DNA of 64,000 bases, taken from positions 24,800,001 to 24,864,000 of the forward strand of contig CM126230.1 in assembly GCA_052327205.1 (NCBI GenBank), read 5' to 3'. Shown piece after piece: positions 1 through 64,000 of this stretch (position 1 is its first letter; every line of letters starts with the position of its first letter). Below the pieces are notes generated by a model. The model saw only the letters and a program-made list of their open reading frames with translations, was not told the DNA's origin and did not search any database. The position numbers and the translations under genes were made by a program. Source of the stretch: Somniosus microcephalus. Lineage: Eukaryota.

Positions 1-952
1 GGACTTGGTGCGAGTTAGGATACGGGTCAGCGAGCACAGGGGTGATGGGCGAACGGGACCTGGTGCGAGTTAGGACACGAGTCAGCGAGCACAGGGGTGA
101 TGGGCGAACAGGACTTGGTGCGAGTTAGGACACGGGTCAGCGAGCACAGGGGTGATGGGCGAACAGGACTTGGTGCGAGTTAGGATACGGGCCAGCGAGC
201 ACAGGGGTGATGGGCGAACGGGACTTGGTGCGAGTTAGGATACGGGTCAGCGAGCACAGGGGTGATGGGCGAACGGGACCTGGTGCGAGTTAGGACACGA
301 GTCAGCGAGCACAGGGGTGATGGGCGAACAGGACTTGGTGCGGGTTAGGATACGGGTCAGCGAGCACAGGGGTGATGGGCGAACGGGACTTGGTGCGAGT
401 TAGGACACGGGTCAGCGAGCACAGGGGTGATGGGCGAACAGGACTTGGTGCGAGTTAGGACACGGGTCAACGAGCACAGGGGTGATGGGCGAACAGGACT
501 TGATGCGAGTTAGGACACGGATCAGCGAGCACAGGGGTGATGGGCGAACAGGACTTGGTGCGAGTTAGGACACGGGTCAGCAAGCACAGGGGTGATGGGC
601 GAACGGGACTTGGTGCGAGTTAGGACACGGGTCAGCGAGCACAGGGGTGATGGGCGAACGGGACTTGGTGCGAGTTAGGACACGGGTCAGCGAGCACAGG
701 GGTGATGGGTGAACGGGACTTGGTGCGAGTTAGGACACGGGTCAGCGAGCACAGGGGTGATGGGTGAACGGGACTTGGTGCGAGTTAGGACACGGGCAGT
801 GAGCACAGGGGTGATGGGTGAACGGGACTTGGTGCGAGTTAGGACACGGGTCAGCGAGCACAGGGGTGATGGGTGAACGGGACTTGGTGCGAGTTAGGAC
901 ACGGGTCAGCGAGCACAGGGGCGATGGGCGAACGGGACTTGGTGTGAGTTAG
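1..952. repeat. 55-bp minisatellite (about 17 copies, runs off the left edge) derived from L2 LINE ORF2 3' region
   Basis: Unit ggacttggtgcgagttaggacacgggtcagcgagcacaggggtgatgggcgaacg recurs at 1, 56, 111 and onward. Its reverse complement matches the L2 copy at ~28342-28398. Confidence 0.95.
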
Positions 953-1065
953 GGGGGGGGTGGGGGGGGCCGGGGGCGGGGCGGGGGGGGGCTGGGGGGG
1001 CGGGGGGGCGGCGCCGGGGCGGGGGGGCGGCGGCGGGGGGGGGGGCGCGGGGGGGAGAGCGGGGG
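952..1065 (+). repeat. G-rich low-complexity tract
   Basis: Almost pure G runs broken by C. Confidence 0.85.
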
Positions 1066-1757
1066 TTAATTTTCAATGGCACCACTTGGACAGTAACCTG
1101 GCAGAGTGGATCTCCCGCCCAATGAAATCAATGGAACAGGAATTGGGTGGGTTCAAAACAGACGGGCGAGCTGCTCGGCCAGGTTACAACTCAGGCAGCG
1201 AAGCGAAAACTGACCCGCCATCCCCCACTGTGGGCAATGCTGTGGGAAATTAACTAGTGTATGGCTGGAAATTAATCATAGTGCTTTTCCGCCAGTTAAT
1301 TTCTTTCACGCGGGTGAATCGCAGAAGTCACTCCTCGTGGATTTTATTTCTCCAAAGGTGCAAGTTCTACTTTTGGAAGTTATTTTAATATTCCTGTCAC
1401 TCTGGCCAGGCACCGACATCAGCCAAGTGGGCAGTCAGGAGATCCACTGTCCGGTCCCTGCCAATATCGTTCTGAGCCGGTGGCTGCGAGGTATGTGCGC
1501 AAGCAGTCTACTGGTGACTGCCGTGGATATTGTCTCTCACTCCCTGTGGAGAGATGCTCGGCTATTTCCTAACTGCTGAACCAAGGTTGGGAGACCAGTA
1601 GTTTGGGAGGGTGGAGGTGGGGTGGGGTGGCGGGGGGGGGTGCATGTGGTGGAATCACAGCTTTGAACCCACTCCGCAGCACCCCGTGGTAACACGAATG
1701 GAGCACCAAGACCACTTGATACAGCAGCATGCCACCTGACAAGAAACGCATTGTTAC

Positions 1758-2278
1758 AACTGCCATGGAAGGAGTTCAGCGAAGATTCACCAGGCTGATA
1801 CCTGGGATGGCAGGAATGACGTATGAGGAGAGATTGGGTCGATTGGACTTGTACTCGCTGGAGTTTAGAAGAATGAGAGGGGATCTCATTGAAACTTATA
1901 ACATTCTGACAGGACTAGACAGACTTGATGCAGGAAGGATGTTCCCAATGGTCGGGGAGTCCAGAACCAGGGGTCACAGTCTAAGGATAAGGGGTAGGCC
2001 ATTTAGGATAGAGATGAGGAGGAATTTCTTCTCCCAGAGAGTGGTGAACCTGTGGAATTCCCTACCAAAGAAGGCAGTTGAGGCCAATTCATTAAATATA
2101 TTCAAGAAGGAGTTGGATATATTTCTTAAGGCTAAAGGGATCAAGGGATATGGGGAGAAAGCAGGGACAGGGTACTGAATTTGGATGATCAGCCATGATC
2201 GCATTGAATGGCGGAGCAGGCTCGAGGGGCCGAATGGCCTACTCCTGCTCCTATCTTCTATGTTTCTATGTTTCTATG
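1758..2278 (+). mobile_element. CR1 LINE, 5'-truncated (ORF2 C-terminus plus 3' tail)
   Basis: ORF ...VQRRFTRLIPGM...RGDLIETY...RTRGHSL...RRNFFSQRVVNLWNSLP, then 3' stem-loop region and ctatgttt repeat tail. Confidence 0.95.
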
Positions 2279-2317
2279 CACCCCACACCATACAACAACA
2301 TTGGCACAGGTTAGTTT

Positions 2318-2465
2318 TGACGTAAGAAAACTACTAGGCACTTGGTCTGAGTATTAAACAAGGCTTTAATCAACTGTTTTTCAACATGGAGATCTAGTTG
2401 TGTCCTTCACTAGTTCCTGTTAAAGAATGTCCCTGGACAGCGCCACCATTTTCACATGAATTACA
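2318..2465 (-). mobile_element. Solo LTR, internally deleted, related to 46385-46610
   Basis: TG...CA ends on the minus strand; flanks agttt/agatt (4/5 match). Shares ggtggcgc, aggaactagtgaag, aactaga, aaagccttg and accaagtg blocks with the 46385 LTR. Confidence 0.7.
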
Positions 2466-2828
2466 AGATTCATGTCAAGTTTCATGGGCTCAGTGAAATT
2501 GAACTCGTTCATGGTCCTGTGGACTAATTCCCATCACTGGCCAGTGGTAGATTGTAGATTACATGCCTCTGATACTGAAGGTGATAATTCCCAGGCTCCA
2601 CCCTGCTGTTGGATGGAGGTATCAATTGCCGGGCACCAGCCATCGGTGTTTCATGCCAGCATTCTTCACCTGGTGTCCGCTGGTCGGGGTTTACTGACAA
2701 AAATCGGCGCAGGATTTAAACTTCCTGCATTGTCCTGAGGTCCCTTCCCACACACGCCCGCCCCTCCCACTCCGGCCCACCCCCACACCCCGCTCACAAT
2801 GCTGCACCCAGAGCCCTGCTCTACATAC

Positions 2829-2899
2829 GCTGATCTTCAGTGTAATCGTCCCACGCGATCAGGTGTCTCTGACTCATGGGCATGAGTTGGGCACTCAGC
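2829..2899 (-). CDS. Candidate host exon C (71 bp): (R)LSAQLMPMSQRHLIAWDDYTEDQ
   Basis: Acceptor tgtatttacAG and donor GTatgt on the minus strand; phase-compatible with 8216-8290. Product not recognised. Confidence 0.35.
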
Positions 2900-2904
2900 C
2901 TGTA

Positions 2905-5900
2905 AATACAACACACTGACTGACTGTACAACACACTGACTGTACAATACATCGAGCGCTGTGCAAGACACTGACTGTACAAGACACTGACTGTACAATA
3001 CACTGACTGTACATACACTGACTGTACAATACACTGTACAATACATTGAGCACTGCAATACACTGTACAATACACTGACTGTACAAGACACTGTACAATA
3101 CACTGTACATACACTGTACAATACACTGTACAATACATCGAGCACTGTGCAATACATTGACTGTACATACACTGACTACAATACATCGAGCGCTGTGCAA
3201 TACACTGACTGTATATACACTGACTGTACAATACATTGAGCACTGTGCAAGACACTGACTGTACAAGACACTGACTGTACAACACACTGACTGTACAATA
3301 CACTGACTGTACAATACATCGAGCACTGCGCAATACACTGTACAATACACTGACTGTACAATACATCGAGCACTGCGCAATACACTGACTGTATATACAC
3401 TGACTGTACAATACATTGAGCACTGTGCAATACACTGTACAAGACACTGTACAATACATCGAGCACTGTGTAATACACTGTACAATACACTGTACATACA
3501 CTGACTGTACATACACTAACTGTACAATACACTGTGCAATACACCGACTGTACAATACACTGACTGTACAATACATCGAGTGCTGTGCAATACACTGTGC
3601 AATACACTGACTGTGCAATACATCGAGTGCTGTGCAATACACTGACTGTATATACACCGACTGTGCAATACACTGAGCTGTACAAGACACTGACTGTACA
3701 ATACACTGTACATACATTGACTGTACAATACACTGTACATACACTGACTGTACGTACACTGGCTGTACAATACACTGTACATACACTGACTGTACATATA
3801 TTGACTGTACAATACACTATACATACACTGACTGTACAATACACTGTACATACACTGACTGTACAATACACTGTACATACACTGACTGTACAACACACTG
3901 TACAATACACTGACTGTACAATACATTGAGTGCTGTGCAATACACTGTACAATAAATCGAGCGCTGTGCAATACACTACAATACACTGTACAATATATTG
4001 AGCACTATACAATACACTGTACAATACACTGTACAATACATCGAGCACTGTACAATACATCGAGCACTGTACAATACACTGACAGTACAATATACTGACT
4101 GTGCAATACATCGAGCACTGTGCAATACACTGATTGTACAAGACACTGACAGTACAAGACACTGACTGTACAATACACTGAATGTACATACACTGTACAA
4201 TACACTGACTGTACAATACATTGAGCAATGTACAAGACACTGTACAATACACTGACTGAACATACACTGACTGTACAATACATCGAGCACTGTGCAATAC
4301 ACTGTGCAATACACTAACTGTCCAATACACTGACTGTATATACACCGACTGTGCAATACACTGAGCTGTACAAGACACTGACTGTACAATACACTGTACA
4401 TACACTGACTGTACGTACACTGGCTGTACAATACACTGTACGTACACTGGCTGTACAATACACTGTACATACACTGTACATACATTGACTGTACAATACA
4501 CTATACATACTGACTGTACATACACTGTACACTGACTGTACACACACTGACTGTACACACTGTACACACACTGACTGTACAATACATTGAGTGCTGTGCA
4601 ATACACTGACTGTACAATAAATCGAGCGCTGTGCAATACACTGAGTACAATATACTTACTGTACAATACATTGAGCACTGTGCAATACACTGTACAATAC
4701 ACTGACTGTACAAGACACTGTACAATACACTGTACATACACTGACTGTACAATACACTGACTGTACAATACATTGAGCACTGTGCAAGACACTGAATGTA
4801 CAAGACACTGACTGTACAATACACTGACTGTACAAGACACTGACTGTACAATACATCGAGCACTGTGCAATACACTGACTGTACAATACACTGACTGTAC
4901 ATACACTGTGCAATACACCGACTGTGCAATACACCGACTGTGCAAGACACTGACTGTACAATACACTAACTGTACAATACACTGTACATACACTGTGCAA
5001 TACACTGTACAATACATCGAGTGCTGTGCAATACACTGTACAATACACTGACTGTACATACACTGACTGTACATACACTGTACATACACTGACTGTACAA
5101 TACACTGACTGTACATACACTGTACATACACTGACTGTACAATACACTGACTGTACATACACTGACTGTGCACGGTGGCATAGTGGTTAGCACTGTTTCC
5201 TCACAGCGCCAGGGACCCGGGTTCGAATCTGGTCTCGGGTGACTGTCTGTGTGGAGTTTGCACATTCTCCCCGTGTTTGCGTGGGTTTCCTCCGGGTGCT
5301 CCGGTTTCCTCCCACAGTCCAAAGATGTGCGGGTTAGGTTGATTGGCTATGATAAATTGACCCTTAGTGTTAGGGGGATTAAATACGTGGGGTTACGGGG
5401 ATAGAGTGGGATATGTGTTGGTGTAGGGGTTACGGGGATCGGGTGGGATATGTGTCGGTGCAGGCTCGATGGGCCGAAATGGCCTCTATCTGCAATGTGG
5501 GGTTTCTGTGATTCTGTGAATACACTGGCTGTACATACACTGACTGTACAATACACTGTACATACACTGACTGTACATACACTGTACAATACACTGTACA
5601 TACACTGACTGTACAATACACTGTACATACACTGACTACATACACTGACTGCACATACACTGTACATACACTGACTGTATAATACATTGTACATACACTG
5701 ACTGTACAATACACTGTACATACACTGTACAATACACTGACTGTACATACACTGACTCTACATAAACTGACTACTATACACTGACTGTACATACACTGAA
5801 TGTACAATACACTGGACATACACTGTACAATATACATGACTGTACAATACACTGACTGTACATATACTGACTGTATATACACTGTACAATAAACATGACT

Positions 5901-6480
5901 GTACATACACTGACTGTACATACACTGACTGTATAATACACTGACTCTACATACATGACTGTACATACACTGACTACAATACACTGACTGTACATACACT
6001 GTACAATAAACATGACTGTACTTACACTGACTGTACATACACTGACTATAATACACTGTACATACACTGACTGTACATACACTGACTGTACAATACACTG
6101 TACATTGTACAATACACTGACTGTACATACACTGACTGTACATACACTGACTCTACATACACTGACTGTACAATACACCGACTGCACAATACACTGTACA
6201 ATACACTGTACATACACTGACTGTACAATACTGTATATACACTGCACAATACACTGTCTGCACAATACACTGCGCAATACACTGACTTTACATACACTGC
6301 ACAATACACTGACTGCACAATACACTGACTGTACATACACTGACTGTACATACTGACTGTACATACACTGTACAATACGCTGACTGTACAATACGCTGAC
6401 TGTACAATACACTGACTGTACATACACTGACTGTACAATACACTGACACTACAATACATTGTGCTGTATTATACATTGAC
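2905..6480. repeat. Complex satellite of 12/16/20-bp units (tacactgtacaa, tacactgactgtacaa, tacatcgagcactgtgcaa), interrupted by a SINE
   Basis: Directly visible. It explains all the Cys/Val/Tyr-rich ORFs in this interval. Confidence 0.95.
5170..5519 (+). mobile_element. tRNA-derived SINE (HE1/V-SINE-like) inserted in the satellite
   Basis: A box tggcatagtgg, B box ggttcgaatc, V-domain-like core ctgtgtggagtttgcacattctcccc...tccggtttcctcccacagtccaaaga, CR1-like 3' end gatgggccgaaatggcct with ctgtgatt tail. Confidence 0.9.
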
Positions 6481-7257
6481 TATTATTCACTGAGCTGTGC
6501 TCACAGTACAGAAGATTTGTTTGAATCCAGAAATAGGAAAACAGGGTTTTTTATGCTGTGTTGTTTTTCGGATGATGATAATAATCGCATCAGCAAAAAA
6601 AAACTTGAAAGCGATGGATGCAGTTATTGTATCAATTAAATATGCAATTAAAACCAAGATTATCTGAGATTAAAATGTTTAATCGTGAGATTAATTGCAA
6701 TTAATTTTTGTAATCGCTTGACAGCACTAATTATATATATATATATATATCTGTATGTGTAGGTCTATATATATGAATACATTTTTAAAATTCCTTTTTC
6801 TTTTCTAAATATCTTTGTACCTTTATCTTTTGCTTTATATACCCTTGCTTTGACTCTCCTCATCTGTTTGTTTATTTTCTTTCCATTTATTTCTTTGATC
6901 CTTATTATCATCTTCGCTTCCACTTGTTTCCATTGCCTTACCATTCTTACTTTTTTTTCACTTTTCAATTAAAATTGGTCAATAAAGTGGGCAACTAATT
7001 CTCGGCAAACACTGAGATGGAAAGATTGACACCAGCGTCCCGGAATGCTGTTTGCAGCCCAGCAGAGACAACCTTGCTGGGATCGAATAGGAATAGGAAG
7101 GACATAGTGAAATGTGAGGAAGTGAGTGCAGGCCAGCTTGTGTGGAAAAAATGAGCCACAGATTATTGTCTCGCAGTAGGACCTGTGTGAGAGTTTAAAG
7201 TCGTACTCAAGAGCTTCTGGCCCACTGTCCCCTCTGGCTAAAATCAGTAAGAAGATG

Positions 7258-8028
7258 GGCCCGTATTTTCCGATCGGAGGCTTCCTGCGTGCAGATGCCT
7301 CCTATCGGAAAAAAATCTACGGACTTACCTGAGATGCTCCCGAGGTCCAGGCACTTCTGCTCCTGGGCCTCTCCAAACGCGCAGGGCCCACGTAACCCAT
7401 AGGCGCAGGCGGTTCACAAGCGTCCCTGGGATCACGTGGGCCATGTCGAGCCAATAGGAGAAGGGAATCTCCCTTCATACTTTTGACAGATAGACCTGTC
7501 AAATATATGAATGGCGATCACCCCAAAAACACAGTAAAACATGAAATAACATTTTTTTTAAACCATCACGTTTTTCAAATGAGTTAAAATTACAATAAAT
7601 TAAATATTTGAAACAAAAATTTAATTTTTTGAAAAAATAATTAAAGTTTTTTAATGGGGCTAAAAATAAACGTACCTTTTTAAAGTTATTTTTAAATTAT
7701 AAATGAGTGAAAACAACATTTTTAAAAAAAAATTCAACTCTTATGCTGGTAAAAGCGAGCCTTATACCCACCTGCTTTTACCAGGTGTAAGATTTCTAAG
7801 GGTTTTCTGCAGGCGGAGGTTCTCCAGAAAGCGGAACTCTTCCCCCCCCCCCCACCCCCAGAGGCCCTTCTCCAGGGCAGGCGGAGGATCAGTCAAGAGC
7901 ATTCTTGGCAGATCGGAAATACCGGTTTTCAGCGCATGCGCTTCGCATGCTTGAAACCTGCATTTCCGATGTCTCTACGGGTGTGTACACAGCCCGTACA
8001 TACCCGTAGGCATCGGAAAATACGGGCC
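7258..8028. mobile_element. PIF/Harbinger-type MITE, family A
   Basis: TIR GGCCCGTATTTTCCGAT...ATCGGAAAATACGGGCC, 3-bp TSD ATG/ATG, AT-rich core. Inverted sister copy at 51920-52662. Confidence 0.9.
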
Positions 8029-8215
8029 ATGGTCAGTTAGAATCTCGAAACGCCATGATTTAGAGACAGACGTCATCATGAGATCAACCAATCTCTTCTC
8101 CATTTACCCAAAGGACTTAACTTTCACATTCTGAAAATTCTTGGATAAAATAATCCCCACAAGTCAGAATTCGGATCTGTGTGAGTAATATATCATGGTA
8201 CAGATTGCAGGAAAC

Positions 8216-8290
8216 CTGCCCTTCTGCCGGTCTTCCTTGATGATCCCAATCAGCAACTTTGTCTGCAAACAGCAATTTCTTGTTTGCAAA
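8216..8290 (-). CDS. Candidate host exon B (75 bp)
   Basis: Strong acceptor tctttgcctctcattttctAG, weak donor GTttcc. Open as LQTRNCCLQTKLLIGIIKEDRQKG or FANKKLLFADKVADWDHQGRPAEGQ. Confidence 0.35.
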
Positions 8291-8724
8291 CTAGAAAATG
8301 AGAGGCAAAGAATAAGAAGATAAACGGGTTCACTCTATTGCACATATTTACGCCAATTGCCTTAAATTAGAAGCCAATTTTATATAGACTGAATAATTCA
8401 CTGCATTTAATGTTAATATTTTAGAAACAATTTTGCTTCACACTTAATACAGCTGCAGTTCACTGAATGAAAGTAAAGATGAGTTAATATACATCGCACA
8501 GAATAACCAATATGCTTCTCAGTATCTGAAATGCTAACACACACAAAAAGTAAATCGGCCAAGCGGGATTCGAGAGGGGGTTAAAATACAAAGACTGATA
8601 CAAATACAAAATCTGACTTCTGAGGTGTTGAGAACGAGACAGAAATTTGACAAATAGAAATATCAATTATCAACACCAAGACTGAATTTTCAGTGTTTCA
8701 CCCCATTTGACTCCAGGTTCTGAT

Positions 8725-9323
8725 GTGCAGTTATACAGGGTATTGGTGAGGCCACACCTGGAATACTGCGTGCAGTTTTGGTTTCTATATTTAAGAAAAG
8801 ATATACTTGCTCTCGAGGCAGTTCAGAGAAGGTTCACTCGGTTGATTCCAGAGATGAGGGGGTTGACGTATGAGGAAAGGTTGAGTAGGTTGGGACTCTA
8901 CTCATTGGAGTTCAGAAGAATGAGAGGCGATCTTATCGAAACATATAAGATTGTGAGGGGGATTGATCGGGTGGATGCGGGGAGGATGTTTCCACTGATG
9001 GGTGAGACTAGAACTAGGGGGCATAATCTAAGAATAAGGGGCTGCCCTTTCAAAACTGAGATGAGGAGAAACTTCTTCACTCAGAGGGTAGTAAATCTAT
9101 GGAATTTGCTACCTCAGAGAGCTGTGGAAGCTGCAACATTAAATAAATTTAAAATGGAGATAGACAGTTTCCTAGCAGATAAGGGAATTAGGGGTTACGG
9201 GGAGAGGGCAGGGAAGTGGACGTGAGTTTAGGTTCGGATCAGCCATGATCCTATTGAATGGCGGAGCAGGCCTGAGGGGCCGTATGGCCTACTCCTGCTC
9301 CTACTTCTTATGTTCTTATGTTC
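8725..9323 (+). mobile_element. CR1 LINE, 5'-truncated
   Basis: ORF LYRVLVRPHLEYCVQFW...RGDLIETYK...; cttatgtt repeat tail. Confidence 0.95.
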
Positions 9324-9434
9324 AGGAAAGATCCTCAATTCTCCAGAGAAGATTGCAAAATATCTGGATGAGTTGCCGACTGCTAATGAACAGAGTGTGT
9401 AAGGGTGGAAGATGGAGAATAGATTATAGCCTAT

Positions 9435-10009
9435 GGGGGAAAAATTGTGTGGTGCCCCTTTTGGGGCGCTACTACTGAAGATCGCGGTGATACATGCATC
9501 AACGCCACACGCATCGGCACATCGCGCCGCATCATTGAAGGCCTCCCTCCCCTGATTAAAGGGGAGGGGCCTAGCGCTGCGTGCATCGGGGCCCTGCCGG
9601 ACCACCATGGAGCGGCGTGCCATGAAAACAGCCCGGCACTCAAGAGGAGTGAGCGATCGCGGCCGGCACCCCGCGTAATAAAGGGGGCAGGTGCTGGCAG
9701 TTGGCCAAAATAATAATGGCCGCCCGACACCTGCCCTTTAACTTGCGCCGCCGCTGCTGCCAAACTGCCTCCTGACCCTGTCGGACACATGGTCCGGCGA
9801 TAGGTCAGGGGGCACTAGGGAAGTTTGCGGCTGGGGCGCAAGCAAGGTGCTGCGCACTGCAATGACGTCATCAGCGGCGGCGCAGCACTGCGGGGCGCTA
9901 CCGCTACCGCCGCCGCTAACCTCCTGCTGAATTTTGCAGGAGGCGCTAGGGGATTTGCGCCCCCCGGGGGCACTAACGAGAGGCGCAAATCAACCCAATT
10001 TTATCCCCC
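9435..10009. mobile_element. Harbinger-type GC-rich MITE
   Basis: Ends GGGGGAAAAATTG...CAATTTTATCCCCC, many gcgct/agcgc motifs, TGACGTCA at ~9863. TSD imperfect. Confidence 0.75.
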
Positions 10010-11334
10010 ATCTTTAAATCAAATTAAAATTATGAACGATATATGGTAAGAATCATTTTTGCTTCCCAGATATGGGGAAAGTCTGGATTAAAGAGATATC
10101 CTTTTGACCAGTTGCTACAGGTTGTCGTGAACTTGTCTAACTTGTTAATTGGTTGCTTACATTTACTGATTAACTTAATTGGCGATTAAAGGTAGTAACT
10201 GTTCTTAATGGGTATCCAGAGTTAGTTCTTTTGCTTTATTTCGAACCTAAAACAAATGTTACTCAAATCCCTTACAATGTTTTTGATAACCATTATTCCC
10301 AAAGAGGGGAAAGGGGCTACAGAATGTGAAAGCTATAGGTCCGTTGCCCACAGAAATGGAAATCCTGGAGTATTATGAGCTACCCTGGACAAGCCGTAAA
10401 GGTTCCTTCCCCACGACTCCATTTTAAGGAACCCCTGAAATGACACAAGCTATTCCTGGCCCTGGTGTATAATCCTAGCGGGTCCCATCTATCTATAGCA
10501 ATGAGGAGCCCCTTTAGAAGACTGTGAAGGTTAACTGTTTTTAAATGATTTCGGTTCAAACAATTGCTTCAATAGTGAACTTTTGTTCAACTTTTCCATA
10601 AAGTTTGCGTGCCCTCTTCTATTTGCTCTGCAAAGAATCTTAATACAATAGTTTGCAAAAAAAAGATAGAGCAAGGACAAGGACAGTTTATTTTGTGATT
10701 TTAGGGTTTTTCCAAAAGATAAACCATTAGGAAGAACGGTACTATTTCCCATTACACTTAATTGTAGTTGAACTCTCACGTGGGTCCAAATGTACAATGC
10801 TGCAGTGCCAGAAGCATGCAGACCTTCCTGTTTTCTCTGGACATGAAGCTCTATTCAAGGTTTAACGCCACCAGTTTTAGTGCGTCAGATTGGGGATGTT
10901 ATGCAGAATACATGTTCTTCCAACAATGTTCAGACAATGGCGTGCCTGGAGAATATGCAGTTACGATAACTGTATTTAGGGAGTCAGCATAATGAGGGAG
11001 TAGACAACAGGACAGCAAGGATACCCTGCCTTACGTTTTTTAATTTTTTGGCCTTGTAAATGTTGGCACTCTAAAAATAATAATAAGAGCCTCAACTTCA
11101 GTAACTATAAGTGTGAATATAAAGGATGGCACGATGGTACAATGTATGATTTCCACCCAGATCTTTTACACTGGTTCAAAAGTCCATTCCCCCCGAACCA
11201 GTCCCCGCCCACAAAACGGGCCACACCCCCCAGGTCAGAATGGCGGGTTTCCGCGCATTGCGCCCTGATACTCGGGCACACGGGCACCCGTGGTCAGAAT
11301 AATCCAGCGTTAATCACCGGACAATCTAACAAAT

Positions 11335-11538
11335 AACAATCTAATAAATAAGAGTTGTATAATATATTTATAATAAATGTTAAATTATACCAACTCTTCA
11401 AAATAGGGAAAATAATAACTGTTTTATAATCTTCAATAACTTTTATAATTAACTTTTTGTATACATTGCTATTCTTTTCTTCTAATATTCTTACCAACTA
11501 AGAGCTAGCTGTTCTCTCTAGTCTTTTCAAAAGTGCAA
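11335..11538 (+). repeat. ~204-bp AT-rich direct repeat, copy 1 (copy 2 at 13249-13452)
   Basis: aacaatctaataaataagag...tcaaaagtgcaa occurs twice with scattered substitutions. Confidence 0.9.
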
Positions 11539-11910
11539 TAAAATCCTGACAGGATTGGACAGACTAGATGCAGGAAGGATGTTCCCGATGGTCGGGGAGT
11601 ACAGAACCAGGGGTCACAGTCTAAGGATAAGGGGTAAGCCATTTTGGACAGAGATGAGGAGGAATTTCTTCACCCAGAGAGTGGTGAACCTGTGGAATTC
11701 TCTACCACAGAAGGCAGTAGAGGCCAATTCATTAAATATATTCAAGAAGGAGTTGGATATATTTCTTAAGGCTAAAGGGATCAAGGGATATGGGGAGAAA
11801 GCAGGGACAGGGTACTGAATTTGGATGATCAGCCATGATCTCATTAAATGGCGGAGCAGGCTCGAGGGGCCGAATGGCCTACTCCTGCTCCTATCTTCTA
11901 TGTTTCTATG
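11539..11910 (+). mobile_element. CR1 LINE 3' fragment
   Basis: ORF DRLDAGRMFPMVGE...KAGTGY plus tail. Confidence 0.95.
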
Positions 11911-12264
11911 ACCTCAGTCAATGGCAGCCACTGACCCAGGTTATGTTTCTCCTGCTGCTTGTAATTACCTTAGATTATTTTAAGTTCAGTTTAAATTCAG
12001 CCAGCTGACCGGCCCTTGGGAGATACGACCTGTGGCCTGTAGTCCATTGAAGCCACACAGGGTATGTCCTGCTCTGCTGCAGTAATCAGTTAAAGGAAGA
12101 GAGCAGTGACCAGGAGTCAACTGTAGCCACAGGACAGAGAGAAGAATGTTTCACCCTGTGATCTTCAGCTTTATTCTGAAGGGAGACTCGTTTTCCTTGC
12201 CTTTGATATGACCCCACTTAGCACCTTGAGGTCCGATTGGCCCTGCTCCAGTCACAAATCGATT

Positions 12265-12626
12265 ACAATAACAACAACAACTTGTATTTATATAGCGCCT
12301 TTAAAGTAGTAAAACGTCCCAAGGCGCTTCACTGGAGCGTTATTTTAAACAAAATTTGGCAACGAGCCACATAAGGAGATCTTAGGGCCGCTGTCCAAAA
12401 GCTTGGATCAATGAGGTAAGATTTAAGGAGCGTCTTAAAGGAGGAGAGAGAGGTGACGAGGCGGAGAGGTTTAGGGAGGGAATTCCAGAGCTTAGGGCCT
12501 AGGCAGCAGAAGGCACGGCCACCAAAGGTTGAGCGATTATAATCAGGGATGCTCACGAGGGCAGAATTAGAGGAGCGCAGATATCTCGGGGGGGTTGTGG
12601 GGCTGGAGGAGATTACAGAGATAGAG
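12265..12626 (-). mobile_element. L2 LINE 3' fragment
   Basis: GGRAFCCLGPKLWNSLP...SFKTLLKSYL; (ttg)n tail on the minus strand. Confidence 0.9.
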
Positions 12627-13248
12627 AAATGTCCCCTTTATCAATTAACTCATGCAGATGCCTTGAGCCAGATGAATATTTATAGCAGTACAGGGTAGGC
12701 CACTGCTTACATTAGCTAACGATTCTTCCTAGCTCCCTCTGTTAATGTTTTAATGATAAAAATGTTCCGTGAGCATTAAAGACCCACACCTTAGGTTTCT
12801 TTATCTTTTGTAAGTTTAAACATTTTGAAACAACTGAGTGGACTCTTGAAATTACAGGTGTACAAACGTACACAGTTGTCCATTTTAATCAGTTTTGACT
12901 TATCTTTCTAGAGCTCAAACACAGTGCGTCCAATACACTTCCTCAATGAAACAAGGGAGAACGCATTTTGTAACACATGCAATTTACTTACATACATGAG
13001 GATTTTAAGTTTTGGTTCATTACTTCACTTACTCGAGATATTTCAATCTACTTTCTTAGATGAGGCTTAGCACTTTGGCCTCAAGCATGTCTTCACTGGC
13101 TCTAATATCTAGTTCGGTTTTAATTGTGACCAGAATACCAAATAGAAAACCTTTCATTAGCAATTGGACCTTTCCTGTTCTGTGAAGAATATCAAAACAC
13201 CAGACATCTTAGGCTTCAACTGCCAAAATAATTTATTGAGAATAGATG

Positions 13249-13452
13249 AACAATCTAATAAATAAGAGTCGTATAATATAGTTATAATATATGTTAAATT
13301 ATACCAACTCTTCTAAATAGGGAAAATAATAACTGTTTTATAATCTTCAATAACTTTTATAATTAACTTTTTGTATACCTAGCTATTCTTTTCTTCTAAT
13401 ATTCTTACCAACTAAGAGCTAGCTGTTCTCTGTAGTCTTCTCAAAAGTGCAA
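13249..13452 (+). repeat. ~204-bp AT-rich direct repeat, copy 2
   Basis: See 11335-11538. Confidence 0.9.
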
Positions 13453-13734
13453 AGTGGTCAAATTTACATGCGATACCAAACTAGGAGGATCAGTGGAATT
13501 GCAGGATCTGGATTTTGACTGCAGCTGATGCTTAATACCTAAAGCACTTTAACTGAATTAAAGGAACTACTATCAAGACAACTACACTTCACTTTTGTCA
13601 CAAGGACATCTCAACTGATAATTAGAATTTAATCTGTACTGGTTAATAAATGAAAATACCTGTACTACAAAAGTGTTCTAAGCCTTGAATGATTGTTTAA
13701 CTATTTCAGTTTCTATCGTTTTTGTGTTGTAATA

Positions 13735-14470
13735 TTTTTTATTCATTTTTATGGGATGTGGGCATCGCTGGCAAGGCCAGCATTTATTGTCCATCCCTAA
13801 TTGCCCTCGAGAAGGTGGTGGTGAGCCGCCTTCTTGAACCGCTGCAGTCCATGTGGTGAAGGTGCTCCCGCTGCTGTTAGGGAGGGAGTTCCAGGATTTT
13901 GACCCAGCGACAATGAAGGATCGGCCGATATGCTTCTAAGTCAGGATGGTGTGTGACTTGGAGGTGGTGGTGTTCCCATGCACCTGCTGCCCTTGTCCTT
14001 CTAGGTGGAAGAGGTCGCGCATTTCGGAGGTGCTGCTGAAGAAGCCTTGGCGAGTTGCTGCAGTGCATCTTGTAGATGGCACACACCGGTACGCCGGTGG
14101 TGGAGGGAGTGAATGTTGAAGGTGGTGGATGGGGTGCCAATCAAGCGGGCTGCTTTGTCCTGGATGGCGTCGAGCTTCTTGAGTGTTGTTGGAGCTGCAC
14201 CTCATCCAGGCAAGTGGAGAGTATTCCATCACACTCCTTACTTGTGCCTTGTAGATGGTGGAAAGGTTTTGGGGAGTCAGGAGGTGAGACACTCGCCACA
14301 ATACCTAGGATTTTGACCCAGCAATGATGAAGGATCGGCGATATACTTCTAAGTCAGGATGGTGTGTGACCTGGAGGGGAACTTGGAGGTGGCGGTGTTC
14401 CCGTGCGCCTGCTGCCCTTGTCCCTCTAGGTGGAAGAGGTCGCAGGTTTGGGAGGTGCTGCCGAAGAAGC
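13735..14470 (-). mobile_element. Non-LTR retrotransposon 3' fragment (CR1-related clade, exact clade uncertain) with an internally duplicated segment
   Basis: RT C-terminal motif STIYKAQVRSVMEYSPLAW; 14307-14470 repeats 13893-14045. Confidence 0.8.
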
Positions 14471-15660
14471 AAATTTGTAAGCAATATTGTAAGAACCAGG
14501 ATTCTCTGCGATCAGCACGGAACAGCTGGGGCAGAACATGATGGACTTTGTTCATTATTCAGGATCGACTAATGTGCTGAGATGACGGGACTGTGTTAAT
14601 TGTATCAACCCCAACTGACCTGCTCAATAGATCTGAGGAGTTTCTAAGATGATCTGTATCTCTAAGGTTAATGGACGTTCCAATAGAAAAGCTTTAGCAT
14701 TAATGGTACCAGGTCATCAACAAAGTGCTCATCACCTGCTTGATTTCAAAAGTGCCCCAATTCTTTTAGCAAGAGCTTAATAGGAGACAGCCGGGCACTG
14801 CAAAGGCTCTAGTCTTCCCCCACCAAAATGAGGACAGCAACCTCTGTGTAATCCAATTGAGAAATCAGTGGCATGAACTAGGGATGAGGAGCAAATATCA
14901 ATTCCACTGATGATTGCTCTCCATTGCTTACTGTTGGAAAGGTCATTCTCGGGATATGGGCGTTGCTTACAAGGCCGGCGTTTATTGCCCATCCTTAATT
15001 GCCTTTATAAAGGTGGCGGTGGTACGTCTTCTTGAAGCACTGCAGTTCATGTGGTGAAGGTGCTCCCACAATGCTGTTAGGTTAGGGTGACCGCATTTTC
15101 TAAACTGAATCCGGGGACACACAGGGTGGGAGCACAGCAAAGTAGCCAGGACGCGTTTCAAGAAAACCAGCATGACGACTTTGTTGTTTCTGCTAGTGGA
15201 ATACGCATAGAGACAACGCCATTTTCACTTTACATTGAATCTCGAATTTTGCGTGTGTTCTGGCGATAGTGCTGCACCATCTATACTCATCCCCGAATAC
15301 CCTGGAGGAGAAATTCGGTATTGCTCCATTTGGGGCGCAATTATCGGCCGGGCGCCAAGTTAAGCGCCTGCAGCTAATTATCGCCTCCGACTGCAAACTT
15401 GGCCTCTATCACCGCTGGAGGTGATTAGAGCGCTAAATCAGGCGCTACACACCTCTCTTAAGGCGCTAACGCCGAGGAGCGAGGCGCTGCCTCAGAGCGC
15501 TGGCGAAGCTCAGGTGATGTCAGTTAGCAATGGAACACAGATAGATTGGCGCCGGCCAGCTCTTAAAGGGGTCAATCTTGCTCTCCAGCCACACCCTGCT
15601 CATTGCAGCCTTGAATCTCGGTCTGGACAGACCTGTACATCAAATCTGCTGGAAAGAACA

Positions 15661-17350
15661 ATGGAGAGGCCCAGGGAAAGAGCTCAGCGCTTCAGCGACC
15701 AGGTCTTGGTGGCTCTGGTTGGCACAGTGGAGCGGCGAAGGACAGTGCTCTACCCACAGAGTGGCAGGAGGCCATTGCCCCGCGAATACAGAAGAGTCTG
15801 GAGGGAGGTGGCTCAGCACCTCTCCTCCAGGAGCGTGGTGCCCAGGACCCACACCCAATGTCAGGAGAAGTTCAACGACCTCACTCTGGTGGTCAGGGTG
15901 AGTGGCTGCTTTTCAATACCTCTACATCCCTCCATCTCAACCTCACTCTGTGCCCAGAGGGTTTAAAAACACCAAATGCCCAACACTCATCCAAGACCTA
16001 TAGCCATCTCATAAAACACACACGCACGTTCCACACCTTGCATACATTAAGGGCTATTCAACTATGGGAGGCACATCAGGCAAAAACATGGCTGCACATT
16101 CAATCAGACGCTGTCCTTTTTCTTGCAGGCCAGCTATCTCGTAACAGGCGCCAGCAGCAACACACGGGAGGAGGACCGGCTGAGCTGCAGACCCTCAGCG
16201 ATTTAGAGGCGTGCGTCCACAGGATCGTCGCCAGCCAGGTGATAGGTGCCGTGGCCGCTGGAGAGGTCGACCCCCTTGGGAACGGCAATGGTATGTTCAT
16301 CAGCTTTCTCTCCTCTCTCATTCCACTTGTCCCTCACAACACCAGCCTTTTACACTTTCAATCCAACTTACTAACTGTCTCCAGTCCTTGCTCCCTTACT
16401 GCCCCCCCTGTCCTCACGCTAAAGCCACTCTTGTACCTCCCTGCTTTCAGATAGTGAACCGCCAGCTGACTGGTGGCAGCGACACCCCAGGCGAGGAGGA
16501 AGAGGAAGCCGGAGCCACAATGCCTGCCTCTTCTGAGGGAGCCCATGCCCACACTGGGACCACACCTTCCCTGGAGGGGAGCAGGGAGAAAGGGTCTGAT
16601 GAGGACGAAGCTCCGGGACCCAGCAGGCTGCAGCAATGCCATGAGGGTAGGGAAGCTGGGGGGCCAGCTCCCCGGAGGGCGAGTAGGCAAGTGAGTCCTA
16701 CTGCACTGGATTCAGAGGAGGAGCGCGTCATCACGGAAATGAATAGCCAGGCCTTGAGCATGCACACTGAGCTCATGGGTGCAATGGCAAGGGTGCGCGA
16801 AAGCATTGATGGACTGGCAAGGAGTGTGGAGCACTCCGCTGCAGCACAGGCCGATGCAACGCAAATGCTTAGTGCTGCAATTCAGTCACTGGCTGCTGCG
16901 TTCCAATCTCAGACTGCTCTCATGCAGTCTCAGATTGATGTAACGCAAGCACTGACTGCTGCCATCCTCGCTGGGTCTGCCACATTGCCCCGGGCTCTCA
17001 CGGTGCCGCAGCAGGCCAGCAATCTGTGCTCGAGCAGATTGCTCCGGATGCTGAGGTGCTGCCCCGTGGGAGTGCCAGTGTGTCGGTCGAGCAGGAAGGT
17101 GCTGTCCTCTCTCAGGATGACAGCATTTTTGCTCCCACCACTGGCACTTCCCCATTGCACTTGCCACCGCCTGCAACCCAGCCAGCCCAGAATGCTGCCA
17201 CCCATGCAGAGTTGGTGCAGTCTGAAGCTGGGCCTCCAGGCCCAGAGCTGGTCGAGGGCGTCCTTTAAGGGCATCTGTAGTCACTGCATCTGACATTCAG
17301 CAGCCTTCCACCAGCCTTGCTGCAGCCACTGGGGCCCCGTTACGGGGAGC
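15661..17350 (+). pseudogene. Harbinger Myb/SANT-like DNA-binding protein, 3 exons (15661-15897, 16129-16290, 16451-~17350), frameshifted
   Basis: RFSDQVLVALV...WREVAQHLSS...RTHTQCQEKFNDL, then NRRQQQHTGGGP, an acidic tract and a predicted coiled coil. GT-AG introns (gtgagt/ttgcag, gtatgt/tttcag). Frame breaks near the starts of exons 2 and 3. Confidence 0.85.
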
Positions 17351-17721
17351 AGTAGGGTGGGAAGGGGGAAAGTGCGCAGGGAATGGAGATCACCCTCGAA
17401 GGGCAAACAGTAGGAGGTCTAAATAAATGATGGGAATGTTTGTAGTAAAGGTCGAGGTTCATCTGATTACATTTGTTTACTGTTTTGCCGTTTTTCTCCA
17501 GCTTGTGAGAACCAGTTCTGTTAATTAATGATTTGTTGTGTTTGTTTCTGATTGTTTGTCCTGAATAAATGACACACACAGAGTTAAATAAAAAAGTTGT
17601 TGTATTCAAAATTTACATTTTTGGCCTTTGGAATCATTCCAGCTTTGGCCGGCTATCGGGGTTGCGGGTTGCTTTCCAAGATGTTGTTCGCCAAGCCAGA
17701 AGCCATCATCTGAGTAGGGGC

Positions 17722-18863
17722 CTAGAAGCAGCTTGTTATCAGCCGTTGACAGACGGCCCTTGTAGTTTCAACATTGTGGGTCTCCCTCCCGCCTTGGTGC
17801 TGCTGCTGATCCTCTTCCTCCTCCTCTTCCTCCTCCTCCTCCTCAGGTGGTGCACCAATCCCTGGTGGCATTGGCTGGGTCCTTAGGATTGCCAGGTTGT
17901 GAAGCATGCAGCAACTATGAAGAGGGAGACTCGCTCAGGCGAGTACTGCAGGGCTCCTCCTGAGTGGTCCAGACAGCAGAACCGTTGCTTGAGCATGCCG
18001 ATCGTCTGCTCAATTATGTTCCTGGTGGTGATATGGCTTGCATTATACCGCAGCTCGGTAGGGGCGTTGGGGTTACGGAGCAATGTCATCAGCCAGGTGC
18101 AGAGTGGATAACCTTTGTCCCCCGAGGAGCCGTCCACTTGCGTGATGCGGTGCTTGGAAACGGTCTGGCACACCAGTCTGCCACAGGATGAAAGCATCGT
18201 GGCTGTTGCCAGGATAGCAGGCATTGACAGCGAGTATGAGCTGTCTGTAGTCACAGACCAACTGGACATTTAAGGAGTGGTAGCCCTTGCGGTTTCGGAA
18301 AACCTCTACATTTTCATGCGGTGCCCGCAATGCCACATGCGTGCAGTCAATGGCGCCCTGCAGCATGGGGAAGCCCGCTATCCTCGCAAAGCCCAATGCG
18401 CGCTCATGCTGTTTGGCGCGGGTCATGGGGAAAGAGATGTACAGGCGTCTCCTTTTATACAGGGCATTTGTCACCTCCCGGATACAGCAGTGGACAGCGA
18501 ACTGGGAGATATTGGCGATGTCCCCGGTAGAAGCTTGAAAGGAGCTGCTGGCATAAAAATTGAGAGCCACTGTCACCTTCACTGCCACCGACAGAGACAT
18601 CGTGGTCCTCAGTTGAGGCTGCAGATCTGGTGGCAGAGCTCAGTGACCACCTCCTTGCTGAAGCACAGCCTGCACAAACACTGCTCCTCAGACAAATGAA
18701 TGTAGGAGAATTGCTCCGGGAATACCCTGGGAGGGTAAGGTCTCCTGTGCAGAGGCCTGTTGGCCTTCCTCCCTCTGGCCATGTTTGCCACTCTCTCTCT
18801 GCATCTCTGATGCCTCCTATTCTGCAGGTGCAGGACGACGCCCCGCATCAGTGCAACCCCCAC
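17722..18863 (-). pseudogene. Harbinger (HARBI1-like) DDE transposase, frameshifted
   Basis: [39 protein letters not shown] and [12 protein letters not shown] motifs are spread over four ORF pieces. Confidence 0.93.
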
Positions 18864-20074
18864 AGTCTCTTCTAAATCGATGCAAGGAAGGTCAAATCAA
18901 AATGAACCTGCAAAGTGCTGCTCAGTACCCAAAACTCCTTCACACAACATTGAATCTCTCCAGAAGTCTCTCTCTCTCTCTCAGAATGAGTGGTGCAAAA
19001 ATGTCACAGACAAAAAATGGCAGGAAGAGGCCGCCTTTAAATAGCGCTCCCCCAATCCCTGCCCTACTGCAAAATGCTCCCCTCTACCTGTCATTGCTAG
19101 CAGCAGGCGGAAAGGCAAGGGGCGCCACTCAATATCCGGTCCAGGGCGCTACCGGGGCGTTGCACGCTCGACTGACGTCACGATCTGCGGGCGCAGGAGC
19201 TCATGGCGGTAGTGTTTAGCGCTGCTGCAAAATGTCTGGTCAATTTCGCGAGCGGCGCCAGTTGCTTCACGCTAATCAACCGGATTTTTCCCCCAATTTC
19301 TCAATTTTAAATCTGTTCCAAACAGACTGAGATTTTCCATATAAGGTGTGAAACACGTTCTGTCTCAGAAGGTTTCGGAAACCACTTCCCAGTGGGAGAA
19401 TTTAGAGCTTGCCTTATTCTGTAAAAAAAACACGATGCACCGTACTAATCTGAGGTAAAGTAAATCCACTCAGCCACCAGCTCTCTCTGCGCCCTCGGCT
19501 TCTCCCACACATTTTAAAGGTTCTGCCCTCTGGCCAATCACTTTTGGCCGAAATGCAGGGTCAGGTGACTCAATCCCCCAGAGTGCAGTGCAGCCCAAGC
19601 TATCGATGGGGCCTTTTCTCCACCGCACTGCATTGTGGGAAGGTGGGACCGCCATCGTCACCTCCGTTCAACCGGCTCCTAGAATCCGTTCCTGAGCTCA
19701 AACCGGGCGGGAACTGGCCGAGAATCTCCTCCTGGGGTTTCTGTACATTCACGTTTTAAAAAAAAAACAAAGACTCTATATGGGGCCGAGTTTTCTTAAC
19801 TGGAGACTCTGCCAGGGATATTGTTTGCCTGGGGACACCGTACCTAATCCGGGGAATGTCCCCGGAACACGGGCATGCATGGCCAGCCTATGTTAGGGAG
19901 GGAGTTCCAGGATTTTGACCCAGCATCGATGAAGGAACGACGATGTACGTCCAAGTCTTGGTGTGTGACCTGGAGGGAAACTTGGAGGTGATGGTGGTCC
20001 CATGCACCTGCTGCCCTTGTCCTTTTAGGTGATGGTCGCGGGTTTTGGAGGTGCTGTCGAAGAAGCCTTGCCAT

Positions 20075-20238
20075 CAATGTTCCCTCTAAGCTGCGAGTGT
20101 GTGTGGGCACGCTGCACCCTGGAGGGTACTGCGCAGGCCGCTCGCAAGCTTTGAAATACCACACGTATTAATTTTTAAAAATGTAAACTTTGAAAAAAAC
20201 TGGCTGCGTACAACAACAAAATTTTGGAGGGAACATTG
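20075..20238. mobile_element. Short hAT-type MITE
   Basis: TIR CAATGTTCCCTC...GAGGGAACATTG; 8-bp TSD cttgccat/cttgcctt. Confidence 0.85.
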
Positions 20239-20660
20239 CTTGCCTTAATGTGTGGATGTTGGGTGAAGACAGGATCAGGCGTGATCGGGATAGCCCTCAT
20301 TGTTGAATAGCCAACTGATTTGATTCTCACATGAAGAATGGGCACTTGGGTGAGGCACACAAGGACTGCTGGCAGCTGTGGGACTCTACCCTAGAATGAG
20401 TTGGCATTTTCAGGAGAGGGGACGGAGAAAGTTAAAAAAAAGAAGGGCCTTTAGTTTAATATTTGGAGAGATATGCTGACATATCCTATATAAGTTCCGT
20501 CCCGTTTTATTGATGCCCATTTTTAAAAGAACACAGCTCATGAAAAATTATTTATAGGTTCAAGATTGAGAAACAATGGTGATTTCCTGGACCCAGGCCA
20601 GGCCAAAAACTCCCTTAAAAGGGTAATCTGCCCCTTTGGAGTGCGACAGGAAAACGATAC

Positions 20661-20698
20661 CTCATCATCAGGTTTTGCGGTTGCCTTGATAAGTTTAA
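20661..20698 (-). CDS. Candidate host exon A (38 bp)
   Basis: Acceptor atttacttttatAG, donor GAG|GTatcg. Open as LNLSRQPQNLMM(S) or KLIKATAKPDDE. Confidence 0.3.
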
Positions 20699-21056
20699 CT
20701 ATAAAAGTAAATACAATATATGACATTGAAAACAGGAAAACGCCTAGGCTTTGTCAATCTGTGTCAGAGTAATAATAGACAACTTCAGTCGCAGAGAACT
20801 AAGCTGAAGGAACAGATTTTCTTATTTTGTAAATGCCAATATCAGTTGTCCTTCCAAGGCTGTTCCAGATACTTTTTTTAGTTTCTGATTTTCTGTTTAG
20901 TTCGTTCTCTTAACTCCCACAATGGCTGTGGCCTCCAAAGCAACAGGACATCCCTCTTTCTCAAGCTCTCTCCGAAAATCACTTCAACATAAACTGTTCA
21001 AATGAGATAAGGGAGAACGCAGTTTCAGTCCAGTAAAGGGCAGATTTAGGATTGAT

Positions 21057-23716
21057 GGCCACGATTTTCCTAATGGAGGCGGGTTGAGGGCGGGTCCGCT
21101 GCTCGGAGGCTTTCCGACCCGCTCCCGGCTGACGCCCCCCACAACTTACGATTTTTCCTCGATGGGCCTCGTTACGGCCGACGTGCGGGTCCCTCCAGGC
21201 AATTGCTCGGAGGCTGTCAGTTTCTCGCCTCTGATGACGCGTTGTTTGGATGAAAATTTAAAGGGGCCATGTCCCCTTTGGGAAAAATGTCAATGGGATG
21301 GATTGGTGCTGTAAAATATAGAAAGGGGAGTTGACAGTGTCTGTTCTGAACTAAATTTAATGAATGAAAGTGCTGGTCAAATTATTCCAGAAAGATTTTT
21401 ATGATTTTTTTATATATCAGTTTATTATCTCATTATGAAATGAAAAAGATGCCAGTATTGTTCCAACCATTGGCTTAGTGATATTAATGCTTTTTTCTCT
21501 TAAAGGTGCTGGCTGCTGCAGGAACGGCAGCTCCAATAACTAAGGCTCACCCAGGTTTAATGAGGGCTCTCTCCATGCTCTTGTTGAGGGAGACAGAGGA
21601 CGTCAGGAGCTGCTCTTCCCTGGAAACAGAAGGAGGAGGCCTCCTCAGCAAATGAAGGCAGCTTGGGTGCAAATTGCTGAGGAGGTGAGCTCGAGGTCTG
21701 TGTGCATGGGTTCAGTGTGGAAAAAGTTTAATGATCTGCTGAGGTCACCTAAAGTGTGGCCTCCGTGTTCTGGGAAATGGAAGTTCAAGAGTGAGGACTC
21801 AGGGTGATCTCCATGTAGAATGTTGGTGGTGACACTGAGCGCAAACCACCATTTATTGGACAGATGTTGCCTGGGGCTTTGAGGTTGTTGGACTCATATT
21901 CATCTCCATGGAATATAAAAACAGGGAGGTATTGCTGCAGTTGTACAAGGTATTGGTGAGACCGCACCTGGAATACTGCGTACAGTTTTGGTGTCCATAC
22001 TTAAGAAAAGACATACTTGCTCTCGAGTCAGTACAAAGAAGGTTCACTCGGTTAATCCCGGGGATGAGGGGGTGGTCATATGAGGAGAGGTTGAGTAGAT
22101 TGGGACTCTACTCATTGGAGTTCAGAAGAATGAGAGGCGATCTTATTGAAACATATAAGATTGTGAAGGGGCTTGATCGGGTGGATGCGGTGAGGATGTT
22201 CCCAATGATGGGTGAAACTAGAACTAGGGGGCATAATCTTAAAATAAGGGGCTGCTCTTTCAAAACTGAGATGAGGAGAAACTTCTTCACTCAGAGGGTG
22301 GTAGGTTTGTGGAATTTGCTGCCCCAGAAAGCTGTGGAAGCTACATCATTAAATAAATTTAAAACAGAAATAGATAGTTTCCTAGAAGTGAAGGGAATTA
22401 AGGGTTACAGGAAGCGGGCAGGAAATTGGACATGAGTCTAGGTTCGGAATGGTCATGGCCCTGTGGGTAGTGGAGTGGGCCCAGGGGCCGTGTAGCCTGG
22501 TTCTGCTCCTACTGTGTTCTAATTCTGTGTTAGATTTCAGGAGATGGTTTTATTCCTGTTCCTGGCTGGGGTGGAGATCGCCTTTACAGAAGGTAAGTAC
22601 TGTAGAAAATATAGGGACAGAGTGATCTCCTGGAAGAATTTCGATCGCCTAGATGGGTCGGAGAGGAATTTCCCAGATTTTTTTTCTCCCAAATTGGCCA
22701 TTGGGTCTTTATCTGGTTTTTCGCCTCTCCCGGGAGATCACATAGGTTCGGGTGGATGCAGAGTGATAGAAGATTTGAGGTTAGGATCAGATCAGCCATG
22801 ATCTTATTGAATGGTGGAGCGGGCTCGAGGGGCCGATTGGCCTACTCCTGCTCCTATTTCTTATGTTCTTATGTTCTTATGTGCCAGCCACCTGTGGTTG
22901 AAGTGTAAGATTACGCGAATCTGGCATGGATGAGTGCATCCCTTGTCTGACGGCCAGCAATGTGGTCATCTGCTGCTGGATTGGCCACATCTGGCCCCAC
23001 AAGGCGTCACTCCCCGTCCTCCTCCTCATCCTCTTCCTCGTCCCCTTCCCCGTCCTCTTCATCTTCCTCCAAGGAGGCGGTGTGCTGAGCCACCTGTCCA
23101 TCCGGCAGCACTAAGCCGCGCTGCTCTTCCTCCAAATCCGACGACCAGGATGAGAGGATGTAAATGGTTCCCATCCCGTTGTTATAGGTTTCAGTTGAGG
23201 GAAGAAGCTTGCAAGCGCACACTCAAAGTGGCCTGAAATTATTCCAATCAGTTCAAACAGCAAATGTGTGTCAGTTTGACCAGTCACAAGGTCAGTAGAT
23301 TTGCAAAATCTTATCCCAAACTTCCAACAACAAAGTTGTTGCATTTGAATGTCAGCCATGTTACAGGTGCGCTTTTAAAGTTCTGCACCAATAATGACTA
23401 CCGATCATGTCCTCCACCAACTCGTCTCCTTGCAGCGGGACTGTTTCTGACAAGACGGGAAACAGGAGCCAGAGGCAGGAAAACGGGAAACCTCTGTCAA
23501 AATAGGATTATCAAGGCAGTTAATAGGTTCTTAACTGCCTTAACTACCTGTCCCACCGGTTGGAGTCGGATCAGTTTGGGAACGGCTGACCCGACACTCA
23601 GGAAAATCGCGTGGGGGCGGAATGGAGGCGGGTTGGGTGTCTGCAGCCATTTTTTCCAATTTTACCAGCTGATGCACCTCCAAACCTGCCTCCTCGGGGC
23701 TGGTAAAATCGAGTCC
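21057..23716. mobile_element. Internally deleted Harbinger relic with a CR1 inserted
   Basis: Ends GGCCACGATTTT...AAAATCGAGTCC. Myb remnant at ~21550-21755 (RFNEGSLHALVEG...AWVQIAEEVSSRS...KKFNDL) and acidic transposase C-terminus remnant at ~22910-23110 on the minus strand. Confidence 0.8.
21905..22881 (+). mobile_element. CR1 LINE 3' fragment with an extended compound 3' UTR
   Basis: ORF 21908-22435 (LVRPHLEYCVQFW); terminal cttatgtt repeats at ~22860-22881. Confidence 0.93.
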
Positions 23717-24550
23717 ATAGAATCATAGAATGGTTACAGCACAGAAAGAGACCATTCAGCCTCGTTGAGCCCGTGCCGGCTCTCTGCAAGAGCACTTCAG
23801 CTAGTCCCACTCTCCCACCCTTTCCCCGTAGCCCTGCAATTTTTTTTCCTTCAGATACTTATCCAATTCCCTTTTGAAAGCCACGATTGAGTCTGCCTCC
23901 ACCACCCTTTCAGGCAGTGCATTCCAGATCCGAACCTCTCGCTGTGTTAAAAAGATTTTCCTCATGTCGCCTTTGGATCTTCTGCCAATCACCTTAAATC
24001 TGTGTCCTCTGGTTCTCGAACCTTCCGCCAATGGGAACAGTTTCTCTCTATCTACTCTGTCTAGACCCCGAATGATTTTGAACACCTCTATCAAATCTCC
24101 TCTCAACCTTCTCTTCTCTAAGGAGAACAACCCCAGCTTCTCCAGTCTAACCACGTAACTGAAGTCCCTCATCCCTGGAAGCATTCTCGTAAATCTTTCC
24201 TTCACCCTCTCTAAGGCCTTCACATCCTTCCTAAAGTGCGGTGCCCAGAATTGGACACAATACTCCAGTTGAGGCCAAATCAGTGTTTTATAAAGGTTCA
24301 TCATAACTTCCTTGCTTTTGAACTCTATAACTCTATTTATGAAACCCAGGATCCCGTATGCTTTTTTTTACTGCTTTCTCAACATGCCCTGCTACCTTCA
24401 ATGATTTGTGCACATATACCCCCAGGTCTCTCTGCTCATGCACCCCCTTTCGAATTGTACCCTTTAGTTTATATTGCCTCTCCTCGTTCTTCCTACCAAA
24501 ATGTATCACTTCGCACTTTTCTGCGTTAAATTTCATCTGCCACGTGTCCG
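23717..24550 (-). mobile_element. CR1 LINE fragment
   Basis: KFNAEKCEVIHFG...RDLGV...QLEYCVQFWAP...RGDLIEVFK; tail at 23717. Confidence 0.95.
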
Positions 24551-24650
24551 CCCGCAGGAAGCTTTACACACAAAGAGTGATCAGTTCATGGCATGGACTT
24601 CCAGATCGAGCAGTGGAGGTAAAAACTCTGGAATCATTTTAGATGCTGTG

Positions 24651-25150
24651 ATAGAAACATAGCAGATAGGAGCAGGAGTAGGCCATTCGGCCCCTCGAGC
24701 CTGCTCTGCCATTCAATGCGATCATGGCTGATCATCCAAATTCAGTACCCGGTCCCTGCTTTCTCCCCATACCCCTTGATCCCTTTAGCCTTAAGAAATA
24801 TATCCAACTCTTTCTTGAATATATTTAATGTATTGGCCTCTACTGCCTTCTGTGGTAGAGAATTCCACAGGTTCACCACTCTCTGGGTGAAGAAATTCCT
24901 CCTCATTTCTGTCCTAAATGGCTTACCCTTTATCCTTAGACTGTGACCCCTGGTTCTGGACTCCCCGACCATCGGGAACATCCTTCCTGCATCTAGTCTG
25001 TCCAGTCCTGTCAGAATTTTATAAGTTTCAATGAGATCCCCTCTCATTCTTCTAAACTCCAGCGAGTACAAGCCCAATCGACCCAATCTCTCCTCATACA
25101 TCATTCCTGCCATCCCAGGTATCAGCCTGGTGAATCTTCGCTGAACTCCT
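24651..25150 (-). mobile_element. CR1 LINE 3' fragment inserted in an older CR1 relic
   Basis: ORF 24742-25113. The flanks at 24553-24650 and 25150-25260 are a degraded CR1 3' end on the plus strand. Confidence 0.93.
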
Positions 25151-25388
25151 GATGGTGAGATTGTAGGATATCTCTAGTTAGATTGTAGGATATCTCTAGT
25201 TAGGTGAACTAAGATGGGCTGATTGGCCTCCCTCACCCATAGTTACCTTGTGATGTTACCTACAAACTACCCTACTTTATGATCATTCCAAGAAGGACAG
25301 CAAGCTCCATCCTTTTGGAGGCCACCAAGAGGAAGATCAAGAGCAAGGGATGGGAATAACGGGATGGAATTAGTTATGTTGAGACTAT

Positions 25389-27148
25389 GGCCGCGATTTT
25401 ACTTACCTCGGCGGGTCAGTGGCAGGTCCCAATCCCGCTGCTGGCTCCATCCTGCTGTCTAAAATTACTTTCCGTTGATGGGGCTTGTTAAGCCTGCCCA
25501 GCACGTTACCCAGCCCAATTAGAGGAAGCAGATCTGGTGACGTCATTTTATGACGCGTCACCAGCCGGTTTCCTTAAAGGGACCATAGCCAACTTTGTCT
25601 TGACATTTGTGCTGTCAGTGTTTGACAGCATTGAGGTGCTGCAAACACTGGCAATCACTGCACAAAGGCACAGAGCTGCACCCAGGATCTCCCATGACTC
25701 ACTCCATATGCTTATGGAGGGAGTCACAGCACACAGGGAGGTCCTCTTCCCTTCCCATAGGCAGAAGAGATCTTCCCAGGAGATCAACACAGTCTGGTTG
25801 CCCATTGCAGAGGAGGGCAGAAGCAGTGATGTCATCAGGAGGACCTGGGTGCAGTGCCACAAACGTTTCAATTATCTCAGTAGATCACGAAACATTAGTA
25901 CAAAACCACACTCAACCTCATCCTGCTGTGCCTCTCATCACATCCCCATCACTCTGCCTTCCCTACCCTACTCCTGCACATCCTTACTCACACCAACTTA
26001 CCTTGCACCTCCACCCATCCCTCTCTATCTATATTATCACATCCCCATCTCACTAGTCACCCCTCACACTCACCCTCATCCTAGTGCAATCATACCAACT
26101 AACAACACACAAGGGTAGGCAATTGGGTGTTTTATGCAATGTTCATGTGAAGTTTCTGTTAATGTGCTGTCAAACATTGAAACCTTTATTTTCAACAATT
26201 TGCGTTCTTGGACAGATTTGTGTGCATGTTTGGAAGTGGCTTAGTGAGTTGCAGTGAATGGTGAGACATAACGGTACCCCCCGCAATGGTGATGAGTGTG
26301 AAAGGAATGGCTTGGACATTGTAGGGATGCTTTATGGTGTTGGTGTGGGGCAGTGCCAACCTGGCAGATCATGTGGCAGCCAGGGTGTACAGCGTCAAGT
26401 GAAGTAACTCTGGCCATGGTGAGGCCAACCCGGGCCTCCCAGGCAGCAATGTGGTCGGGTGCTGAGGCCCTCTCTCCTGTGCAGCATCAGTTGATTGCGG
26501 AGAAGGTTGGTGTTGTTGTCGGTGCTGCTGGTGTGTCTGGTGCTGCTGGTGTTGGGGCTGATCATGGTCAGATTCTGAGGACCAAAGTGAGACAATATAC
26601 AGGGCATCCATGTTGATGGAATAGATGGCAGGTGAAGTAGAGATGACAGAAGCGATCTGTCAATGGTGAGAGAGTTCTTCCAAAGAGGTGAGTGTTGTTG
26701 GAGAGTGGAAAGTGGAAAGCCTGCAGAATGAGTTCTGGAAATGGAGTGAGAAAAAGCTTCTGCCTGAGGAAAGTGAATATCAGTCCGGTGGGAGCTTTTA
26801 CTGTACATTTGAAGCTGTCAGTAATTAGCTGGAGCAATGACCACTGAATTCACACCTCAGCTTGACAGCTGTGGTCTGCGCACAGCGGGGATCCCATGGT
26901 CATGAAGTTAAAGACAAAAGGTAAGTGAAAAAAGGCTGTTAAGCATCTGGCAACTAGCCGCTAATCATTTTAATTAGGTCCCCGGTCGCTGCCGGTCGGG
27001 TCTGCTCAGCGTTGACAGACCCAACATTTGGAAAGGCGCGTGGTGGGGGGTTCACAGCGGGGTCCCGGCCCACTGTAAAAAAAAAAAACACTTTCCCACC
27101 CGACCCACCACCGATCCCACCCACTGACCCCCCCGGAAAATCCCGGCC
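25389..27148. mobile_element. Internally deleted Harbinger relic with Myb/SANT remnant
   Basis: TIR GGCCGCGATTTT...AAAATCCCGGCC, TSD TAT/TAT; APRISHDSLHMLMEGV...WLPIAEE...RRTWVQCHKRFNYL. Confidence 0.88.
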
Positions 27149-27600
27149 TATGAGACATCAAACAGATTATCCATCTTTAGGGCCATATTGAGAAACAACT
27201 TATCTAAGTCTAGAAATTACAACCATGAAATATTAGTAAACAAAAGCTTAATGTGTTCATATGGCATTCCTCTATCTGCTATCCTAGTGGAGGCATTAAC
27301 CCATTTAAAGTAAATGGACTAACAGCTACTTTAAATTAGGAAATGGAGGAATATAATGGAGTCCTACAAGGATATACTGATCAATCCAAATGAAAAGTAA
27401 ATAGGTATTATGGTTGTACAGGGAACCTATTAAACACCAATCAATCTACTAAATATAGGAAAGACTGGGCAAGCAATATCAGTTATTATGTGGGATATTT
27501 TTTCCTCTGGGTTTAAAGTGTAATGAATAGAGAGACATTAGTAAACAGGTAATGGAGACTAGTAGTTAGCGAAATGGACCATAAATCCAAGTTCTACCAT

Positions 27601-28018
27601 TACAACAACAACAACCTGTATTTATATAGTGCCTTTAACGTAGTAAAACGTCCCAAGGCGCCGCACAGGAGTATTTTAAGACAAAAAAAAAATTGACACC
27701 GATCCACATAAGGATAAATTAGGGCAGGTGACCAAAAGCTTGGTCAAAGAGGTGGGTTTTAAGGAGCGTCTTAAAGGAGGAAAGAGAGGTAGAGAGATGG
27801 AGAGGTTTAGGCAGGGAATTCCAGAGCTTAGGGCCCAGGTAACAGAAGGCACAGCCACCAAAGGTGGAGCGATTATAATCAGGGATGCTCAAGAGGGCAG
27901 AATTAGAGGAGCGCAGATATCTCGGGGGGGTTGTGGGGCTGGAGGAGATTACAGAGATAGGGAGGGGCGAGGCCATGGAGGGATTTGAAAACAAGGATGA
28001 GAATTTTGAAATCAAAGC
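27601..28018 (-). mobile_element. L2 LINE 3' fragment
   Basis: AFCYLGPKLWNSLP...FKTLLKTHLF; (ttg)n tail. Confidence 0.9.
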
Positions 28019-28139
28019 GCTGTGTTTACTCCGTGTCTTACATGCAGTATAAAAATGCACGCTAAGGTCTTGTTAAAGATCAATCCTGATGACATTGTGC
28101 AGCCTTGAGTAGAGGGGATTAATAGTGTTGGTAATAGTG

Positions 28140-28822
28140 TTGAGCTGAGCTTCCGACCCCATATCCTCTCCATCACCAAGACCACCAACTTCCACCCCTT
28201 AACATTGCCCGTCTCAGGTCAGCACTATTAGCTGCTGAAACCCTCATCCATGTCTTTGTTACCTCTAGACTCGACTATTCCGATGCTTTCCTGATCGGAT
28301 ACCCATGTTGCACCCTGTGAGCTCATCCAAAACTCTGCTGCCCATATCCTAACTCTCACCAAGTCCCGTTCACCTATCACCCCTGTGCTTGCTGACCTAC
28401 ATTGTGTCCTGGTCTACTAACGTCTCAATTTTTAAATTCTCATCCTTGTCTTCAAATCCATCCATGGCCTCGCCCCTCCTTAGCTCTGTAACCTCCTGCA
28501 GCCCTTCGACCATCCAAGATCTCTGCGCTCCTCCTATTCTGGCCTCTTGTGCATCGCCAATTTTCAACACTCCACCATTGGTGGCCGTGCCTTCAGCTGC
28601 CTAGACCCTAAAGTCTGGAATTCCCTCCCTAAACCTCTCCGCCTCTCTCTCCTCCTTTAAGACACTCCTTGAAACCTACCTCTTTGAACAAACATTTAGC
28701 CATCTGTCCTAATATCTCTGCATGTGACTCGTGTCAGATTTTCTTTGATAATGCTCCTGTGAAGCACCTTGGGACATTTTACTATGTTAAAGGTACTATA
28801 TAAATAAAAATTGTTGTTGTTT
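28140..28822 (+). mobile_element. L2 LINE 3' fragment
   Basis: Degenerate AETLIHVFVTSRLDY...LIQNSAA...SPITPVLADL; ttgttgttg tail. Confidence 0.9.
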
Positions 28823-30159
28823 TTGGTTAAGAAAATGCTTAGAAAATATTGTGGAATCCTGTTAACATGCTTTTCAGCATTTCCAATACCAACACTATTA
28901 TCTCTTAGAAAGCAGCAACCATTGGTTTCAACCTTATCCAACAGGTTACAAGCCTTTTTAGATTTTTGACCAAATGCTCATTCCAAAATCAACACCACAG
29001 AAATAAAGGTTACCTTTGCATTCGTAAAACTTATAGAACAGGATGTGCTGGGAAATTCTAAAAGCCTCAATTTGATCTGATAAGGCTAATGTTGACAATG
29101 TTTTCCACGTACAGCATTTCCAGCAGCTATGATGCCTGAAGCTGTGTTGTTATTGAATTGTCTAAAATACACACACTGTCAGCACAATACAATTACACTT
29201 CAAAGTACATGCATTGAGTTGCGGACAGTATCCACTTATGGAGATCCATACATTTGGGTAACATTACTCATTAACAGAGCCATCATCATTCCTTGCAGGC
29301 GACTTAGGTCAGATGATGCATAGCCCTTGTGGCGGGGTTTAAGGACCTGTCCAATCGTTGTTTGGTCCCAGGGTCCCGCCAACTGCACAAGTGGCTTTAT
29401 TAAACCATTGGAAAAATGTTCCAACTTTCATTTTCACTATTGTCAATTTAAAAAAATAACACAATGCATGTCTCCAATCAGGTTCATTGAATGAACCAAT
29501 TTAATAAGTTCTTGCATACTTTAGCTTTTACAGATTAATCACTAAATTGGTCAAGAAAAATCACATAAAAAGAAAACGTACATTTTGTATCCTATTTTGT
29601 GCCGTAAAATTGTGCAACCATTTGAATTGAATGGTGCCAATATACCAGCCACATCGTTTCCAGTACATTATAGACAAAGACACAGCTTCCTATCCATAAT
29701 ATCTCAAAGCATTTCTAGACAGAGAGATCGCAGGACGAAAAATGTGTTTAAATTTATTGGACATTCAACCAATCTACAACATCAATTTGGATGTAATAGA
29801 AAAATAATTGTCTCCCTAAGACCTTTCCTAACATTGAAATATCCCATGATTAACATGTCCCACTTGCCCCTGAGTACTTGATCTACTTGAGCTAGTGATC
29901 AATAGCATTTGTTAAACATTATTTATCCCTTCGATACTTATTTCTCCAAATTGTTTCCCCCTTCCCCTCTATCACATCCTCTCTCACCCATAGTGCTACT
30001 CCTCCACCTGGCTACTCAAGTTGTTCCTTGCAAATCATTCTCTGCCCTCTGAGCGTCAGTATAATTACCAGCTAAATATACCTGTAATCACAATAGGTCA
30101 TTCCTGATGCTTCTTGCATTAGGATAGGATTGAGCTGAACTCCACTATCTACCGCAACT

Positions 30160-30530
30160 TCATAGAAACATACAGCACAGAAGGAGGCCATTCGCCATGC
30201 GCGCCTGTGCCGGCTCTTTGAAAGAGCTCTCCAATTAGTCCCACTCCTCCTGCTCTTTCCCCTTGGCCCTGCCACACAACACGATGGAGGGTGTCCTCAG
30301 TGTGAAGACAGGACTTTTTTGTCTCCACAAGGACTGTGCGGTGGTCACTGCTACCAATACTGTCATGGACAGATGCATCTGTGACAGGTAGATTGGTGAG
30401 GACGAGGTCAAGTAGGTTTTTCCCTCGTGTTGGTTCTCTCACCACCTGCTGCAGGTCCAGTCTGGCAGCTGTGTCCTTCAGGACTCGGCCAGCTCGGTCA
30501 GTTGTGGTGCTCCCGAGCCACTCTTGCTAC
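30160..30530 (-). mobile_element. CR1-type 3' tail (30160-30272) next to a LINE AP-endonuclease fragment (30272-30530)
   Basis: EPTRGKNLLDLVLTN...SIGSSDHRTV is the APE C-terminal SDH motif. Confidence 0.8.
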
Positions 30531-31412
30531 TCTCAGTGCTTCTTCCAGTACTGATTCATCAGCTGAGGTTTGTGGTAATCAGCAGGAGGTTTCTTTGCCC
30601 AAGTCTTTCTAATATGCACAGAGATTTTAACAAAAGCAGAGCAACAAATTCAGGAGGCTGCCTGTACCTAGCAGTTACAAAGATTCAAGGAGATTTGATA
30701 AATACCGATAATCTACCTCCACTTGTACTGGGGAGCTAAGAAGGAGCAGATAGATTGAAGGACTTAATCAGACAGTCCCATTCTTCAATCAGTCCATCTA
30801 TCCTCAGTTCCCTGGTACAGTACACACAGGCATCCATTATTGCTTAATTATAACAGTATAAGACATAGAATGTAATAAAAATTATTAAAGTGATAAATGA
30901 TACCATTAAAATATTCATTATATGCAGTGTACTCCATTCACATCACACTCTATTCAGTTAATAAAAGTGTCCTAACATCGTTTAGTGCAAAGCTAGATTG
31001 ATCACATTTGTCTTTTCGATGCAGTCCTTAACACTGCCGTGAGCTAAAAGCTTCTCCGGAGAGCTGCAGTGTTTGAGGTCACCTTATTAAAAAGAACAAA
31101 GTTATATTCCTGCAGTAATTGCATTAAGGGCATCCCTGGTAGTTTAATGCTACATTTCCCAGTCCTTTCAAAAGCTTTTAATAGCAGTTTTAGATCTTTT
31201 TGAAGACCAGCTCAGTGCCATAATGAAGAGCAATGAAGTCTACCAGAGCTCGGAGCAGAATGATAACTCAGTTCTCATGTAATATAGTGTGGCCTTTTTA
31301 GTCTACACATGAGATTCAGGGCCCTATTTTGTATTCAGCAGCATCAAAGGTGGCATTGGTAAAAAGAAAAATCAATCTTACATATATTTTTGCGCTAGGG
31401 CTAATTCCACTG

Positions 31413-31627
31413 TGTGGTAAACCACTGTTTGTATTCCACTGTGTACATGCCTGGACATGCCTCGGCTGACTCCTCCCACAAGTCCTAGTATAAAGGTGAC
31501 TGCTCCCCAGCCCTTTGTATTTCTGGACCGGTCGACCACTCGAGGCAGACCTTCATTCTTTTGTTAATAAAAGCCTTTAGTTACTCTCTTAACTCTCAGT
31601 CTTTTATGAGTAATTGATAGCGCATCA
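31413..31627 (+). repeat. 5' LTR (215 bp) with TATAAA (~31488) and AATAAA (31566)
   Basis: Matches the 3' LTR by eye except for a 2-bp indel near the start. Confidence 0.97.
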
Positions 31628-31650
31628 ATTTTATTAACAAAATTTTTATA

Positions 31651-34600
31651 ATGGAGAAGATCCTCACACCAGCATGCCTGGACTTAGATCATCGGGAGGC
31701 AGACTCATCCACCAAGTTTACTCACTGGCTTAAGTGTTTCGAAAAATTCCTGACCGCCTCCGCAGCAATCAAATCGGACGAGGACAAACTGGATGTCCTG
31801 ACCTCCAAAGTGAACCACCGAGTGTACTCGATCATCCAAGACGCGACCTCGTACGCGGACGCTATCAAGCTCCTCAAGGACCAGCACACGCGCCCAGTGA
31901 ACGAAGTGTACGCCAGGCACCTTCTGGGGAGTCGTAAACAACAACCTGGGGAATCGACCGTGGAATACCTTCAGGCACTGTCTGTGCTTGGCCGGGCCTG
32001 TGGTTGTAAGGATGTAAAGGCCGCCGTGTACACAGAGGAACTTATCCGGGACGCTTTTGTAGCGGGCCACAGATCCAATTACACCCGACAGCGACTGTTG
32101 GAGCAGAGTGACCTCGACCTCAACAAAGCCTCTGAACTCGCACTATCATTGGATGCAGCCTACCAGGGCATGGATGCCTACTCCTCTGCACCGTGGACGC
32201 CGCGGGGAATGACAGCCTGGGACACGGTAGGACCGCCTCATAGCGCCGTGCCACCCCAGCCACACCCCAGCAACGGCCCAACTACCGCAGCAGTGTCCCA
32301 AGGCCAGACAGCAGTGCCCCAAGGCCAGAAATGCTACTTCTGTGGCCAGGCAAAACACCCCAGAGTGCGCTGCCCGGCGAAAAACGTGACCTGCTCGGGC
32401 TGCGGGAAGAAGGAACACTACGCTAACGTCTGCAGGGCCAAAGCCACCCCGAACCCCAGCAGCGCCGCGTGTGGGCCATGCGGGCCGCCATCTTGGGCCT
32501 CCCCGGCCATGGGCGAACCACCGGTACAGCAGCCATTTTGGACGCCTCCAGCCACATGGGGATCATGGACGCCGCCATCTTGGACGACAGCCGGAACGCA
32601 GCAGGCCCCCAACACCGCCTCATCTGATACCCGCAGCGACACACCGACCCCTACGCTGGCATCCGTTACACTGGACCAAGCGAGACCGCACCAGCTGGCC
32701 AGTTCCACAATGGACATTAAGGTAAATGGCCACGATACAATCTGCCTTTTTGACTCTGGGAGCACGGAGAGCTTCATCCACCCCGACACGGTGCGGCGTT
32801 GCTCTCTCCCAGTCCTGCCTGCGCACCAGCGGATTTCTATGGCCTCCGAGTCCCAGTCGGTGGACATCGGCGGCTACTGCGTAGTGACACTCGTAGTAGA
32901 CGGGACCGTGTACGATCATTTTAAACTTCTGGTCCTGCCCGACCTCTGCGCTGCCGTCCTGCTGGGGTTAGATTTTCAGTGCCACCTTAAAAGTGTTACG
33001 ATGGCGTACGGTGGACCCCTACCCCCACTCACAGTCCGCAGCCAGCAGCTCCCAAATTGCCCGCCGCGCACCAGGTGCAACCTCTCCACACTCAGAGTCA
33101 CCCCCCCCCCACTGTTTGCTAACCTCACCCCCGACTGTAAGCCCATCGCCACAAAGAGCAGGCGATACAGTGCCGGGGACAGGGTTTTCATTAAAACCGA
33201 AGTGGAGCGGCTCCTGAAGGAAGGGATTATTGAGGGCAGCACCAGCCCCTGGCGAGCCCAGGTTGTGGTCGTTAAGACCGGCGAGAAGCAGCGGCTGGTC
33301 ATCGACTACAGCCAGACAATAAATCGCTACACCCTGCTGGACGCCTACCCACTCCCCCGCATAGCTGATATGGTCAACCAGATCGCGCAGTACCGCGTCT
33401 TCTCGACCATTGACCTGAAATCAGCGTACCACCAGCTCCCTATCCGCCCTGAGGACCGCCAGTATACTGCCTTTGAGGCAAACGGCCGCCTCTACCACTT
33501 CCTTAGGGTTCCCTTTGGCGTCAAAGGGAGATGGACCGGATGGTAGATCAAAATGCGTTGCAGGCCACTTTCCCATATCTGGACAATGTGACCATCTGCG
33601 GCCGTGACTTGCAGGACCATGACGCAAACCTCGAAAAATTCCTCCGCACCGCCCAACTCCTGAACCTGACATATAACAAGGAGAAGTGCATATTCCGCAC
33701 AAACCGCCTCGCCATCCTTGGCTGTGTTGTGGAACACGGAGTCATCGGCCCCGACCCCGACCGGATGCGTCCCCTTATGGAACTCCCACTGCCTCAAGGC
33801 CCTGAAGAGGTGCCTAGGGTTTTTCTCCTATTATGCCCAGTGGGTCCCCTACTATGCGGACAAGGCCCATCCGCTGATCAAGTCCACCTCTTTTCCCTTG
33901 ATGGCAGAGGCCCGCTTAGCCTTCCACCGTATCAAGGAAGACATTGCCAAAGCCACCATGCACGCAGTGGACGAATCCATCCCCTTCCAGGTGGAAAGCG
34001 ACGCGTCCGACTTTGCCCTGGCCGCTACCCTCAATCAGGCGGGGAGACCCGTGGCCTTCTTTTCACGAACCCTCCAAGGCCCGGAGACCAGACACTCCGC
34101 TGTTGAGAAGGAGGCCCAGGCGATTGTGGAGGCTGTGCGTCATTGGAGGCACTACCTGGCCGGAAAACGATTTACCCTGCTCACTGACCAGCGTTCAGTT
34201 GCTTTCATGTTTAACAACAAGCAGAGGGGCAAAATCAAAAATGACAAGATCTTGAGGTGGAGAATCGAACTTTCCACCTACAATTACGAGATCTTGTACC
34301 GGCCCGGGAAGCTCAATGAACCCCCGGATGCGCTATCGCGTGGCACCTGCGCCAGCGCGCAGATCGATAGACTGTGGGCCCTCCACAATGACCTCTGCCA
34401 CCCGGGGGTCACCAGGTTCTTCCACTTCATCAAGGCCCGCAACCTGCCTTACTCTATTGAGGAGGTCAGGACCATGACCAGGAACTGCCAAGTCTGCGCT
34501 GAGTGCAAACCGCACTTTTATAGACCAGACAGGGCCCACCTGATAAAAGCCACTCGCCCCTTCGAGCGCCTGAGCGTTGATTTTAAAGGGCCTCTCCCCT

Positions 34601-35408
34601 CCTCCGACCGCAATGTGTACTTCCTCAATATTATTGATGAGTACTCCCGTTTCCCGTTCGCCATCCCCTGCCCGGACATGACCAGTGCCACGGTCATTAA
34701 ATGTCTGAACGACCTCTTCACCCTGTTCGGTTTCCCCAGCTATATCCATAGCGACCGGGGCTCATCGTTTATGAGCGACGAACTCCGTCAGTACCTGCTA
34801 ACTAGGGGTATTGCCACAAGCAGGACCACCAGTTACAACCCCCGGGGGAACGGACAGGTGGAAAGAGAAAATGCGACAGTTTGGAAGGCCGCCCTGCTAG
34901 CCTTAAAGTCTAGGGGCCTTCCAACCTCCCGCTGGCAGGATGTGCTCCCCGATGCGCTCCACTCTATTCGGTCACTGCTCTGCACTGCCACTAACGCCAC
35001 CCCTCATGAGAAAATGTTTGTCTTCCCAAGGAAGTCCACATCGGGGACATCGCTACCGCCATGGCTGACGTCCCCAGGGCCGGTCCTACTGAGAAGGCAC
35101 GTGGGACGCATAAAACGGACCCCCTGGTCGAGAGGGTCGACCTCCTCCACGCCAACCCCCAGTATGCTTACATTGCATACCCGGACGGGCAGGAGGACAC
35201 AGTCTCCATAAGAGACCTTGCACCCTCGGGGGCCGCAGTAACCCACTACTCACTACCACCCCCCCCCACGATCCGATATCCAGCCCCAGCAGACGGCAGG
35301 CCTGGGCCCCGCGACCCGCTCGACATCTACGAGGACGACACGCCTGTGCCACAGCCTACGCAGGACTCGACGCCGGAAGCTCCACTACCCCTGCCGTCGC
35401 CACGCTGA
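31651..35408 (+). pseudogene. Fused gag-pol polyprotein with three frame breaks (~33525, ~33790, ~35110)
   Basis: Two CCHC knuckles (CYFCGQAKHPRVRC, CSGCGKKEHYANVC), protease LFDSGS, RT IDLKSAYHQ...PFG...YLDN, RNase H ESDASDFAL...EKEAQAIV, integrase HHCC plus VDFKG...HSDRG...GQVER. Confidence 0.93.
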
Positions 35409-35501
35409 TCACAGCGGCAGACAAGACCTCCGGAGAGACTCCAATACACTAACTTTTAATACACTTCACCCCGCCGGACTCAATTTTAAACAAGGGGTGA
35501 A

Positions 35502-35714
35502 TGTGGTAAACCAGTTTGTATTCCACTGTGTACATGCCTGGACATGCCTCGGCTGACTCCTCCCACAAGTCCTAGTATAAAGGTGACTGCTCCCCAGCCC
35601 TTTGTATTTCTGGACCGGTCGACCACTCGAGGCAGACCTTCATTCTTTTGTTAATAAAAGCCTTTAGTTACTCTCTTAACTCTCAGTCTTTTATGAGTAA
35701 TTGATAGCGCATCA
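35502..35714 (+). repeat. 3' LTR (213 bp)
   Basis: See 5' LTR. Confidence 0.97.
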
Positions 35715-35967
35715 CACTGTAGTTCTTTGGGGGTGAGGAACAACCACTGACCTCAACGTCACTGAGCTGGTGGCAGCGTTTAATCCAATAAGGATTCCTA
35801 CTCCTGATTGCCAACAGCAACTTCTGCTAGAAATGAGTATGCCAGGGCATCCGAGTGCAAACAGGGTAAACTTTAATTGTGATTCCCCTCTCCCAGGCTC
35901 AAATAGCCTGCCAGCACTTGGTGCCCACCTTGTGGAGAGTTCCCCTGTAGGCAAGGTGATGAACAGT

Positions 35968-36440
35968 TCATACGGCACAGAAGGAGGCCTTTCGGCCCAT
36001 CTTGTCTGTGCTGGCCAAAAAAGAGCTCTCCAGCCTAATCCCACTTTCCAGCTCTTGGTCCGTAGCCCTGTAGGTTACGGCACTTCAAGTGCGTATCCAA
36101 GTACTTTTTAAATGCAATGAGGGTTTCTGCTTCTACCACCCTTTCAGGCAGTGAGTTCCAGACTCCCACCACCCTCTGGGTGAAAAGCATTCTCCTCAAC
36201 TCCCCTCTAATCCTCCTCTATCCAGGCCCCTCATAATTTAATACACCTCAATTAAATCTCCCCTCAGCCTCCTCTGTACCAAAGAAAACAACCCCAGCCT
36301 ATCCAATCTTTCCTCATCGCTAAAATTCTCCAGTCCTGGCAACATCCTCGTAAATCTCCTCTGTACCCTCTCCAGTGTGATCACGTCCTTCCTGTACTGT
36401 GGTGACCAGAACTGTACGCAGCACTCTAGCTGTGGCCTGG
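35968..36440 (-). mobile_element. CR1 LINE 3' fragment, degraded
   Basis: Reverse complement matches the CR1 ORF2 end and tail seen in other copies. Confidence 0.85.
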
Positions 36441-36514
36441 TTAGTGCTAGAAGTTTAAAAAAAAAATCATTTTATAAAATTGGCACAAAAATGTGTTTTG
36501 TGATTAAGATCTAG

Positions 36515-37201
36515 GGCCTAGAAATTGGGTTTTGGCGCAGCAACGGCTTTAGCGCCGGAGGTTAGTGCCGGAGCTAAGTCGCGCTGGTCGGGCCAAAAAT
36601 TCACTACTTCTGCGCCCAAACAGCTGCCGGCGCTGCTGAAAGCTGTTAGCGCCTGAAAACTGGCGCTATGCGCTGAATTTCGACGCTATTCCGGCGCTGC
36701 GGCGCCCGCTGCGGTGCGGCAGGTTCGGGAAGTGCAGGCCTCCTCCTTCCCTTAAGGAGGACCTGCCTGCACCCGGCCGCGGCCCGCGATAATCTTATTA
36801 AAAATGAGCCCGGCACCTCGGACAAGTGCCGGGCTTGCTTCTGTTCCGGGGGGGGGGGGGGGGGAAGTCCGGGGAGGGAGCTGCGGCCAGGCGGGCGGCA
36901 GGAAAGCGGCCGGCCGCCGCGGGGCCTTTAATGCGCCGGCGCAAACTTGTGCAAGGCACCTCTGCCAGAACGTTGCTTGCGGCTGCCACGGGCGAGGCGG
37001 CCGCAAGTCAATTTCCCAGTTCGGGCGGGTTACCATGGCAACCGGGACGCTGCGCACACCGATGACGTCATCGGTGCCGGCGCAGCGCTACCGGTCTACC
37101 GCGGCGGAAGGGCCCCAGGCAATTTAGGCGCCGGCGCCAATTGCAGCGCTAGGCCCTCTAGCGCCGCAAAATCGGCGCTAAGGGCACTGAATTTCTAGGC
37201 C
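36515..37201. mobile_element. Harbinger-type GC-rich MITE, family B
   Basis: TIR GGCCTAGAAATT...AATTTCTAGGCC, TSD TAG/TAG. Inverted sister copy at 53919-54619. Confidence 0.92.
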
Positions 37202-37284
37202 TAGATGTTAGGGGTATAGATCCGTGTTGTACAATCAAACTGTTCAGTTAAAACAAAAATTGAGAAGAGTGCCCCTGACACCAC

Positions 37285-38127
37285 GGGCAGGATTTTCATT
37301 GGGCTGTGGAGGCGGGATTGGAGGCGTGTGGGGGTTAAAATACCGAAATCGGGGGGCACAAACCCATCCCGCCCCCAACCCGCCTCCATGCCAATTTCAA
37401 AGGAGGCGGGTACCCGCCCCGCACTGGGACCCGCCTCCCCGAGGCGGGAAGGGGATTAGTGCCAATTAACTGCCTGTTAACAGGTAGTTAACAGGCAGTT
37501 TTTAGCCTAATCCCTATTTTTAATGTTGAAGTGTGGGATTCCCGACGGCTCCAAACCACGCCAAGTTAGAGGAGACGGACCGTCGGGATGAAGGGCTTGG
37601 AGGGTTCGAGATGTCGGTGTTCAGGTGAGTGATGGGTGCATGAGTGCAAAGGTAAGTGTGTTTGGTGTGTGTAAAGTGTTTAAAGAAGTTTTACATACCT
37701 TTACTTACCTTTACAACCTTCCTTCCTTCAGGTCTCGGGAGTCCCTCATCTCATCGGCACAGAAAGCAGAATGGCTGCGAGCTGTCAAAAATTGCAGCAT
37801 TCAGATTTCTGTTCCAGAGAGATCTCTAAATCATCCTGAGAGGAAGGAATTAACCTGGAGTACAGATTGTCAGTGTTTGGCAGCTTCAAACAGCTGTCAA
37901 ACGCTGATATTTCATCTGTCAAAAGGTCTTGACAGATGAAATATCAATCTGTGACGTCACCTGTTGCCGGGTGGCCCTTAATTGGCCTGCTGAGCCCACT
38001 GGGCGGGCTCAACAAGGTCAATCAAATCAAAATCGCGTGGGTTGGCTAGAACTCGATGGAGGCGGGACTACAACCCTGAAAGTTGTAGTCCCGCCTCCTA
38101 CCCACCTCCTCAATGAAAATCCAGCCC
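37285..38127. mobile_element. Harbinger-type MITE, family C
   Basis: TIR GGGCAGGATTTTCATTG...CAATGAAAATCCAGCCC, TSD CAC/CAC. Confidence 0.92.
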
Positions 38128-38599
38128 CACATGTGATATTTTTCATGTTTCTCCCTCTCCAATTTTCCCTTCACTGAGGAAGCGACCAGACTAAAATGTC
38201 GACTTGTCTGTTCTCTCCACAGATGCTGAATAATCTGCTATGTGTTTCCAGCTTTTGTTTCAGATTTCCAACGCTTGGAGTATTTTGCTTTTTATTTGAA
38301 GTGAATCGTGTTGGTTTACCGTTCGACATGTTTCAGCAATCCTCCCGTGCATTGTCTGAGTTCCCATTCTTCAAGAGTGTAATCCCAGATATTGATTGTC
38401 AAGTGGGTCTTCAACTGTGGGGAGTTGAGAGGCAGAAGTCTCACAAACAAGCTCGATCTTACTTGCCTTCCATGAATGCACACTTCCAGCAAGAGTCCCT
38501 GCTTAAGAATCAGGAGTGGCCAATTTCTGCCCCCACCCTATAGTCCAGGGTGTTGAGGCCAACTATAGTGTGTCAACCACTGTCCTAGCTGAGGTCAAC

Positions 38600-38713
38600 T
38601 AACTTTTCCAGTTCTGATGAAGGGGCCCAGACCTGAAACGTTAACTCTGTTTCTCTCTCCACGGATGCTGCCTGGCCTGCTGAGTATTTCCAGCATTTTC
38701 TGTTGTTATTTCA
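38600..38713 (+). ncRNA. Penelope-type terminal repeat with a minimal hammerhead ribozyme core
   Basis: agtt CTGATGA agg ggcccaga cct GAAAC gtt aact, followed by ctgtttctctctccacggatgctgcctggcctgctgag. Confidence 0.7.
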
Positions 38714-38727
38714 GCACAGACCACGAC

Positions 38728-39935
38728 TGATCCTGGGACCCTCCTGCTCTGAATGGCACGATCCTGGGACCCTCCTGCTCTGAATGGCGTGATCCTGGGA
38801 CCCTCCTGCTCTGAATGGTGTGATCCTGGGACCCTCCTGCACTGAATGGTGTGATCCTGGTCCCCTCCTGCTCTGAATGGTGTGATCCTGGGACCCTCCT
38901 GCTCTGAATGGTGTGATCCTGGGACCCTCCTGCTCTGAATGGCGTGATCCTGGGACCCTCCTGCTCTGAATGGTGTGATCCTGGGACCCTCCTGCACTGA
39001 ATGGTGTGATCCTGGTCCCCTCCTGCTCTGAATGGTGTGATCCTGGGACCCTCCTGCTCTGAATGGTGTGATCCTGGGACCCTCCTGCTCTGAATGGTGT
39101 GATCCTGGGACCCTCCTGCTCTGAATGGTGTGATCCTGGGACCCTCCTGCCCTGAATGGTGTGATACTGGTCCCCTCCTGCTCTGAATGGTGTGATCCTG
39201 GTCCCCTCCTGCTCTGAATGGTGTGATCCTGGTACCCTCCTGCTGTGAATGGTGTGATCCTGGGACCCTCCTGCTCTGAATGGTGTGATCCTGAGACCCT
39301 CCTGCTCTGAATGGTGTGATCCTGGGACCCTCCTGCTCTGAATGGTGTGATCCTGGGACCCTCCTGCTCTGAATGGTGTGATCCTGGGATCCCCCTGCTC
39401 TGACTGGTGTGATCCTGGGACCCCCCTGCTCTGACTGGCGTGATCCTGGGACCCTCCTGCTCTGAATGGTGTGATCCTGGGACCCCCCTGCTCTGACTGG
39501 TGTGATCCTGGGACCCCCCTGCTCTGACTGGCGTGATCTTGGGACCCTCCTGCTCTGAATGGTGTGATCCTGGGACCCCCCTGCTCTGACTGGTGTGATC
39601 CTGGGACCCCCCTGCTCTGAATGGTGTGATCCTGGGACCCCCCTGCTCTGACTGGTGTGATCCTGGGACCCCCCTGCTCTGACTGGCGTGATCCTGGGAC
39701 CCTCCTGCTCTGAATGGTGTGATCCTGGGACCCCCCTGCTCTGACTGGTGTGATCCTGGGACCCCCCTGCTCTGACTGGCGTGATCTTGGGACCCTCCTG
39801 CTCTGAATGGTGTGATCCTGGGACCCCCCTGCTCTGACTGGTGTGATCCTGGGACCCCCCTGCTCTGAATGGTGTGATCCTGGGACCCCCCTGCTCTGAC
39901 TGGCGTGATCCTGGGACCCTCTTGCTCTGAATGGC
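38728..39935. repeat. 31-bp minisatellite (about 39 copies)
   Basis: Unit gatcctgggaccctcctgctctgaatggtgt; 31-aa cyclic ORFs in all three minus frames. Confidence 0.97.
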
Positions 39936-40585
39936 ATATACAACAACAACCCATGCATTTACCCACAGGACAATGACACATTTGGCTTTTGCAATTTTAA
40001 AAAAAATCATGAAATGGAGGAAAATAACTTTAGGACAGATATCAGACAAGGACCTCTTCATCAAAAAACAATCAAGATTTGGAATGGTCTTCTGGATAAG
40101 ATAGTGAAGGTGAAAACCTTAGATTTACTCAAAATCCAGTTGGATAACATGATGGGGGAACAGCAAGATTTCTCTCTCGATAAATAAGCTAAGATGGGCC
40201 GAATGGCTTCCCACAGCTGTATTTATCATGTGATCTTAAATTTCAGGAGACAGATCTTTCTTTGTGTTTGTCTATAAATTACAGTTTCAGTGTCAGTCTA
40301 CAAGTGGCCAATCCTAGTGGCAGAGGGAGGTACACCCGCTAAATTAATTTTAAAAAGGGAAGAAGAATTTTTCACGCACAGAAATGAAAGGTCAAGGAAA
40401 AAAATGATTGGCTGTACCAGCACCAATCAAAGGCAACCTGGGGTGGCATCAAGTTGACTAGAACATACGTGGATTGATTGGTTCATCCCATTGACGACAC
40501 ATTTCTACACTGCTGACTCCACATGATTTTTGTAAAGGTGTGACTGAAATGCAGAGCAGCAGAGTATGGTGCTGGGAGACACAAA

Positions 40586-42223
40586 GGGGGCGATTTTCTC
40601 AGCCCCGAGGAGGCGGGTATGGTCGCGGGACTGCCGGGAAAATGGCAGAATTTGGGGGCAGGTGGCAAACCCATCCCCAACCCGCCTCCATGCCATCTTC
40701 CCAAGAGGCGGGTAGCCGTCCCGCGCCGGGTCCCGTCTCCTTGGAGGCGGGAAGGGATTAAAGCCTATTAACTGCCTGTTAACAGGTAGTTAACAGGCAG
40801 AAAATAGGATTATCCCCTTTTTGCCCTCAAAGGTGTGGGCTTCCTGAAGGCTCCAAAACCCGCCAACTCAGCGAGGCGAGTACTGGGTCTGCGGGCGTCG
40901 GGGGGGGGTGCAAAAGTGTGGTGTGAAGGTAAGTGATGGGTGCAAGAGTGGAGAGGTGAGTATCTAAGGTAAGTCCTAAGTATTTTTAAAAGTGTACTTA
41001 TCTTTGTTTCTTCCTGCAGGCTTCAGTCAGTTTCTATACAGAGAGTCTCGCACCTCCGTGTTGCAGATAAGAGATGTCCGTTGCATTCTCATATGCAACA
41101 AACACCTCGGGCTGGATTTTCAATGAGGAGTCGGGTAGGAGGCGGGACTACAACTTTCGGGGTTGTAGTCCCGCCTCCATCGAGTTCTAGCCAACCCACG
41201 CGATTTTGACTTGATTGACCTTGTTAAGCCCGCCCAGCGGGCTCAGCAGGCCAATTAAGGGCCACCCGGCAACAGGTGACGTCACAGATTGAAATTTCAT
41301 CTGTCAAGACCTTTTGACAGATGAAATATCAGCATTTCACAGCTGTTTGAAGCTGTCAAACACTGACAGTCTGTACTCCAGGTTAATTCCTTCCTCTCAG
41401 GATGATTTAGAGATCTCCCCGGAACAGAAAGCTGAATGCTGCAGATTTTGACAGATCGCGGCCATTCTGCTTTCTGTGCCGGTGAGATGAGGGACTCCCG
41501 AGACCTGAAGGAAGGAAGGCTGTAAAGGTAAGTAAAGGTTAGTAGAACTTCTTTAAACACTTTACACACACCAAACACACTTACCTCTGCACTCATGCAC
41601 CCATCACTCACCTGAACACCGGACATCTCGACTCCTCCAAGCCCTTCATCTTGATGGCCCGCTTCGCTAACTTGGCGTGGTTTGGAGCCGTCGGGAATCC
41701 CATATTTCAAGAATGAAAATAGGGATTAGGCTAAAAACTGCCTGTTAACTACCTGTTAACAGGCAGTTAATTGGCACTAATCCCCTTCCCGCCTCGGGGA
41801 GACGGGTCCCAGCACAGGTCAGGTACCCGCCTCCTTTGAAACTGGCATGGAGGCGGGTTGGGGGCGGGATGGGTTCGTGCCCCCCTGATTTCGGGATTTT
41901 AACCCCCCACACGCCTCCAATCCCACCTCCACGGCCCAATGAAAATCCTGCCCCTCATTTCTATAAAAGAAAGAAGGTTGATGAGGTCTTGTATGCAAGA
42001 CCTCATCAAACTGCAGAGATTGTCACTGTCAGAGAGCTATCAAACGATGACAATTTATCTGTTAAAAGTTCCCTTAATTGGCCTGCTAAGCCCGCTGGGC
42101 GGGCTTAACAAGTTCAATCAGGGGAAAATAGCGTGGGTTGGCCACAACTTGATGGAGGCGGGACTAAAACCCGACAAGCAGCAGTCCCGCCTCCAACGCG
42201 CCTCCATTCTCAAAATCGCCCCC
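40586..42223. mobile_element. Harbinger-type MITE related to family C, hosting a nested family C copy
   Basis: TIR GGGGGCGATTTT...AAAATCGCCCCC; subterminal blocks resemble family C. Confidence 0.85.
41109..41953. mobile_element. Family C MITE, inverted relative to 37285-38127
   Basis: TIR GGGCTGGATTTTCA...TGAAAATCCTGCCC, TSD CTC/CTC. Confidence 0.92.
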
Positions 42224-42439
42224 ATAGTCTGGATCTGGGAAATGCAAAGTCTGGAGCGCAGAGACAAACTACAAGCCGGGAGTTGAAAACCGTCAGGAGA
42301 AATTCCACAACAGATGTCTCATTGGCCCCACACAGCCTGGTAAGGCTACAGTTTATCACTTCGTGGCACTCAGGCTCGAAAAGATCCGTTAACACTGTGC
42401 TAATGTCACAAAGACCGCAAGAGCTTCAATCACAATAAA

Positions 42440-44390
42440 GTAGTTATCTTTAAAAGGAATAAAAGTAATAGAGTGGGGGGTGCTGCATTGTGTTGTTGAG
42501 CTAGCTAGGCAATGAAGGGAAAGTAATATTATTGGGAGATTTCAATTATCCCCTTATAAGGTGACAAGAAATGGGAGGTCTGCAGGAGGCATTGATTGAT
42601 AGAATCAATGATTGTTTTTTATCTCAACGTGTAATAATGAGCGGTAGTTTGATAGATGACTTAGAGGTGGAGGAGTACCTTTTGGATTTGGACCATTTAT
42701 GAGATGTAAAATTTGCTGGTTGCACACACACTCACACTCACTCACTCACACACACTCACACTCACTCACTCTCACACACANNNNNNNNNNNNNNNNNNNN
42801 NNNNNNNNNNNNNNNNNNNNNNNNNNNNNNNNNNNNNNNNNNNNNNNNNNNNNNNNNNNNNNNNNNNNNNNNNNNNNNNNNNNNNNNNNNNNNNNNNNNN
42901 NNNNNNNNNNNNNNNNNNNNNNNNNNNNNNNNNNNNNNNNNNNNNNNNNNNNNNNNNNNNNNNNNNNNNNNNNNNNNNNNNNNNNNNNNNNNNNNNNNNN
43001 NNNNNNNNNNNNNNNNNNNNNNNNNNNNNNNNNNNNNNNNNNNNNNNNNNNNNNNNNNNNNNNNNNNNNNNNNNNNNNNNNNNNNNNNNNNNNNNNNNNN
43101 NNNNNNNNNNNNNACACTCACACACACTCGCTCACACACACTCACATTCGCACACTNNNNNNNNNNNNNNNNNNNNNNNNNNNNNNNNNNNNNNNNNNNN
43201 NNNNNNNNNNNNNNNNNNNNNNNNNNNNNNNNNNNNNNNNNNNNNNNNNNNNNNNNNNNNNNNNNNNNNNNNNNNNNNNNNNNNNNNNNNNNNNNNNNNN
43301 NNNNNNNNNNNNNNNNNNNNNNNNNNNNNNNNNNNNNNNNCACACACACTCACTCACACATNNNNNNNNNNNNNNNNNNNNNNNNNNNNNNNNNNNNNNN
43401 NNNNNNNNNNNNNNNNNNNNNNNNNNNNNNNNNNNNNNNNNNNNNNNNNNNNNNNNNNNNNNNNNNNNNNNNNNNNNNNNNNNNNNNNNNNNNNNNNNNN
43501 NNNNNNNNNNNNNNNNNNNNNNNNNNNNNNNNNNNNNNNNNNNNNNNNNNNNNNNNNNNNNNNNNNNNNNNNNNNNNNNNNNNNNNNNNNNNNNNNNNNN
43601 NNNNNNNNNNNNNNNNNNNNNNNNNNNNNNNNNNNNNNNNNNNNNNNACATGTAATAATGAGCGATAGTTTAATAGGTGACTTAGAGGTGGAGGAGTACC
43701 TTGTAGATTTGGACCATTTATGAGATGTAAAANNNNNNNNNNNNNNNNNNNNNNNNNNNNNNNNNNNNNNNNNNNNNNNNNNNNNNNNNNNNNNNNNNNN
43801 NNNNNNNNNNNNNNNNNNNNNNNNNNNNNNNNNNNNNNNNNNNNNNNNNNNNNNNNNNNNNNNNNNNNNNNNNNNNNNNNNNNNNNNNNNNNNNNNNNNN
43901 NNNNNNNNNNNNNNNNNNNAATGAAGCATTTTATAATCCCTATGAGTGGGAAAACAGTATACACTGAGAGAAAGTTATATGGGGAACTAATATGGTAACA
44001 AGTTCTCAAAGAGGTACTTTAAGATTTACAAGGGGTGTAATAGTCTTTCAGATTCGGAAAGGTATAAAAAGCAGTTAGCATCAACAAAAGAAGCATTAGT
44101 CAAGCTAAAATGAATCTAGAGAGGATGAGTGTAGAAACTTGTCAAGACAATGGGAAGTGTATTTTGCTCATGTTCGAAATCAAAGTCAGTTACGAAACAA
44201 ATAGCATAATTGAAGGATACTCTGGGGAGAATTAGAAATAAGGTCTGGCTGAAGAGTTGAGGAGATATTTTGTGACCGTTTTTAACTGCGAGGTGGTTGA
44301 ATATCTGCCATCTGAGCAGCAGGCGGGACTGAAAGTTCTCGAATAAGTTACTTACAGATCTCAAAGCAAATGGTGCCAACTAAATTAAAA
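42440..44390 (+). mobile_element. Ancient CR1-like ORF2 endonuclease-region relic interrupted by a CA/CACT microsatellite and N gaps
   Basis: VILLGDFNYP at ~42523, IDDLEVEEYLLDLDH at ~42650. Confidence 0.6.
42723..43919. other. CA/CACT microsatellite remnants and four N-masked or gap blocks
   Basis: N runs at 42781-43113, 43157-43340, 43362-43647 and 43733-43919. Confidence 0.95.
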
Positions 44391-44407
44391 GGGGTCAAGG
44401 TAGAACT

Positions 44408-44535
44408 AGAATAAAAACAGAAAATGTCGGAAATGCTCAGCAGTTCAGGCAGCAACTGTGGAGAGAGAAACAGAGTTAACGTTTCAGGTGGATGACCTTT
44501 CGTCAGAACTGGAAAAAGTTAGAGATGTAACAGGT
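44408..44535 (-). ncRNA. Penelope-type terminal repeat with a minimal hammerhead ribozyme core
   Basis: Minus strand reads agtt CTGACGA a aggt catcc acct GAAAC gtt aact ctgtttctctctccacag. Confidence 0.72.
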
Positions 44536-45097
44536 TTTAAATTCAATTCATCTTACAGTACTGAAAGCAATGATTGAAATGTTGTCTTGATTCTCTTCAA
44601 TAGCTCAATAGAGGAGACTAAGCTGGGGGAGGAGGGGAATTTTTTTTTGAAGTAAAGTTTCATGGCAGTCAGTGACTGGCGATACTATGAGAACAAAAAT
44701 GTATCAGCCCATTAAATCTAATTTTTCTAACTAAATTGTGCATAATGATTTCATTTGTTCTTGTCTGTACTGAGGAAATATTGGCAAGGTCGTCTGTGTA
44801 ATCTAGTTACTCATACTTAACACAGTAGGATTTGGTTTTTATTCTAAAGAAATCAGATATATTTTCCCTCTTCAAACTGTTTTTATATAAAAGTATGAAT
44901 ACATTTGGAAAGTCAGTTCCTTTTCTCTGGTATTTCAATGAATTAATCCCACATCTGGCTGAGCACCTTACAAAAGGCCCCATGAAATCCCACGCTCTCC
45001 CCTGCGTTCGATCACCCACTGCAGCCCTTCCCAAGCAGAATTTTTAGCTGGGCAAAATGTTTGTTTTGCAAGAATATTGTTGTCGAGAATTGATATA

Positions 45098-45412
45098 CAG
45101 GAAACTTTTTTTTATCCGGCACCGACGGGACCGACGTGGTGCCGGTTCATCAAAAATTCCGGATAACCGAAAGCTATAGTAAAAGATACGGAGCCGAGAG
45201 CTCCGTATAAAGCAACAAACCCTGTTGCTGAGGTTCAGAACAATGGCCACAAGTTCCAAGCGTCTCTGTAGCTTAGCAACAGCTGCAGCCACACCCTTGC
45301 ACAGCAACAGATCGAGGAAGGCAAGTAATATGAAGTATGAACCTATTCCTGAATTTTGCTGGTTAACCGAGATTTCCGGTTATTTAGGTGCCGGTAAATC
45401 GAAAGTTTCCTG
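45098..45412. mobile_element. Tc1/mariner (pogo/Tigger-like) MITE
   Basis: TA|CAGGAAACT...AGTTTCCTG|TA. Confidence 0.88.
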
Positions 45413-45807
45413 TACAAAGATTGGACTGTACGAGGGAAGTGAAGCATCGTGGCAGATGTGGGAGTCCACTATAATTTTCTCTTTTTTTAATGATGCTGTT
45501 TTTGCACAGTAACATGTGGACTTTGTTATAAAAATAATTCAATGGTAATGTAAAGCTCCAATCCCAGCCCCATAGCAGCCAATATAGAAATAGACACAAA
45601 ATTGAGAGCAAAGTTCCATCCCTGTGCAATAGTGCTTTTTCCCCCCCTATTTCAGCTTGTGGAGGGGAAAGTTATACTTGTGTTCTGCAAACAGACAAAG
45701 GGCACACACGCCTATGGAGTTTGCTGCCATCTTTAGTGTTATTCATGGGAAACAGGCACCCTGCTACACCCATTAGTCCAGTTGTTAAATTCTGACCGCC
45801 AGTAGTT

Positions 45808-46077
45808 GGGGGCGATTTTAACCCGACTCGCTCAGCAGAAACCCGGCGGGTGGGCAGTTAAAATCGCCCCTGGCTCTTACCTGTCCGAAAGCCGACACGA
45901 TCGCAACATCTGCAATTTTAACCCGCTCCCCTGAGCAGGCAGCAAGGACACACGCCCAGAGCCAACAGGGTCCTCCTTTACATGAGCATGCTGCGGCCCG
46001 ATGACATCATTGAGACCCGACTGTAATTTTAACTCAGGCCTTGAGGGGGGAATCCGCCTGGAGTTAAAATCGGGGAC
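45808..46077. mobile_element. Degenerate Harbinger-type MITE
   Basis: GGGGGCGATTTTAAC...GTTAAAATCGGGG with repeated attttaac/gttaaaat motifs. Confidence 0.55.
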
Positions 46078-46384
46078 ATATGGGTGGGGGGGAACAAAAT
46101 TGAAGACAAAGGTGATTTTGCATTTGATTCCTACACATCAGTGTCAAATGGAACCACACCCCAGCCCATCAAAACCAACGGTAATCAAGAACCTTTGACA
46201 GACTCCCACATTCACCACCATCTTCAATTAATTGGCTACAATGCATCAACGTTTGTGGGCAAGATATATTGACCTTTCAATTATTGCCTTATCGTATTTT
46301 CACTATGGAAACATTCACTTTACTCATCGTCAGAATGGGGCACATTATCTGTCATCATCACGGAAGCGTATACCTAGAACCAAG

Positions 46385-46610
46385 TGTTATAACTCTCATC
46401 ATCAAGAAACTACTTATGAAATAATGCTGGACGGCCAGTTGGTGGCGCCGTCCAAGGAGTATAAATACTCGGGCGTGGGCCCAGCTTTCCAAGGACATTT
46501 TGTAAGACAAGGAACTAGTGAAGTATAACTAGACTTCCATGTTCTGAAACAAGTTGACTAAAGCCTTGCTTTATACTCAAACCAAGTGTGTAGTGAGTTT
46601 TATTACATCA
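46385..46610 (+). mobile_element. Solo LTR (226 bp)
   Basis: TGTTAT...ACATCA ends, 5-bp TSD CCAAG/CCAAG, TATAAATA at ~46460. Confidence 0.88.
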
Positions 46611-47659
46611 CCAAGCATAATTATATAGAGAAGCCTTAAGAGGAAGACTAAGGCCAATGATGTAGGACACTGCCAATGTTGAAATGCGTAGAAAAGAAGA
46701 CCAGATAAATCGGGGAACAGTGATTAGGTAATAGTAAGGCTGTGTTTTGATAAGCATGGCGACTGTAGGGAGAAGACACGACTAAGGGAGACAAACATTT
46801 CCACAGTTATGGAATCCTGGGATAAGAGATAGAGTCCGAGAGAGTAGAGGGTACTTCTTGATTTTGACAGAACAGTTAATACCTCAAGTCCTGAACAGTT
46901 CCTGAGGTGTGAGTGAGCAATATGGGTTAATTCACACTTTGATGTTTTTCCCCTTCCTTTGACTGGGTATGCAGTTTTTCTCATCTCATCTGCTCTCTCA
47001 GATAGTCAGGCTGGGATAGAAACTCACTGGTGGAAGGAGTGGCCTGTCGCTCTGAAATAATGCATCAAAGTTGTACCATAAAATACTTTTTTGTAGTGTT
47101 TTCTTCTACATTTGCAATTTTTCAGTGAGCGATCTCTCCCAATGGTTCAGCAGGTCAATGCGCTGTCAGCTGCTGTACTGACCTTTGAACTATATGATAT
47201 TGGGGAGGGGTCAAGATTTGAGCTCACTGATCCCTGCTGGCTCCTAGAAGGGGGATAGAAAATCAGCTACCCCAGCTGGAAAAATGTTGTCAAGATTGGG
47301 CTTTTGAATGTCCTGCCTAAGTTCATGGTCTAGGCTCACAGATTAAGCATGGCCACTTGGACAGAGCATGAGGGGGCCACTAATAAAAAGAAAAGAAAGA
47401 CTTGCATTTATATAGCACCTTTCACGACCACATGACGTCCCAAGGAGCTTTACAGCCAATGAAGTGTAGTCACTGTTGTAATGTAGGAAACACAGCAGCC
47501 AATTTGCGCTCAGCAAGCAACATGACAATGAGCAGATAAACTGTTTTAGTGATGTTGATTGAAGGATTAAATATTAGCCAGGACACCAGGGAGAACTCCC
47601 CTGCTCTTCTTCGAAAGAGTGCCATGGGATCATTTACGTCCACCTGAGAGAGCAGACGG

Positions 47660-48992
47660 GGCAAATGGTATGTTGGCCTTCGTAGCAAGAGGGTTCGAGT
47701 ACAGGAACAAGGATGTCTTGCTGCAGTTGTACAGGGCCTTGATGAGACCGCACCTTGAGTATTGTGTGCAGTTTTGGTCACCTTATCTGAGGAAGGACGT
47801 TCTTGCCATGGAAGGAGTGCAGTGAAGATTCACCAGGCTGATACCTGGGATGGCAGGAATGACATATGAGGAGAGATTGTGTCGATTGGGCTTATACTCA
47901 CTGGAGTTTAGAAGATTGAGAGGGGATCTCATCGAAACCTATAAAATTCTGTCAGGCCTGGACAGACTAGATGCAGGAAGGATGTTTCCGATGGCCGGGG
48001 AGTCCAGAACCAGGGGTCACAGTCTAAGGATAAGGGGTAAGCCATTTAGGACTGAAATGAGGAGGAATTTCTTCACCCAGAGAGTGGTGAACCTGTGGAA
48101 TTCTCTGCCACAGAGGGCGGTGGAGGCCAGTTCATTAAATATATTCAAGAAGGAGTTGGATATATTTCTTAAGGCTAAAGGGATCAAGGAATATGGGGAG
48201 AAGGCAGGGACAGGGTACTGAATTTGGATGATCAGCCATGATCTCATTGAATGGCGGAGCAGGCTCGAGGGGCCGAATGGGGCTGTGGTGGAAAGGGTGG
48301 ACAGCTTTAAGTTCCTCGGAGTCCACATCACGGAAGACCTCTCCTGGCCCCTCAATACCTCCTCTCTGGTGAAGAAGGCCCAGCAGCGCCTATATTTCCT
48401 AAGGAGGCTGAAGGGATGTAACCTGTCACCCCTGATCCTCTCTAACTTTTACCGCTGCACAATAGAGAGCATCCTGACAAACTGTATCACAGTATGGTAT
48501 GGCAGCTGTAGCTACTATGACCGGAAAGCCCTGCAGCGGGTAGTCAAAACTGCCCAACGCATTACCGGCACCCGGCTACCGACCATAGAGCACATATACC
48601 AGAAACGCTGTTTACGGAGGTCACGGTCCATCATCAAAGACCCTACCCACCCCAGCCACAGTCTGTTTGCCCTCCTGCCATCTGGGAGACGCTAGAGATG
48701 CATTCGCACCCGTACGACCAGATTTAGGAACAGCTTCTTTCCCAGGGCTGTCATCCTACTGAACTCCACAAATAAACTCTAAAGCCTGCACATCTGCCAA
48801 TGCACTTTATTATGGTTATGTTTATGTTAATGTATTACAAGCCAAATGTATGTTGAATGTTTAAATGTCTTAATCTAAATGTACACTCTCGGGAGCCGCA
48901 AGCCTACATTTCGTTGTACTGCACTTGTGCACTAACAATGACAATAAAAGTTGATTTGATTTGATTCCTGCTCCTATCTTCTATGTTTCTAT
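47660..48992 (+). mobile_element. CR1 LINE 3' fragment, split in its tail by a Rex1/Babar-like LINE
   Basis: ORF pieces 47660-48221. The tail is interrupted after ggccgaatgg and resumes at tcctgctcctatcttctatg. Confidence 0.92.
48281..48965 (+). mobile_element. Rex1/Babar-like LINE 3' fragment
   Basis: VERVDSFKFLGVHITEDLSW...KKAQQRLYFLRRL...FYRCTIESILTNCITVWYG...HPSHSLFALLPSGRR; AATAAA and (GATTT)n tail. Confidence 0.88.
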
Positions 48993-49956
48993 GTTTAATG
49001 TCTCATCCGAAAGATGGCACCTACGACAGTGCAGCGCTCCCTCAGTACTGCACTGGAGTGTCAGCCTAGATTATTGTGCTCAAGTCTCATGGAGTGGGGC
49101 ATGAACTCACAACCTTCACTACCAACTGAGCCATGGCTGAGGCACTTGAACACGACCCCAGCATAGGTTGGTACCTTCATTGAGTAAAACTTGGTGACAA
49201 ATTATAGCAGTTTCCATGCAGTGTTAAAAAATTTTGACCATTGGAACATCAGACCTTGTTACAGTTACACTCTGTCATTGTATCACCTATGCAGTATTTT
49301 GTTGAAAAAAACTAATTTTACTTAAGACTGCTACAACCATCCGAGAGCAGAGACTCTGGACTGAGTTTGAAACCTGATTTCAAAAGGGAGAAGACAGTTC
49401 ATTGGTTCCCTGCACCGCTGCTTGTTCAATATTATCTTTGTGTTTTTTAGATCAAATTATTGAATGAACGATTTAACGGGCCATGCTACAAAGATAAAAC
49501 ACATTCATAATTTTATCTGCAGATTATAACAATCTTGCCTTGAGCACACAATTCTTTGGCAAGTTAGTTTGTGTTGATCAGGCTTCCACTGTAATAACTT
49601 CTGGAATTAAACTGAGCCCTTCAAATTGTAGTACTAGTCTAATACTTTCTTGTGATTTGCCAAATGACCAATTCAGTGTGACAGCCTCAACAAAGAACAG
49701 AAGAATCAGATACAAGGAATTCAAGATATTTCTGAAGGGGCTACATTTTATTTGCCACAGCCCGACAATGATAAATCACACAATTCCACGTTGTGTAAAA
49801 CCAGTTTTGTTAGGGCAGTTGCGTGTGATTTCTGTCGGTGAATTGATATTCATCCTGGAGTTCAAATGGATTTCCAGTGTACTTTTCCACTGGGATTCGA
49901 TTGCAGCCCTGGGGACGATATGGTCTTAACCATCGTAGGAAGTTTAAGGGGGTCAT

Positions 49957-50370
49957 TCTCTCTCTCTTAGGCAGTCCCTCGGAACCGAGGATGACTTGCT
50001 TCCACATTAAAAATGAGTTCTCAGGTGACTGATGAGTCCAATGCGGGACCTACAGTCTCTGTCACAGGTGGGGCAGACGGTGGTTGAAGGGGCGGGTGGG
50101 TGGGGTGCTTGGGTTGACGTGCGCTCCTTGCGCTTGGCTTCTGCTTGCTCCCGGTGAAGAGACTCGAGGTGTTCGGCGCCTTCCCGGATGCTTCTCCTCC
50201 AGTTTGTGCGGTCTTGGGCCAGGGATTCCCAGGTGTCGGTGGGGACATTGCACTTTTTCAAGGAGGCTTTGAGGGTGTCCTTGAAGCGTTTCCTCTGCCC
50301 ACCTGGGGCTCTCTTGCCGTGTCGGAGCTCCAAGTAGAGCGCTTGTTTTGGGAGTCTCATATCGGGCATG
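49957..50370 (-). mobile_element. RTE (BovB-like) LINE 3' fragment
   Basis: RLPKQALY.EL..GKRAPGGQRKRFKDTLK...WESLAQDR..WR, with a C-terminal C2H2 motif CPTCDRDCRSRIGLISHLRTH. Confidence 0.92.
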
Positions 50371-50689
50371 CGTAATGAAAATGAAGCATTTTGGATTCTT
50401 TATTGGTGGCCACAATACACACACAAGTAAAGGTTATGTTTTCTGCAAGCTGGATAGGCTTTATATTTCAGTGTGGTTAATATTCGTATCTCAGGGCAAG
50501 ACCAGCACTTGTGCACTTATGGAAATCCTTGATATCTTTTCTTTGATTAGCTACATTCTACCTGGACGTGTAATTCAAAGTATTGGGCACAGATCAATGC
50601 ATCAAACCATCTCATTCATTTCCGAGCATCCAAGGTAATTGCTATCCTAGGGTAGTGATTCTGATTGACAGCTGGGACTGGGTCAAAGA

Positions 50690-51480
50690 CACGTGTCCTA
50701 ACTCACACAGAGACCCATTCACCCATCTTCTTCTCTTCTTAGGCAGTCCCTCGGAGCCGAGGATGACTTGCTTCCACATTAAAAATGAGTTCTCAGGTGA
50801 CTGTTGAGTCCAATGCGGGACCTACAGTCTCTGTCACAGGTGGGGCAGACGGTGGTTGAAGGGGTGGGTGGGTGGGGTGCTTGGGTTGACGGGCGCTCCT
50901 TGCGCTTGGCTTCCGCTTGCTCCCGGCGAAGAGACTCGAGGTGTTCGGCGCATTCCCGGATGCTTCTCCTCCACTTTGTGCGGTCTTGGGCCAGGGATTC
51001 CCAGGTGTCGGTGGGGATGTTACACCCATCATCCCTGTGCTCGCTGACCTACATTGGCTCCCAGTCTGGCAAAGCCTCTATTTTGAAATTCTCATTCTTG
51101 TTTTTAAATCTCTCCCTGGTCTCGCCCCTCACTATCTCTGTAACCTCCTCCAGCCCTACAACCCTCTGAGATATCTGCACTCCTCTAATTCTGGCTTCTT
51201 GCGCATCCCCGATTTTAATCACTCCAACATTGGTGGCTGTGCCTTCAGCTGCCTAGGCCCTAAGCTCTGGAATTCCCTGTCTAAACCTCTCCACCTCTCT
51301 TTCCTCCTTTAAGATGCTCCTTAAAACCTAGCTCTTTGACCAAGCTTTTGGTCATCTGCCCTAGTTTATCCTTATGTGGCTCGGTGTCAAATTGTATTCA
51401 ATAACGCTCCTGTGAAGCGCCTTGGGACGTTTTACTACGTTAAAGGTGCTATATAAATGCATGTTGCTGTTGTTGTTGTC
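50690..51480 (+). mobile_element. L2 LINE 3' fragment (split by the RTE)
   Basis: PIIPVLADLHWLPV...AFSCLGPKLWNSL; ttgttg tail. Confidence 0.9.
50728..51022 (-). mobile_element. RTE LINE 3' fragment inserted in an L2
   Basis: Same family as 49957; 8-bp TSD cacccatc (50720-50727 / 51023-51030). Confidence 0.9.
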
Positions 51481-51919
51481 GGGCCAGCATGAGGAACAGG
51501 CCAAAGATTCTTTGTAATATGCTTGACAACTCTGTGGCCAGGAGCTTCCAACTGTGGGCTTACGATCGACTGCATGAGTTCAGTCAAAATACCAACAGAG
51601 AAACTGAGCTATATCTGGTTCAATGGCAATGTTTCACACACGAGAAATGAGTGCCCATGTTTCAAGAATAATTTTACGTTGAGGGCTAATGCAGGAGAAG
51701 CATCTGTTGTTGTGACAGTTTGAGGAGAATTCCAAAGGTTATAACTGCTTTTAATGTACAGTTTGTACTGAGCAGAGCTCATTTACCCACTTAATGTTCC
51801 ATAAATTCATCTGCATTTACAAACTGAACCTCAGTCGGATTGCATGTATTCAATCCCCCTACCAAAAGGTGAGATCATCATGTGATGATGTGATATCTTC
51901 TAGTCAACTGGAATATAGT

Positions 51920-52662
51920 GGGCCGTATATTCCGATGCGTCTGTGTACACACCCGTAGGGACATCGGAAATGCCGGTTTCGGCCATGCCAAGTGCATGCG
52001 CTGAAAACCGGCATATCCGATCTGTCAAGAATGCTCTGGACAGATCCTCTGCCTGCCCTGGAGAAGGGCCTCTGCGGGGGGAGAGTTCCGCTTTCTGCAG
52101 AACCTCCGCCCGCTGAAAACCCTTAGAAATCTTACGCCTGGTAAAAGCAGCGTAAGGCCTGCTTTTACCAGCATAAGATTTGAAAAAAGTTTTTTTTTTT
52201 TTTTAATTTCACTCATTAACCATTTAATAATACTTTAAAAAAGGTAAGTTTATTTTTAGCCCCGTAAAAAACTTTAATTCATTTTTTCAAAAAATTAAAT
52301 TTTTGTTTAAAATATTTAATTTATTGTAATTTCAACTCATTTTAAAAATGTGACTTTTTTAAATGTATTTAATGTTTTACGGTGTTTTGGGGGTGATCTC
52401 CATTCATATATTTGACAGGTCTATCTGTCAAGTGTATGAAGGGAGATTCCCATCTGCTATTGGCTCCCCATGTCCCACGTGATCCCAGGGACGCTTGCGA
52501 ACCGCCTGCGCTTCTGGGATACGTGGGCCCTGTGCATTTTGAGTTTGGAGAGGCCCAGGAGCGGAAGTATTCGCACCTTGCGAGCCCTCAGGTAAGTCCA
52601 TAGATTTTTTCCAGATCGGAGGTGTCCACACGCAGGAAGCCTCCGATCGGAAAATACGGCCC
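51920..52662. mobile_element. Family A Harbinger-type MITE, inverted relative to 7258
   Basis: GGGCCGTATATTCCGAT...ATCGGAAAATACGGCCC; flanks agt/att. Confidence 0.9.
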
Positions 52663-52965
52663 ATTGTCATGGGTTTTCTGTTCAATCCTTGGGTCTCACT
52701 ACATTTACCTAGAGATTGGGCAGATGAAGAGACACTCTGGTTCATAGGGGAGGTGAGGTCTGTTTATGGGAATGATTAGCTACACCAGCATAAAATCCCC
52801 ACCCGTCCAAAAAAAATAACATGTCATTTCCTCACTGGTTATGGAGTAAAAACAAAAAAGGGATATTGTTTTATTACTGTTCATGATTTCTTGTCTTTTC
52901 ATCTCCCTGCAGGCACTATTTGACTCCACAGAGCCTCATTCGGATTTGTTCAACTGCAAGGCTAA

Positions 52966-53918
52966 GACATAAATGACTTGGATGAGAATGTAAAAGGTAT
53001 GATCAGTAAGTTCGCAGATGACACGAAAATTGGTGGGGTGGTAAATTGCGAGGAGGAAAGCCTCAGGCTACAGGACGATATAAACGGGTTGGTCAGATGG
53101 GCGGAAAAGTGGCAAATGGAATTTAACCCTGAAAAGTGCGAGGTGATGCATTTTGGACGGACAAATAAGGTAAGGGAATACACAATGAGTGGTAGGACCC
53201 TAGGAAGTACAGAGGGTCAGAGGGACCTTGGTGTACATGTACATAGATCCCTGAAGGCAGCGGAACAGGTAGATAAGGTGGTTAAAAAGGCATATGGGAT
53301 ACTTGCCTTCATTAGCCGAGGCATGGAATATAAGAGCAGGGAGGTTATGATGGAGCTGTACAAAACGCTGGTGAGGCCACAGCTGGAGTACTGTGTGCAG
53401 TTCTGGTCGCCTCACTATAGAAAGGATGTGATTGCTTTGGAGAGGGTGCAGAGAAGATTCACCAGGATGTTACCTGGGATGGAGCGCCTCAGCTATGAAG
53501 AGAGGCTGGACAGGCTGGGGTTGTTTTCCTTGGAGCAAAGAAGGCTGAGGGGGGACCTGATTGAGGTGTACAAAATGATGAGGGGCATAGATAGGGTAAA
53601 GAGGAACTTTTCCCCTTAGTAGGGGGGTCAATAACAAGGGGGCATAGATTCAGGGTAAGGGGCAGGAGATTTAGAGGGGATTTGAGGAGGAACTTTTTCA
53701 CCCAGAGGGTGGTTGGAATCTGGAACTCACTGCCTGAAAGGGTGGTAGAGGCAGGAACTCTCACAACATTCAAGAAGCATTTGGATGGGCACTTGAAATG
53801 CCATTGCATACAAGGCTATGGACCAAATGCTGGAAAATGGGATTAGACTGGACAGGGATGGATGGGCGGCGCGGACACGATGGGCCGAAGGGCCTCTTTC
53901 TGTGCTGTTAAACTCTAT
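52966..53918 (+). mobile_element. CR1 LINE fragment including the RT catalytic motif
   Basis: INDLDE...SKFADDTKIGG...FNPEKCEVMHFG...LVRPQLEYCVQFWSP. Confidence 0.96.
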
Positions 53919-54619
53919 GGCCTAGAAATTCAGTAGGCCTAGCGCCCCATTTGGGGCGCTGGAGGGCCTAGCGCCGGAGTTATGGCCAGTTTAAAAATTC
54001 CCTGGGGCCCTGGAATCGGCGGTAGACCGGTAGCGCTGCGCCGGCACCGATGACGTCATCGGTGTGCGCAGCGTCCCGGTTGCCATGCCGACGGGCCCCA
54101 GCGCCGAAATTCAGTTGCGGCCGCCTCGCCCGTGGCAGCCGCAACTAAGACTCTGGCAACAGAGTCTTACACGACTTTGCGCCGGCGCATAAAGGTGGAG
54201 CGGCGGCCGGCCGCTTTCCCGCCGGCCGCCTGCCCGCACCTCCCTCCCCGGACTCCCCCACCCCCCCCCCCCGCGGAACAGATGCTTCTCGGCTGCGAGC
54301 CCGGCACTTCCCCGAGGTGCCGGGCTCATTTTTGTGGCGATTTTACCGGCCAGCGGGCGGGTGCAGGCAGCTCCTCCTTAACTGAAGGAGGAGGCCTGCA
54401 CTTCCCGAGCCTGCCGCACCGCATCGGGCGCCGCAGCGCCGGAATAGCGCCGCAATGCGGCGCGTAGCGCCAGTTTTCAGGCGCAAACACCCTTCAGTAG
54501 CGCCGGCAGCCGTTTGGGCGCGGCGCTACTGAATTTTTGGCGCGCGCAGGGGGACTTAGCGCCGGCGCTAACTTTCCGGCGCTAAAGCCCTGGCGCGGCG
54601 CCAACTGAATTTCTGGGCC
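53919..54619. mobile_element. Family B MITE inserted in the CR1 tail microsatellite
   Basis: GGCCTAGAAATTCAG...CTGAATTTCTGGGCC; flanks tat/tct; the actctatg tail continues on both sides. Confidence 0.9.
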
Positions 54620-54821
54620 TCTGACTCTATGACGTACTGGACTGCTGATATGTCCATGACTGGCATCATTTCTGTGACCATCTGGCAGCAGTTTCCCTTG
54701 CAACAGTTTATGCCAGCTATCTCACAAACTCCTTCTGTATACTCAAAGTAATCTAATTAAATTTCAATTGTCTGTTGAACATCTTTTCTCTTCCTTCTGA
54801 AGAATTAGTCCCGTCCTCAGT

Positions 54822-55292
54822 GTCAGCCGTGGCTCAGTGGGTAGCACCCTTGCCTCTGAGTCAGAAGGTTGTGGGTTCAAGTCCCACTCCAGAGACTTGA
54901 GCACATAAAGCTAGGCTGACACTCCAGTGCAGTGCTGAGGGAGTGCTGCACTGTCGGAGGTGCCGTCTTTTGGATAAGACTTTAAACTGAGGATCTGTCT
55001 TGCCCTCTCGTGGAGATAAAAGATCCCGTGCACTATTTTCAAAGAAGAGCAGGAACGTTCTCCCTGGTGGCCTGGCCAATATTTATCCCTCAACCAACAT
55101 AACAAAAAAAAAACAGATTATCTGGTCATTATCACATTGCTGTTTGTGGGAGCTTGCTGTGCGCAAAATGGCAGCCGCGTTTCCCACATTACAACAGTGA
55201 CTCCACTTCAAATAGTACTTCATTGGCTGTAAAGCACTTTGAGACGTCTGGTGGTCGTGAAAGGCGCTATGTAAATGCAAGTCTTTCTTTCT
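54822..55292 (+). mobile_element. SacSINE1/DeuSINE-like tRNA-derived SINE
   Basis: A box tggctcagtgg, B box ggttcaagtcc, L2-like 3' end aaaggcgctatgtaaatgcaag. Confidence 0.88.
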
Positions 55293-55854
55293 CAGTCAGC
55301 TAATGTAGAATTGACAGATGCTTAATCTCTAAAGCTATTGAACAGGCTGAAGGCTGGAACTCCTGTCCCACCCATTACCAACGGCCTTGTGTAGTCGCAG
55401 ACTTCCTTTTCACACATTCCAATATCTTAAAACACAAAGGGGCAATTCAGGAAACGGTGTTAAGCAGCATATTTTCCCTATTTTTGATAATCTACAGAAC
55501 GCGTTATTGTTCTTTTCACTGATTCTCAAAGGAAATTAAATCATTCCTCACTATTAGTGCAACAAATTCTGTGGCAAATCCCCCTGTATTTTTTCTTCCT
55601 CGTGGAGTTTGCCTACTTATTCCTTCTCTCCTGAGAAGGGTGACTGAAACTGAGGTATAGTTCCAAAGGCAGGAGCAGCTCCAGCACTATCCCCTAGTGT
55701 GAGAGCCTCGACAGCAAGTTCTGGTTGGCCGTTTGACCATGGGGGTTTCGGCAGTCATTGAATCATCTACTGAACCGATATCTACACCTACACCTCCAGC
55801 AGGGAGAAGTCCCTGGAAAGCAATCAGGCATGGTAACTTTCCCTTCCTCAGCTT

Positions 55855-57021
55855 AGAAACATAGAAACATAGAAGATAGGAGCAGGAGAAGGCCATTCGG
55901 CCCCTCAAGCCTGTTTAATGAGATCATGGCTGATCATCTAAATTCAGTACCCTATCCCTGATTTCTCCCCATATCCCTTGATCCCTTTAGCCTTAAGAAA
56001 TATATCTAACTCCTTCTTGAATATATTTAATGAATTGGCCTCAACTGCCTTCTGTGGTAGAGAATTCCACAGGTTCACCACTCTCTGGGTGAAGAAATTC
56101 CTCCTCATCTCAGTCCTAAATGGCTTACCCCTTATCCTTAAGCATGAAGGTAAGCATGCAGGTGCAGCAGGTGGTTAAGAAGGCAAATGGTATGTTGGCC
56201 TTCATAGCAAGAGGGTTTGAGTACAGGAACAAGGATGTCTTGCTGCAGTTGTACAGGGCCTTGGTGAGACCACATCTTGAGTATTGTGTGCAGTTTTGGT
56301 CGCCTTATCTGAGGAAGGATATTCTTGCCATGGAAGGAGCTCAGCGAAGATTCACCAGGCTGATACCTGGGATGGCAGGAATGATGTATGAGGAGAGATT
56401 GGGTCGATTGGGCTTAAACTTGCTGGAGTTTAGAAGAATGAGAGGGGATCTTATTGAAACTTATAAAATTCTGGCAGGACTGGACAGACTAGATGCAGGG
56501 AGGATGTTCCAGAACCAGGGGTCACAGTCTAAGGATAAGGGGTAAGCCTTTTAGGACAGAAATGAGGAGGAATTTCTTCACCCAGAGAGTGGTGAACCTG
56601 TGGAATTCTCTACCACAGAAGGCAGTAGAGGCCAATTCATTAAATATATTCAAGAAGGAGTTGGATATATTTCTTAAGGCTAAAGGGATCAAGGGGTATG
56701 GGGAGAAAGCAGGGACCGGGTACTGAACTTAGATGATCAGCCATGATCGCATTGAATGGCGGCGCAGGCTCGAGGGGCCGAATGGCCTACTCCTGCTCCT
56801 ATCTTCTATGTCTATGTCTTAGACTGTGACCCCTGGTTCTGGACTCCCCCGCCATCGGAAACATCCTTCCTGCATCTAGTCTGTCTAGTCCTGTTAGAAT
56901 TTTATAAGTTTCAATGAGATCCCCTCTCATTCTTCTAAACTTTAGCGAATATAAGGCTAATCGACCCAATCTTTCTTCATACGTCATTCCTGCCATCCCA
57001 GGTGTCAGTCTGGTGAATCTT
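55855..57021 (-). mobile_element. CR1 3' fragment interrupted by an antisense copy of the same family
   Basis: 55855-56140 joins 56818-57021 across atcctta|gactgtgac. Confidence 0.9.
56141..56817 (+). mobile_element. CR1 3' fragment nested in the opposite orientation
   Basis: ORFs 56120-56545 and 56493-56726; ctta is duplicated at the junctions. Confidence 0.9.
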
Positions 57022-57087
57022 AGTGACACTGTAGTTAGTTCTAGCCCCACCTTCACCGCCTGGCTGCAGTCGACTAGTTCAACGCTA

Positions 57088-57595
57088 ACCTTATTTAAGA
57101 AAGGATATACTTGCATTGGAGGCAGTTCAGAGACGATTCACATGGTTGATTCCTGAGATGAGGGGGTTGGGCCTACACTCATTGGAGTTTAGAAGAATGA
57201 GAGGTGATCTTATTGAAACATATAAGATACGGAGGGGGCTCGACAAGGTAGATGCAGAGAGGATGTTTCCCCTCGTGGGGGAATCGAGAACTCGGGGGCA
57301 TAGTTTATAAAGGGTCGCCCTTTTAGAACTGAGATGAGGAGGAATTTCTTCTCTCAGAGGGTCGTAAATCTGTGGAATTCTTTGCCCCAGAGAGCCGTGG
57401 AGGCTGGGTCATTAAATACATTTAAGGTGGAGATAGACAGATTTTTGCAAGATAATGGAGTGAAGGGTTATGGGGAGCGGGCAGGGAAGTGGCTTTAAGC
57501 CCAAGGTCAGCCATGATCTTATTGAATGGCGGAGCAGGCTCGAAGGGCCAAGTGGCCTATTCCTGCTCCTATTTCTTAGGTTCTTATGATCTTAT
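57088..57595 (+). mobile_element. CR1 LINE 3' fragment
   Basis: EAVQRRFT...RGDLIETYK...RTRGHSL plus tail. Confidence 0.92.
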
Positions 57596-58563
57596 AACCA
57601 ACAACAGAACCTGAGACTTTGCTGGTCTATAGATATTTTTAGTAGTTCTTTTCATGATTTGCCCTTAGTGCTTATGAGCCATTCTTCAACTGAAAAGTGC
57701 GGGCAGGCAAACTGTTCCGAGCCCTTTGCCAATGCCAGACTGGAGGCAGCGTCTGAGAGTGGCAATGGTCAGCAACATAATACATGAGTTTCAGCAGGAG
57801 TCGGTACCACCTTTTTATAGATTTGAATCATTTGTTCACATTTTACGTTTTCCAACAATCCTGCATCTTGAGAGCACCCTGGATCTCACTCGTGGAGACA
57901 ATGAGGGAGACATACAGATCCACTCCAAACAAAATGCTGTCGCGAAGCAGCCAAAAGGATCAGAAAAATAATTACCAGCAAATGTTCATGTTATTGAAAG
58001 CACAACTAAGCTGCAGGCAGGGTCAACATGTCTGCCCAGAGATAGAAACATTTAATAGCCTATATTGAAAATGAGATGAAATATCTCTAGTGAATGGTGA
58101 GCTGAGGGATTATTTTGGAGCGGACTAGGAGAGTGAGCTAACTCAGTGCCACCAGGACAAAACCATCGCTACAAATGACCCCCAAGAAGGTCACCCCTAA
58201 TATACAAATGGTCCACCCGCACCGATAATATGCAAAATAATACTAATAAAATAAATCATTATCTGTTTTTTTTCTCATTAATAATTAACATCCTGTGGTG
58301 CCCACCAGTCGTGGAAGGCAGTGACCTGAAAATAGTTACCTCTGAAGGAGGACACTTTTCTGAAGGCTATCAGGAAGCAAGAGGGTTGTGCCTTCCATTG
58401 AATACTGATAACCTGGAGGAGTTGGAAATAAATTCTGGTACTGCCTGGAGATGGTGGGGAAAAACCCACTGGCTCTATTCAAAGTGTTTCCTGTCCCTGG
58501 ATAATTCAAAAACAGAAAGAATAAAAAATGGCTATGGACATACAAAACAACAACAACAACTTG

Positions 58564-58716
58564 CAAAATAACAACAGAAAATGCTGGAAAAACTCAGCAG
58601 GCCAGGCAACATCCGTGGAGAGAAATTAGAGTCCACGGATGTTGCCTGGCCTGCTGAGTTTTTCCAGCATTTTCTGTTGTTATTTTGGATTTCCAGCATC
58701 TGCAGTATTTTGCTAT
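58564..58716. mobile_element. Penelope-type inverted-repeat element (perfect 56-bp arms) in an L2 tail
   Basis: Arms at 58564-58619 and 58632-58687; sequence matches the 38655-38710 and 44415-44465 repeats. Confidence 0.8.
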
Positions 58717-58719
58717 CGT

Positions 58720-58948
58720 ACAACAACTTGCATTTCTATAGCACCTCGAACTTAGTAAAACGTCACAGGAACGTTATCAAACAAATTTTGAGAGCTGGAG
58801 GGAGGGAATGCCAAAGCTTAGGGCCTAGACAGCTGAAGGCATGGCCGCCAATGGTGGGGCAAAGGAAATTGGGGCTACACAAGAGGCCAGAATTGGAGGA
58901 ACACAGTGCTCTCGGAGAGTTGTAGGGCTGGAGAATGTTACAGAGATT
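58720..58948 (-). mobile_element. L2 LINE 3' fragment
   Basis: Matches the other L2 copies. Confidence 0.8.
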
Positions 58949-58964
58949 GAGGCTGATGAGCGAG

Positions 58965-59542
58965 TGTGAATAAAGGGGTAATAAATTTCAGAAGAAACTT
59001 CTTTACCCAGAGAGTGGTTAGAATGCAGAACGTACTGCTGCATCGAGTGGTTGAAGCGAATAGTATACAGGAAACTGTCGCTTAAACGGCACCTAAATAT
59101 CCAGAATTCTCTATTAACCGTCAAAATTCATACTCTGAAAACAGCTCAATAACTGGAAATGTTACCGAGTCCGAGTCTCCTGCGGTGGCCAAGTTAGTCA
59201 GTGGGGGTAGTTCTCCAAACTGCCACTACTCGGCTTCTTGGTGCTGTCAGAAGTCCGAACACCTCAATAACAGGAGTCTGACTCTTTGTTTGTTAAAAAT
59301 AGCTTCGGTAGATAACCCTCTCCGTCATCCGGAATTTTTAATCAACCGGCACCATCCCGGTCCCGTCGGTGCCGGATACCAGAGAGTTTCCTGTAGTTAA
59401 CTTTAAGGAGAAGTTAGATAAGTACATGAGGGAGAAAGGAATAGAAGAATATGCTGATAGGTTTAGATGATGTGGGGCGAGAGGAGGCTCGTGTGGAGCA
59501 TAAACATCGATATAGACCAGTTGGATCGAATGACCTGTTTCT
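58965..59542 (+). mobile_element. Degraded CR1 3' end split by a Tigger-like MITE
   Basis: ttctttacccagagagtggttagaatg...gaagcgaatagtata|gttaactttaaggagaagttagataag. Confidence 0.8.
59068..59393. mobile_element. pogo/Tigger-like MITE, inverted relative of 45098
   Basis: TA|CAGGAAACT...AGTTTCCTG|TA; shares the atccggcaccgacgggacc block. Confidence 0.88.
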
Positions 59543-60224
59543 GTGATGTAAATTCTATGTAATCAGCTCCCATGGCTGGGGACTGGTTACGAGAGAATGC
59601 ACAAGGCTGGAGGGGAGGGGACAGATGCAAACTTTAAGACAAGCACCTTGGAATAAATGTTTTTAGTATCCATTTTCAATCTATTCTAATAGAACCACAG
59701 TATTACAAATACCCCCAAACCAACCCTTAAAACATTCTAAAATTCATGCTATTCAGTCACAGAGCAAGTCATCAGAGGAGAAAATATCCTTACACACAAT
59801 GCATTTCACCAATCCGAATTTACCAATTAATAATTCACAAAATTTATTGTCACATTATATTCTGAGCACAAAATGTCTTTGTGTACAAGCCATTTGGCAC
59901 GTACTCACTGAATATTCATGCCCAATGAAATAGAAAGAGGAATTTGACGTTGTTATTCTGCCTTTCACTCGTGTTTGTAAATTTTACAATGTCTAATTCC
60001 CTGTAAGAAAGCTAGATTGCGCACGGGATCTCTTTATTAGCAGACTGGGTGTTCCAGCCTAGTTTTCCCCTCATGCATTACAAATGAGGGGAAAATTCCA
60101 CCCCAGCCAGGAAAATGGCAAGCTTTCCGTTTCACAGCCTTTCCCCTCCATTCTGTTCCTCGAGCATTACACGTCCGTCTATTTTGCACATTGGATCACA
60201 TTGGCTTATCATTACCCCTCGTTA

Positions 60225-60470
60225 AGAAAGGAAGAAAGACTTGCATTTATATAGCGCCTTTCACGGCCACCGGACCTCTCAAACCGCTTTACAGCCAATG
60301 AAGTACTTTTTGAAGTGGAGTCACTGTTGTAATGTGGGAAACGCGGCAGCCAATTTGCGCACAGCAAGCTCCCACAAACAGCAATGTGATAATGACCGGG
60401 TAATCTGTTTTTGTTATGCTGGTTGAGGGATAAATATTGGCCAGGACACCGGGGAGAACACCCCTGCTAT
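60225..60470 (-). mobile_element. SacSINE1-like SINE, 3' half
   Basis: Reverse complement of 62440-62686. Confidence 0.85.
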
Positions 60471-60771
60471 TGTGAAGTACTAACCAAACATGCAAATATG
60501 AAACTTTGAACTGCTAAGCTGGAGAAGGATCTATGCATTAAAGACTAACTATTGGAAACTGAGATACCAAAAATCAATACAGAGGAGCCAGTAATTTTTC
60601 TGAATGAAATGTTTGGCCAGCAGTTGCCAGTGACCAACATAGAGCAGGAGCCTCGGCCTTCTCTATTTCTCAGAGTTCACCAGTATTCTATCAATAATAG
60701 AAAAGTTGCCATTTTAAACTAAAGTTCTCCCCTCCCACATGAAGGTTGTGACTCGAATTTGAGTTTGGATC

Positions 60772-60869
60772 CACTGGCCTCCTCTACAGTGCTTCAGCCA
60801 AGTGAGATATTCTTCGCTTCAACCAGGACAATACCTCACTTGGGTGAAGCACTGTAGAGGAGGCCAGTG
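60772..60869. repeat. Inverted repeat with ~40-bp arms and ~18-nt loop
   Basis: cactggcctcctctacagtgcttcagccaagtgagatatt / aatacctcacttgggtgaagcactgtagaggaggccagtg. Confidence 0.9.
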
Positions 60870-60990
60870 ACGGGCTATTTAGCTGCAGGGGGCATCACAG
60901 CAGACCCTATCCTCACCCAACGTCAACAGATACACACTTTCCAGCGGGAGTCAATGGGTAGCAATCAGGAGTGGGAAGACTACCTACGGT

Positions 60991-61266
60991 GTCAGCTGTG
61001 GCTCAGTGGGTAGCGCCCTCGCCTCTGAGCCAGAAGGTTGTGGGTTCAAGTCCCACTCCAGGGACTTGAGCACATAAAGCTAGGCTGACACTCCAGTGCT
61101 GTACTGAGGGAGTGCTGCACTGTCGGAGGGGCTGTCTTTCGGATGAGACATTAAACCGAGGCCCCGTCTGCTCTCTCAGGTGGAGGTAAAAGATTCCCTG
61201 GCACTATTTCGAAGAAGAGCAGGGGAGTTATCCCCGGTGTCCTGGCCAATAATTATCCCTCAACCA
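60991..61266 (+). mobile_element. SacSINE1-like SINE, 5' part
   Basis: Same head and core as 54822. Confidence 0.87.
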
Positions 61267-62214
61267 AGGCACAACGCAGTGACACACTGAGAGGTTGATG
61301 CACCATTTCAAATATCAAATCAAGGAAATTACACAGAACTGCAGAAAAAAAAGAGTGCAAATACAGGGTGAGAAAGATTTACAGTTACTGTAAGAAGCAT
61401 TTCTGAGAGACAAATTGCAAAAACTTCCACTTTCCACGTCACAAACCCATAACAGAAACAAGCGAGAGAATTGTTCTGCATGTAAATCCTCTTGTGATCC
61501 TTACTAGAGACTTTAATCTTTGAAACCTGGTCAACAATTGCTGAAAGATTTAATTCCCTGACTGTGGCGTGAGTGTGCGAGGGAGGGGGAGGAGATATAC
61601 TGCAGGGTGCAATTAGCCCGACTTGTGTATTGGTTTTGGGTAATGATTAAACAAATTGTTTTTTAGAAAACAAACAGTAAAATACAGTGACTGTAACCTT
61701 GGGATCGGCTGTAGCTGTATTTACTGGTTAGGTGTGGTAAAATCCACAGTCTGATGGGTAAACCCGTGAAGAGTCCTTGTTTGCAAAACACAGAGTGCGC
61801 GTGGAGGGGCGGAGGCAGAGGGTCAAGTCAGAATCCACAGTGTCAACTGCAAGATCTTGGGGCAGAAATCTGCTTTCAAAGGTGAATGGGATTCTCATAA
61901 CCTTTCTGTGGAGATGTCTGCCTGACATGTGGATATAGCTATCTGGAGGTTAATGTTGTCTGCTTGATTTGTTTTAAGAGATCCCCGGACCAATTGGTGA
62001 GATATTGATCCGAATGGCTGCTACAAGATTTTGGGCAGTGTTGGACCGCACTTGCAGGATCCTCGGGATTGTAACTGCTGCAGGTACGTGGAATAGACCA
62101 AAACCGCACACAAGTGTCAGCCACCAATAACTACAATGCACCACCCTTCTTTTGAGAATTCAACCTCATATACAGGCCACCCTCACTAGCTGAGTAATGC
62201 ACTTTTCACTTCTC

Positions 62215-62686
62215 GTCAGCTGTGGCTCAGTGGGTAGCACCCTCGCCTCCGAGTCAGAAGGTTGTGGGTTCAAGTCTCGCTCCCGGGATTTGAGCACATG
62301 AAGCTAGGCTGACACTCCAGTGCAGTGCTGAGGGAGCGCGGCACTGTCGGAGGCGCCGTCTTTCGGATGAGACGTTAAACCGAGGCCCCGTCTGCTCTCT
62401 CAGGTGGGCGTAAAAGATCCCGTGGCACTATTTCGAAGAAGAGCAGGGGATTTATCCCCGGTGTCCTGGCCAAAATTTATCCCTCAACCAACATAACAAA
62501 AACAGATTACCTGGTCATTATCACATTGCTGTTTGTGGGAGCTTGCTATGCGCAAATTGGCTGCCGCGTTTCCCACATCACAACAGCGACTACACTCCAA
62601 AAGTACTTCAATGTCTGTAAAGCACTTTGAGACGTCCGGTGGTCATGAAAGGCGCTATAGAAATGCAAGTCTTTTTTTTCTTTTTT
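62215..62686 (+). mobile_element. SacSINE1-like SINE, full length
   Basis: A and B boxes, core and L2-like tail. Confidence 0.9.
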
Positions 62687-63639
62687 CACCCTTCAAGAAC
62701 TTGCATCGAAATATTAGAGCTTACTGTTGTACATTGCCTCACGGGAGTTCTTAACTGGGTTCAAAGATTGTTTCATTGCTCTGATGACTCTTAACCCGCT
62801 GTTACTTTTTAATACTGTTTATTTCTTGTGTTTTTGTATGAATAATTATTAATAAGTTGAAAACAGACGTAGGTTTCTCACAGCAAAGACATTGCAGGGC
62901 AGTCTGATACGATTTTCAAGCTTTCCTGTGTGGGAGCCCCCTTGCAAATATGAACACGTTCCAGGGGACCCACTCCAAATGTTGAAATGTTCCCGGGTTC
63001 TAACTTTTGACAGGGAATGCCAGCTACCCAAAGGAAAACCGTGCTATCATTATTGAAAATTATTTTTATTAGAATACAGCAACAGAGGTAACATGCTCGT
63101 AAGTGGGCGGGGGAGGGGGGGGGGCGCAGAAATAAAATCAGAAACATATGGGCAGAAATCTGATCATCTCGTGAATCTTCTGGGGCCTTCTCATGATTCT
63201 CTTGACCCAGTTCGAAAACCTCTGTGATTGAGGGTGCCAGAATGTAGGTGGTTGGGTGCGGAATTGGAGGTCACTGCTTAAGGTTGGTGTAGGAGTCAGG
63301 TGATAGTTGAACATGAGGGTAGGGTATACTTTTGTGTTAGTCAGTATATTAAAACTCATTCAAACGTTGTTGAGTTTGGTCAGTTAAGAAAATAAAGCAT
63401 GGAACCTGGGTTTAAAAACAAGTAAACAGAACAGACAAAAATGATTCAGTTAGATGGTCTGATTTATGGGTGCAGATAGAAAATTGTTTGTCTGTTTATT
63501 TAACAGATCTACTCATTTTGATCATTTACTCAAGTAGAGAGAGACAAGAGTGTAATTTCCTCTTGCTCGCTGTGAGCTACCTCTCCCCCCTTCCTTCATC
63601 TCACTACTTTTCTACTTGCATTATGTATATGCTCATTTT

Positions 63640-64000
63640 GAGATCCTGCACCTCCGTGTTCTTTCGAGAAATCTTGATAAAGGGCCAAAGTCCATAGTCC
63701 AGCACATCACTGAGGTTGAAAGGACTAGGATGGAAGATGAGAATAATCGAGAAGTGATCGTGGGGATGCCAAGCTTAACTTTAAGGAGTTCCACAGTTCT
63801 GAGAAAGATTGAGTTGAAATAGGACCATGAAGCTTGGTTTCAACAAGGTGAGGCTGCAGGGGCAAAGAGCAGTGGGTAGTATGGACCTTACGAGGAACAA
63901 GATAAACTTCAGAGGATCAGTGCCCATAGCAGTGTCAACAAAATAAAGGGAAACAGGAAAGAATGTGGCAGAGATGTTGGAGGCTAGAGGTGAGAGAAGG
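63640..64000 (-). mobile_element. Degraded L2-like endonuclease-region relic
   Basis: Minus strand ttctcatcttccatcctagtcctttcaacctc resembles the LILGDFNL region; heavily decayed. Confidence 0.4.

Follow-up and report, generated by a model that had tools for sequence, protein, structure and literature searches.

A Ty3/Gypsy element in the analyzed DNA carries, directly behind its 5′ LTR, a candidate primer-binding site (PBS) exactly complementary to a segment of its own LTR, and related elements keep this complementarity while the paired sequences themselves diverge. The preliminary description of this DNA had proposed that the element primes reverse transcription with its own RNA rather than with a tRNA. 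Because the two partners change in a compensatory manner across 17 families, no TGG follows the LTR in any of 74 loci, and the duplex keeps a fixed register to the LTR end, we consider self-priming the best reading. The sequence comparisons thus suggest that members of this clade probably start minus-strand DNA synthesis with their own RNA, independently of tRNA and in a manner resembling Tf1.

Architecture of the element

The element occupies positions 31413 to 35714 (4,302 bp) of the window, i.e., the whole 64,000-nt stretch of DNA that was analyzed. It has the features expected of Ty3/Gypsy elements (TG...CA LTRs, a target-site duplication, and a polypurine tract), and Pfam domain matches place protease, reverse transcriptase (RT), RNase H, and integrase in the Gypsy order. 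The best solved-structure match of an intact relative was Ty3 Gag-Pol (E = 3.5e-62). The features are as follows.

31408 to 31412: left target-site duplication, CACTG, the same 5 bases as at 35715 to 35719
31413 to 31627, forward strand: 5′ LTR, 215 nt, TG...CA; differs from the 3′ LTR by one 2-nt indel and is otherwise identical
31489 to 31494, forward strand: TATA-like box (TATAAA), read from the sequence; the putative start is the A at 31519 (TATA+30)
31559 to 31572, forward strand: candidate self-primer arm in the LTR, exact complement of 31629 to 31642; covaries with the PBS in 17 families
31573 to 31623, forward strand: second helix (31573 to 31586 with 31608 to 31623, imperfect) and its loop, predicted by folding; proposed template of the first cDNA
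31628, forward strand: one-base spacer (A) between the LTR end and the primer site, read from the sequence
31629 to 31642, forward strand: candidate PBS without TGG, complementary to the element's own LTR
31651 to 33546, forward strand: open reading frame (ORF) with Gag (two CCHC knuckles), aspartic protease, and the start of RT
33483 to 33821, forward strand: middle part of RT in another frame, with the catalytic motif YLDN at 33576 to 33587
33787 to 35211, forward strand: RT connection, RNase H, and integrase zinc finger and core
35112 to 35408, forward strand: C-terminal part of integrase in another frame, without a chromodomain
35488 to 35501, forward strand: polypurine tract, ending in AA before the 3′ LTR; the layout is alike in relatives
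35502 to 35714, forward strand: 3′ LTR, 213 nt, TG...CA, with a copy of the arm at 35646 to 35659
35715 to 35719: right target-site duplication, CACTG, matching the left copy

The pol frame of the window copy is broken three times (near 33,520, 33,800, and 35,110), and the element is best explained as a young insertion, with a broken frame, from a large clade of animal Gypsy elements. Three frame changes against zero substitutions between the LTRs point either to a copy that moved in trans or to assembly errors. Two DNA sequencing runs carry the identical left junction, and one of these may be the window's own source.

The window holds other repeat structures. Inverted arms at 37285 to 38134 and 41102 to 41953 (520 nt at 95% identity and 249 nt at 90%) surround a 31-nt tandem array at 38573 to 40061, and related copies lie at 40639 to 40993, 42071 to 42217, and 25466 to 25527. 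The structure looks like a nonautonomous inverted-repeat element. Nested inverted repeats at 27604 to 28821 (arms of 83 to 135 nt, 76 to 87% identity) form a fold-back of ∼1.2 kb.

The primer position pairs with the LTR

Behind the 5′ LTR of the window copy, a single A (31628) is followed by TTTTATTAACAAAA at 31629 to 31642, which is the exact reverse complement of 31559 to 31572. The pairing stops at these 14 nt and extends on neither side. The arm ends in AAA(A) at its 3′ end and is followed by GCCT, and it contains the AATAAA hexamer at 31566 to 31571; the arm starts 70 nt downstream of the TATAAA at 31489. Gag begins with the ATG at 31651, 23 nt past the LTR end, and the absence of a TGG primer site in this short leader holds as read in the preliminary description. 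The exact complementarity to the AATAAA-bearing LTR segment, also claimed there, was matched in none of the shuffled sequences of two separate tests: when the leader was dinucleotide-shuffled, 0 of 5,000 sequences gave a 14-nt match (maximum of 13, reached in 7 shuffles), and when the LTR was shuffled, 0 of 5,000 did so (maximum of 11). Among 586 other 215-nt stretches of the sequence, 0 held such a match (maximum of 11). When folded, the 181-nt region reached −38.7 kcal/mol (z = −2.73), a stability equaled in 1 of 200 shuffles. No tRNA genes were found within the window.

Primer site and LTR covary across 17 families

Relatives were collected by aligning Gag against metagenome contigs, and the best 80 of 255 confirmed matches were used. 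Together with the window copy, this gave 81 loci, of which 74 could be scored and were grouped into 17 families by gag DNA identity; the remaining seven had either too little upstream DNA (L059, L076, L023, L060, and L062) or no anchor (L008 and L072). Twelve of the families come from five copy-sharing assemblies, probably representing one host, and the other five come from five separate sources. The anchor was the LTR-end motif closest to the ATG and was picked independently of pairing. Where a second repeat was found (12 loci), it ended exactly at the anchor CA (before A-TTT) in 7 cases, overran it by chance matches in 4, and was a different repeat in 1. At L046, a different direct repeat pair of 146 nt (89% identity), located 437 nt upstream of gag, brackets the element, which is possibly nested in another LTR element.

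For the pairing score, each site was compared with the upstream 150 nt, taking the 14-mer that pairs best without gaps. Against their own LTR, 29 loci scored 14, 17 scored 13, 16 scored 12, 5 scored 11, and 7 scored 6 to 9; in other words, 46 of the 74 reached 13 or 14 pairs and 62 reached at least 12. When LTRs and sites were combined across families (n = 4,848), no combination reached 13 and only 26 reached 12. Chance pairing within an AT-rich stretch is ruled out by these cross-family scores and the shuffles above. The preliminary description had pointed to compensatory changes in relatives as the way to check the duplex, and complementarity is indeed kept in every scored family: the family median was 12 to 14 of 14 pairs in 17/17 families, with differing letters. 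The Gag proteins of the families are 33 to 46% identical to that of the window copy, and site positions 5 to 13 have a mean identity of 48% among the 17 family representatives. TGG was absent from the first 8 nt past the LTR in all 74 loci.

Inspected by eye, the low-scoring loci have had their upstream part replaced or deleted, or their anchor was missed. One low scorer, L033, holds a 13-nt match, and the unanchored L008 holds an 11-nt match. By eye, the stretch from the arm to the LTR end is seemingly inverted in L006, and the 5′ LTR of L037 is without an arm.

Anatomy of the duplex

The layout follows a fixed register: the LTR end, one A, and a Watson-Crick duplex of ∼15 bp that ends in AAA|RCC; in most cases a small hairpin comes next. 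Pairs were counted in 66 of the 74 loci (leaving out L006, L014, L033, L037, L070, L077, L079, and L080), and the spacer was A in 65 of the 66 under an anchor rule that permitted only A or G. Taking the best copy per family, selected for pairing, each of pair positions 4 to 15 shows two to four types of Watson-Crick pair, and these selected copies total 241 Watson-Crick pairs, 2 G-U pairs, and 12 mismatches. The family-level Watson-Crick fraction is 0.79 to 1.0 at pairs 1 to 15, drops to 0.41 at pair 16, and lies at chance (0.07 to 0.39) beyond. Duplex length (12 to 18) is independent of the distance between the LTR and the ATG (15 to 61 nt), and the gap from the arm to the LTR end is 19 to 59 nt across families. 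Over the first 13 pairs of the 45 distinct arm/site combinations, the non-Watson-Crick positions comprise 8 G-U, 14 A-C, and 18 others, i.e., there is no enrichment of wobble pairs. This is the expectation if the site takes its sequence from the primer by copying, and the missing G-U excess is partly owed to neutral decay after insertion.

Some letters of the arm are conserved. Counted from the 3′ end, arm positions 2 and 3 are A in 17/17 families, and the site always starts with TTT. Position 10 (31563 in the window copy) is G in 13/17 families (P of about 2e-6) and position 11 (31562) is A in 11/17. Several arms (TCAGT/TTAGT) resemble an initiator motif. Judging from this conservation, the (A/T)G at positions 11 and 10 could mark a transcription start site that gives a primer of 11 to 12 nt, or it could reflect a sequence need of an enzyme.

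Right after the arm, 13 families have GCCT, 2 have ACCT, and one each has GCTA and GCCA; an RCCT:AGGY hairpin of at least 4 bp starts at the arm junction in 14/17 families, compared with a null mean of 5.1 and a maximum of 11. The summed length of this second helix is 77 against a null mean of 50.9, and 0 of 2,000 shuffles were as high. G-U pairs make up 7 of its 52 first pairs in a search that allowed them. The window copy is one of the three exceptions, with two contiguous pairs from the junction, and folds instead as an imperfect 14-bp helix. The second helix stops 4 to 38 nt before the LTR end and is thus not adjacent to the PBS. We also searched for a pretzel-type duplex that would join the loop to sequence behind the site, and none stood out (sum of 104 versus 108 in the null; 422 of 500 shuffles were as high). 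A role of AGGY as a downstream promoter element was rejected, as its distance from the arm varies.

The poly(A) signal within the arm

According to the preliminary description, the same duplex could mask the poly(A) signal at the 5′ LTR only. Folding of the window copy agrees with this claim: the probability that AATAAA is unpaired is 0 to 0.02 in the 5′ context and 0.47 to 0.98 in the 3′ LTR, where the arm copy (35646 to 35659) has no downstream partner and the hexamer is therefore predicted to be mostly open. Folding gives this contrast in most families as well, with the exceptions of L038, L040, and L051. The claim does not extend to all families, however, as 8 have AATAAA in the arm, 3 have ATTAAA, 2 have GATAAA, and 4 lack all three, so that a canonical hexamer (AATAAA/ATTAAA) lies within the arm in 11/17. 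Since the strand jump needs a repeat and so few nucleotides separate the arm from the LTR end, the poly(A) signal would have to sit at the 3′ end of the arm. We therefore regard masking at the 5′ LTR, which would be brought about by the primer duplex itself, as plausible but secondary, a consequence of the priming layout.

RNA reads and transcript ends

We aligned two raw RNA runs (X7 and X8, which share their species label with a DNA run) and two DNA runs to positions 31340 to 32240. About 5,300 reads per RNA run match at ≥90% identity, meaning that the signal stems from the family and not from the window copy alone. One orientation dominates in gag (about 800 versus 20 in X7) and was taken as sense. 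At the partner sites 31560 and 31641, changes occur at like frequency in the RNA (unphased): sense reads carry them in 126/206 and 49/79 cases, and in 11/206 and 6/79, in X7, and in 91/288 and 38/146, and 48/288 and 32/146, in X8. Agreement between the two sites is poorer in the DNA contigs of X1 (31% and 21%; 20% and 30%). For a third change, at 31639, a partner was absent among the variant rows listed.

The preliminary description considered the arm probably not to be the 5′ end of the RNA. Within the element's own family, the reads hint in this direction. The ratio of sense to antisense reads is 0.34 to 0.53 up to 31525, starts rising in the bins from 31495 to 31556, and in bin 31526 to 31556, wholly upstream of the arm, is 1.0 in X7 and 0.47 in X8. 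This rise would fit an RNA start near TATA+30 (31519), upstream of the arm, and could be mimicked by subfamilies with divergent sequence upstream of 31521 or 31560. In the other families, no TATA was found at a fixed distance from the arm, only TATA-like words in a few copies at 28 to 95 nt. Neither X7 nor X8 had a pileup of sense read starts inside the LTR, and no poly(A) tail in the LTR was seen among the loose ends listed for the RNA runs.

Two further patterns appear in these runs. Over U3, reads of the opposite orientation are more numerous than sense reads, and they dwindle within gag (31402 to 31680, X7 and X8), as could arise from antisense solo LTRs or from an outward promoter near the gag start. 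In X7, sense depth climbs from ∼140 to 900 over the first 230 nt of gag (31650 to 31900). This climb may reflect RNAs that start at or after the primer site, comparable to the nonprimable Tf2 transcripts described in the available text of PMC5341516, or a hairpin that blocks library synthesis.

A self-priming model and its alternatives

Under self-priming, the 5′ copy of the arm would pair with the primer site inside the particle, and RNase H would, as in Tf1, cleave the RNA at AAA|GCC or one base away from it; the cut position would move by one if the cDNA end is 2 nt. The freed 3′-OH would then prime copying of the 19 to 59 nt back to the cut, giving a strong-stop DNA of 20 to 60 nt. This short cDNA would transfer to the 3′ LTR, onto the part that lies between arm and poly(A) site. 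Plus-strand synthesis would finally copy the primer into the site, and this copying would keep the arm and site strictly Watson-Crick while they drift.

The duplex might instead be a regulatory hairpin that conceals the poly(A) signal of the 5′ LTR in the manner of HIV-1 or controls gag translation, with priming by some other route. The predicted pairing of AATAAA at the 5′ LTR and its opening at the 3′ LTR are in line with such a role, as are the canonical hexamers in the arms of 11/17 families (plus GATAAA in 2 more) and the ATG that closely follows the duplex in many families. Yet the helix begins one base past the LTR end in all families, which is the primer position for a correct cDNA end, and a leader of 15 to 30 nt leaves no space for another site. 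Furthermore, the duplex is kept in the 4/17 families without even a near-canonical hexamer in the arm, and G-U pairs are not enriched. We thus judge a purely regulatory duplex unlikely. We see a similarly slim chance for priming from the 3′ end of the transcript, in which the arm copy of the 3′ LTR, ending in AAA, would act on the same or a copackaged RNA with no internal cut. Templated covariation would look identical in that case, the invariant AAA end of the arm and TTT start of the site would suit it, and an RNA start upstream of the arm may leave an R region for the jump. In the 11/17 families with a hexamer inside the arm, however, the cleavage site for polyadenylation would be expected 10 to 30 nt downstream of the arm and not at the arm end, and the poly(A) tail would need exact removal. 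The local 5′ arm is also predicted to occupy the site, and the hairpin conserved directly behind the junction argues against this route as well.

That a tRNA half or another host small RNA primes synthesis, the LTR match being secondary, appears very improbable. Half-tRNA priming is known in Copia lineages, as described in the available text of PMC6317226, but the sites here differ between families (48% identity over positions 5 to 13) and track each family's own LTR, which a conserved host RNA cannot do, and no Rfam match was found in 31300 to 31800 at E values up to 1. Taken together, we regard the duplex as a real feature, and the best reading is that self-priming, a known mechanism, occurs here in another RNA architecture and in a chromodomain-less animal clade.

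Comparison with known systems

The closest likeness is to Tf1 and Tf2 of Schizosaccharomyces pombe, Tj1, Tosmo1-3, Tcry1, and the Tf1/sushi chromoviruses, which are likewise Ty3/Gypsy elements with no tRNA site (PMC7175516, PMC10085805, and PMC4600332, as far as the available text goes). In these elements, too, the PBS complements the element's own 5′ LTR and lies directly past the LTR end, and a second helix adjoins the primer duplex. In Tf1, RNA bases 1 to 11 pair with the PBS, with RNase H cleaving between bases 11 and 12 (PMC7175516), a DNA copy of the primer is made at the cDNA end (PMC11042837), and in the pretzel structure outer duplexes link PBS-adjacent sequence to the LTR (PMC10085805), again in the available portions of these papers. 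The clade differs in having a duplex of ∼15 bp instead of 11, no three-duplex pretzel, a distance of only 15 to 61 nt between the LTR and the ATG, and an arm that overlaps the poly(A) signal. The Tf1 primer is the 5′ end of the RNA; the arm of the clade is a candidate primer, and RNA reads from the family of the window element hint at an RNA start upstream of it. Unlike the Tf1/sushi group, the clade has a mostly YxDN RT motif and lacks a chromodomain (none in four frames of the window copy at E values up to 0.01 or in six of six intact relatives at E values up to 0.1).

For the plant elements Tcn1 (Gypsy) and TAR (Copia), self-priming has been recognized by an LTR complement of at least 10 bp located 0 to 5 bp past the 5′ LTR (PMC6317226, available text), and the same arrangement is present in the window element. 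Tcn1 elements are chromoviruses and TAR elements are Copia, however, and both are from plants. Among animal elements, the flatworm Gypsy elements Saci2 and lennie resemble the clade in having one gag-pol ORF, and relatives of the clade also occur in flatworms. Membership in that group was rejected: Saci2 and lennie have a 4-bp target-site duplication, consensus lengths of 4.7 to 5.2 kb, proteins of mostly ∼1,400 aa, and tRNA sites (available text of PMC12471100 and PMC4558846), as opposed to 5 bp, 4.0 to 4.3 kb, ∼1,200 to 1,250 aa, and no TGG in the clade. The 5-bp duplication was found in the window copy, L002, and L005, with 4 of 5 bases matching in L047.

Elements of the CsRN1 clade have a tRNA-Trp site and a 4-bp target-site duplication, both of which are absent here. 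The window LTR starts with TGTGGTA and others start with TGTTGTG; the former agrees at 6 of 7 positions with the TGTGGYG reported for CsRN1 (Table 3 of PMC3601003, available text).

In HIV-1, AATAAA is held in a stem of the 5′ LTR within R/U5, and priming is by tRNA-Lys3. The element studied here shares the AATAAA in a 5′ LTR stem, in our case by folding only, and the GC right after the A run; the partner strand, by contrast, is found beyond the LTR, at the primer site. The Ciona element Cigr-1 is ∼4.2 kb in length, with short LTRs and one ORF of ∼1,200 aa, and Gag proteins of the Mag lineage have two CCHC knuckles. In size, our element would fit Cigr-1, and in its double CCHC it would fit the Mag lineage. 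The available text of PMC6238403 names the Cigr-1 and Mag clades and gives no primer data.

Extent of the clade and implications

The relatives are best explained as one clade of elements of ∼4.0 to 4.3 kb with a single gag-pol ORF of ∼1,200 to 1,250 aa, a YxDN RT, and no chromodomain. Among 126 long relatives, the RT motif was (Y/F)xDN in 104 and YxDD in 19, with no match in 3; the window copy has YLDN. Of 8,000 scored candidates, 1,273 proteins belong to the clade, and 795 clusters (at 50% identity) match the Gag profile at E values up to 1e-30. The nearest named proteins are those of the shark Mustelus asterias (57 to 58% over Gag), which makes a cartilaginous fish the probable host of the window copy, and named hosts include shark, Hydra, whipworms, flukes, tapeworm, snail, and cockroach. 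Scans of viral contigs gave no relative, and a protein-atlas search gave generic Gag clusters only.

The available text of eight papers places self-priming in Tf1/sushi, Tcn1, and TAR (PMC6317226, PMC3601003, PMC4600332, PMC6238403, PMC6934838, PMC5006619, PMC5341516, and PMC9873768), and in the same set Skipper, fungal GalEa, and biv-TRIM are other tRNA-less cases, without an LTR complement. Neumann et al. take self-priming as a mark of the Tf1/sushi and Tcn1 group (PMC6317226, available text). A literature match concerning the Hessian fly (PMC9873768) was discarded, as the text available there concerns PCR. Within the available open literature, self-priming is not described for the present clade; the primary Levin and Butler et al. 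papers, GyDB, and Repbase lie outside this scope, and an earlier description is therefore possible. The available open texts on Cigr, CsRn1, and YxDN likewise hold no primer data for the clade, and their YxDN matches concern BEL/Pao only.

We tentatively raise the possibility, doubtful as it is at this point, that the clade represents a second, independent origin of self-priming in Ty3/Gypsy. In this scenario, the primer would not be the first nucleotides of the RNA but would be cut from inside R at AAA|GCC and would carry the poly(A) signal, so that one 15-bp duplex both primes and silences 5′ polyadenylation. The LTR and PBS would drift together through primer copying, no longer dependent on the tRNA supply or exposed to silencing by tRNA fragments, in a clade with a YxDN polymerase that extends from cnidarians to sharks.

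If self-priming in this clade is true, it either has more than one origin or goes back further than assumed, which bears on the question of whether hairpin priming preceded tRNA priming (PMC3601003, available text). It would also account for PBS finders missing such elements, and the families would offer a natural covariation series for how RNase H chooses its cut in an RNA duplex. Finally, it predicts that these elements escape control by 3′ tRNA fragments.
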